A stretch of DNA of 64,000 nt from Vitrella brassicaformis CCMP3155 (taxonomy: Eukaryota; Protista; Chromerida), in assembly GCA_001179505.1 (NCBI GenBank), contig CDMY01000562.1, positions 269,362 through 333,361 on the forward strand, given 5' to 3'. Below the pieces are notes generated by a model. It saw only the letters and a list, made by a program, of their open reading frames with translations, was not told where the DNA came from and did not search any database. Shown in pieces: positions 1-64,000 of the stretch (the stretch's first letter is position 1; each line of letters starts with the position of its first letter). Both the position numbers and the translations under genes were made by a program.

Positions 1-1604
1 GTTCGCCGTCCCCAGAGTGGATGGAGGGTGCTGATGCTGACCTTGTCACCGTGCAGGCACAAGCTGCAGGCACGCAGGTGAGTGCGTATGTGCGCGAGAC
101 ATCGGTGATTGATTTTGCTAACACGTCTGAGACTCCTTGGGGCTTTCAGACTCTTTGCAATCATGGAACAGAGTGTCTGCACGCACACAGCCAGAGGGTT
201 GCCAGCCAGCGCTGCGTCCCCCCCCCCCTCTGTGTGCTTACCTTCTTTTTTCTCCTTCGGTGTCTCGCGATGTGTCACACCACCAGGCGCACTGGTGCAT
301 CCAACCGGGGACAGAGTGGCCACGGCATCCTTCCCCCGGGCACACAGCTCCCGCACGACGACTATCGGCAGCTTCTGAGCCGCCAAGTCTTCCGGAACGG
401 CAGCGGCGAGGGTTCGCACATTTCTGACGCAGAGCGCCCGGAGCGCCCGGGTGAAGACCGTCCGCTCCTTTTGAGTGACCCCCAGCTCATCGAATATGGG
501 CACGCAGAAGTCCTCCAGGCTTTGTTCAGCCATTTTCTTCAGAGACTGGGGGCCTTGGGGGCGCCTTTGCGATCTCGACGCGTCGAGCTGTCTTAAGAAT
601 CCATGGGACCAGCAGCGGAATCAAGGGAAGTGCATGCATGAGATGGTGACACGACAGGCAGGGCGTCGCGAGTCGCCTCACCAGCCCCACCGCAGGCCTC
701 CCCGCCCCTCACCCTACCCTCAGCCTCAATCGCACCCCAGGCTGCGGCACGAGCGAAGCCCACCACGGCAGATTGGACCACATCCGGCTGCTGCGGGCAG
801 GGACACCACCAGGGAGATCGGCAGGGACACTGCTGCTGCGGGAAGGGGCGGAGGGATCATCCCCATCAGCAGCATCGACATGCGGATAGCGATGGATAGG
901 GCGAGGTATCAAGACGCGGCAGAGCTACTCACGCCCATAAAGATGGTAGCAAAGACTGAGTGAATGCTGACATGCTTGTCTCTGCCCCTTGCTCCGTCGC
1001 CTGCTGTTTGTTTGTCGGATGAAGACCGCTCATCGTCGTGAGCAGATGCAGCAGCATCTGGGGGAGGGAGGAGGGATGGCCATGAGGACAACAGACGACA
1101 GGGAAAGGGACGCGGGGCCACCGGTGATCCTGCTGCAGCCGGCTGCGCCGGATATCAACCTGGACGAGATGGTCTTCATCGGGACACTATTTAAGAAGAG
1201 TGAATGAGCAGAGGCTAGCCAGACACACACGATGAGACCGACATCCCCCCTCTCTCTCTGTGTCTGTCTGTCTGTCTGTCTGTCTGTCCGTTAATGTGTG
1301 CATGTAGGTCGTTCTTACCGCATGAAGAAGATGCTTCACCCGCACAGTCTGAGCATCTTGGTCGTCAGTGAGATACCTCTCGTGTCCAGGGAACTGAGGT
1401 CAAGCACACATGGCTGATGTGGTCGATCTCGATGGATCAATGAATCATCTCGTTCAGGGCGAGCCTTTCTCGTTGGGTGAGCAAGTGGCAGCACCTGCAG
1501 AGGCTCTCGCCCGCGTTCATCGGTCAGGTGAAAACACTGGCTGACTGCACAAACGCCATACTGTCAATCAAGTGCCTGCACGCCTCCTCAATCATTGGTC
1601 CTTG

Positions 1605-1635
<31 letters not shown>

Positions 1636-4585
1636 GTACCTTCATTGATCTGTCCGTCATCCAGCTGTGCATGGCATGGCGGTGAATCAGCCCGAGGCGC
1701 ATGCGTCGGTCGTCACAGAGTACATGGAAGCCGGGTCTCTTGACGCGCTCAACCAGGTCGTCGGAGGTATGCTCACGCATGACCCGTGGAGGGATTGAAG
1801 GCACACCCTCTGTCTCTTTCTTTATCTCTGCTGTTGCATTGTCACAGGCCTTCCCGAGCTCTGCTTGCGCGAGCTGTGTCTGCCGCTGCTCACTGTACGC
1901 TAAGGGAAGAAGCAAAGAGTATTGCTCTGTGATTCTCGGTGTGTAGGCTCTGGACGTGCTTCATCGTGAGTGCCGTTCTCTGCACGGTGGCCTGACAACG
2001 TCCCAGGTGCTGTTCGACCACAAGGCGAACAGCAAGCTTTCGCTGGGGCTCTCAACACGAGTTGCACTGCAAACAGAGTGTAAGTCGGTGGGTTGGGTGC
2101 AGGGACACGCCGGACCAGACCCACTGTATGTGTGTCTCTTCGTCGCTTTGTGTCTCTATCTATGATGTGCACAGCGCGTGACACGGCGCAGGTGAGTGCC
2201 GCTTCGCCTGCGGAGGGAGCCGGGGCCGTGGGCGATGCGCGCAGAAGGCACAGATACTCAAAGGGACCCACCGTCCGAAACATCGCTGTGAGCATGCCTC
2301 GGATGAAATGAATGAGCGCTGATCATTCACGTCTTTGACTGCCTTGTGCAGGAGGCTGAGTCAGAAGGCGAGAAGTCGCATCGACAGGCGGGACCTCCAA
2401 ACTCACTCCACTCGGGTGGTCCGAATGCCGACGACCCAGGTGCAGCAGACAGGTCAGCACAGCAACAAGGACGAGACAGAATCATCCTCTTCATTCAATG
2501 CGCGATGGATCATGTCAGCTCGCTCCAACAGCAGCTGTCCATGTCTCATTCCCCGTCCGCGCCAGCCCTCCCCATGCCCAGCGAGATGCAGACGCTCCGC
2601 CTGTCCAACCTGACCCAGACACCCCCAATGGGCCGCCTTCATGAAGTCGACATCTTCGACCTGGGTCTGCTGCTGCTGGCAACGGCTGTGGGAGGGTATG
2701 ACGTGTTGCTACACCACGTGTCGAAGGTCCTGCCTCTCAAGGCGCAGATTGAGGCTGAGAGAAAGAGCAGGAAGGGGGGAAGAAGCCTCAGGGTGGAGGC
2801 GCGCAGACAGAGCAAGGGGGGACACCCTCCCGCGTAAGTGGGCGGCCGAGAAAGAAAGAAATGAACAATCGTCTTCAAGCTTCTTACCGACTGATTTGCA
2901 GGCCTCCCCGCCGGCCGCAAAACAAGCGGCCTGGCGAGCTGTCGCCTCAGTCGGATCCCCAGCCCTCCACAATGGGTACTGATGTGTCTGGCAAGCGGCG
3001 GTCGTACACCTATGGCGAGTACGGGGTGCAGTACTATGTGGCCATCGAGGCGCAAGACGAGGAGGTAAAAAATGCTGCCTGGCCGGCCGGCTGGCGGGTG
3101 GGCGGGCGGGACGAGATAAGACGGATGTCGATGGGTGTTTGTGTTCAGAGGCAGGAGGCGGGTGAGGAGGAGTCAATCGACGATGAGTCGGGTAAGCGGA
3201 GAGAGAAGGAGAAAGAACGAAAGTAGGATAGATCTTCTTCTTCTGAATGTTTTCGCTTTGATGCAGAGGATGAGTATGAGATAGCTCAGAGGAAGGGCCG
3301 ACTGCAGATCTTCGACGAGAAGTACACACAAGGATGGCCACACATGCCTCATTATGTCTCTGCCCGTCATATCTCTGTCAACAGAGACGGTCTGGACGAG
3401 AAGGCCTCGACGATGGGCATCCTGCTGGAGGAAGCATTTGCCGAGCAGCCGCCACCCCCTCCCCTGCCTCCGCCCCTCCCGTCGACCCCCCTACCCTTCA
3501 CACCATCGCACCAGGGAAGCGTCGTGGGATTCACCAGCCTCCTGAGCGATCCCAGGATGTCACGGGATGACAACAGGTGCATAATACACTGCATATGAGT
3601 GTGACAATTGCTGAGAAGTGCATGTGTCTCTTGATTGTATCGCTAGTGAGGCGCCGCTGCCCACCTCGCCCCCATTGGTGTCCACATCTGAGATGATCGA
3701 CAGCACGCCTTTTCCCCCACCGACGTGCCCGTTTCCTGTCGGGGCGCCCTCGGATGGGGGAGGCCGACATGTCGCTGTACCGCACATAGACACGAGGCCG
3801 CCTGCTGCCCTGCCAGTGACCAGGAAAGGGCCGGTGCAGCTGCATCCAGGCATTCCCCCGATCAAGGTCAGTCGAGGCTTGTGAGACATGGAGAGACTGC
3901 GAACGCATTGGCGCTGTCTGTATTTCCCATGCGCAGGATTTGCTGTTCAATCGGAGCTGCAGTGCAGGATTTGTAGACTTCCTGTCTCTGTGCTTATGCC
4001 ACGACTCTGCGCTGCGACCGACGGCGGCTGAGCTGCTGCAGCACGAATGGATGAATGCCCCTCCCGAGGAGACACGTGGGCCGCGGGTAGGGCTGCTGGC
4101 GGGGGGCGGCTTGTTGATCCATGCTCCATTGGTTGTGTGTCTGCGTATTTTATGGGTGCAGCTATGTCTCTCCGAGTTGCTGGCCGTCAAGACTCAGCTC
4201 AGCACAACACCTTCACGCGGACTCAGGTGGGTCGAAGACGCAAAGAGGTCGTCGCGGTCATAAACATGCCTCTCTCAATTCCCTCTTGTCTGCAGTCGGG
4301 TGATTCCCAACTCCACTGAGGTCTATCTGAATTGTCTGTCCCAGTGGCTCGCGCCCTTTTGGAACAAGCCACAGGTGCACACGACCAAGAGAGACGATTC
4401 CGCGAGAAGGAAGGAGATCCTGGTCTACGACACAGCCATCACACTGGGGATGCCGCAGCAGGTGCATTTGTCTCAGTAGTCATGTTGGTTGGCACTCCTG
4501 CATATTCATCGTGTGCGGCTTTCAGGATGTGCGTGAAATGCTGGAGGCGAAGATTCGGGAGCATCTGACGGGCGCGGGGAGGTGA
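1..4585 (+). CDS. MAP2K/STE7-like protein kinase-fold protein, probable pseudokinase; multi-exon, probably 5'-partial
   Basis: Spliced exons give kinase subdomains in order: INLDEMVFIGTLFKK (I), LHPHSLSILVVSEIPL (II), VTEYMEAGSLDAL (V), ALDVLHRECRSLHGGLTTSQVLFDHKANSKLSLG (VIa-VII), DIFDLGLLLLA (IX) and FLSLCLCHDSALRPTAAELLQHEWM (XI). The final exon DVREMLEAKIREHLTGAGR ends at TGA 4583-4585. Boundaries of the 5' exons and the insert exons are uncertain. Confidence 0.75.
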
Positions 4586-5059
4586 CCGCGGGGGCCAAGT
4601 GAGGGTGAATCCATCGATTACGCAGGAAGGCTTTTTATGATTCCAGTCCTGATCTCAGTGTGGCTTGTAGATAAGAGGGCTGGACTGACGTGAGGTACGT
4701 GAGAGAGAGGTGTGTAGACTCGTCGGTCTGCAGCCTGGGGACAGCTGGTGTAGCCATTGTCAAGAACTGTCCGCACGACAATGCATTTCTACGGCCACCT
4801 TCTTTGCAGCACCAGCAGCACCAGCAGCAGCACCGTCGATGCCCCCCTGAGCCCTATCCGTTGTCTGATGGGGCTGTGTGTGTGTCTATCTGCCATGTCT
4901 GTCTATCTCACCCTCCTGCCCTCCATCGGGGCTGGCATCGTCAGTGTCTGCGGTGGACTGACGGGGCCCTCGCTGTGCAGCCCGCTGTGAGTCGACAGCA
5001 GCAGGCCTCTCAATCACCGGAGGCTGCTGAATGGAGACAGCTGCCTCGCCTGCATTGAA

Positions 5060-6658
5060 TCAGAAATACAGGGGGCTTTGGCTTTCGGCGTTGATCGACC
5101 AATGAGACATGTGCGTCCATCCATGCCGATATGTACCTGATGGGGGGAGCGTCCTGAAGGATGGAGTGTATATTGAGCTGAGGGGCTGGTGCTCACAAGT
5201 GTGATCGACACCTGGCAGCATCTCACCACTCTTGCCTTGATCCTCCCCGTGCACCACTTCCACATGCAGATTGCTGAACGAGAATATCTGACAATACCCG
5301 CGAGACGCCTCTGCTGTGTTGGGGTGGGACTGATCCCCTGCCGCTGGCCCTCCCTCCTCCCTCAGCGGTATTGCGGAGCTCGGGCTATGGACCGTCGCTG
5401 CCTCCCCTTCGTCATTGGTTGGCGAGGCTACTTGTTCTTCCACAATAGAAGCCATTCTCGCGGGACGATCACTTGCTCTGGGGTAATGTCTCCTCGCAAT
5501 GGGTGGACGGGGAAGGCATTCACGAGACAAAGGCCCATTGCGTCTTGCAGGGAAGGCTGCTACAGCCCCAGGGCTATACAATTGATAGGCGTGTGTCAGG
5601 GAGACGGGCGGTTGAGCAACAAAAGAACCACCAACACTACCCATTGGCATTGGCAGATAGCTCATCGGCTGATAAGGAAGAGGAGGCCGAGGGTACAGGC
5701 AGGCTGGTGGGGCGTAGGACGCCGTCACGCGAAAGGGGACAACGAATGGACCGGGCCGAAACATCGTGGGTCGAGAAGGCGGAAGGAAAGTCGAGACAGG
5801 CGCTGGCAGGTGAGGGATTCCCTCTGGGGGCATCGAAACGGGGCGAGAAGAAACATACTGTCGCGCGACCGGCGGCTGATCCCGAGCCTCCACACACCGC
5901 ACCTGCTTCAGGGGTGCCGTATCCTCTCTTGTGGCGCCTTTCGCCATGACTCTACGCGCCCTTCCGTCTGCCCGCCCGCCAACCACACCCAGAGTCGGCC
6001 ACAAGTCAATCCGCCTGTGCGTGACATCAAGCGGCCCGAGCATCCTCTGCCGGAGAGGGGCAAGGGCCGCCCGCCTTGCGCCGATGTCATGGGACACCTG
6101 ACGCCTCTTACCGGGCGTGTAGAAGCGTAGAGGCTCGAGTGAGGCAGGGGGCGGCGCCATAGTGACGGGGGGCCGTACAGGAGACTCGGCAGGCTTCCTC
6201 CTCCCCCTTTGTGGTGTCGCATAGTGCCAGGGCTCTCGGACAGGCAGAAGCTTCGGTGGAAGCGAAGAGCCCCTCTCAACTGTTGGGTGCTGGTTGCTTC
6301 TGCGGCTGGACGGCCGCAACTTCCTGTTGTTTCTCTCTGGTGTCAACGCCCGCTTTATTGCCCCTGTGACCGACGATGCCAGCCACTCAAGCGGGGATTG
6401 CTGAGTACCGCAATCCACCTTTGGTTCGCGACTTCTCGGCCGAAGGGCGTCGTCGAGGCAGTGGTATGGCAGAGCCGCTTTGTACGGCCGGGGGACGGAT
6501 GAAGTGCCGCCTGAAGGAGGAGGAAGAGTCCCTGGGGGACGCCGCTTGTGCGTATGTGTCGAGTCACGAAGTGCTTCAGAATCTGCGGGCGAGTGCATCT
6601 CGCTGTCAGCCTCAGGATTCAGGGCGGGTTTCGAAGCTGGGCATGATGCACCTGCCAA
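5060..6658 (-). CDS. Hypothetical Pro/Arg/Ser-rich low-complexity protein; probably a large exon of a gene extending toward the 7013 gap
   Basis: 532-codon open frame with no recognisable domain. The track start is a TTG that coincides with a likely splice acceptor (cag|gtgcatc), so the true ends are unknown. Confidence 0.4.
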   Translation of the reverse strand: MAGASCPASKPALNPEADSEMHSPADSEALRDSTHTHKRRPPGTLPPPSGGTSSVPRPYKAALPYHCLDDALRPRSREPKVDCGTQQSPLEWLASSVTGAIKRALTPERNNRKLRPSSRRSNQHPTVERGSSLPPKLLPVREPWHYATPQRGRRKPAESPVRPPVTMAPPPASLEPLRFYTPGKRRQVSHDIGARRAALAPLRQRMLGPLDVTHRRIDLWPTLGVVGGRADGRARRVMAKGATREDTAPLKQVRCVEARDQPPVARQYVSSRPVSMPPEGIPHLPAPVSTFLPPSRPTMFRPGPFVVPFRVTASYAPPACLYPRPPLPYQPMSYLPMPMGSVGGSFVAQPPVSLTHAYQLYSPGAVAAFPARRNGPLSRECLPRPPIARRHYPRASDRPARMASIVEEQVASPTNDEGEAATVHSPSSAIPLREEGGPAAGDQSHPNTAEASRGYCQIFSFSNLHVEVVHGEDQGKSGEMLPGVDHTCEHQPLSSIYTPSFRTLPPSGTYRHGWTHMSHWSINAESQSPLYF

Positions 6659-7012
6659 AGCACACGTGTCTCGAGTTGCGTCTCATGCCTCGGCGTCTCA
6701 CGTACCGGGCGTGAATGGGGAAGGCGTTGTGACGGGTTGCGAGGGGAGAGGGGTCAGCGCATCAACCTCTGGCACACGCTGCAACACAAGAAAGACAACG
6801 AAGCAAATTGCAACGAAGATACAGGGAGTCCGACATCATGATGGTGGTGTGAGTCGTTTCGAGCACCTGAATAGGCACGATACCCACAGGGGGAGGGGCA
6901 CTGCTCGTCTCAAAGCCCCGACTATGCTGTCCTGCACTGCTCGCATCATCAAAATGCCCCACCGTCCTGAATGCGAGCTACGCACAACCGACCCATGCGC
7001 CCCCCCCCCCCC

Positions 7013-7312
7013 NNNNNNNNNNNNNNNNNNNNNNNNNNNNNNNNNNNNNNNNNNNNNNNNNNNNNNNNNNNNNNNNNNNNNNNNNNNNNNNNNNNNNNNN
7101 NNNNNNNNNNNNNNNNNNNNNNNNNNNNNNNNNNNNNNNNNNNNNNNNNNNNNNNNNNNNNNNNNNNNNNNNNNNNNNNNNNNNNNNNNNNNNNNNNNNN
7201 NNNNNNNNNNNNNNNNNNNNNNNNNNNNNNNNNNNNNNNNNNNNNNNNNNNNNNNNNNNNNNNNNNNNNNNNNNNNNNNNNNNNNNNNNNNNNNNNNNNN
7301 NNNNNNNNNNNN
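7013..7312. other. Assembly gap (300 N) between poly-C tracts
   Basis: Exactly 300 N flanked by C homopolymer on both sides. Confidence 0.98.
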
Positions 7313-7565
7313 CCCCCCCCCCCCCTCTCTTCTTCGTTCATCCCCTTTGTTTGGTACAATGAGTGATTCTGAACCTTTCGTCAAGCCATCCATCCATCCA
7401 TCCATTCATTCGGTTCGACGTCCCGAGCGCTGAGCCCCCGTCTCAACGCACAAGAGTCACAACAGGCAAGCGGACAGACAGACTGACAGTCGCAGCAGGC
7501 GTGACTGGACGGCTTCCTCTTTGCTGTGTGTGTCCCTTGGTCTGTCTTTTGTCTGTCTGTCTGGG

Positions 7566-8639
7566 ATGAGTGCAGAGATGATTGGCCGTTCTGCCTGTCT
7601 CGCCCTGTGTGTGGCCGTCGGTGCCCTCGCCCTGTGTGTGACGGCCACCAGTACGCGTCGCCAGCACATCGACACAGCTTTGCACCAGCACGGTGAGAAA
7701 TCGCAGCTTTCACGACGGCACCCATGCGTGAATCAGTCAGCATTGCAATGTGTAGTTACCTCTGCTCGGCTATCGGCACTTCTGAAGCGACACGCCGGTA
7801 ACTAAGTGACTGGACAGACCGGAGCCTCGCACACACATACACACAGTCCCCCCATCCAGCTGCACACATTGTCCCCTCCCCCTTCCTCCGTCCCTTTTGT
7901 CAAATCCACCCCCGAAGGCGATGGTCTCCCACGCCCCGGCCCAGCCCCCTGCCCACCTGGGAGACACCGGTATGCCTGTACGTTCACTGCCCAGCCGAAT
8001 ACCTGCATCTTGTATGTGTGTATGTGTGCATGTAGGCCGCATGACGACGTGTGTCACGTGTGAGGGCCTCCCAAGGGCTGAGTGCAAGTATCAGAAGTGC
8101 ACGACTAAGGACGGCTTCCGCGGCGGGTGTGTGTGGACCGGATCCAAGGGGTGCACGTGTTTGACGGAGAAGCAGGCCCGTATGGACAAAGGTACAGACA
8201 GACAGGCAGACAGACAGGCAGATGACGTACGTCAAATTGTCATGTTTTCTGTCTGTCTGTCTGTCTGTCTGCCTGCGTGGCTGTCTGTCTGGGTACGTAT
8301 CCCCGTGGCTTCAGGCCAGTGTTTGGACGACGACGAGTGCACGAATAAGGGCCAGTTCTGCTACCACCACGTGCACAACCAAGAGTTCCTCCACACGCAA
8401 ACAATCGGGAAAGGCAAGGCAAGCGATAGATAGAGGTCAAGAAACCCCCTCTCTCTGATTGCTTGACTGCACGGTTGCAGGCGGCGGGCGGCCATTGGGA
8501 CGCCGGGTGCGGCAAGAAATTTGCCTGGTCGAAGGAGCACCCCTGCGACACCGGCCTCAAGTGCAAGAGAAAGACCTCGACCGTATGGGCGGTCGTCCCT
8601 ATCGTGGAAATGGTTCACGTCTGCCTCAAGCCTGAGTAG
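7566..8639 (+). CDS. Small secreted cysteine-rich protein A
   Basis: Signal-peptide-like N-terminus MIGRSACLALCVAVGALALCVTA. Cys-rich exon 8036-8191 (CVTCEGLPRAECKYQKC...CVWTGSKGCTC), then exons QCLDDDECTNKGQFCYHH... and AAGGHWDAGCGKK...CDTGLKC...VCLKPE-stop (TAG 8637-8639). An extra internal exon near 7910-7970 is possible. Confidence 0.65.
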
Positions 8640-8711
8640 TTAGCAAGCTCGCCAGCCGAAGGGCCAAACACCACACCACACAATTAGCCGGCACACTGTT
8701 AGCATAATCAT
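8166..8711 (+). repeat. Segmental direct repeat, copy 1 (two introns, two exons and the 3' flank)
   Basis: Aligns by eye with 10010-10520, including intron sequence and a ~75-bp near-identical post-stop tract (gcaagctcgccagccgaagggccaaacacc...ttagcataatcat). Confidence 0.9.
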
Positions 8712-8788
8712 CGGGGGCTGTCAAAGTTGGAAATCCACAAATCCAAAATCCTGACCTATCCTTCCCAGAGTTTTGATACATCTGCGCA

Positions 8789-10448
8789 ATGACGACGTTC
8801 AAGGCTCTTATAGCGTTCGCCGTATGCTTCCTGGTGATCTCGACCACCGCCGCGGCCATCGGTAAGCATGGGCTATGCAGCCAGCACAGAGGGATTCAGG
8901 CAGCGTCAAGGTTGATTGCATGGGCCCCCACCGCCAGCCACGATGTGCCTGGGCTGCCGACACGTGCGCGGCCTGCTGCGCTGCCTGCTGTGTTGTCTTT
9001 TCAGAGGAAGACTACGACAGCTGTGAGGATTCGAGCTGCGCCACGGATGGCGGGTTTGGATCCATCTCGGCTGGCAACTCCAGCAGCCACAAAGACTACA
9101 AAAACGGTGAGGAACGGTAAGGGGGCAAGGCTGCATGGCTGGATGCATCGAGAAGGGCAGATCTATCCATCCCCCTGGTTGTATCCATCCATCCATCCAA
9201 ATCCATCCATTCACTCACTAAGGAGGAAGTTACTGTCTTGTCTGCCCCGTGTGTGCAGGTGCGTCGTTTGTCGGCCGCACTCAGGAGCAGATCCAGACCA
9301 TGGCCGCCAATAAGCACGGTGCGGCCGGGAGGGGGCAGGGAGGGGTGGCCGGTGCGCATGGACGTAAAAACACCCAGACTTATCCGTGGAACACTGTGTG
9401 TGTGTGTGTGTGTGTGTGCAGGTGTTGCATTGGGTGTGGGGGAGTTGTCGGTGTTGCAGCAGCAGATTCAGACCGGCAAGGCCATCCTGCAGTCGGCCAC
9501 CAAACTCTACACGGCAGCCGACTCGCTCAAGGCCACCGCCAACGACCTGAGGGCATCAGCAGTGGCGACCATCGATGACATAGCGGACCGCATGGGCGCC
9601 ATCATGGGCATCGAGCCGGGCACCATGGGTACACAATGTGTGATGCACCGGAGGCCTTGCATGCAGCGCATATGTGCGTGTGTACTGTCCATTTTATTTG
9701 GCTTGTGTTGCTTTGTTTGTTGCCCGATGGATGAATCGATGGATGGATGGATGTGTTACGTTGCGTTGCGTTGCGTTGTGTGCAGCCATGGACACCGACC
9801 AGCCTGTGGGCCGGGTGCGCACGCCCATCCATCCCTCCATGCCACACACGACATGTTGTCTTGCCTTCCTGCTTTCCTGGGTCTCCGTGTGTGTTTTCAG
9901 GGTCGAGAGTGGGATCCGTATCAGCCGAATCCCTTAGCGGATGAACCTGATGAAAACTGGCTAGCGGCAAAGATACTGTGTTCAAAGCGGACAAGCGGGA
10001 GAAGCAGGAGGAGAAGCGGGCCCGTATCAATAGAGGTACAGACAGACAGGCAGACAGATGACGTGCGTCAAATTGAGATGTTTCTCTGTCTGTCTGTCTG
10101 GGTCCGTACCCCCGTGGCTTCAGGCCAGTGTAAGGACGACGACGAGTGCACGGAGAAGGGCCAATTCTGTTACAAGCACGTGTACAGCCAGGAGTTCCTC
10201 CACACGCACTCCGTCGGGATATGCAAGGCAAGCGAAAGGTAGAGGTCAAGAAACCCCCTCTCTCTGATTGGTTGACTGCATGGTTGCAGGCGGCGGGCGA
10301 CCATTGGGACCGGTGCAGCATCAAGAAGAAGCACCCCTGCAAGGCCGGCCTCAAGTGCACGGAAACGAAACGGCCTCAACCGTTGGCGGTGCTGGCCCTA
10401 GATGGCTTGTCACCGACCATCCACATCTGCCTCAAGGATGGCGAGTAG
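8789..10448 (+). CDS. Secreted protein B: signal peptide, Ala/Gln-rich helical region and the same C-terminal Cys-rich module as protein A; apparent 1-nt frameshift near 9970
   Basis: Starts MTTFKALIAFAVCFLVISTTAAAI. GT-AG exons are phase-compatible up to exon 9901-10035. C-terminal exons read QCKDDDECTEKGQFCYKH...GICK and AAGDHWDRC...CKAGLKC...ICLKDGE-stop. Confidence 0.6.
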
Positions 10449-10520
10449 TTGGCAAGCTCGCCAGCCGAAGGGCCAAACACCACACCACACAATTAGCCGG
10501 CACACTGTTAGCATAATCAT
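10010..10520 (+). repeat. Segmental direct repeat, copy 2
   Basis: Paralogous to 8166-8711. The first duplicated exon shows third-position synonymous changes (cag/caa, tgc/tgt, caa/cag) in the Cys-rich reading frame. Confidence 0.9.
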
Positions 10521-11357
10521 ACGGATGGGTGACACTACCTATGTGTGTCTCCGCTGCCTGTCTGTCTGTCTGTCTGATGGGTAGATGGATGAAAGTGTTG
10601 GCAATCGATGGTTGATTTAATTCAACACACACAAACACACGGACACGGACACGGACGCCCGGTTTCTGTTTTCTTACATCCATCGGTCGGTGTATGGATT
10701 TCGGACGGTCATGATGGACAGGCCAGCTGTGGTTAACCGACGGCATTCATTCGTCAATGAATTGCACAGACAGCCCAATGTGTATGTGCAGCCGGCCGGC
10801 CGACCTGTTGCTGACCGACACTTGACGCGCAATCCCACCAACACCACGGGGCGTGATGCATGTCTGCACGGCTGTGCGGCCGTTGCACATACCTGGTGCA
10901 CTCATTCTCACAGGAGTTGAACCGACACACATTGATAATTAAGGAAGGTCTCAACACGCAGAACACACATCGATGAAGTCAGTAACTGACTGACTGACCA
11001 AACAGGAAGCAGACAGGCGCTCCCGCCGCCGTCTGCCTGTCTGTCTGTCTGTCTGCATGGCGTAGATATGTACGCCCTAGGCTATGCACCACACACCGAT
11101 GTCTGTCTGTCTGTATGTCTTATTAAACACACCACATACGATAAATCACTCAATGGGTCTTGGTCCGCACGCACACTGCCTGCCTCTCTGCCTCTCTTCC
11201 TCTCTGTCGCTCTCTCTGTCTGCCTACGAAAAAATACACACACCGTTTGCGACGTCCCTCCCATCTGTCCTCTCCTCTCCTCTGTCGGGCCTGCCTGTGC
11301 CTGTCTCTCTCTACACAGACACACGTCGCCTCGCCACCCCGGCCGGCCATCCATCTG

Positions 11358-13232
11358 TCATGGTTTCTCGGCCCAGCTGTCGCCGATGGCCCCGTCGGCC
11401 ACACACGGCACGTGCCTCAGGTATGAGTCGCCCGCCGCCTCCATCGTCGACACCAATATCCTCAAAGCCTGCACACAAATCACCAACCAACCACACTCAC
11501 TCGAGCAACACCCAATAGTCTCTCTGTCTGTCTGTGTATCTGATACAGACGGACCTCTTGTGCGTGTTGTTCGGGCACTTCCACGATGATTTCGTCATGG
11601 ACACAGAGCACCACGCGACCGCCGATGGGCTCGAGGAGGGGCGGCAGCCTGGCGAGGCTCTCCTTGGTGATGTCGGCAGACGTCCCCTGCACCGGGTAGT
11701 TGAGGCTCTTGGTGAACTGAAAGGTCGGGAACACCGCGCGACGGTTAGACCGAGTGCGCGTCTCCCGGTTGCGGGTGCTCTGAAAGGCAGACATTCAGAG
11801 AGGGGAATGAGGGGGTGGGTGAGAGGAGAGGAGAGGCGTGTGGTGGGGGCTGGATAGCTGAGTGTGTGTGGGTGACCTTGGATCGTTTGTGCCAGTTGGT
11901 GATGCCCTTGTAGTGGTCGAAGTAGGCCTTGTGGAACTTGCGCGCGTCAGCCTCGGTCATGGTGACGCCGTAGCCGCTCTCGGCGTAGTCCTTGAATCGG
12001 TGGGGCGACATGCCGTAGATGAGGCCGAAGTTGACCGCCTTGGCCAGCTGACGGTCCGGCTTCTGCACCTCGCTTATCGGCTTGCCTGTCACCAAGCTGG
12101 CCGTCAACTTGTGCAGATCCTCACCCTATATGTCACCACAGACACACACACACACACACAGAGTTCACAGAAGAGCCATTGTGTCTTTCTTGCGGCCGGA
12201 CGGACCTTGGCATAAGCCTCAATCATGGTTTGGTCCTCGGCAAGGTCAGCAGCGATGCGCAGCTCGATTTGCGAGAAGTCGGCAATGACGAACTTGTGGC
12301 CGGGCCTGGGGACGAAGCAGCTCCTGAAGCGAGGGTCCCGTGGGATCTGCTGCAGGTTGGGCGAGTCACACGAGAAGCGACCCGACTCGGCACCGTTCTG
12401 GTTGAAGTTGGGGTGGATGCGGCCTGAGGCACAAAGAGGGCGATTGGGGGCTGTGTGTGGGTGGGTGTGTGTGACAGACCTGTGCGCGGGTTGAGGAATT
12501 TGGTCAGCTTGTCGACGAACGCCTGGATGGCCTTGGACACCTTCCGGTAGTCACTGCTCAACAGAATCCAACCACACAGCCAAGACGCCACACACTCACA
12601 TACACACGTGAGATCCATCCAGCGAGAGTGTGTGTGTGTGTGTGTGTGGCTGAAGCCAAACACCCCACCGAAGAGCCTGTATGGCTGGGTACTGCTGCAG
12701 TTTGTTGAGCGTGAAGTCGTTAGTGTCCTGGATCTCCCCAGTGCCGTCAGGCCCCGGGATGCTCAGGTTCCGGAACACTTGCAGCAGCTGACCAACAACC
12801 ACAACGGACAGATGGATGGATGGATGGATGCGGGTGTGTGAGTGGGTACCTGTGGCTGTGAGTTGAAGTTGATGACGGTGTCGTTGTCGAGATGCATCGT
12901 CTCGCGCATCCTCGCCAGCACCTACACACACAAACCACATACAGACAGACAGACACCACACCCGCGTTAAGTCACCCAAGCGCATCCATCCGTCCATCCA
13001 TGGGTCGGCATGCGTGTGTGTGTGTGTGTGTGTCCTTACGTCTCGTTCCTTCTCCTTGAGTTCGTCGGCGAGCACCCGCCATTTGTCCTGGTCGAGCCCC
13101 AGGCCGTTGAGCTCCATGTCGGCCACCGCCAGCATGCACCGCATCTCGAGAGACGCCACCTGCACCAAATCGGCCTCCTGCAGCTTGTGCACCAACACGT
13201 GACGCAGAGGCAGCAACACACTCGCGTCGCTG

Positions 13233-13270
<38 letters not shown>

Positions 13271-16200
13271 TCAAGAGACTGAGGACCATTGGGTCTGTCT
13301 GTCTGTCAGTCTGTCTGGCCGACTTTTTTACCGTGCAGCGTAGAGGATTTGTTCCTCTGTGAGGAGGTCCGCTCCCCAGTCGGATCTCTGCTGTGTCTTG
13401 GAGAGGTAGATGCCCAGGTAGCGCTCGGCGAGATGGTCGAGCCTGAAGCCGATCTTGCCCTTGCCGGCCTCTAGCAGCTTGGACGCTATCATGGTGTCCA
13501 GCAGAGGCGTCGAGATGTTGTACCCTACCGTCTTGAAGAACTTGGCCTCGAACTTGCCGTTCTGGAAGACCTTTCTCACGTCGGGGGACGCCAGCATGTC
13601 CCGCACAGGCTGCATCGAGGGGCTGTCGAGGGGCACCTTGAAGGCGTCGATGACGACCACGGGGTGGCCCTCGACGGCCAGCTGGACCAGGCGGATCTTG
13701 CACTCGCTCAGCGGGTCCAGCCCGGTGGTCTCGATGTCCACGCCGACGAGGGAGGCGTTGGTGATGATGTGTGCGGCCTTGTCGAGGGCCGCCGGGCTCT
13801 GGATGTAGTAGTAGTGCGACATGAGGTCGTCGTGGAAGGGCTCGTCCTCGGGCGGACCGAACACCACCAGCTCCTCCGGGTCCACACTCAGGAAGGCTGA
13901 TGTGGTGTTCTGCTGTGCTTGGGGGCCGGCCTCATCGGCACTTTGGTCGATCGTGGGCAGTGGGTGCAGCTGTGTGCCACTCTTGCTGTAGCGCACCTTG
14001 AGAGCCGCAATGATGTCGCCCAACACGGCTGACTTCTTGCGGCCGCCGGACTTGATGTCGAGGCCCTCCTGATCGATGACGGCCCGCATGTCTTGCAGAC
14101 GGGAGGAGGGTGAGAGCGTCAGGGTGTAGCCAGGGATGGTGTGGGTGTCCGTGTGGTGTGGGTGGTCTTGGTCCTCCTTCTTGCCCCTCTTGTAGTGGTG
14201 GATGGTGGCGTGGGCGGACGAGCAGTCAGTGGCCGGTGCGGCGGGGAGCCCCAGGGCCTGGCGGATGTCGATGCAGACTTGCTGCTTGCTGCGGCCGCCC
14301 GTCTTGACGTCAAGGCCGTGCTCCTTGATGAGCACACGCAGCTCCGTCATCTTCATCGAAGACAGCTCCACCTCTGCACCCTCGAACTCATCTGCAATGC
14401 CATCATCACCCTGCCCCTGCTCATCTGCCGTGTCAATGGCGGGCGTCTGCTGTTGCTGCTCGTCGTACACCGTGGTCTCGATGGCCATGGGGGGCATCTC
14501 AGTGACATCCGTGGTCGTGTTTGCCTCGGCCGCCGTCTCCGCCGCTGTGGGGACGGCGAACTGTCGCTCGAGTGCATCCCTGTCGATGGCGATCTCGTCG
14601 GCATGCTTCTCGTCGTCCATCTCGGCGAACCGAATTCGGTCGACAGAGGTGTGTCCGCTTGTGGGCAGGTTGGGGTGGTGGTGGACATGCTGCCATGTGC
14701 TCTGCGACGGCTCCAGCAGCGCCGTGCTGGTGGGGTGCGACGGGCGAGACATCTCCAGCTGCCGATGGGGATGCTTGCGTGACACCTTCATCTGCAGGGT
14801 GTGGGAGGGCATGGCCGGTGCTGGCGACCAGAGGCCTCCCATGTCGTAGGAGCCGCTGCCTCCGTGCTGCTGTGCCCTCGGGACGGTGAGGTCCCGCCGC
14901 GAGCCGACGGAAGACGACGAAGAAGATGAAGATGAAGCGGTTGGTGTGCCGACGAGGCCGAGGCGGCTGCCACGGCCAAACGTCAGCAGAGAGGACGTCT
15001 GCGCGACACCCACTTGACTACCATCATCACTATCATCACTGTCACTGTCATCGGTGTCGGGGTCTTCGTCTTGTGTGACGGCCACTTGGGAAGGCGCGTC
15101 GGAGGGAGGGGGAGGGGGAGGGGCAGAGGAGGCCACCGTCTCGTCTTGGCCGCTCCCATCGTCAGCAGCCGTGGCCGGCCTGCGAGCGGCGGTCTTGGTG
15201 GCCTTGGTGGCCTTTGCTGCTGCTGGGGCTGCCTTCTTGCTGGCTGTGGCGGCCCTTTTTGCTGCTGCTGATGTGGTGGTGGATGCGGCCGTCTTGCGAC
15301 GGGAGGGCGCCTTGGTCGGGTGGACAGCCGCATCAACGGCCTGGGCTGGCACATGCTGCGCCCGCTGCTGCTGCTGCTGCTGCTGGTCACCCTCAGCTTC
15401 ATTGGCAGACTGCTGTTGCTGTTGCTGCATGGACCTGACGTTAGTCATCACGTCACGAGCAGGGCTGAAGGGCGGCGGACGCGCATGCCTGAAGAAACAA
15501 GTGGAGACATCCTGTCTGTCGGTGCCAGGAGGCTCTCATCTCAGTGGCCTACCCACTGCCGCCAGGTGTCATGGATTGCAGGCGAGCGAGCTGGTCGTGG
15601 TGTGCGGCCATGGATGGGCGGCCTTTGGCGGCCGCCTGCACCGCCCGCAGCTCCTCGGGCGACGGCCGCCACGACTCCTTGTTCTGCACATCCAGCTGCT
15701 GAATCGTCAGCGACTCCTTGTCGAACACGTAGCTTACTCGACCCAACTCACCTGTGTGAATGTTTTTAACGGACACATACACACACACACACACACACAC
15801 ATGGTTCATAGTGGGTGCGCATCGCATCGCATTCCGCTGGCTGCGTGACGCTGACCGGCGAATCGGTTCTTTTTGATGTCGACGTAGGGCGCGCTGTTGC
15901 TGGGCCTTTGGAGGATGCACACGTTGTCGGCCTCCTGCGTGCACTTGACGGACCCAAACACACTCGCTATGCCCAGCAGCGTCCCGTCGTCCTGCATCGC
16001 AATGATTGCAACCAAATGCAATCATTGTCCCCAGTCCCCCCCCCCCCCCCCNNNNNNNNNNNNNNNNNNNNNNNNNNNNNNNNNNNNNNNNNNNNNNNNN
16101 NNNNNNNNNNNNNNNNNNNNNNNNNNNNNNNNNNNNNNNNNNNNNNNNNNNNNNNNNNNNNNNNNNNNNNNNNNNNNNNNNNNNNNNNNNNNNNNNNNNN

Positions 16201-19167
16201 NNNNNNNNNNNNNNNNNNNNNNNNNNNNNNNNNNNNNNNNNNNNNNNNNNNNNNNNNNNNNNNNNNNNNNNNNNNNNNNNNNNNNNNNNNNNNNNNNNNN
16301 NNNNNNNNNNNNNNNNNNNNNNNNNNNNNNNNNNNNNNNNNNNNNNNNNNNCCCCCCCCCCCCCCCCAACACACACACACACGGATGGATGGATGACCCA
16401 CCTCTTTCCTGGGATGGACGACGAGAGAGATGTGGACATTTTTGGTTGTGGCGAATCGTCTGAATTTCTCGATGGCTGTGTTTTGGAGGTCCCATCCCTC
16501 GTTGCCCTTGGCCTGGCCGCTGAGCATGAACTGCAGGTTGTCCAACACGATGTGCTTGACGTCCAACACGTATACGGCATAGTCCATCGCGTCCAGCACC
16601 TGATCAATTGGATTGATGCATGCCGGGTGGCATGAGATTGGAGGGGTGGACGGCTCGTTGGCTGACCTGGTCGACGTCAGTGGAGCCATGGAAGCGCAGG
16701 AAGTAGATGGGGAGGCTGCTGAACCGGTTGGCGAAGTAGTCGAAGCGGTCGGGCTGGTGCTCCAGATTGCACCCAGAAAACTGACGCATCATCATCTTGG
16801 CCAACCTGCACACAACACAACACAAAACACCGTATCGTCGTCTCTCTTGTCCGTCTCTCTCTCTTCGCGTGTGTCGTGTCCTATGGGTCCTCCCTCAGTG
16901 CAGTGACCTGAGGTTGTTGATTTCGAATGACCCCCAGAGGGTCGGGACGCCCTGCAGGCAGTAGTCGAGCGACAGCTGGCTGAGCAGGGTGGTCTTGCCG
17001 ATCCCCGTTCCGCCCGTCCATATGCTCAACTCCCCAGGACGGTGCCCCTTGAGCAGCCGATTCAGACCAGGAACCGTCAGGCTCTGCACCCCGTTGACGC
17101 GCCCGGGGTCACGGAGCTCGTCCAACACTTCGCCCCGCAGCTGGCCGAAGTTGAGGATCTGCGAGTGGGGCATCGGACGCGCCACGTCGATCATCTTCCT
17201 CAGGTCATACCTGCACAACAAAGCACAGCACAGCACAACAGCACAACAGCACACAAAGATGAGGTGCGTCAGCCAATGCATTACGTAATGGCTGAGGGTG
17301 GGGCTGTTGTTGCCGCGCATACGCATCAAACGTACCCCTTGATGAGCGCTTCGTTGGCGTCTTTGGGCGGTCTCCTGAGTGCCTCGGTGTCGTCACCAGT
17401 GTCGATGTTGGCGGGGATGTTGCCCGGGCCAGGGTCCTTGACCAGGAAGGTCCGCCCTATCCCCAGCTTGTGCGAAAAGTGCTCCGCGCCCTCCTGCCCG
17501 GGGCCATCGGCATCCATCCACTGATTGATCGACAACAAGCAGCAAGTAAGGAAACACACCCAAACAGCCGATGAGCGACGCGACCCGATGCTCTCCCGCC
17601 CCAATTCACACACTCACTGTGTTGGCTGGCTGACATGCCTGATTTACCAGATAGATGTGTTTGAATCGTTCGAAGAAGGGCAGCAGGGCGACGGGCAGCG
17701 ACCTGGCCCCATTGGGGAGGGAGACGGCGGGGAGCCCGGTGGCCTGGTGGACCGCCATGGCGTCGAACTCGCCCTCGGTGAGGACGATGGAGTCGGCCGT
17801 GTCTGGGATGGTGTGCTCGCCGAAGAGGCCCCACACGCCGCCCTTGGGCTCCAGACGCATGCACGACTTGTCCGACATCGATCGCACCTTGTACCTGGAT
17901 GGACACAGACAGAGGGAGGGCGGGCGGGCGTCTGTTGTGCCCGTCACGGGCCCACCCACGGTCCTCCCACTCGCAGCTACCTGAGGGTGATTTGATGTCC
18001 GTCTTCCACTGTGATCCAGGGGAAGGTCACGCACTCGTGAGTGACGAAGTCGTTCTCATTGTCCTTGGACCGGAACGTGAAGACGCCGGCGCCCACATGG
18101 TACTTGTCCAGCTGACGCCCCCAACCACCCCCACCGACACACAGGCCACGCGAGCGACACATAAGTAAACGGACTGGTGCGTATCCGTGTGTCACTCACT
18201 CACTCACTCAACTCACCACTTCCTTGGTGAGGCCCCGCTCCTTCTGGAGCCGCTCGAGCATCCCCGGGCACACTCTGTCCTCCATCAGCGCTGATGCAAA
18301 CCCCGTCACATTCCCCTGCACACACACACACAAGCACAGCACAGCAAGTGTGTCATCCACCCACTCACACGCCCACGCGCCCACCGACCCACCTGATCAG
18401 GCAGTATGGCAGCGGCATCCCCGATATCCCCCCTATTCAGCACCGCCGCAGCCTGCTGGTCCGGGTTGAGACTCATGAGCACATCTGTCGGCAGGTCGCC
18501 CAGGGCCCGCTTGAGGTCATAGAAGCTGCCCTTGAAGCCGCACCGGTGGCAGAAGCAGTTGCCGTTGTCGCGAAAGACCTCGAGCTTGAAGAGGTTGTCG
18601 GGCTTGTTCCTGTGTGGGGGGCACTTGGGGCAGTACTTGAGGGTGAACCGCTGGGGGCTTGTGTGGTACTCGAGGGCCTTGCGGGTGAGGTAGTCGGACA
18701 CCTCGTGCGGCGGGATGCGGTAGTGGCTCGACACGAACGTCGTGCTGGTCGTCCCCGCACCCTGAACCAGTCAACGGACGGATAGATGGAATGAATGGAC
18801 ACAACGAAACAGACAGACAGACAGATGAATGACCCTCGTATGAGTGAGTTGCCTGCCTGCCTGCCTGCCTCGGCTCACGTATGTCGCCTACGTCATCATC
18901 TGTGGCCTTGGTGGCGGGCGGGTTGTCCAGCACGTGTGGCGGGTACTTGACCTGCTTGGCATGCGGCGCAGACCTCGCCGTCCTCTGTCTTCGCCGCATC
19001 CATGACGGCCTGAACGCGCCATCCGGTTGCTGCAGATGTCCGTGGGGGGGTGCAGGGGGCCGGAGGAAGGCTGGATCTTGCCACAGAGAAGTGAATGCAG
19101 CGTCGTTCGGCAGCTGTGAGCCGCACACTGACGAGATCAGTGCGAGCAGAATCAACAGATCAGCCAT
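11358..19167 (-). CDS. PREX: Plastid DNA replication enzyme: Twinkle-like primase/helicase fused to a family A DNA polymerase with 3'-5' exonuclease (PREX/POM1)
   Basis: Signal peptide MADLLILLALISSVCG plus a Ser/Arg/Pro-rich transit region. Zinc-binding domain CPKC...CHRC; TOPRIM LTEGEFDAMAV...WMDAD; SF4 helicase Walker A GGTGIGKTT, LDNLQF, VVHPRKE, QEADNV, KNRF. Exonuclease VGVDIETTG, QNGKFE, DTMIAS, YAA. PolA motifs A (IADFSQIELR), B (RQLAKAVNFGLIYG) and C (VHDEI). Last exon ...GDSWAEKP-stop, TGA at 11360-11358. Confidence 0.96.
16052..16351. other. Assembly gap (300 N) inside a PREX intron
   Basis: Flanked by poly-C. The exons on either side join as HPRKE|DDGTLLGIASVFGSVKCTQEADNV, which is contiguous in Twinkle-type helicases, so no coding exon appears to be lost. 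Confidence 0.95.
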
Positions 19168-19445
19168 CTGTCAACTCGGAAGTATCCTCGGCGCCACCGT
19201 GTCATCGTGGTCCGGTGGAGTCGCCGTCACGGTTACCATTCCTCGCTGCTCTGATCTCTTTCTCATGTTGAGCTCGCATCCCGCTTCGGGCTCCCTGAAA
19301 CCGCTGCTCCTTTGGGCTCTGCTCTGTGTAAAACACAACACGGAAGGAGCATTCCGGAGCTCCAAGGCTTCCAGCGCTGCGTGCATTCGTCCCAACCATT
19401 CCTTTGCCCGGTGCGCCACTGCTGCTGGCTGCGTTAGTGCCCTTG

Positions 19446-20045
19446 ATGGCCAAGTGGTTGGAGGAAGGCCTGGAGGGGATGAAGGCGGCATTGGACCAGG
19501 CGCAGTGGATGGGCCGTTTGTCGTCTGACGGCCACCCGTCGCCCCTCAAGCAGGCCTACCTCAACCTGCGTGAAGAGGTGCCGTACCTCGACGTCGGGTG
19601 TGTGGTGGCCCTGCTGCTGCTGCTCTACTTGCTCTGGAGGCTCATGCTCAACGCATACAAGCAACGCCGTAAGCTGGGCGATGCGACAAAGTGGGAGATG
19701 GGGTGCGAATGTGTGTGTGGGTGTGGTGTTGTGTGGTGTGGTGTGGCATCTTCTGTCATGTAGAGCCGATGGTGATCAACATGTGCTCAGCGGAGGAGTA
19801 CGAGAGGCTGGGGAGGGAGTACACCATGAGGCAGGTCGCCCAACTCATGAAGTCGAAAGGTGTGGACGTCAAGTGACCTGACCGACAAACACGCAATGAG
19901 TGTGTGTGCCATGATTGTGTCCATATGTGTGTGTGTGTGTGTGTGTGTTGCAGAGTACCAGGAGCACATGGCACGGCGCGGCACGGATCCTGCGGGCTTC
20001 AACTGGCAGAAGCGGGCTGCATCGGGCGGCGCGTATGTCGAGTGA
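19446..20045 (+). CDS. Small (~137 aa) single-transmembrane hypothetical protein, 3 exons
   Basis: Phase-compatible GT-AG exons: MAKWLEEG...VVALLLLLYLLWRLMLNAYKQR|QPMVINMCSAEEYERLGREYTMRQVAQLMKSK|EYQEHMARRG...GAYVE-stop. Confidence 0.7.
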
Positions 20046-21129
20046 ACGACACCGCTCCCCATCGCCACGGCATGCCATCCCCCGGCAAGCCACCCCACTC
20101 GCCTGCTTGAAGGGCTAAGATAGATAGAATCGATGGCTGACTGACTGATTGATTGATTGATGTGTATAGCTAGGTAGATACTTACACACAAATGCGTGTC
20201 GATGGGTGGATGGACGGGATAGGGAGGGGGAGGGGGCACTCGCTGCCTGTCTGCCTGCCTACCTGCCTGCCCTCCAAGCTGCCTGCACATCTGCCTGACA
20301 GCTACTCCCCTGCCTCTCTCTCTCTCTCTCTGTGTGTGTGTATTTGTTTCTTTCTCCCCCGTGCGGTGCGTTTCTCTCAATGTGTTCTGCTGCTGCTGCG
20401 AGTTGAGCTCCCCTCTTGCGCGTCAATCGCCTGTGCGGTTCGCGATGAGGTGCGTGGTAGTCATTCGCTCACTCGCTCTCTCTCTCTCTCCCTCCCTCTC
20501 TCTGTGTCATCCATCCCCCTGGATGGCCGTCTGCTTTTATTTAAGCACTCACTAATGGATGGCATGGCTGCGATCCGATCATGTGTGTGTGTGCTGTGGA
20601 TGGGCGTGTGGGTTGGCGTCTTGTGCGTGTACCATAGAGATAAAGACAGGAGGGAGGGAGGAAGGCAACGGATGTTTTTGCCTCAGGCATGCCTGTCTGT
20701 CTGTCTGCATGGCGACAGACACGACAGGACACACCATATGTTTCGCGAGTTGGTGAGTGAGCGAGTGGTGCATTTGGAACTGACACAAATGCATGCATGC
20801 ACGGCTGGATGGATGGATGGATGGAGACATAAACATACGTACAAATGCACGGCACGGATGAAGACGCATTGATATCAATTATTGCAATGACAACGACGTT
20901 ATTTAATTCATTCTCCCTCGCTCCCTCCCTCCCTCCCTCCCTCCACCATCGTATCGTCAGTCACATCTATCTGCCCACGCACCATCCCTCCCCACCGACC
21001 ATCCCTCCCCACCGACCATCCCTCCCTCATCACACCCTCAAGTACGCAAGTCCTCTCTCTCTCAAACCAACCAACCAAAGCATCTCTCAAACACCACACC
21101 ACACCACACCACACGACACACCGACACAC

Positions 21130-21392
21130 CTATGCCGTCTCTGTCTTATCTCTTGGTGGTGGTGACGATGGTATCTCCCCACCGCCACCGGCCGCTCTGT
21201 CCTGCCCCTCCTCACCACCCAGGGAGGCGCCCCTGTCGCCCTCTTGTGTCAAAGGTGGAGGGTTTGGGTTTTCCCTGGTCACCGCCAAGACCCTGTACCT
21301 ACCGCACGCCACGTCGTGCACCAGCTGCCCACCGAACAGCTCGTTGGGCACCAACACGGGCTCAATCGTCTCTTTGGGATTCTGATGGATGG

Positions 21393-21423
<31 letters not shown>

Positions 21424-24310
21424 CGAGAGGCGGCGGATGGATGGACGGATGTGAGATGTGTGTGGGGGGTGTTGGGGGGGGGGGTGTTGCGTACGTCTCT
21501 TCCGAGGCATCCCGAGCTTGGTTTGCCCCAAGAGTAGAGCTCGCCCTCCTCTGTGACGGCCATGGCGTAGTTGATGCCCGCGTCAACCTTGAACACATGA
21601 CCCTTGATCGGAGCCTGCACACACACACAACCACAACACACACACACACGGGGCTGTCTGTCTGTGTGCCGTCCGTCTTGTGTGTCTGTCTTCTCCTTAG
21701 TGTGTCAGTCACGTTAGCGTATTGCGGGTTGAGTGTGATGGGTTTGGGCTCCAGCCACACCGACCTGCCCCAAAAGTATATCACGCCACTCGCTGACACG
21801 ACACACATGTACAACAAACAACACAACCACACACACGACACAAGACACAAGACACAAGACATCACACAGAAGCCTCCCGCCGTGCAGCTGTGCCGTGAGT
21901 GTCATTGCTCGCTTCGTTCCTCCCGGGTTTGGTTTGCAAGTCCAGTACGTTACCTGAGACTGAGACACAGAAGTCATCCCCCGCCTCCACATCAGCCATC
22001 TGCATGCATCAAGGCGGGCGAGGCGACATGTTGGGGTCTGTCTGTCTGTCTGTGATGGACATGACAGACGCGATGCGTGCCTGTATGCCCTCGAGGACGA
22101 GACTCCTGAGGTGCCTCGGGTACATCTCACACGAGTATATGTCACCAGTCTGAACGATCAATGAAATCAATGACATCAGCAGCCAGCCGTTCCGACCAGG
22201 TCAAGCCACTCACACTTTCTTGCCCTGTGTGTGCCTCTGGCTGGCTGGCTGCCTCTGTGCCCCCCCCCCCCCCCCCCCNNNNNNNNNNNNNNNNNNNNNN
22301 NNNNNNNNNNNNNNNNNNNNNNNNNNNNNNNNNNNNNNNNNNNNNNNNNNNNNNNNNNNNNNNNNNNNNNNNNNNNNNNNNNNNNNNNNNNNNNNNNNNN
22401 NNNNNNNNNNNNNNNNNNNNNNNNNNNNNNNNNNNNNNNNNNNNNNNNNNNNNNNNNNNNNNNNNNNNNNNNNNNNNNNNNNNNNNNNNNNNNNNNNNNN
22501 NNNNNNNNNNNNNNNNNNNNNNNNNNNNNNNNNNNNNNNNNNNNNNNNNNNNNNNNNNNNNNNNNNNNNNNNNNNNNNCCCCCCCCCCCCCCTCACTGAC
22601 CCCGTCGCTTGTCCCGAGCTGCCCCCTGTCGTTGCGGCCCCACACATACAGCTCGCCGGTCTCTAAAGAAACAGACAAACACAACACAACACATCCAAAC
22701 AAAACCTTACTGCGAATGTTGGCCACAGATCAGCCAGCTGGCCGGCCGGCCGTCCGGCTGAGAGGCTCGTCTGTCTCACTCCCTCCCTCACCCACTCACT
22801 TGTGAGTGCGATGGAGTGGTTGGTGCCGGTGGTGAGCTTCAGGATCTCGGGCCTCATGAACAGAGTGCTGAAGTACTCGACCTCCTGCGTCCGTCCATCC
22901 ATCCATCCATCTGTCCATCTGTGTGTGCGTATTACGAGTGGCGTGGCACACACAGATGCGCACCTCGAACTCGAGCTGGTCCGAGTTGTGTCCTCTCCCC
23001 AGTCGGCCGAACTCGCCCTTGCCGCAGCCGTACACCGTGTTGCTCGCTGACGAACGAGCGCACCAAGGAAAGGACACCGCCCAAGGCATTCACGTGCTGA
23101 TCTGATCTGATCGGTCATCGCTGACTGACTGACCCACATGCCTACCTACCTGTGAGTGCAAGGGTCTGCTGATACCCGCAGGTCACGTACTTGACGGGGT
23201 CATCTATCTCGATGAACTGACACCACACCACACCACACCGCCCACGGCACAGCACAACACAACAGAGGCAGGTCCTTTGATTGCAATGCTCACATCAATC
23301 ATATCAGCCCGCCCCGCCCCGCCCCGCCCCGCCCATCCAGGCATCCAGGCACGTGCCTACCTTGCTGACTTCTGTGGGTGTCTCCCTGGTTTTCCTGTCG
23401 CCGTGCCCCAGCCCGTTGCACCCGCTGAAGAAACTGCCACCCCAGCCCCAAGTGAACAAACGACCGTCAGCTGATCGATCAACCAACCACGGCACGGCAC
23501 GGCAACGAACGAGTCATGATCCACACACACACATATACACATACAGCGGCTTCTTTGTTTCTGCCTGCCTGTCTGTCTGTCTGTCTGGATCTGTGACCGA
23601 CCTGCCCTTCCCGCCGACCTACCTGTGAGTGCTGCGGTATGGAAAGCCCCACACGCCAGCTGGACGATAGGCGAAGCCACTGAGATACACACATGTTGAT
23701 TGCAAGAAATGAGTGAGCCATCCGTTGTCTTGTCCTTGTGTTTGTGTGTGTGTGTGTGCGTGTCTGTGTGTCTGTGTGACCGTCTAACTCGACGAGTCCC
23801 GGCTCGTTGTCCTCGTCGGCTTTGGGCCCCCTGGACGGCCTGCCCAGCTGACGATACTTGTTGGCGCCATACGTGTACAGCTTCCCGCTGTCTGCAAACA
23901 GATATAGCACAGTCACAGTCACAGCCACACACGGTCAGTCACCACTGCGATGATTCATTGATCCGCGCCATTCTCTCTGTCTGCCTGCCTGTGTGTCTGG
24001 CTGGCTGTTGGCACGTCTGTGACGTACCGACGAAGGCGGCATGTTCAGATCCCACAGCAATGACGGTAGTGTCGTTGAAGCCCTCTATCCTGGAAGGCGT
24101 CTTGGACGCCTCGGACGTGCTGTTGCCCAGAAACGACGAGTGGCCCGTGCAGCCCCACCGCCACAAGGTCGTCGCGCCCGGACCTCCTGCAGACTGAGGT
24201 GACGATGCTGCTGCTGTCGATGTCGCTGGAGATGATGAGAAGCACCTGCTCGAGGTGCGTGCGGCTGCCAGGGCAGCGCCTCTTCGTCCCACAGTTATCA
24301 GCAGTGCCAT
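21130..24310 (-). CDS. RCC1-repeat beta-propeller protein with a mitochondrial-type presequence (RCC1L/WBSCR16-like)
   Basis: Multiple RCC1 repeats (VGSEHAAFV..SGKLYTYG, LACGAFHTAALT.DGRLFTWG, TTGTNHSIALT.TGELYVWGRNDRGQLG, VDAGINYAMAVTEEGELYSWG, VACGRYRVLAV). The N-terminus MALLITVGRRGAALAAARTSSRCFSS is Arg/Ala/Ser-rich and lacks acidic residues. Confidence 0.88.
22279..22578. other. Assembly gap (300 N) inside an RCC1-gene intron
   Basis: Exactly 300 N flanked by poly-C. Confidence 0.95.
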
Positions 24311-24538
24311 TTTGCTCCAGATCAGCGCGAGCTCAAAAATTCTTCGGCGATCCCAGGGTCTGCCGACTTCTGTTGCGGTTCTTGGCCCGCTCTCCCTGAC
24401 GAGGCGTTTTGGTGGACAGGTACTGTAGGGATCTGGTGCGAAATAGGAAGATCCATGTGTCAGGGGAGTTCGAGTTGATCAGTCGACAATCCCGTTTCTG
24501 ATCTGAGGCCGACCAACCAGCGCTTCCTAAGCATAGCT

Positions 24539-24638
24539 ATGGAGGAGTATGTGAGGGTGCCGAGGACTTTAGAGGAGAAGCAGAAGGGCCAACGCATCGT
24601 CGTCCTGCTCGAGAAGGCGTGAGTGAGGGCAGCACACA

Positions 24639-24672
<34 letters not shown>

Positions 24673-25757
24673 GGCACGCCAAGAGAAGATTGGGTCGTTT
24701 GGTGCCGCTGGTGCTGTGCTGTGCTGTGCCGTGCTGTGCTGTGGTGTGCTGTGGTGTGGTGTGGTTTAGGTGTTTGGAGACGGTGAAGCTGAAGGAGTCG
24801 CATCAGCTGCTCAACTGTGACGACCACCAGTCGTACCTCGCCAAGAACAAACGCGACATCGCCGACATCCGACCGGACATTGTCCATCAGGTCGGCCGGT
24901 CGGGGGATGGATGGATGCATTGCCTGGTCGATGCGATGCGTGTTGGTTGGGTTGGTTCCCCGGTGCAGTGTTTGATGACATTGCTGGACAGTCCGTTGAA
25001 TCGCGAGGGTATGCTGCTGATCTACGTCCACACGGCGTCCAACGTCCTCATCGAGGTTTCGCCACAGCTGAGGATCCCGCGCACCTTCAAACGATTCGCC
25101 GGACTCATGGGTACGCAACACGCACACACACACACACGCCAATCCCTGAACCTGTGTGTGTTCAGTTGAGCTGTTGATGAAGAGCAAGATCAAGGCGACG
25201 GACGGGTCGGCCACTCTGATGCGGATCATCAGCAACCCCGTCACCAAGTACCTGCCACCCGGAGGCAGCAAGGTGGGCCTCTCGGTCGACGGCAAACTCG
25301 TCAAGCTTCGCGACTGGATGCCCAAACATGTCAACAAAGTCAGACAGAGACGGAGTGTGTGCGCCATACACCCTTGCACCCATGTGTGTGTGTGTGTGTG
25401 TGTGTGCAGGAAATCCCCACGACGTTTGTCATCGGGGCGGTCGCTCGGGGCGATCCAGGTGGGTCGGCTGACGTGTGTGCAACACTTGGGAGTAGACACA
25501 GGGGATGAATGCTGCTGCTTGTCTGTCTGTCTGCCCGTTTTGATCTGTCAGCGAAGGAGTTGGATTACGTCGAGGACAAGATTTCCATCTCCAACTACGG
25601 CCTCAGCGCATCGGTCAGCCCGGCGGGCGCATTCGCATACACGGCACAGACATAGTGACACACTTAGATGCAGTGCAGTCCACCGTGTCTGTTCGCCGTG
25701 CAGGTGTGCTGCAGCAAGGTGTGCAACGAGGTCGAGAACCTGTGGAACATATTCTGA
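24539..25757 (+). CDS. EMG1: 18S rRNA pseudouridine N1-methyltransferase EMG1/NEP1 (SPOUT family)
   Basis: IVVLLEKA|CLETVK, LLNCDDH, RPDIVHQ|[51 protein letters not shown]|[17 protein letters not shown]-stop. Confidence 0.96.
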
Positions 25758-25844
25758 CCGGTCGATGGATGGATGGAATGGATCTGATCCGCTCTTCCAC
25801 CCAGGCTCGTGTGTGTCGAGAGACTTAAGGTGGCGTGTGCAGAC

Positions 25845-25944
25845 AGACGTGTGTCTTGAGTTGGCTTCTCCCTTCACCGCTCCATTCCTGCGGCGACTGG
25901 TCGACGCATCCAGGATTCACTCAAGTTGCGACCACAACCACAAA
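25845..25944 (+). repeat. ~100-bp dispersed repeat, copy 1
   Basis: Matches the reverse complement of 38740-38840; shared core gctccattcctgcgg.gactggtcgacgcatcc.ggattcact..agtt.cgaccacaaccacaaa. Confidence 0.85.
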
Positions 25945-27235
25945 TCATTGATATCATAAGGTCCCTATCGTTCTTCCCTGTGAGTCCTCCCTCCCTTCGC
26001 CCCGCCCTGCCCTGCCTGCAGTCCCGTCCGTCCCAACCAACACACACAAACGCGCCCTCACACACAGCACAACACATGGCAAAAAGGGCACCAACAGCGA
26101 CCACCGCATTGCATTCACCGACCGACGTGGTAACAAAAGACCAGCACGGGCAGGCGAAACACGCACATCACACACAGACACCCACAACACCATAACACCA
26201 TACAGAAGGAGTCTCAGACAGGCAGGCAGGCAGAGAAACGCACATAGACCCTGGCCACCCCCACAGACAGCACACATGACAGGTAGGGGCCAAAAACAAA
26301 ACAATCCCGGCCCGGCCCGGCAACAGAAACCGCATCGGATAAAAATTCATGCAGTGGCGAGTGAGTGGAAGGTAACAAACAAGACAGCCAAACCAAAACA
26401 AGATAAACAGAACGAGCCCCCTCTTCCCGGCCCAACTGGTGATCAAAATCGTCACCACCCCATCGTGTGAATCCACCCCCTCCACCCTGGGAGCCGAGCC
26501 TCCCACGGATGACGGATTCGTATCAAACTCATGCAGACAGACAGACACAGCCATCACACACGCACATACACACACACACCTCACTGATGTCACCTCACCG
26601 GCCGACCCAGCGCTAAAGCGCAAGGAAGGAAAAGGAAAGCCCCCACACCCGCCCGCCCGGCCGCACGCAAGCCAGACGGGCAGGTATGTCAGAATCATTT
26701 GTACAGGATCATGTCTGACTCACTCACTGAGGGCGGCTTGGCTTCTCGTCAGTCATGTCGGCCGTATCAATCAATAAAGCGTATCAATCAATTGGGAAGG
26801 AAGGAACCAGCGCCGCCCTCGCACGTAGACAGGTATGTATGTATGTAAGCACACCATTCACCACAGCACAGCATAGCACAGCACACCACGCCACGCCACC
26901 ACAGGCATCACGCACACGCAGTCACGCACACACAGGAACGCAAAACAGGTGAATGCACGGGAAAAACTCGCCTGTTTGTTTCGTTCATTCTTCTAGACAT
27001 CGATCCACCTCCCTGTCTGTCTGTCTGTCTGTCTCTATGCACATGCGCTCATCCATCGGTGGGTGGATGGATGGATGGATGGATGGAGAGCGGCGTCTTC
27101 TCCGCATCGAATCGACGCAGACAGACAAAACACCTCCCCGACAGTCAGGCAATGAGCTACAGGCAATGGGCTACAGTCTACCTGAGCTTCCCCCCCATGG
27201 ACAGCCCTATCACACTCATGGACGCACGCAATATA

Positions 27236-30200
27236 TCACACAGCCGTGCCAGCCTTCTTGTCCTCGAGCGCAGCCACGTCACGCGCCTGCACACACCACA
27301 CACACACACACACACACATACGTCCGTCCACCCATCTGCCCCATGGGTCGGATCCCTTCCATCCGCAGTACAGAACGTACCTTCTTCCGTCGCTGCAGCC
27401 ATCGGTAGAGGGGCTTGGGTCCCAGCTCGGCCCCCGCCACGGTGAGGACGGCCCAGCCGAGCGCGTAGAAGTACATCCACCAGGAGAGCGTCACTGTCGA
27501 GAAGACGTAGTTGACGCCGGGGATGAGGGTGATGAGGATGGCGAGGGCCGCCGAGGTGCCGCATGCGATGTGCAGCCACTTGTTGCGGTTGAAGACGGCG
27601 AAGATGGGCAACCACGACCGGACCGTGTAGCCACGCGGAATCTCGCAGAACACCGCCGTGAGGAACGAGATCGTCCGGGCGCGCTGCGTGCCGCGCACCA
27701 CACACGTGTACACGGCGTCCTGCACACACAGAGACCGATGATGCGTGTGAGGGAGGCAGGATGGCATGAGTGTGTCTGTGTGGGTGGGTGAGTGTGTGTA
27801 TGCGTGTGCGTGTATGGTCGTACGTCGTAGAATTCCTTGGTCGCGAGGTTCTGAGGCTTGGCCCACTGGCCGGGCTGGCGGGGCTTGTCGTCGTCGTTGT
27901 AGAGAGGCTCGCTGTTTGAGTTTTCATACTAACACATCGCATGCACCAGACAGACAGACAGACAGACGCACAATAAGCATGTGTAGTTTCGGCGTGCGTG
28001 TGTCTTGCGTCAGTACCTTTGTGTATGCCTCTGCGACTTGGGGCACATCCTCGGGCCGGAGGGTGCCGGGCTCGAGGGTGCCAATGTAGGCGCGGTCCAG
28101 GTGCTTGAGGGTCGAGTCGTTGGGGTCATAGTAGTCGATGTCAATCTGATCCACACAAACCAACCACACACCGAACGAACCAAACCACATCACATCCGTC
28201 CATGCGCTCGCCGCCCCGTGTCTGTCACACACCTGCCATCCCTTGTCCCAGGTGAACTCCCGGCACTCGCAGAAGTACGGCCAGGCGAAGTCATCGCCAT
28301 CGACCTTATAGGTGCGGCACGGCTCCGTCTGCACACTGTCGGATGTGACATAGCCGGTGTTGAGGTACATGGCGAAGGCCAGCGACAGCAGCACTGCGCA
28401 CGTCTGGATGACGGCATGCGGCAGGATGGCGAAGAAGGCGAAGGGGCGGGTGATGATGGACGCCGTCTTCTTGCGGGGCGGCTGCTTCATGATGTCCTCG
28501 TCGGCAGGCTCCACGGCCAGCGCCACTGCGGGCGGCCCGTTGCTGATGACATTGATGAACAAAATCTGACGGAAGGAAAGACACGGACAGTGGGTGAGGG
28601 TGAGTCGAGGGAAATCGCATCGCATTGTTGGTTTGTCTGACTTGACTCACCTGGAGGGCCTCGAGTGGCAGCGGCAGCCTGATGAGGATTGAGATGGTGA
28701 GGTATACGATCTGGCCGATGCAGCAGCCCAGCAGGAAGGTGACGAACTTCTGGATGTTGGCGTAGATCTTCCGGCCCTCCTCGCACGCAGCCACGATCGT
28801 CACGAAATTGTCGTCCAGCAACACCATGTCGGACGCGCCCTTGGCCACGTCTGTGCCTGCGATGCCCATCGCCGTACCGATGTCGGCAGCCTACATCACA
28901 TTTCACACACAAGATCGATGGATGGATGGATGGATGGATGTGCTGTGGGTGTGCTGTGGGTGTGGTCCGTACCTTGAGTGCAGGTGCGTCGTTGACACCG
29001 TCGCCGGTCATGGCGACCACGCCGCCCTGCCGCTGCAGTGACCGCACGATGGCCATCTTGTCCTCGGGCTGGGCGCGGGAGAACACATTCACCCTACATA
29101 ACACAGACACAACAGACAGACAGACGGATGACCATACACACCTCTCTCTCAGTCGTCAGCTGGCTGGCTGCACATGCTGACCTGGAGGTGATCTCGTCCA
29201 GTGCGCCTTCCTCGACGTGCTCGCCGGTCTCCTTGTCCCTCAGCTCCTCGCACATGATGGCCCCCTCGGTGCCCTGCTCGTGCTTCAAGATGCCGATCTC
29301 GCGGGCAATGGCCGAGGCCGTGATCTTCTGGTCTCCAGTGATCATGATGACCCGCACACCGGCACCGTTGCACTCTTCGATGGCGTCACGGACGCCTGTG
29401 CGTGGGGGGTCGACGGACCCGAAGAGGCCCATGAGGGCGAGGGGCTGGCTGGGGTGGGGGGACTGCTTGGACGAAGGGAGGGGCGTGCCGCGGCCCAGGA
29501 TGGCGTCCAGTCGGACGTCGGCCGTGTCGAGGGTGGAGAGAAGCGAGACGTCCTCGGTGCTCAGAGGGCGGACGGCCAAAGCCAGCACACGAAGGGCGTT
29601 CTGTTGGTGGCACACAGTCAGAGCAGCCATATGAATGAGGCGCGCTGATGGACCTCTCTCTCTCTCTCTGTGCAGAGAGGTCAGACCTTGGCCATGTCGT
29701 TGTTGACGCGCTCGATGTCGGTGCGCTGCTGGTCTTTGAGAGTATGCTGAGAGGCGAGGCGGTAGGTGGGGTTGCCCTCCTTGTCGGTGCCGTCCTGCGG
29801 GCAGCTGCCCACGTGGGGCATCACCCTGTCAGGCCCACCCTTGATGATGGCCACGTGCGTCATCGAGCTGTCCGGCAGAGACATGCCCTCAAACACACCT
29901 GATCGACCGACCACGGCACACAGAACAAGAGGACAAAGACGACAGTGCACGCAGCAGAGGGCGCAGGGCAGTGGTTTGCTCCTGGTTGGTTTGTGTACCG
30001 GGTGTGTGCAGCTGGTGGATGGTGACCATCATCTTGCGTGAGCTGTTGAAGGGCACCTCGAGGGCGTTGATGCGGAGGTACTTGGCCTGGTGGTGAGTCA
30101 CGCTCGCGAACTGACCGTCCTCCTCGCCGATGCCGATGCGCGCCTTGGCCGCAGCAACCACCAGAGCACCTGACATCACAGAGACCGAGACGTGATCACC

Positions 30201-32802
30201 ACACCACCGTGCCACCCCGTCTGTGTCTTCTCATGTGTCGCACCTTCGCTCATGTTTCCTTCGGTGACCCATCTGCCGTCCTCGACCATCTTGAGCTGGG
30301 TGCCGTAGCAGTTGAGGCTGGCGGCCATCATGATGGTGCGCACCTTGCCCTTGCCGTTCACGGGGTTGCCGTGGTCACGCACCAGCCCGCCGTTTTCGAA
30401 GTCGTACCACTTGCCCGCATCCCACTTGGCCATGATGGCCTCCTTGGCGCCGTCCTTGCGCAGCTCGGAGGCCGCGAAGATGCCGCCGTTGGGGTGGAAC
30501 CCCTTGGTGGGGAAGAAGGAGAACTCCTCGGTGGGCGGGGCGTCTGGTGTGGCCGGGTCTTCGGACTCGCTGACGGCGTGCAGGGTGACGGCCGTCATCT
30601 TGCCCTCGGTCAGGGTGCCGGTCTTGTCACTGCACACGACGGTGCAAGAGCCCAGCGTCTCGACTGCAGGCAGCTTGCGCACCTGGTGGCAATACATTCA
30701 CACAACACACGAGACACACAGGGATGAGATCAGAGGGGTCGTGTGGCTGGCTAGGTTGACCACCCGCTGCAGTGCACTGCAGCGTAGCGTACCTGTGCCT
30801 GTCGCTTGACCATGGCGCCGCAGCCGAGTGAGAGGCAGATGGTGACGACCATGGGGAGGCCCTCTGGGATGGCCGAGACGGCGAAGCCGACGGCAACCAT
30901 GAGAATCGAGAAGAACCGGCCGTCCTCGGGGTGCGATGGGTCACGGTACCCTGTCGTGATGGCCACCACGATGATCAGCGCTGCACACACACACCACACA
31001 CAGACAGAGAGGGACACGTGAGACAAATGTGTCGTGTGGGCTTGTGTGTGTGGTGTGAGGGCGTACCAAGGAAGGCGATGGCGATGGCGCCCTGGATGAG
31101 GCCGAACTTGTTGAGGGACTTCTGCAGGGGCGTCAGCTGCTCGCTCTGGCTCGCCTGCACACTCACAGCACATCACAACCAACCAACAGAATGAATGGCC
31201 ACGTTCATGTGGGTGTGCTGGTGGGTGGTTCGTTGGCTGGGTGTGGGGTGTATGGTATGGCGCTGGTAGTACCTACCGCCTTGAGGTGCTGGGCGATGAT
31301 GCCGACTTGGGTGTGCATACCGGTGGCCACCTGCGCAGCGCACAGACGAGACGAACAGACAGGCAGACACATGTGTCGATGGTGGGGGTGTGGTGTGGTG
31401 TGAGGTGTGTGTGTCCACCGTACCACGAGGCCTCTGCCGGATCCGTTGGTGACGGATGTGGAGGCGAAGCACATGTTCTTGGCAAAGGCCTCCTTGGCCT
31501 CCTCACCGTTCACCTTGACCTGCTTCCGGATGTCCTCACCTGCACACACAGCAGTCATATGGATGGATGGATGGATGGATTTGTGGCTCTGTCCGTGTGC
31601 GTGTGAGAGAGAGAGTGGGAGGGGGCGTTTACTTTCGCCAGTGAGCAGGGCCTCGTTGGAGAGGAGCTCGTTGACGTCGATGAGACGGATGTCGGCAGGC
31701 ACACGGTCGCCGATGGACAGCAACACCAGGTCACCGGGGACCAACTCAGTCGCCTCAATCAGCTCCTCAGCACCATTGCGGATCACCTGGTGCGTCAGAC
31801 ATGGCCCACACACAACCACATACAGGCGTCTCGTCTCATGTGCTGTGCTGTGGGTGTGGTGAGAATCTTTCTCTGTCTGTCTCTGCTGACCCACCTTGCA
31901 TTTGGGTGCGGCCATGCTGGCCAGTTTGGCGAGTGCGTCGCTGGCGGATTTCTCCATGTAGGTGGCCAGTGATGCGTTCCAGAGGGTGATGACGAGCACC
32001 GCCACGCCCACGACGACCTTGCCGATGCTCAGGGAGACGATGGCCGCCACAACCAGCAAAATCATCACCGGCGACTTGTACTGCATCAGGAACAACCACC
32101 TGTCACACATCACACATGTTTCAGAGAGGGAGACAGAGGGAGACACTCAGTCGACCATCCCATCCGCACACAACACATGCCCCCCGGCCGACTGACTGAC
32201 CAGGCGGAGACGGTGCCCTCCTTCTCGAGAGCGTTGTCGCCCCACTCGTGTCTCGCCTCGATGACCCGCTCGGAGGTGAGTCCCTTGATGCAGCTGCTCT
32301 TGAGGTCCTTGGCGAGCTGCTCGGACGAGGCGCTGGCCCACTTGTTTGCGCCCTGGAAGTGCTCATACTCGTCGTGGGCCTCCTCCACCACGTGCTTGAA
32401 TTCCTCCTGGTTCTTGGAGCGGGCCGCCTGGATGCGGTCCTCCAGAGGCGGCTCGTACAGGTGACCCACCGCCTCGTCCGTGTAGGACGTCGCACGACCG
32501 AAGAACTGCTCCAACCTGCATCGAATCGACAGGGACAAGACATAACACAACAGCACACAGTCTCTCACACCCGCAGAGAGAGGATGCACACGCGCACCCC
32601 TCACAGATCTCTCTCTGTCTGGTTCCGCCTGCCCTTCTGGATGCATGTCGTGTGTGTGTGCGTGAGGTCTCGCTGACTGACAGACTGACCGTTCGCCCAT
32701 GTGCGGGTGACTCGTCCCGGGGCCGTGTCCGCGGTGGACATTGAGCAGGTTGGGTGAGCGATGCGAGTGATGGGGGGACCGGGACTTGAGCTTTTCACTC
32801 AT
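27236..32802 (-). CDS. Type II P-type cation ATPase, ATP4-like paralogue with altered ion-binding site
   Basis: [71 protein letters not shown] and LEALQ|ILFIN motifs. The [11 protein letters not shown] and [18 protein letters not shown] strings match apicomplexan ATP4 as I recall it. Last exon [16 protein letters not shown]-stop. Confidence 0.92.
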
Positions 32803-33295
32803 AGTGCTGGATGGCTCAATCAGTCAGCCAAACAAACTCTTCTTGTATTCCAATCGACACGAGAGAAGCAGACAAAATCAGCTGGAGGGCAGCAGGAGCG
32901 AGATCTCTCACACCCAAGCTCAGAGAGGCTGGGAGATGGAGGAGAGAGACTCACAGACAGAGGCACCAGGTGCGGTGGCGTGAAGCGGAGTGTTCGCCTG
33001 GCACTCTAGGCTGGGAGGATGCAAAACCGGTGGGACAGCCAGTAAGCTCGCAGAAACGGTTTCGCGCAGGTTTACTGCATCTCATTGGTCAAGATCTTTG
33101 GTCGACCAGTGTAGGTAAGATTTTGCGTCAGATCTTTGACCTCTCTGCTTTCCTGCTCTCATTGACTTTGTGTCTGATTGATTGCCGCCCTCTCGTCTCT
33201 CTGAGTAGTCAGTGCATATCTCCCATCCTTCCCGCCTCCCTTCCTTCCCGCCTCACCAAGACAGCCACAGCAGCCCTTCTCGTCCTCCTTCAGTC

Positions 33296-36200
33296 ATGTT
33301 GGTGAAGCGCAAGCCCAGTGCCGCCGTCGCGCGCGACGAAGAGAACATCCCCATTGTCAGGCGGTTCGGCAAGGGGCTCTGGGAGGACCTCAGGATCAAA
33401 CTGCCCTGGTACCCTTCTGACTTCGTCGGTGAGTGACTTGCAGGGGAGGGAGACAGGCAGGCACTCGGTCATGCATGTGCACACGCACGGGCCGTGTGGT
33501 CAAGGCAAGCGTGGGACTGGACTCGATGTTCTGTCTCTGGTGGTCTTGTGTGTCAGATGCTTTGCACGTCAAGGTGCCGTGCACTGTGCTGTACATCTTC
33601 TGGGGCGCACTGGCCAACGCAGTCGCATTCGGCAGTCTCCTCGGCGAACGGGTGGGGCGACGGAGGGAGGACACATGCTCACATGGACGCATGAACACTC
33701 TGTGGAAACCCTTTGGTGTGATGTGGTGTGTCGCATTTCTCTGTCAGACGAACGGATGGATGGGCGCCGCCGAGACCCTGATGGCCACAGGTGCGTCCCG
33801 TCCCGTACCCCAAACCACCCCACCCCATCCCCCATCATTTCACGCACACACACACACACAGCACTGCACTGGGCGACGGCTGACAGCCATCTATCTCATG
33901 TTTCATGTGTGCATGTGTGTGCGCTGCCTGTGTGTCAGCCACCCTGGGTATGATCTACCCGCTGTTCTGCGGACAGCCGCTGACCATCATGGGTGCCACG
34001 GGCCCCATCGCGTCCTACATCGTGGCCCTGCACACCTTGGCGGGGATGCTGGGCGTGACTTTCCTGCCCTTCTACGCCTGGACCGGTCTGTTCCTGAGCG
34101 TTTACCTCTTCCTCGCCAGCTGCTTCTCGCTCTCTAACGCCATCCGCAAGGTCACCCGCTTCACCGAGGAGACATTCAGCGTCCTCATCTCGGTCATCTT
34201 CATCTACGAGGCCTGCCGCTACTTCGTCGGTCTCTTCGGCAGCCAGGACGGTGAGGGAGGGATGGAATGGGCCGACACACACGCATGAGTGCACACACCA
34301 TACATGTGTGTGTCGGTGTCTTGTGTGGTGGATGGATGCATTGCTGCAGTGAGCCATGGCGAGGCGAAGGTCGGTCTGTTCGTCGGTTTGCTGACTTTCT
34401 TCACGGCCACGATCGTCCGAGGGAGCCGAAATGGCAAGCTCTTCAACCAGTGGATCCGCAACCGCGCAGCCGACTTCGCCCCCGTCATCGCTATCATCCT
34501 TGGCGTTGCCGTCGCGTGGGTAAGTAAGTGGGGGGGCGGGCCGCCACTGACGAGACGCCCGGCCATGCGATGTGAACATGTCTCTTCTGGCTGGTGTGGT
34601 GTGGTGTGTTCAGGTGATGATAGTTCGTTACGGCAGTAAGGCCGTGGACCTGGACTTCCTGCCCTTCACGGCTGACGACCTGACGGCCACGACCAAGGGC
34701 ACCGACGTGCGTCCCTGGCTGGTGGACCTCACCGACATCACTGCTGCCGGCATCGGTGTCGCCGCCTGCGCTGCCTTCCTCGGCTTCATCGTCATCTTCT
34801 ACGGTGAGAGGGTCACCCTACCACACACACGCACGGGAGACGCGACAGACAGACAGACAGACAGAGTGAACAGGTCAACACGGCTCACGGTATGTCTTGT
34901 GTTGTGTCTCGTTGTGTGGATGGGTGTGCACTCACTGTCTGTCATCTGCAGATCAGAACATCACAGTGCGTCTGGTGAATGCCAACGGCCACAAGCTCAA
35001 GAAGGGCTACGGCTACGACCTGGACATGCTGGCACTCTGCGGCTGCACCGTCCTCCTCTCCCTCTGCGGTCAGCTGCCCCCCCTCCCCTCACACCCCACA
35101 CACACATCTACGCGTGTCCGTGTGCATGTCGTGTGTGTGTGTGTTTGTGTGTGTGTGTAGGCTGCCCGTGGATGGTGTCGGCCACTGTGCCTTCGATGAA
35201 CCACACCCGCTCGCTGGCCTTCTTCGGTACCGAGAAGGCCGATGACGAGCAGTCGGAGGCTGAGATGGAGCAGAAGCTCGAACACGCTTCCAGGAAGGTG
35301 CGTACGGACGGATGGAATGAAACACCCACCCATTCATACTGTCACCCACGTGTGTGTCCCTCCTGTCTGTGTGTGTGGCCTGCCTGCCGTCTCATTTCAT
35401 TTCATTCATGTCTGTGTGTGTGGCCTGCCTGCCGTCTCATTTCATTTCATTCAGACCCTGGAGCGTCTCCGCACTTTGGTCGACGTGGAGAACCCCGAGA
35501 GGATGTCGACGGAGGACAGCCACGAGGCCCCCTCAGCGAGCAACAGCGGCGTCGAGTCGCCCACGAGCCCACAGCCATCGCTGCCCAAGCAGGACTCGTG
35601 CAAGGTCCTCATCGCTGACGGACCCACGCCGCCCCTCCCCAACCGCAACAGCCACACCGAGCTCATCAGGGCCGTCCACCGCGAGACCGAGAGCGTCCTG
35701 GCCATGCTCTCGCTGCCGTCGGGAACTGAGAGTAAGCGACGGAGACACAGGGAGGGAGACAGGGAGACAGCGAGGGTGTGCAGACGAGTGACAGGATGAT
35801 GGTTGTGTCTGCTTTTGTGTGCGCGTGCAGTCACGGGCTGCCTGGAGCAGCGTGTGAGCCCGTTCTTGACCCACTTGCTGATCCTCCTGGCGCTGCTCTT
35901 CCTGCGGCGGCCGCTGGCCATGATCCCTCTCGCCGTCCTGCGGGTGCGTACCCCACCGACACCCACGACCTCATGCACAGACACTGTCTGTCTGTCTGTG
36001 GTGTTCGTCTGTCAGGGTCTCTTTTTGTACAACGGGTGGAGCAACCTTGCGGGCAACGAGTTCTGGGAGCGCGTCTGCCTGTTCTTCTACGACCGCAAGA
36101 AGCTGCCCAAGAACAAGCCCTATTCGTCGGTGCGGCTGCTGCGCATGCACGCCTTCACCCTCATCCAGGTGGCCATGCTGGTGCTCCTGATGGTCCTCAT

Positions 36201-36324
36201 GCGGTCCTCCATCGGCTTCGTCTTCCCCGTCTTCATCGGCCTCCTCCACCCGGTCCGCTGGGCACTCGGCCGGTTCAAGCTCTTCTCACACGAGGAGCTC
36301 GAGGCACTCGACAGCCACTTCTAG
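33296..36324 (+). CDS. SLC4/BOR1-family (HCO3- cotransporter family) anion transporter, membrane domain only
   Basis: [118 protein letters not shown]|GLFLYNG and [10 protein letters not shown]-stop. Confidence 0.93.
35364..35453 (+). repeat. Perfect 45-bp tandem duplication at the 3' end of an SLC4 intron
   Basis: tgtctgtgtgtgtggcctgcctgccgtctcatttcatttcattca occurs twice; only the second copy is followed by the g that completes the AG acceptor. Confidence 0.9.
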
Positions 36325-38739
36325 ACATATGGCCAGCTAGATGCATGCCTGGCCTGCCGGTAGTGTGAGTGTGGGATCTCACAACGAATGTGTGATGGGT
36401 CGGGGAGAAACTCGAAAGAAAGAAGAGACCCGTTTTGCGAAAATGACAGAGGGTCATGTATGTGTGGATGTGTGTGGTTCATGACTGATGAGGGTTTTGC
36501 GGTTTTGTTCCACTCGCCCGCCTTTGCTTTTGGGTGTGCCTGTTGGTTGGCTGTGCATGGTATTTTTGTCCTGTCGAGACAACGACACGTTTTGTCTTCC
36601 TCTCCTTTCCTTCCTCCTTTCTTTCTTCATTTCTTTCTCGCCCTGTGTGCGCTGCTGCTGGTGTGCTGCTGCCGCTACACACGTACGGCTGCCTTGCGTC
36701 GCTGCTTTCTGCATGTTGATGTGTGATGGTGGTGTGTTGTGTGTGTGATGCGTGTGGCCCTACATCGCATACATACCGCTATATCGCTACGGGTGGGGCG
36801 GGGTGGCCCCCTCTCATTCACACGTACATCTTTCTGACACGTACCGCTTTGCGTGCGCACGGACGTGGCGCCGCGACTGGTACTCATTCACTCGTCCATC
36901 CATTCATTCACACGAATGAGCAGCGCGGTGGCCACTGCTGACTTGAGGGGCGGGGGGGACGCTGCAGTGAGGCAAGGCAGGCAGAAAGGCACGTAGGTGG
37001 GCCGGGCGCATCACTCAGGCAGGCCTCACCTCACTCATCCATCCATGACGTCGAGAGAGGTTCACAGGGCCTGCCTGATCGCGTCGCCCATGCCTTTCGT
37101 GCTGTGTATTCATGCGTTCGATGCATGCATCCCCAGACAGGGATACAGCAGCACCACGCACGCCTGACTCGACAGCTGGCCTGGCTTGGCTAGCTGTGTA
37201 GGTAGGTCGATGCCTTGATGCCTTGTTCGTTCATGTCGATAGATACGGAACCGATGGCGGGGAAAGAGATAGATGAGATGAGACCGATTTATGTACATGT
37301 ATCTATGTCTGTGTGTGTGTGTGTGTGTGTGTGTGAATGGGTGCATTGCGTGGTGTATCTTGTGTGTGCACACGGAGAGAGAGAGAGGGGAAAGGAATGA
37401 GGGAGGATTGTTTCTCTTGCATGCCACGGGTGGGTGACAGGGTACACACGCTCAGAGGACACACCGATTTCGCGCATCCATCATCCAGCCATCCAATCCA
37501 CCCATTTTTCTTTTGCTCCTGCCTGCCTTGCCTTGCCTTGCCTTGCCTGACCTGCATGAGTGATCCATGAGGGACGGACTGACTGCGTGAGTGATGCGAT
37601 GCCTGTGCCTGCCTGCCTGCCTGCCTGTCTGTGCTAGTGATGCGAATTGGATCGAGTGACTACTGACTGACTGGATGCGAATTGGCCTGCCTGATTAGCG
37701 AACGAATGAATGTATCAATTGGCTGACTGACTACTGACTCCCTGAATGAATGCGACACACAGCTGATCAGACTGATTGATCATATGACCATGAGTTTTTC
37801 TCCTGACGTTGTCTCGCTGTCACTCCTGTCGGCCTGCCTTTCCTCCATCCTGCCTGCCTGCCTGTCTCGTCTCGTTCTCCCACTCAGACAGAACAGACAG
37901 ACGGACAGCTAGATAGCTACGGCTCGTTCACGATGGAGTGATGTGGTTTGTCCGTGTGCGTTGCGTTGATTGTCCGTGTCATGTGTGGCTTCATGCGAAG
38001 AAAGAGACGTGCATGCGAAGAAAGAGACGGCGTGTCGCATCTTGCCCGAACACGGTGTGACAGAACGGACGAGTGACTGACTGACACGTGCACACGACTC
38101 ACGAGAGTTTTTGTGCGGCTGCCTCAGCCTGCCTGCTACCCATACCCGTGGCCGCAACTAACTCTTCCTCACAATCATGCGCTGGCAGATCGACCGCCCT
38201 CGCCTGTCTGCCTGCCTGCCTGCCTCTCTGACTGTGTGTCTGTGCCTGGTTTGTTGTCTGCCCTGTGTTGGCTTTATGGAAGGTGATGTGGTGTGGGGCT
38301 GCCGGTTGCGGTGGCCGTGTGTGTTGATACAACCTTGATACGTCTCGCCCGCAGACTGGGAGGGGCATAGGGAGTGGGCAGAACCGTGGGGTCCGATCCA
38401 TGCGCACTTGTTTTATCCACAATCCACAGACAGCTTCTTGGTTATTTTTGCCTTCAGCGTTGGTGATCTGTGGTCGTGCTTTACTATCAGACGTATCTCC
38501 CCCGCCACCGCCATCCGATGGGTAGGGTTCGCATATGGACCCCTGCTCATTCGGTGACGACGGTGGGTGGCGTACTTCTGATGGTGAGACACACCATCGG
38601 TTCAGGACAACCAGGCAGGACATTGGGGGCGCACTGGGATGCGTTCACACGAGACTTGCTGCACATTCAAGAAGATCTGGCACGTGGCTGCGCAGAATTC
38701 ACACGAGGCTCTAGAACTGAGACAAGGTGGTGGTTCGTT

Positions 38740-38840
38740 TTTGTGGTTGTGGTCGTAACTGAAGTGAATCCCGGATGCGTCGACCAGTCTCCGCAGGAAT
38801 GGAGCAGTGACCGTGAAAAGCCAACTCAAAACACACGTCT
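38740..38840 (-). repeat. ~100-bp dispersed repeat, copy 2 (inverted relative to copy 1)
   Basis: Reverse complement aligns to 25845-25944 with scattered mismatches. Confidence 0.85.
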
Positions 38841-39310
38841 CCACACAGACCGACCTATACTTGTGTGTGTCGACCGTCAATCGTAATGAATTGCTTGTAA
38901 TTCAATTCATTTAATCTGGCTGGCTGATGTCCAAACTCCTCTCCCTCCCTCCCTCCCTCCCTGACTCCCTGCCGTCATTCGCCGCATAGACACACATACA
39001 CAGATGGCATGGCTTCTGTGCGCGACTCGACTTACCTAGCAACACACAACACGACACACAAATGCATGCACGCCTCTCCGTGGCTCCAAAATCTCAAGGC
39101 TTGCTTGGTGCTTTTCTTCCGGTCCATCCAAAATCTACTTACTGCACACCACACCACCAAACCCACCCATCGACGCTTCCAGCCACGCACACACAGACAG
39201 ACACGCCCATGCACGTGTCACGTGCATCCACACAGCAGCACACATAGCAATGCGTCGATAAAGAGAGAGAGACAAAGTGTGTACCGATCTTTCCTCCCTC
39301 TATATGTCAC

Positions 39311-40888
39311 TCATTCTTCTGGCTGGAGGTGCTTCTCCAGCCTCGACTTGACCCAGGGGGCAAGCTCGGTGTTGCTTGGGTCCCGCTTGTGTGTGCGGTA
39401 GTAGAGCGACCAGTGCGCCGTCTGCTGTGGGGCGAAGGCGCCGTCCTCCCATATGGCCATCAGCCGCTGCGGGAAGGGGCCCACCTCGATAGACCCAAGC
39501 CGACGCTGACGCTCGTACGGATAGGACAAGGCCAGCTGCACAGATAGATCACACCCATCCATCCATCCATCCACCGGCCGATGGATGGATTCACTTGTTT
39601 GTTTGTGACGCAGGCAGAGAGTTGTGTGCGTGTGCGTGTGTTGTGTTGTGTTGCGTGCACGGCACACCTGGAGGAATCGTGTGCCGTTGATCTGTGTGTC
39701 CCATCCGAAATGGGTGTGGCCGAACACGTGCATGTCGGGCCGAAGGCGCGCCACCCGCTGGCCGAGCAGGTCGCTGCCGACGGCCTTGGGCAGGTTTGGG
39801 TAGAAGAGGAACCGCTTCTCGGGCAGCAGATCGAGTCGCGGCAGAAAGTGAGAAAACGATATCACCTGCTCCACAGACCTGGTGGGCCCATCACACCACA
39901 CCACACATGGCATGGCCATTCATCTCATCACTCCCTCCCTCCCTCCCTCCGTCCCTATTACTTACACGTCGATGTCGTCCCACGATCTGATGTTCCTCTT
40001 GCCCGAACCGTTCAGCCGCCTGTCGTTCATCTGGTCGAAATACTCTGCGAGTGCTCGGCTGCCGTCGGCCGCCGAGAGGCCGTCGGGCCACCGACACGTC
40101 GCGAAATCCGTGATGACCTGCTCGACAGGCGGCAGCGGCAGATTGGGGATGTCGGGCTCGGTGTCGAAGTCGGTGTGGTACCAGGACAGCAGCGGCACTA
40201 CCCAAATGGTGCCCTCACTGGGGTTGCTGCTGCGGTCACTTGGTGGGGGGGCGGGGGGCGTGTTCTCTGTCCATTGTCGCTGCCAGGCCAGGCGCTTGGG
40301 TGTGGTGACGATGCCCATCTCGTCGCACATGGTGAAGATGTACTGGAGCTTGGCAGCAGAGTCGGCGAACTTGGGGTTGCTGCTGCTGCCGCTGCTGCTG
40401 CCGTTGCCGCTGCTTCTGGTGTGTGTTGGGTTGCGGGAGGGGGAGGGGGAGTGGAAGACCTCATCGCGTGTGACCCATACATCGTGATTGCCTGCAGCAG
40501 CACGGCAGGCATCAGTCAGTGTCAGTCGCCGTGCTGTGTCTGTCGTGTTCTGTCAGTCGTGTGTGATCAGGATCAGATCTATCAGCGCACCTGGTACGAA
40601 GAATACTGATTGATGCACATCAATCAACAAACCACACACACACACGCAGGTGTGGCGTGAAGGAAGGCATGTGTCCAACACGGTTGGTGCTTGTCTGTCT
40701 TCTTACTTACCGTGTCCGAATTTCTCAGTGAACAGCTGCAGTGTGGTCCGGAGAGTGGCGAGGCGGTCGCTGACATCGCCGGCCACTATAACGGCGTCTT
40801 CCTTGTAGGCCGTCTGGGAGAGGCCCTGCACGTACTCGAGGTTGGCACGATAGTCGGTGTGAACATCACTGATGGCAAAGATGCGCAT
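39311..40888 (-). CDS. Calcineurin-like metallophosphoesterase
   Basis: All five motif blocks in order: IFAISDVHTD, VIVAGDVS, FFVP|GNHDVW, ISFSHFLP and HVFGHTH. The start codon could lie further upstream. Confidence 0.9.
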
Positions 40889-41490
40889 GATCTCTCGAAA
40901 GACGCCCGAGCTACGCGGGCTAGCCGGAAATAATGAGACACACATCCGCGTCTCACAAGCGTCAGCGAGACTCTCACATGTCTTATCTATCGGATGAACA
41001 GGACACATGAGAGAAGACGACGCGCCAGCTGACCAGTCCGTCGGCGCGTGGAAGGGTGGAAAAAATGCAACAGTGTAGCTACAGCAGCGCCCGAGCAACT
41101 GACTACCGTGGAAAACCTTCAATGCACAGGCAGCCAGACGGCCAGGGCAAACAACCAGGGGCGTCCCAACGAACACACGGCGCTCTCTCATCGGCCAGCT
41201 TGCAAGGCCACAGAAAAAGGTCGCTGGCCAGACAGGTAAGCAACCAAGGGAGAGTCTCAGGGAGTAAGGAATCAAGGGAGGGACTGAGGGGTCTGTACAG
41301 GAAGCCATGGATATGCAGTCAGCCAGGAGAGACAGCCAGTGGAAGGAACAAAACTATGGATAGATGGCGGGGTGGCTGGCTGGAGAAACAAAGACGAGAG
41401 AGAGAGAGAGAGAGAGAGAGGGAGAAGAAAGAAAGAAAGAAAGACAAAGCGAGTCGGCCAGCACACGAGGACACCCCGGGCAGACAGGGC

Positions 41491-43132
41491 CTATTTGCGG
41501 TTGATGAGTCGCGGGTTCTTTGTGACTGGCTGGCGAAACATGAAGAGGAGCTCGCTGAACCGTACTCGTTCGGTTCTCGCCGGCCGCCGTGGGTAGCCCC
41601 ACTTGTCAGCAGCAGCAGCATCAGCCGCTGCGTGGTCAGCCGAGAATTTGTCGTGTCGTTGTGTGGGGAGAGTCTGGATGACGGCTTCGTTGGTGTCCAG
41701 GTCGTCTTTCAACGGCTGCTGGCTCTCGGGGAGGGCCGAGCCGATCTGACGCCACACATACTCGCGAAGCTGATCCTGCACGCGACACCACACCACATCA
41801 AACACGAGATGCGATGCGATACGGCGACATTGCTTCGAACGAATGCCTCTCTCTGTGTGTGTGTGTCTGACCTCGGTGAACCCGGTCGGGTGGATCTTTG
41901 GGTGTATGTGCAGCTTCACGGTGCCTGCCGCGGGCTTGAGGGGCACCAAGGCGGTCGGCGGCATCATGGCATGGGTGCCCTCTATCGTTACCGGCACCAC
42001 TGGAAGATTCATCTGATGGATGGATGGATGGACAGAAAGACATGCATGGTGCAGGTGTGTCTGTGTGTCCTTCCTTCCTCTCGACACACCCATCCATCCA
42101 TCAGCCACCCACGCACCCACCTGTTGGGCGAGTTTGAATGCTCCTCCTTTGCCAAACGGCTTGAGCCGCCCGTCGCGGCTCCTGGTGCCCTCCGGGAACA
42201 CGAAGAGGGGATACCCTGTCTTCAGAATCTGCTGGCACTGGCGGTATGCCTTGATTTGCGACCGCTTGTCGTCGCGCTCGAGGATGACCTGGTCGGAGAG
42301 CATGATGGAGAGGCCCAGAATGGGCACCTTCAGCAGCTCCGCCTTGGCCACGAACTTGTAGAACCTTGGCAGCATCCCCACCGCAGGAATGTCCATCCAA
42401 CTCGCGTGATTCGCCACGTAACTGAGGAGGACAGCAGGCAGAAACAACCACACATCGATGGGCGAAGCAAGCGGGCGACGGGCGGCTCCCCTTCCCTCTT
42501 CCTTTGGCTTACACGCATGTTTCGTTGTTGGGTGGGAGGTTCTCGGGGTTGACGATGACGGGCATGGAGTTAATGGTCGTCAGCATGAAGAATCCCCACA
42601 GCCGGTTCAGCGCATCGATGCTACGTCGGGCGGGGTCCAGCGTCAGGCCGGCGCGGTCGCTCAGCTCCAGCACCCCCCCACACACCAGCAGCCCCAGGGC
42701 CCACCAGATCGACCAGAACAGCGTCTCGATGAAGTATAGCACCCCGAACGCGTTGACCGACAGACCGCCTATCGAGAACAGACCATTCATTTCCACATCT
42801 GCAGAGCTGTCGGTCGTGTTGGCTTGCAGCATAGGCGGCCGTGTTTCGCGTCGTTCGGTGTCGGTCTTGGTTGCCTTCAAGAGAACATTGGTGTCGCTCT
42901 GGTGGCTGCGCAGTCGGTCAGCGCACCAACGCTGATGCGGCGGCCTTGCGTGTGGGCGTGAGAGGGGCAACGATAATGATGATGAGCTGCTGGCAGTACT
43001 GCAGCACTGAAAGGCGCTGGGTTTGTGCTGAACGGCTGCATTCAGATGCTGGCAGCTGCTCAAGAGGCAGATCAACACCAGTCGGCGCACCAGCGGGTCA
43101 ACAAGGTTCATCATGCTCAATACAGTCGCCAT
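41491..43132 (-). CDS. plsC: 1-acyl-sn-glycerol-3-phosphate acyltransferase (PlsC/LPAT, ATS2-like), plastid-targeted
   Basis: NHASWMD (HX4D), FVAKAEL, VFPEGTRS and PVVPVTI motifs. Hydrophobic signal LVLICLLSSC followed by an SAF motif and a Ser/Arg-rich transit-like region. Confidence 0.92.
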
Positions 43133-43230
43133 GCTATTTTGTGAGCTCGCAATTGCGAGCTTAGCCCCCACGCGCCCCGCAGTCTTTCCCGCAGAAGTTC
43201 GCAGCAGGGGTTCTTCTAACTTCTGGTGAC
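43133..43230. promoter_or_regulatory. 98-bp divergent spacer (putative bidirectional promoter) with a perfect 18-bp palindrome at 43144-43161
   Basis: Lies between the opposing ATGs of LPAT and TTC29 and contains agctcgcaattgcgagct. Promoter function is inferred. Confidence 0.6.
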
Positions 43231-45626
43231 ATGGCTACCGGAAGCACGACACTACCGCCTGCTTATTCCACCGTGAGGCCCTCGCCAAACCGGCTGCAGG
43301 CCACGGGGACACTCGCTAGCACCCTCGCTGCAGACATCTACGACCATGAAAAGGAACTCGCGTTGCCGACCAGCCCTCTCAAGGCCTCTCTCCTCTCGCG
43401 GCCGCCTGGCGCCCAGCCGGCTGTGCGTGGCGCGGTGCAGGAGGCCCCGCCGCCCGCCAAGAGCAAGATACAGAAGCTGCGGGAGGAGCTGCTGACGTCT
43501 AAGAGGGCGGCGGCCATGACACAGGCACCGGCAGCCAAGAAGCCGCCAGCCGAGGGGGCTCCTACAGCACCGGCTGCTGCCGCTGCTGGTGTTGATGTGG
43601 GAGGGACGATGCTGCTCACATCGACGATGCCCCAGGCAGCAGAGGGGTCAGTATCCGTGTCGGCATCGGCGTCGGCCTCAGCGACAGCCACACTGACGGC
43701 CACTGCAGTGGGCAGCCCGCAGCAGCTGTGCGTGGAGCTCCTGCTGGCCGGCTGCGTGCAGTCCTTCATTGACTTTTTCGTCATCACACACAGCGCAGAG
43801 GACGTCATGGCGTCCCTGGGCGAGAGGGCGGGGGACGCCGCTAAGCCCAGAAGGTTCAAACCCGTCGAAATGGAGAAACCAGGAAAGGGGCCTGTCTCAG
43901 CGGCGCCGGCATCCCAGCAGCAGCAACCGGCAGAAGGCATCTCGACATCCTCCACTACCCTACAGCCCCTGCAGACGGCCCCTGCCGTGCCCGAGGAGAC
44001 CCTGGTGTTCCTCAAGGAGACGCTCGAGTCGGCAGAGACGGCCAGGCGGCTCGGCCCCACCTACCTCTCTCAGTGCTTCGAGCAGTACCGTGTGGTTGCC
44101 GAGTACTTTGAGAAAATCCACGACCTCGACTCCGCCCGGTACTTCCACAGGCGGTGCGGCGAAGTGGTCGCCGCCGGCATTGCCAGCAAGGGCGGGGCGG
44201 GGGCGGGGGGAGAGGGGGAGACGGCGGGGCTTCGTGAGTGTCTGGCCAAGTCTCTGTTGAGTCTGGGCATCTGTGACGAGAGGACCAACAATTGGGCTAG
44301 CGCCAAGGAGCACCACGAGCAGGCGTTGCGTGTGGCGTCGGCCAAGTCGGAGAGGCCGGGCAGGGGCGCCCCAGCCACAGCAGGGAGAGAGAGGGGCGGC
44401 CCGCCTCAGGAGGGTGGACGTCAGAGCGACGAGGAGGTGGTGAGCCTGCCGCTGATGCTCAAGTCTGCCAGCCGCCTTGTAGAGGTCTACAAAGTACTCG
44501 CAGCCAAATGCGAACGGGTCAGCTCCGCCCCCCCCCCCCGGCTCACCTTTGTTCCGTGTCTCGTCAGAATAACGTTGTCTATTGTTTCCACAACGCCTAA
44601 TGTGCAGGAGGGTCGCTATGAGGCAGCAGCACAGAGCTACGAGCGGTGTGTGGAGTGCGCGCGGCTGAGCCGGGATTCTGCATTGGAGGGCACGGCATGC
44701 TACAACCTCGGCAAGGCCAAGCTCAGACTCGGTAGGGAAACCAACCATACGAGGCGGGTGAGGTGAGACACGATCAATCGGCCGATGCCCTCCCTGGTTG
44801 GCTTGTTGGCTGTTGACTGGCTGACAGGTTCGTATCACGAGGCGGCCGCCCTTCAGCAGCAGTACCTTGACATATGCCGGTAGGTGCGGCGCTGTGTGGG
44901 GGTGTGAGAGGTCGAAAGATGCGGCAGAGAGACACATTCGTGTGTGTGAATGCGTCGGTTGCAGGACTCACGGCGATCGTGTGGGCGAGAGTGCCGCTCG
45001 TGCGTCTCTGGCTCAGGCGCAGCAAGCCCTCGGCAACACACAGGTAGGTAACACAGGGGTCTCACACACAAGGATGCCAGTGTCAATGTGTCTCTGTGTC
45101 TCTGTCGTTGATGGATCTATTGATGGGATGGCCACACAGGAGGCGGTGCGGCAGCTGGAGCAGCTCCTGGCTGTGGCCAACGAGGCCGTAAGCGCACAGT
45201 GCACAACCACACCCACACCCGCACCCACACCCATACCCACACTCGCATGTATGCATACCTCTTGCCATTCAGGGGGAGCTTGATGCCCAGACTGGGGCGT
45301 GTCTCAACCTGGGCCTGCTGTACAGCCAGCGGGCCGAATACGACAAAGCTGTCGACCTGCTCGAGCAGCACTTCGACCTCGCAAGGCAAGACTGGACGCC
45401 ACCAATCAACACAGATGATGATGCGATGCATCCCTCCCGTGTGATGTGTGTTGTATTGTGCAGGCAGCTGGGTGACCGCAAGCTGATCGACTCTGCCCGT
45501 GTGCTGCTGGGAGTGGCTCGAGGCAACGGCAAGCTGACTCCATACATCGACGTTATAGGCACCAGCCTCGACCGACTGCTCAAATGGAAATCTCGCCGGG
45601 TGCCCATCGACCAGCCCGAGACATAA
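43231..45626 (+). CDS. TTC29: Tetratricopeptide repeat protein 29-like (axonemal TPR protein)
   Basis: QQLCVELLLAGCVQSFIDFF, LKETLESAETARRLG...YFEK, TPR helices (YERCVECA, CYNLGKA, LGVLYSQRAEYDKAV) and C-terminus ARVLLGVARGN...LDRLLKWKSRR resemble TTC29. Confidence 0.8.
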
Positions 45627-45738
45627 TTATTGCTGCATTCATCGACGCGTATACACCATGGCCACACGGACGAAATGAAGGTGCAGCTGCTGCCGTCTGT
45701 GTGTGTGTGGGGGGGGGGAGGGGGGCGGGCGAGGGCGG

Positions 45739-46038
45739 NNNNNNNNNNNNNNNNNNNNNNNNNNNNNNNNNNNNNNNNNNNNNNNNNNNNNNNNNNNNNN
45801 NNNNNNNNNNNNNNNNNNNNNNNNNNNNNNNNNNNNNNNNNNNNNNNNNNNNNNNNNNNNNNNNNNNNNNNNNNNNNNNNNNNNNNNNNNNNNNNNNNNN
45901 NNNNNNNNNNNNNNNNNNNNNNNNNNNNNNNNNNNNNNNNNNNNNNNNNNNNNNNNNNNNNNNNNNNNNNNNNNNNNNNNNNNNNNNNNNNNNNNNNNNN
46001 NNNNNNNNNNNNNNNNNNNNNNNNNNNNNNNNNNNNNN
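45739..46038. other. Assembly gap (300 N), intergenic, G-rich flanks
   Basis: Exactly 300 N. Confidence 0.95.
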
Positions 46039-46495
46039 GAGGGCGGTGGGGTGAGAGGATGATATCTGTCGATTGATTGATGATTGTGTGCGTGCGAGCG
46101 TGCGTGGCCGCATCCATCAATCAAGTCAGTCACATGCTAGCACTCACTGTACAGCAGCAGTCTCTCTCCTCTCCCTCACACCGCACCACACCTCATACGG
46201 CTTAAAACCAATCAATCTGACAGACAGACAGACAGACAGACAGGCAGGCAGAGAGACCTGGCATAGCTAATGCGAGAGGTACCAGCCACCCAGCCACTCA
46301 GCCACCTACAGGCAACTCACCCTCTACCCCTCACCCTCTGTCCATAGAGGGAGGTGTCTCATCCACCCATCTGTCTGTCTGTCTGTCTGTCTGTCTGGGT
46401 GCCTATCTATCCATCTATCTCTCCAGGCTGCCTGGCTGGCTGGCTCGCTGGCTGCCTGTGGCCAACCAGGCGGCCGCTATGCTGCTACTTCTTAA

Positions 46496-47357
46496 CTAAC
46501 CCTCCTTAGCCTCACACCACTTCACGCCATGGTCGGTGCGGTTTTTGCCGCCCTTGCACTTCTTCGGCACGTCGCCAGGCTCGATGCACTCGCGTCCCTT
46601 CAACTCACCGATGATGCGGAGAAAGTCGCTGCCGGGAAGTGGAGGGGCGGGAGCGTCGCCCTCGTCGGACCACGTGCCCATGCAGATGTTCTCATTGTTG
46701 TCGCGGGGTAGGTAGGTAGGTAAGGGTAGGGGGCTGACTCGAGTGCCGTGTTCAGTGCCGTGCCGGTAAGAGTAGATCCGCAACGCACAGAAGTCTGCAC
46801 GCAAACAGAACAGACAAGGGAGGGAGGGGCGGGGGAGAGCAAGGCATCAACGATCTACGCGGGCACCTGTTGTTCGCTCTGCGGGCAGACCTTTGGGCTG
46901 GTCGGTCTTGCCGGCGTTGGCTAATGTCATGACGGTGCGGTGTGCCGTGCCGATGGCCTGCATGGACGTAGGGGTCAGTTCGTGGGCGGCAGTGCTGAGC
47001 TGGTGGGCGGCAGCGATGGCCTTGCCAGCGTGGTCCAGCTGCAGCTGCACCAATGACATCTGCTGGGCCTCAGACGCCGACAACTCACCACCTGCATCCA
47101 TCCGTCAGGCACACAACACACTGGACGGATGGGCGCCATGATCGCACACACCACTTCTATACGTATACAAAGCTCATGAGCGGCCACCAGCCCCTCTGCA
47201 GCCATAGATCAGCCAACGCACAACATGGGCAGATCTGCCGTGATGGACGCTGTGTGCTTCCGCTGTGCTTACGTCGGTCATGGTTGCGCTGTAGCACGGT
47301 GCTGGAGAGGCCAACCACTGGCAGCAGGACGGTAGCAAGGCCCAAACCACGCGTCAT
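46496..47357 (-). CDS. Putative secreted protein with an Ala-rich helical segment and a Cys-containing C-terminus
   Basis: MTRGLGLATVLLPVVGLSSTV signal-like start; phase-compatible GT-AG exons (gtaagc and gtgccc donors) leading to DFCALRIYSY...ICMGTW...ECIEPGDVPKKCKGG...KWCEAKEG-stop. Confidence 0.55.
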
Positions 47358-47546
47358 CCTCACAGAGGCTCCCGAAGACGTCAAAAAAGGTGTGGCGCTC
47401 GGCGACTTCGCAAAGATCTCTCTGGATGACGCTGAGGAGAGAGGATCTTCTTCTCGGCGTTTCGGCCAGGTTGCACCGGGCCAGCTTGCCCCCACTCCCC
47501 CCCCAGTCTCTCGAAAGTAGTTTCCCTCTCGTCATCACCTTGCAAA

Positions 47547-50500
47547 ATGGAGACCAAGGAGAAGATTGTGCGGTCCCGAAGGTTTGCGAGTGAGAACCTC
47601 AACTGCAAACGAGAGTACCGCGAGAGCTCCCTCAAGGAGAAGACGCTCATGGAACAAGTCCAGAAGTTCGAAGTTCAGGTGGGCACGTCAGACGACGTTG
47701 CTGCCTGCCTGCCTGCCTGCAGTGTTGCCTGCACTGCACCCATCGATTCAGCTGTCACTCTGTGTCTGTGTGTGTGTGTGTGCGTTCAGTTCCGCACTCT
47801 GTATGGTCCCCGTTTCCTGTTCCTCGCCCCTCCCAACGAGTTCGGTATCAACAAGTTCCTGCCTACCACCGTGCGGCCAACCAAACTCTCCTACAGGTAT
47901 GCGTCAAGGAGTGCACACAGTCCCCATTCACCATTCATGACTGGACTGGGCTGGGGGGGGAGGGGGGGGTGCAGGGAGTTGTATGACTACCGCAGCTGCG
48001 CCGCTTTTTTGTCGGACTTGCTGGGCTACGAGCATCTTAATCCGCCTGACGAGCACCCGCCGGTCATCCCCGCACCTGCTACTGTGCTCAGATGGCAGGC
48101 AAGGCACAACACCACACCACGCAATCACATCGATGAAAGCACGGATGGATGGATGGATGGCCTCTCCATATTCTGGCAGACGGGCGACTGTTTCGACTTT
48201 AGCATCGTGCTGGCGTCCCTGCTCATCGGTGAGCAGGTGGGCGGGAAGGCAGGCAGCCAGGCAGCAGAGACCTCACAGCCACTTGTCGGTCGTATGTTGA
48301 TACAGGTGTAGGGTATGACGCCTACTGCGTGAGCGGGACTGCCCCGCGCACCATCACACTGCGGGACGAGGCGACTTTCCAGTGCCCCGAGTTCGATGAA
48401 ACCACCGGGGAGACAATACATTACGTGCCCCTGACCGCCTCCTCACCCACCATTTCAACCGGCGCCAAACTCTGGGCGGAGACTGCCGTGCCCTCATGCA
48501 TGTCTGACAGAAAAGATGTGAGTTTCTTTGTGCTATGCATCGTCCAAGCAACAGCACTGTGGTGATATGCATGTGTTGGTTGTGTCGATCGTCGGCCGAC
48601 AGGGAGGGGGCGAGGGTGCGGATGATGGCGTGTCGGTGGCGCCATCCCTGGCCGCCCCGAAGGAGGGCGAGAAGGACCCGACTGATGTGGTCATCAAGCC
48701 CAAGGAGGCGCCCAAGTCGCAGTTCATCGAGAAGATGCAAAGGGAGAAGGACACCAAAGAAGCCGAGGAGAAACGAATCGTGAGACACAAAGAGATACAT
48801 GTTCTCTCTTTGCGGCTTTTCCTGTCACCTCGTCTAGTGATGTATGGATCTGTTGCTCGTCTGTGGGTTTGTTCAGGCGCAGCAGAGCGACAGTGAGGAT
48901 GAGCCGGAGGAGGACAAGGACCCGATGGAGGGCAAGAGGCTCCACGCATGGGTGCTCCTCAGAAGGGGACCAAGGGACGTAAGCAAGTCACACACACACA
49001 TGGACGGGCACACACCTGGTGGCGCGAGATATATGCTGGCTGCACGGGTGGATGGACGCGGACAGACACATATGTATGTGTGATGTCGTGTGCAGGTGTC
49101 TGATGATTTGTACATAGAGCCGACCACAGGCCGGCTGTATTCGCCCCAGGCCTGTCCCTACCACAGCATCGACCTCATATGGAACCACAAAAACCTCTGG
49201 GTCGGTTGGTGGGTTGGTGGGAGGCCTGCACTTTCCCTCCTTCATCTAGGTGCACGTGGATACATGTGTGTCGGTCTGTGTGTGGATGCAGGTGAACCTG
49301 CAGCGCGGTCCGATGAACCAGTTGAGTCTGGAGCTGTTCGACTCCCGGTGCTACGAGTACGTCATGCCCGACATCAGAGTACAGGACAGAGATGCAGACA
49401 AGGTGCATACCTCGGGCACAAAGGGACAGACAGACAGGCAGAGAGTAAAAGACGATCCTCAATGTCTCCCTCTCTCTGTGTGTGCGTGTCTGTGTGTGTC
49501 TGTCACATGTATACATGTGAAGGATAATGACGACGCCAACGAGAATGAGGACGAGGCTATCGCCCCGCCGATGCCCGCCATGACACCCAAGTCGCCACAC
49601 ACCCCGGCACTCAGCGCACCAGTGGCCAAGCCGTCCCTCGAGGCCGCCGCCGGCGGCGAGCAGACCCACCACCCTGCTGTCCAGGTAGGTAGCTAGGCAG
49701 GTAGGCTCTGACGAGACAGAGACACGCGGAGAGACAAGCGGATGGTCGTTTGGTTGCTCAGACCCTCGACTTGCCGCCCTCTTGGTCCGAGCCGATAGAG
49801 ATATCGCGGGAGAAATTCCAGCAGCGCCTCTACTCGAGTGAGGCGACACACACAAATGTGGCGCGCGTCTAGTTGGATTGATGGGTGTGGGAGTGGGTGT
49901 GGGTGTGGGAATGGCCATGCAGACGAGACGACCAAGTTTTACGAGAAGCTGAAGATCGAGCGGTACACGGCATACTCGCAGGCAGACGGGCTGGTCACAC
50001 GAGTCAGCGTCTACAAGGACACGCACCGCACTGTGCCACTCACCATACGCGAGTCATTCAGCCACAGAAGGTAAGCAAGGTGACTGGCCTTTGGTCATCA
50101 CACCACCCATGCCATTCCTCTGTCCTGCGCATGCATCTGCACACACAGGGACAAGTTGGTGCAGCGCGTTCGCATCCCCCGCGAGCACAAACTCATTGAG
50201 ATATTCGCACCGGGGCGGCCGGGAGCACTCAAGCGGTTCGAGCAGGTCAGTGAATGAGCGGCGCTCCACGGTGACTGACTCACTGAGTGTGTGAGTAGAA
50301 AGAAGGCTTACCGCGGAGCCTTTTCTGCCGTGTGTCTGTCTCATGCATGTCACTCACTGGTGGCAGGTCGAGGCGCGGCGTCGCGAGATGACATTCTACA
50401 ACTCGCGGCTCGACGGACTCATCAAACACGTCGAGGTCAGTCAGACAGGCAGTGAGAGAGTGAGTTGTGAGAATGAAATGACACAGAGAAAGACACAATC

Positions 50501-52717
50501 CGTCTCTCACAGCTGATAGGGGAGAAGATCTTTGAATACTTCGAGGAGAGAGAAGACCGGTCAGTCGGTGGGCCGCACGGCACGACACCGCACGGAACGG
50601 AAGGGGCACCATATCCCGACTCAGTCAGTGCTGGTGTGTGATGGACGCAGCATGACGTATCACTCCATCACGCTGGACCCGGGCCTCAAGAACGCCAAGG
50701 ACTTCCTGGAAGTCGAGACAGGCGAGCTGCCCATCAGAAAAATGACACAGAAATTCGCAAGGAAGCCAGACGTACGTATTCTCTCGTACCCACACAGACA
50801 CGCACACACAACACGCAGACCAGTGTCGGCTCTCTTTTTTCTGTTGCCAGTATGAATGGCTGCGTTCGTTCGTGTGTGTGTGTGCGTGTGTACAGGTGTT
50901 GGCGGAGCAGGACGTGCAGAAGCTGGTGTTTTACCTGAGTCAGGGGAAGGTTTGCGTGTACTTCCACACTGACCCCGGCAGGGTCGTCACGCCATCACTC
51001 ATGTTCCAAAAGGCACCACACACACACTCACCCAGTGGCGCCTACACATCCCCAATGCATCGCATCCACGGGTGTGTGTGTGTGTGTGTGTCTATATGCA
51101 GGTTGATTCAGTCATGAAGCTCGATGAGGACTACCTCCGCTTCAAGAAGGGCCCGCCCATCCCGCTTCCCGCCCCGCAACAGGTACTCAGCGGGGAGGGA
51201 GAGCGAAAACTTGCTCGAGCCCTTCGTTCTGTGTCTCTGTGTCTTTGCGTCAGATCCAGAAGCTGCTTCATCTGCAGAAGGACTGTCTCCTCACCTGGAA
51301 GGCCACAGCGCTCTCAAACGCATACAGCCAACACGCCGTACGCACTCTCTCTCCTCTACACATACAACACACGGCACACAGCACACAGCACACACCAGCA
51401 TGTCCTATACTCATTGCAGACGCGGCGTCAGGAGGAGCTGAAGATCTCGTCGCTCCGCTACGCCGCCCACCACCAGCAGATGCAGCACAAGGCAGCCACA
51501 ACCACAGCCGCAGGCGCCGAGCCCGGTGCCGCCTCACCGGTTGCAGCGCCTGGCGCGGCCCCGTCCGGCCCGGCTGAACCTATCGACTTCTTTGGTAGCG
51601 CGAGAAGAGTCATGGATCGATTGTTCTGACAACTGAGCATTCAATGGATACGATACAGGCCCCAACGGCATCCTCGAGAAGAGTGTGTATGACCTGGCCA
51701 GGGAACAGGCCCAAGAGGAGTCGCTGGGCGAGGGAACCGAGGAGGAGAAACAAGCCGAGGAGGCCAAAAAGGCCAGACAGACAGACGGACGGACGGGCTG
51801 ATATGATCGATTGCCTGGTGTCGGGGTGTGGTGCAGGTTGACACATTGGCGCCGTATCTATTGGAATTCCCTGGTAGGCGGTGAAGACGAAGCTATGGGA
51901 GGAGACATGAATCATGGTGTCTTGTGTGTGTGGTGTTGTCTTCAGGCAAGACGATCGACGCCATGACCGCCGAGATGATCGCCAAGAAATGCAAAAACGA
52001 CTTCAGAGTACAGACACACATCCTCACGCTCGCGCACGCGACACCATCTACTTTCCCTCCCTCTCCTCCCCTTGTGTGTCCCCCCCTCGCCTCGCTTCCC
52101 CTTGCCGTTCAGAAGCGTCTGCTTGACCGTGCAGCCATCATTCAGCGGCGGCTCGAGGAGGAGCACGACCAGCTCAGAAAGAGAAGGGTGAGGGCGCACC
52201 TCGCACGAAGATGGATCGCAAGTGTGAGCGTCTTCTGTCTGTCCATTTCGTCGCTCAGGCTGCCCTACAGCGCCGTGCAGAGGGTCCAAGCCCCGGTGCT
52301 GGCCCCGGAGCCGTCGACAAAGATGAAAAGGGCTTCGAGCAGTACCAGAGTGAGGCCATGTTTAGGATACAGATCCTCGAACAGCGCCTTGCCAGACATG
52401 AGATGCAGGTCAGAGAGAGGCGGTCGGTAAATGAGTAGGTGGCTTGAGACACCAGACAGCCCCTGTCTCTCCTGTCTGTCTCTCTGCGCGTGTGCGTATT
52501 TTTCCAGGCGATTAAGAAGTTTGCTGAACTGGAGAAGTTTTTGGCCGAGGACCCCCGGCTGGCAGCCATGTGGCAGAAAGGTACACACACACACACACAC
52601 ACACACACGAGCGCGAGCCATTCCGTGTGTGCCTGTCTCGCGTGTTGAATCGACTCAGCTGATGCGGGCCGGACCGAGAGCCCCACAAAGCTGCTGGCAA
52701 CGGGAAGGAGGAACTAG
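47547..52717 (+). CDS. DRC7: Dynein regulatory complex subunit 7 (CCDC135/FAP50)
   Basis: ESSLKEKTLMEQVQKF, PPNEFGINKFLPTTVRPTKLSY|RELYD, VLRWQ|TGDCFDFSIVLASLLIG|VGYDAYCVSG, HAWVLLRRG, IEPTTGR, IDLIWNHKNLW, C-terminal coiled coil IIQRRLEEEHDQLRKR and FRIQILEQRLARHE. Confidence 0.92.
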
Positions 52718-53985
52718 CCAACCATACAAACGGCCGCCCAGCTGTCCTCACGACGTCGTGTGGTGGCAGAGATGGCAGCTGCAGCAGCTGAACCTCAATT
52801 CACATGATGCATGTACTTCGTGTGGCCATGGTGGAACGAAGCAATCATTACGTCTCGATCGGGCTGGTCGCCGCGTCTGTCTGGTTGATTGACCTGACTT
52901 GGTTTTGGAACGCGCTTTGTGTCAATCAAGTCAAAAGAAACACTTCGAGAACACATCCCTGGCTGGCTGAGCCGACAATCTTGCCCTTAACCACCACCAC
53001 GATATCTTGACTTTGACTGGCTTGATGGACTGATGTCAATGATTCGAACAACCTACCGCACGTATCAAGGTCAATTGAGGGAGAGAAGAGAAATGTGTCT
53101 GCGCCATCGCCATAATCATCAATCACAGTCACGATGTGCAATACACACACTGCGGACTACAGAGAGAAAGACAGAAGACAGACAGAGAGGGAGAGGGTTG
53201 AGAGAGAGGGAGGAAGGGAGAGACGACTCAGCTCCCATTTACCCGAACCACAGCAATTGACAGACACACCGACAGGCAGCTAGAGGCGGTGCTATGATAC
53301 ACATCAGGCCACCCCCCCACCCCTGCCCACCCCCCCAGCCCCCCACCTCAAAAGCAGACGCACATATTACCCACACCCTCTCTCTCAGAGTAGCAGTGAG
53401 GTGAGTGGCACCTCTCCATCCATCCATTCATCCATCGGCAGAGCCGTGCGCTCATGACTCAGCTGACTGCTCTGCCCAGACACATACAAAGAGACATCGT
53501 ATGTGTGTGTGGGGGGCGGGGGATTGGCTGAAAGGGGATGAATGTGTGGATAAGGCTGGTGGGATGGAAATGGACTCAACTCACTCACCCTCTCAGTGGA
53601 CCGAAAGACTAGATGAGTCGCCAGGCGCCACACAGACAGACAGACAGACACTCAGGCAGACAGGCAGGCAGGCAGGTACACAGGCAGACCATTTTGATTC
53701 AATCAACGAGATCTGAGGGCCTTGCCTTGTGTAGAGCCGCGAAAAAAGGTCAACCGCGATGGATGGATGCCCGCCCGCCCGCCCCACACACGCACCGTTC
53801 TTGGTGCCGCCCATGCTAGAATGACTCCTCTCTCCCTCCCTCCCTCTCTCCCTCCCTCCCTCCCACAATCACAACAAAAGCCCACCGATCCACCCACCGG
53901 TGACCGACACGCATATATGTATGCATCAGCGACGCGGCAAACACATACGCGGCAAACACATACCACCGGCCCCTCTCGCCCCTCC

Positions 53986-55991
53986 TCACACATGGCCGTC
54001 GCTGGCCGCGTGTGTGCCGCCCTCGGCGCCGCCCCCGTGTATCAGCACGTCCACCGCCACCGCCCCCTCTTCATGCGATCGCCGCCTCCTCCCCCTCACA
54101 ACCACGCCCACACCCACACCGCCATCACGAGAGTCCTCCGCCCCATCGTCGCCGCCGCCAGCACCAGACCCACCACTTCCACCCAGACCAGCGATGCTGC
54201 TGCCGTCCTGCATTCGGTCCCAGTGCCATGGCGGTGAGCTTGCGCCAGCGTTGCGCACTGATGACGAGCTGGCGGGCTCGGAGTCGGTGCTCATCACTCG
54301 GTGAAGGGCTGTCAGGCGGCCGAGCGATGAGCGAGAGCTGGTGTGTGGGTGGCCGCCTGGGGCGGGCGACACTCGTGTGGATGGATGGCCGTGGCTGCGC
54401 GGGTGAGGGTGACCCAAAGGCTGCATGCCCAGCCCTCCGACCGCTGCCGAAGGCTCTCCTGCCGGCGAGCCGACTCCTTCGGCCCTCTGAGAGGACGAAG
54501 ACACGAACGGGGGCGGGACGTAGCCAGAGGCAGGGGCGGCGGCCTGCCCCGATGAGGACGCTGACGCAGGGGCGGCGGGGGTGGGGCTGCTGGCGAACAT
54601 CCAGGGGAAAATGGTGCTGGCCGACGAGATGGTCGGCGCCCGGCTGGCAGACGAGCCCAGCCCCTCGTGCGGCGGCCCGTCAGGCAGCTCACCATAGCCA
54701 CTAGAGGCGTCCGCGTCCCCCGCCTCCCCCATCGCTGCTGTGCCATGGGTGCCGAGGATGCCCGCCAGGAATCTGCCTGCGTTGGGGGACACCTCTCGGG
54801 TGGACGGGGGCGGCTGGTCTGCCTGGCCGTCGGTCTGTGCGTTGCTGTCGCCTCCTGCGGAGCGTGGCTCGCTGGACCTGACGCTCATATTGCAGTTGGG
54901 GCAGATGGCCTTTTGCCGCAGCCAGAGGTTGATGCAGGCCGTGTGGAACTGGTGCGGGCAGTTGGGCAGAGACGTCACCATCTGACCCACACAGATGTGG
55001 TCCTGCAGGCAGACACAGAAAGGGCAATGGAGGGAGGGAGGGAAAGGCTGTGCTTCTGCTGTGCGGTGCGCACCCCACCGCAGGTACCTGGCAGATTGTG
55101 CAGAAGTCGCATCCGATCTCTGCTGGGTCGTGCAAAACCTGCACACACACACACACACACGCGCGCGCGCAAGCGCCACACAGATTAACAGCACGATCGG
55201 CCCTGTCGACGCACTCGCTCGCCCGCTTCACTAACCGTTGACCGCAGCTGCTGCAGCTCGCGTGAGTCGAGCCCGGTGCCAGGGTTGAAGAAGGACAGCG
55301 TCTCGAGCCGCCGCCAGTTGAGGAACATCTCGAGGGATATCACGATGGCCAGGCAGCCGAAGAGGATGGGCAGAGCGACGAGGAGGTAGGGGGGGAACCC
55401 CGGCAAAAAGAAGCTCTGGATGGCCGTGGTGCAGTTGTACAGAATCCACACCACAAACGCCACGCAGATCTTGCGGTTCCATATCCTCATCCCATACGCG
55501 TAGGCGATGCCGCTGAGGGGCAGCAGGTTGGTCACGAAGACGTAACAGAAAAAGATTATGAGGTCCCCGGTGTTGGCGAAGGGCAGCCGTGAGATGCCCC
55601 CGCACGCCAGCGTCATCTCGAGCTGCATCTGCAGGGAGCTCATCATGACGGCGTGGAACCGCAGCGCCCCCAGAAGGGCGAAGTAGAAGGGGAGGAAGCT
55701 GAGGTGCGCCACCCACAGCTGGCCGGTCTGGATGGCGACGAGCACGATAATGGGGGCGAGGAGGAAGAGGCACCCCCCGATGCGTGTGATGCCTCCCGGA
55801 CAGGCCAAGGCGCACATGCAGGCGAATCCCACGGGCAGGAAGACCCAGTCGAGGCCAATCTCGGGAAAAAGCCACGTGCGGGCGCCAAGGAAGGCCGGGA
55901 ACAGCACGAACGCGTTAAACGACACCAGCGCCGTCACCACCAGAGTCCGCCGGATCACCGACACACGAAGTCCGGTCCCAAACTCATCCAT
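53986..55991 (-). CDS. Multi-pass membrane RING-H2 zinc-finger protein (putative E3 ligase) with a long disordered C-terminal tail
   Basis: Several hydrophobic segments in the first exon, then spliced CDFCTICQ|DHICVGQMVTSLPNCPHQFHTACINLWLRQKAICPNC, a C3H2C3 pattern. Confidence 0.88.
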
Positions 55992-56172
55992 AGCAGAGCT
56001 CTCAGGTCCAATTGACTCAGCTAACCTTCTCAGCTTCACCTTCTCCTCCCCCTTTCGCCACCAGCAGATTCGCCGTCCTTTGCTCGCCCGCGAGCTTGAA
56101 AGCGATCGCTCACGTGCCGGGAAGGAAAAGAGCGGCAACCACGCGTTAACGATGACTAAGGGCGGCGGGAGT

Positions 56173-56640
56173 ATGACGCACTTGAAGAAATCAGAGCTCA
56201 TTGACATCCTCAACAACGCGACCACTTCCAGGGGTAACGAACGCACAGGCAGGCAGGCAGGCAGGCAGGCGTGCTGTGACGTGCGGACGTGTGTGTCTGT
56301 GTGAGCAGATAAGAACCGTGCGGTCAAGGCGCTGAAGAAGTTCACTCCGGTAGAGAAGAAGGATTTCGACGACGAGTGCCAGCCGCACCTGTTCAAGCAG
56401 AAGAAAACCGATGTTCTCCAGGCGTTCGTGTGCTTCCGGTGCGACAAGGTGCGCTCGCCTCATCTCATCCAGCCACACACACTCAACAGTCACTGCATGC
56501 GCGAGGCACACGATGAGAACGTATGGTTTGGTTTGGTGGCTGCAGGTGAGGCAGACGTACATGAAGGTCATCTGGACCACTTCCAAAGGTAGGTGTGTCG
56601 ATGCAGGCGACGGTCACACAACATCCACCCACTATATTTC

Positions 56641-56671
<31 letters not shown>

Positions 56672-56800
56672 TGTCTGCGTGTGTGTGTGTGTGTGTGTGA
56701 CTCAGGTGTCAAGACCATCTGCCACACGTGTTTCAAGAACCTCGAGTCCAACTACGAGCTGGATGGCCTCAGGAAGCAGACACGCATCGCCGTCGGATAA
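56173..56800 (+). CDS. Small basic C4 zinc-finger protein (~110 aa), function unknown, 4 exons
   Basis: Clean GT-AG exons give ...FVCFRCDK|VRQTYMKVIWTTSK|GVKTICHTCFKNLES...; pattern CxxC-x21-CxxC. Confidence 0.8.
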
Positions 56801-57853
56801 ACACACACAGACCAGACCGATGGCCGATAAGCAAGCACGGGAGGGAGAAGAGTTCTGTCTGGTAGAGGGAGGGAGGGACGGGTATGCCTTTGTATAGAGA
56901 GGGAGGGAGATGCCTAATTAATTAGCTCACGAATGGATGGATGGATGGATGGATGAGGGGTCCCCAGTGTGCGTTGCGCGCCCCTGTGTGATTTCTGCTG
57001 CCCGTTCATGCCATGCGATGCCATGCGATCCTTGATGTCGACTGGAGTCCTCGTGCGCTTGCGGACGGACCGCCGTCTTCTTTGTGTGTTGGATGGGACG
57101 CCATGGTTTTGTTATCTTTCGCGCCTCTTGTCTTTATCTCCATGAAGGAGCGTGGCTTGTCGTGTGAATGTCTCCGGACACTTCGTGGAGTCATGGTGCT
57201 CCAGACAATGAAACACGCGTGGGGCTCGAGATCCGTGTCTGGTGTGTGCGTTGAAAGGAAAGAGGGACGACCAAACACGTACCTGATGTACGAGTCCAAC
57301 ATGAAGGCAACAACCGAAACAAAGCAACCAACGATTGCGTGTCTCGTAGATCGCAAGACAAGCAAGCTCTCCTGCCGCGTTGATTGCAGCCCCCGTGTCA
57401 ATTCACTCTCACAGAACGTTGCGAATTCGTGGCTCGTCGACGAAGGAACGAAGCATCCCAGGTAGCCATGACAGCCACAGATGACAGTCACAGGTCCACG
57501 AATGACGTCATGCTCTGGTCTGTCAGTGTGTCTGTTGCGTTGCGCTGCGTGTCCACCCCCTCCACCCCACCCAGCGCCGCCAGGCTTCAGGTAATCATTG
57601 CGGACACAGATCTATCTATGGGATAAATGTTGGAATCAATCGTGCTGCTGGTGCTGGTGTTGTCTGTCAGACCCACCACAGTCAGACGGCTGACAGCGTG
57701 TGTGTTGCTCTCCTGACACCACAGCACTCCCTCAGGTCAGTCCTGAAGGGACGGACACACAGCAAAGGAAACGGCATATGACTGTTGGTGAGTACTGATT
57801 CTCGCTGCTGCTGATGTGTGTGTGTGTGTGTGTGTGTGTGTGAGTAGCTGCCC

Positions 57854-58811
57854 ATGGCGACGGAGGCCATCATGCAGATCCTGACGGACCCTTCCCCCGA
57901 CCTGACGTGCCTCAAGGGCCACTGCGAGCAGGTGGAGATCCTCACGACAGCGGGATCTGACAGCGGTGCGACCGAGCAGGCCACCATGTACACCATCCAC
58001 ATGCTCGCCTGCCTCTACGAGGACGACGTCCACGGCGCGCGGTTCCTCTGGAAGCGCATCCCCGCCTCGCTCAAGAGCAACGCCGACTTGAGTGCCGCTC
58101 ACCGTGTGCTGGAGGCCAAGTGGAACAACAGCCAGGGCGGGGCCTTCGAGCACCTCGAGGGGCATGCCTGGAGCGCACCCGTCAACGTCCTCGCACACGC
58201 CCTCTGCCGTAGGCAGCGGGAGGCCACGCTGGGGCTCATCGGACGGTCAGTCAGTGAGGGTGGGAGGGATGGGAGCGGTGGTTGGCTAGCTGGCTGGCTG
58301 ATGGATGCTGTGTCCCGCATATCTGTGTGTGGTGCGTGCGTGTGTCGATCAGGGCGTACAAGTCGATTCGTCTGGATGCGGCGTGCAAGCTCCTCAACAT
58401 GCAGCCCAACGACTCCATGCAACTCTTCCAAGGTCAGAGAGTGACACACACGACACAGATCAGATCAGATCCACTCAGTCAGCCTTGTGAATCCATCGCT
58501 GTCTGTCTGCCTGTCTGTCTGTCTGTCTGCTTCGGTCGCTCACTTCAGCCAAGGGTTGGCGCGTGGACACGTCGGCCTCGCCGTCGCCGCTGGTGTACCC
58601 CATCAAGACCTCGACGTCCGTGGCGAGCGCCGCCCAGCAGTTCGACAAGACGATGCACCGGTTCTCGCACTACATGGCCTTCCTGGAGCAGCTGGAGCTG
58701 CAGGGGCAGGTGCAGGCTGGCGAGGCGGGGGGCGCCAACGGCACGGCGGGGGCCAGTGGCGGGGGCGGCCGCCGGGCGGTGACCAGCGGCGTGCACCAGC
58801 GGATGGGCTGA
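57854..58811 (+). CDS. CSN8: COP9 signalosome subunit 8 (PCI domain)
   Basis: DDVHGARFLWKRIP, LIGR|AYKSIRLDAACKLL, GWRVD and FSHYMAFLE resemble CSN8 family motifs. Confidence 0.85.
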
Positions 58812-59825
58812 AAGAGAGAGGGGAGAGGTAGAGGGGGGTCTGCAGGGCTGGGATGGGCTGGGCTCGGATGGATGGGGGGTGGGTGGGCCTTGTGTATCCT
58901 AGTCAGACAGGGAGAAAGAAACGCAGGGAGGGAGGGGGGGGATGCGGTAGATAGATAGATAGCTGATGAGTGGGTGGGGCCTTCCCTCCTTCAAGTGATA
59001 TGTCTTTCGGGTGGGGTGAGGTGCCGGTGGGTGCACCGCTCACTACGTTCTCCTTGTTTGTGAGTTCTCTCGGTTGGTTATCTATCGCCCCAACCGGGAG
59101 AGCAGGAGAGGCTGGGGGGCGAAATGGGGTGGCATGCCCGAGTCGGATGGAGCACAGAAAGCAGGAGGAGAACAAGGTAGGTAGGTAGGTATCACTGCTC
59201 GTCCTCCGTGTCTGCCTGCCTGATCGACTGACTGCATTCGTGGCTGCATTGCATGCTGTCTACCTGTTAACGCCCTTTATCGGTCTCGGCTCTTGTCTGC
59301 GTCCAATCCCCCCGCCCCCCCTATCTGTCTGACACGCTCCCCAGCCAGCCAGCCAGCCAGCCAGCCAGGCAGCCGCACACGCTGCACGCGCCACACAGCA
59401 CACACCGTCTCTTCACAGACACAACCTGTTTGTGTCTCTCACTCACTGACTGACCCATTGGTATGTTGACCCAGCACATGCACACACCACACCCGACAGA
59501 CACAACGCCACACGAATGCAATGCACCAAATACACAAGCAAGACCACACACCACACCACAGCAGCGTGTCGAGCAGAGCAGAGCAGAGCAAGTACCACAT
59601 CAATCACCCCGACCTTTGCAAAGAAAGCGCTTCAACAAAACAGACAGACCTACGTCAACAGCCTGCACCTACGAGGGCATTGGGCATTGAATGAGTGACC
59701 AAACACCTCACACACACACACGGCGCTTCAACGCGATGAAGCAGCCATCCATCCATCCAGCCATCCATCCAGATCCATCTCAAGACTCCATTGATTGCAC
59801 CACACCACACACACCAACTGACTAA

Positions 59826-60745
59826 CTACAGCATACGAGGTGATGGAATGAACTCGGTGGTCGTTGAGGGGGCGGGGGAGGGCGGACAGACGTCAAGGGC
59901 CATGCCGGTGGGCTGCAGGGCCACCGGCTGGCACGGCAGCTTGTAAGAGATGCCCAGCTCGCGCATCGTGGACAGCAGATGCAGAAACAGCGACGATCTG
60001 GCGCTGTAGATGGCACCCACCTCGCCCCAGCTGCTGACATGGGTGGCCCACGCGCCCACCTGACACACACACACACACACACAGACAGACAGACATCTGT
60101 GTGTGTGTGTGTGTGTGTGTGTCGGTGTCGGTGTGGTGGGACAAAGGAAGGGCTGGTTGGTGGGGTCGGGTGGTGTGGCTTGGCTTGCTCGACCCGCATG
60201 TGGTGGTCCGGCTGTATGTCGTAGACGTTGATGGTGGGCCCCGGCAGCCAATCGGCGGGGCTCTTCTGGCAGTAGTCCGCCAGCCTCCCCCTCAGTGCCG
60301 CAAACTGCTCACCGGATGTGTCGCTGCCCATGCTGTTGATAAAGGAAGGGATACACACACCCAGCCAAGCCACACAGACGAGACGTGAGAGAACGCATCC
60401 ATCTATTCCATGGGTGTCAGTCAGTCAACGCGCCGGCCACCCCACCGACCTGAAAATCATTTCGAATTTGGCCGGGGGCGACTTGCTCTCGTTGGTGATG
60501 GTGGCCGTCGAGAGTTGGAAGTTGGGCATCGACACCTGCAATCAAACCATTCAATCAGCCAGTAAGCCAGCCAGCTATTTGACGGCTGGTTTGGGACCTC
60601 TATGGCCCCGCGGAGCGACAGGACAGGACGGACCTGTTTGTTGTGCATGGTGACGAAGGTGGAGCTCATGACGTTGATGCGCTTGACGTACATCGGCACG
60701 CCCCCATTCACCACCACTCTGTCGCCGATGTCCATCGGGTGCTGA

Positions 60746-60781
<36 letters not shown>

Positions 60782-64000: not shown

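Follow-up and report, generated by a model that had tools for sequence, protein, structure and literature searches.

The alga Vitrella brassicaformis possesses a second ATP4-type P2 ATPase, P0001, that is real, transcribed and selectively maintained, and that lacks two of the four carboxylates with which PfATP4 coordinates Na+. Its ion-site motifs depart from those of the rest of the ATP4 clade far beyond chance, given that three of the residues concerned (an Asn, a Glu and an Asp) are invariant in all 88 of the other members. With its catalytic engine unharmed and its gene held under constraint, this protein is to be read by default as a working pump. The likeliest reading, to which we give about an even chance, is that P0001 works as a cation pump whose site has a lower charge and whose stoichiometry or proton coupling is altered, as its sequence and the analogy with other pumps would suggest.

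ATP4, a Na+ efflux pump, is a leading antimalarial target with an ion site that is otherwise fixed among the apicomplexans, the chromerids and their planktonic relatives. P0001 and the canonical ATP4 of the same alga, P0103, form a natural comparison pair for the residues that determine stoichiometry, the coupling to protons and the selectivity for Na+ in this poorly understood P2 subgroup, and the pair bears on the extrusion of Na+ by marine algae at alkaline pH. The remodelling of P0001 is known from a single algal lineage and at the level of sequence, and its weight hangs on the transport behaviour of the protein. The sequence is already public, in databases that give it no specific name; in the literature covered we found no publication that describes the ion site of P0001.

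The window, by which we mean the whole stretch of 64,000 nucleotides that was analysed, carries the P0001 gene on its minus strand from 32802 to 27239. The gene has 19 exons and its product is a P-type ATPase of 1263 amino acids, entered in the database for V. brassicaformis CCMP3155 as an unnamed protein product. The entry was retrieved by searching 1.84 billion representative proteins with the TM8-10 exon (the last large exon) as the query; its exons map onto the window DNA exactly, and it is the basis of all of the full-length analyses. The features that matter here are as follows.

27239 to 32802, minus strand: P0001 coding region in 19 exons, with a TGA stop at 27236-27238
31892 to 32098, minus strand: TM1-TM2 exon; V173 at 32009-32011, the other clade members (83 of 83) having Glu or Asp there
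31631 to 31783, minus strand: exon of the actuator domain with TGES; T260 at 31640-31642; Pfam E1-E2_ATPase at 2.3e-14
31068 to 31154, minus strand: TM3 exon; LNKFGLIQG against LNKLGGxIG in the clade, with F336, L338 and Q340 in clade-invariant columns
30787 to 30981, minus strand: TM4 exon with IPEGLP; E388 (30862-30864) kept; PfATP4 alignment at 3.5e-15
30239 to 30676, minus strand: exon with DKTGT and part of the N domain; D430 at 30626-30628
28973 to 29092, minus strand: exon with the GDGVND hinge motif; Pfam Hydrolase at 5.2e-06
28651 to 28890, minus strand: TM5 exon; M5 motif of 13 residues at 28699-28737, including C921, C922 and Q925
28723 to 28725, minus strand: codon of C921
28720 to 28722, minus strand: codon of C922
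28711 to 28713, minus strand: codon of Q925
28233 to 28565, minus strand: exon of TM6 and TM7, running into the extracellular loop; M6 motif of 16 residues at 28518-28565, with N950 kept, S953 and N954
28551 to 28553, minus strand: codon of N950
28542 to 28544, minus strand: codon of S953
28539 to 28541, minus strand: codon of N954
27381 to 27719, minus strand: TM8-TM10 exon; E1160 (27642-27644) kept; A1231 at 27429-27431

The TM5 and TM6 exons are separated by an intron of 85 bases with GT..AG ends (28566-28650). All of the catalytic motifs are present in the protein, namely TGES (260), DKTGT (430) and GDGVND (855), together with PEGL (E388) and the M8 motif VFCEIPRGY (E1160), and this bears out the earlier note, which had described PEGL, M8, GDGVND and the catalytic core as intact. 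That note had also located the core residues of M5 and M6 correctly, but the full motifs are wider than the coordinates it gave and run over 28699-28737 and 28518-28565, respectively.

P0001 is an ATP4-type pump, as had been proposed from the window DNA. Each of its exons that was tested found PfATP4 (9n10_A) as its best match in the PDB, with E-values of 2e-28 for TM5, 3e-19 for TM6-7, 4e-29 for TM8-10 and 3.5e-15 for TM4; SPCA is the next best PDB match and, like the Na,K-ATPase and SERCA, scores far behind. An AlphaFold2 model of residues 50-1249 (mean pLDDT 84.5, pTM 0.75) has 9n10_A as its top Foldseek match as well (E 2.3e-76, TM 0.88 by target, rmsd 4.0), and the predicted fold is PfATP4-like, including the extracellular domain between TM7 and TM8. 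Membership of the P-type (HAD-IC) ATPase superfamily is clear from the TIGR01494 score (293 bits; cut-off 62.3), with which the motifs and the Pfam domains agree, the expected Pfam domains being present on the exons. At the level of the P2 subfamilies no NCBIfam model reaches its cut-off with P0001, with P0103 or with the PfATP4-like protein P0122. The ENA (P2D) model TIGR01523 gives P0001 396.9 bits against a cut-off of 645.05, and P0122 and P0103 fail it too; the SPCA (PMR1-type Ca2+/Mn2+) model TIGR01522 gives P0001 553 bits against 798, and the TM6 Asp is Asn in P0001. This shared position below all of the P2 cut-offs agrees with published work in which the myzozoan ATP4s are a P2 subgroup of their own (PMC12537908, PMC11745376).

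Phylogeny places P0001 inside that subgroup. In a tree of 31 sequences (IQ-TREE, LG+C20+F+G4, oomycetes as the outgroup) the myzozoan ATP4 clade, made up of apicomplexan, chromerid and dinoflagellate-like sequences, contains P0001 with support of 100/100, and P0001 lies within a group of chromerids and apicomplexans at 88/95. A larger quick tree with a bacterial outgroup agrees, recovering the ATP4 clade with P0001 at an SH-aLRT of 99. The same genome encodes P0103 on contig CDMY01000973, a canonical ATP4 of 1257 amino acids that is 52% identical to P0001 and has TNIGE, SDG and all of the other canonical residues. P0001 is therefore a paralogue, as the earlier note had suggested, and it coexists with a canonical ATP4. 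Among the matches found for Chromera velia there is a canonical copy only; transfection has been described for Chromera (PMC12407925). In the 31-sequence tree P0103 groups with the Apicomplexa (95/94), below which the positions of P0001 and the Chromera ATP4 are unresolved, and a duplication specific to Vitrella, with P0001 and P0103 as sister sequences, was not rejected by an AU test (p 0.157). Only 7 of the 18 introns of P0001 are shared in position with P0103, which has 26, and this hints that the split between the two is old; the duplication is probably not recent.

The ion site is where P0001 differs most pointedly from its relatives. In PfATP4, Na+ is coordinated by E409, E934, D963 and E1176, together with N959 and a backbone carbonyl of TM4; the SERCA equivalents of these side chains are E309, E771, D800, E908 and N796 (PMC11745376), and the cryo-EM paper describes the coordinating side chains of PfATP4 as all conserved with SERCA (PMC12537908). 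P0001 retains the TM4 Glu (E388), the TM6 Asn and the TM8 Glu (E1160), the last two corresponding to N959 and E1176. Its M5 motif reads GCCIGQ against GTNIGE and its M6 motif ISNG against [ST]DG, which in comparison with PfATP4 (9n10_A) amounts to T930C, N931C, E934Q and D963N. The full SERCA-like Na+ site, with the TM4 Glu, the TM5 Asn and Glu, the TM6 Asn and Asp and the TM8 Glu, is thus incomplete in P0001. Two carboxylates have been removed by E934Q and D963N, as the earlier note had claimed. Of the four exchanges that it listed, N to C, E to Q and D to N stand as N931C, E934Q and D963N, but T to S (T962S) does not belong with them, Ser being the majority state of the clade.

These substitutions are peculiar to P0001. 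An alignment of 131 full-length relatives has T-N-[IV]-G-E in TM5 and [ST]-D-G in TM6 as nearly invariant motifs, and P0001 alone has C-C-I-G-Q and S-N-G. T930, N931, E934 and D963 are each found in 88 of the 88 other myzozoan ATP4s. The M6 Asp is invariant also in some 40 further P2 relatives from oomycetes and bacteria, and among the oomycete and more distant sequences of the 131-relative alignment it is absent only from a few eugregarine and distant outliers. A word search with residues 880-1010 of P0001 against 5.8 billion clusters yielded 3,963 candidates of matching length (some 0.55-1.75 times that of the query); among them no protein other than P0001 carries its motif, and none of the others exceeds 66% identity.

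The remodelling of P0001 is broader than was first described, for it takes in TM2, TM3, TM6, TM8 and D1247A as well. The clade has 225 columns with a conservation of 95% or more, and at these P0001 deviates 14 times; the median protein deviates once, P0103 once and the Chromera ATP4 7 times. Ten of the 14 deviations fall in TM3, TM5, TM6 and TM8. In PfATP4 numbering they are L357F, G359L and I361Q in TM3, T930C, N931C and E934Q in TM5, L958I and D963N in TM6, and M1177I and A1180G in TM8; the remainder are T1210A and D1247A in TM9-10 and S555C and A654G in the N domain. The TM3 changes (F336, L338 and Q340 in P0001) flank the Gly equivalent to G358 of PfATP4, a residue that adjoins the Na+ site (PMC12537908). 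The position of D1247, which is A1231 in P0001, is Asp in 86 of 88 clade members. A count of the charged residues in the membrane helices showed that P0001 has lost four acids whose conservation exceeds 90% (the TM2 Glu or Asp, which is Val, and those affected by E934Q, D963N and D1247A) and has gained no acidic or basic residue there. In the absence of a new membrane acid or base the site carries about half of the negative charge.

Contigs from four public sequencing runs (X4, X8, X9 and X14) were compared with positions 27200-32600 of the window. Spliced contigs identical to the P0001 exons occur in X8 and X9, two runs of 2015 whose type is unrecorded and which we took to be RNA because their contigs are spliced. 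The independent DNA run X4 contains the unspliced sequence with zero differences, and so the codons at the ion site are confirmed in DNA and in spliced contigs alike. At least 14 exon junctions are represented in the spliced contigs of X8, X9 and X14, and all 14 listed have GT..AG ends. The P0001 gene is transcribed, the spliced contigs being a measure of the presence of transcripts and not of their level. In X14, a sediment metatranscriptome, the spliced contigs belong to a relative that is diverged by about 3%. The 40 differences listed between this relative and the P0001 gene comprise 29 that are synonymous and 11 that are non-synonymous, and the stretch from M5 to M6 has only 3 (at 28515, 28527 and 28705), all of them at synonymous third positions. 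This synonymous excess, with the motif kept in the relative, indicates that the P0001 gene is under purifying selection and that the motif is conserved in a natural population. The reading frame of P0001 shows no disruptions.

It is scarcely conceivable that the substitutions in P0001 are an artefact of assembly, annotation or sequencing, since independent runs of several studies, of DNA as well as spliced (RNA-type), gave the same sequence and the motif is retained in the environmental metatranscriptome. Two signs of possible rearrangement in the gene, an apparent joint of 1686 bases (27967 to 29654) and spikes in the depth of X4, were rejected as such; both are due to intronic microsatellites, (TCTG)n and (GA)n.

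How might such a pump operate? With intact A, P and N domains and their signature motifs, P0001 should still cycle through phosphorylated states. Its site would be built from two carboxylates, the TM4 and TM8 Glu residues, instead of four, supplemented by amide, hydroxyl and thiol ligands, with Gln and Asn acting as permanently protonated versions of Glu and Asp. The ion exported would be a monovalent cation, most plausibly Na+, and either fewer ions would be moved per cycle or the counter-transport of protons would be weakened or lost. A pump of this kind would fit the life of an alga in alkaline, Na+-rich sea water. We infer this mechanism by analogy with ENA and with P2 pumps that have a single site or a reduced stoichiometry. 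In SPCA, PMCA, the gastric H,K-ATPase and the alpha2KK Na,K-ATPase of the brine shrimp, the removal or neutralisation of site residues results in fewer ions being moved per ATP. These pumps have retained their TM6 Asp, in several cases with an inserted Lys that serves as a built-in cation, whereas in P0001 the Asp is neutralised and no basic residue has been gained. Substitutions in other members of the family can be severe in their effects: E771Q and D800N abolish Ca2+ transport by SERCA, and in PfATP4 E409I and E1176I, which affect other residues than those changed in P0001, fail to complement. A dead or uncoupled site in P0001 is for this reason conceivable.

PfATP4 itself (9n10) is the nearest known system, sharing with P0001 its domain order, the large extracellular loop between TM7 and TM8, the catalytic motifs, the TM4 Glu, the TM6 Asn, the TM8 Glu and the clade. 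It differs from P0001 in possessing the two carboxylates lost through E934Q and D963N and the TM5 Asn lost through N931C. Further differences concern the TM2 acid, D1247 and pocket positions in TM3, TM6 and TM8 that are invariant elsewhere. The ENA (P2D) pumps of fungi and bryophytes resemble P0001 in having Gln at the position of the TM5 Glu and a neutral residue at that of the TM6 Asp. The suggestion in the earlier note that ENA pumps lack some of these acids holds for NcENA1, which reads IPASL in TM4, ENIAQ in TM5 and TSGLPD in TM6 and so has Gln and Ser at the positions of the M5 Glu and the M6 Asp; mutagenesis of NcENA1 has identified E818, N819, Q822, T855, D860 and D892 as important to its efflux of Na+ (PMC10779151). 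ENA pumps have IPAS without the TM4 Glu and compensate with E818, D860 and D892, while P0001 keeps the TM4 Glu and at the corresponding places has Cys, Ala and no TM7 acid. In the ENA signature P0001 reads IPEG, CCIGQ and SNGPPA, without the TM7 acid, and has the Gln alone in common; it also belongs to another clade and scores below the TIGR01523 cut-off. As a precedent for P0001, ENA is imperfect in that its compensating acids are absent. No solved ENA structure was found in the copy of the PDB that was searched. The ATP4s of the eugregarines Gregarina niphandrodes, Gregarina sp. Poly1 and Blabericola have lost the TM6 Asp independently (reading T-SLPA, TGG or TGS) but, unlike P0001, have kept the Asn and Glu of TM5. 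One ATP4 copy was recovered from each eugregarine species, with the exception of a second, very long-branched sequence (P0051) from Blabericola.

A pump of lower charge has to be weighed against readings in which P0001 transports something else, transports nothing or has not changed in function. The pocket might bind a ligand other than Na+ or K+ (NH4+, only protons or a softer metal ion, for instance), and we regard this as unlikely. It would account for a pocket rebuilt with two TM5 Cys residues, a Gln, an Asn and a new TM3 Gln around only two carboxylates, and for the loss of acids at the mouth of TM2 and in TM10, so many coordinated changes being more suggestive of a new ligand than of simple tuning. 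N931C, which is unique in the clade, puts thiols near the site in combination with T930C and the conserved TM8 Cys, and the Cys pair of TM5 hints at a different chemistry. Against this, a Cys just before the TM5 Asn is frequent in bacterial P2 pumps whose site is otherwise normal, P0001 retains the TM4 Glu, the TM6 Asn and the TM8 Glu, and Pfam identifies no metal-binding domains in its termini; we know of no P2-type pump with thiol ligands. It is a doubtful prospect, to judge from the sequence, that P0001 represents either a new substrate class, outside Na+, K+ and Ca2+ (a soft metal, NH4+ or another cation), or the electrogenic pumping of Na+ without the return of protons. Were either to be true, the protein would be a natural experiment in rebuilding the ion and inhibitor pocket of an antimalarial target.

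Another improbable reading is that P0001 is incompetent in transport or uncoupled, hydrolysing ATP without moving ions, serving as a regulator or sensor, or being on its way to loss. Neutral residues at the positions of the TM5 Glu and the TM6 Asp would mimic a site that is occupied or protonated; both acids are invariant in all other members of the clade, the M6 Asp in further P2 relatives too, and neutralising carboxylates at equivalent sites in H,K- and Ca-ATPases uncouples or abolishes transport. The gene, however, has an intact frame, is expressed and spliced, and differs from the diverged relative with a synonymous excess, the changes in TM5 and TM6 being solely synonymous; its membrane domain is well conserved and confidently modelled, and the eugregarine ATP4s without the M6 Asp are retained copies. 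It is very unlikely that P0001 is an ordinary ATP4 duplicate in which Na+/H+ function is unchanged and the substitutions are tolerated drift. Its divergence is moderate, with an end branch of 0.83 compared with 0.74 for the Chromera ATP4, and in ENA pumps Gln and Ser at the same places are compatible with function, but the changes strike exactly at the Na+-coordinating residues and their neighbours and the 14 deviations at invariant columns contrast with the single one in the paralogue P0103. Drift in a redundant copy would not yield the purifying selection that is observed.

The divergent ATP4 paralogue in the window (P0001) and the canonical ATP4 paralogue of the same Vitrella genome (P0103) differ in intron structure, with 18 introns in the former against 26 in the latter and only 7 positions in common. 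The intron that separates the TM5 codons from those of TM6 in the divergent copy (28566-28650) is absent from the canonical gene. We found that the divergent gene contains no assembly gap: all four 300-N runs of the window lie outside it.

Vitrella contig CDMY01000973, L001:3001-9771: canonical ATP4 paralogue gene (P0103), 26 introns
Window 7013-7312, 16052-16351, 22279-22578 and 45739-46038: assembly gaps, exactly 300 N each
Window 27947-27967 and 29654-29671: microsatellites, (TCTG)n and (GA)n, in two introns

Copies approximately 97% identical to the window gene (27200-32600) were found in marine sediment metagenomes and metatranscriptomes (runs X12, X14, X15 and X17-X20), and the gene is spliced in the RNA data among them; sediments therefore harbour a Vitrella-like organism that is transcriptionally active. 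In the DNA contigs of run X4, depth spikes of 20-40-fold occur at the intron microsatellites, and these repeats are the cause of a 1686-base joint that we rejected as false.

ATP4 is often classed under the fungal ENA model. None of the ATP4-clade proteins tested (P0001, P0103 and the PfATP4-like P0122) reached the curated cut-off of an NCBIfam P2 subfamily model, and their top sub-threshold score was to the PMR1-type Ca2+ model and not to the ENA model.

The canonical ATP4 of Chromera velia (P0104) departs from the invariant columns at 7 positions and shares two minor states with P0001: M1177I and a TM7 Gln where 68 of 88 myzozoan ATP4s have Glu.

Outside the window, the TM6 aspartate is missing from the eugregarine ATP4 homologues P0021, P0148, P0178 and P0179 (drawn from Gregarina niphandrodes, Gregarina sp. 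Poly1, Blabericola and one Logan contig), in which TM6 reads NLMT-SLPA, NLATGGLPA or NMATGSGPA and the TM5 Asn and Glu are retained. These homologues represent an independent loss, within the ATP4 clade, of a supposedly essential ligand.
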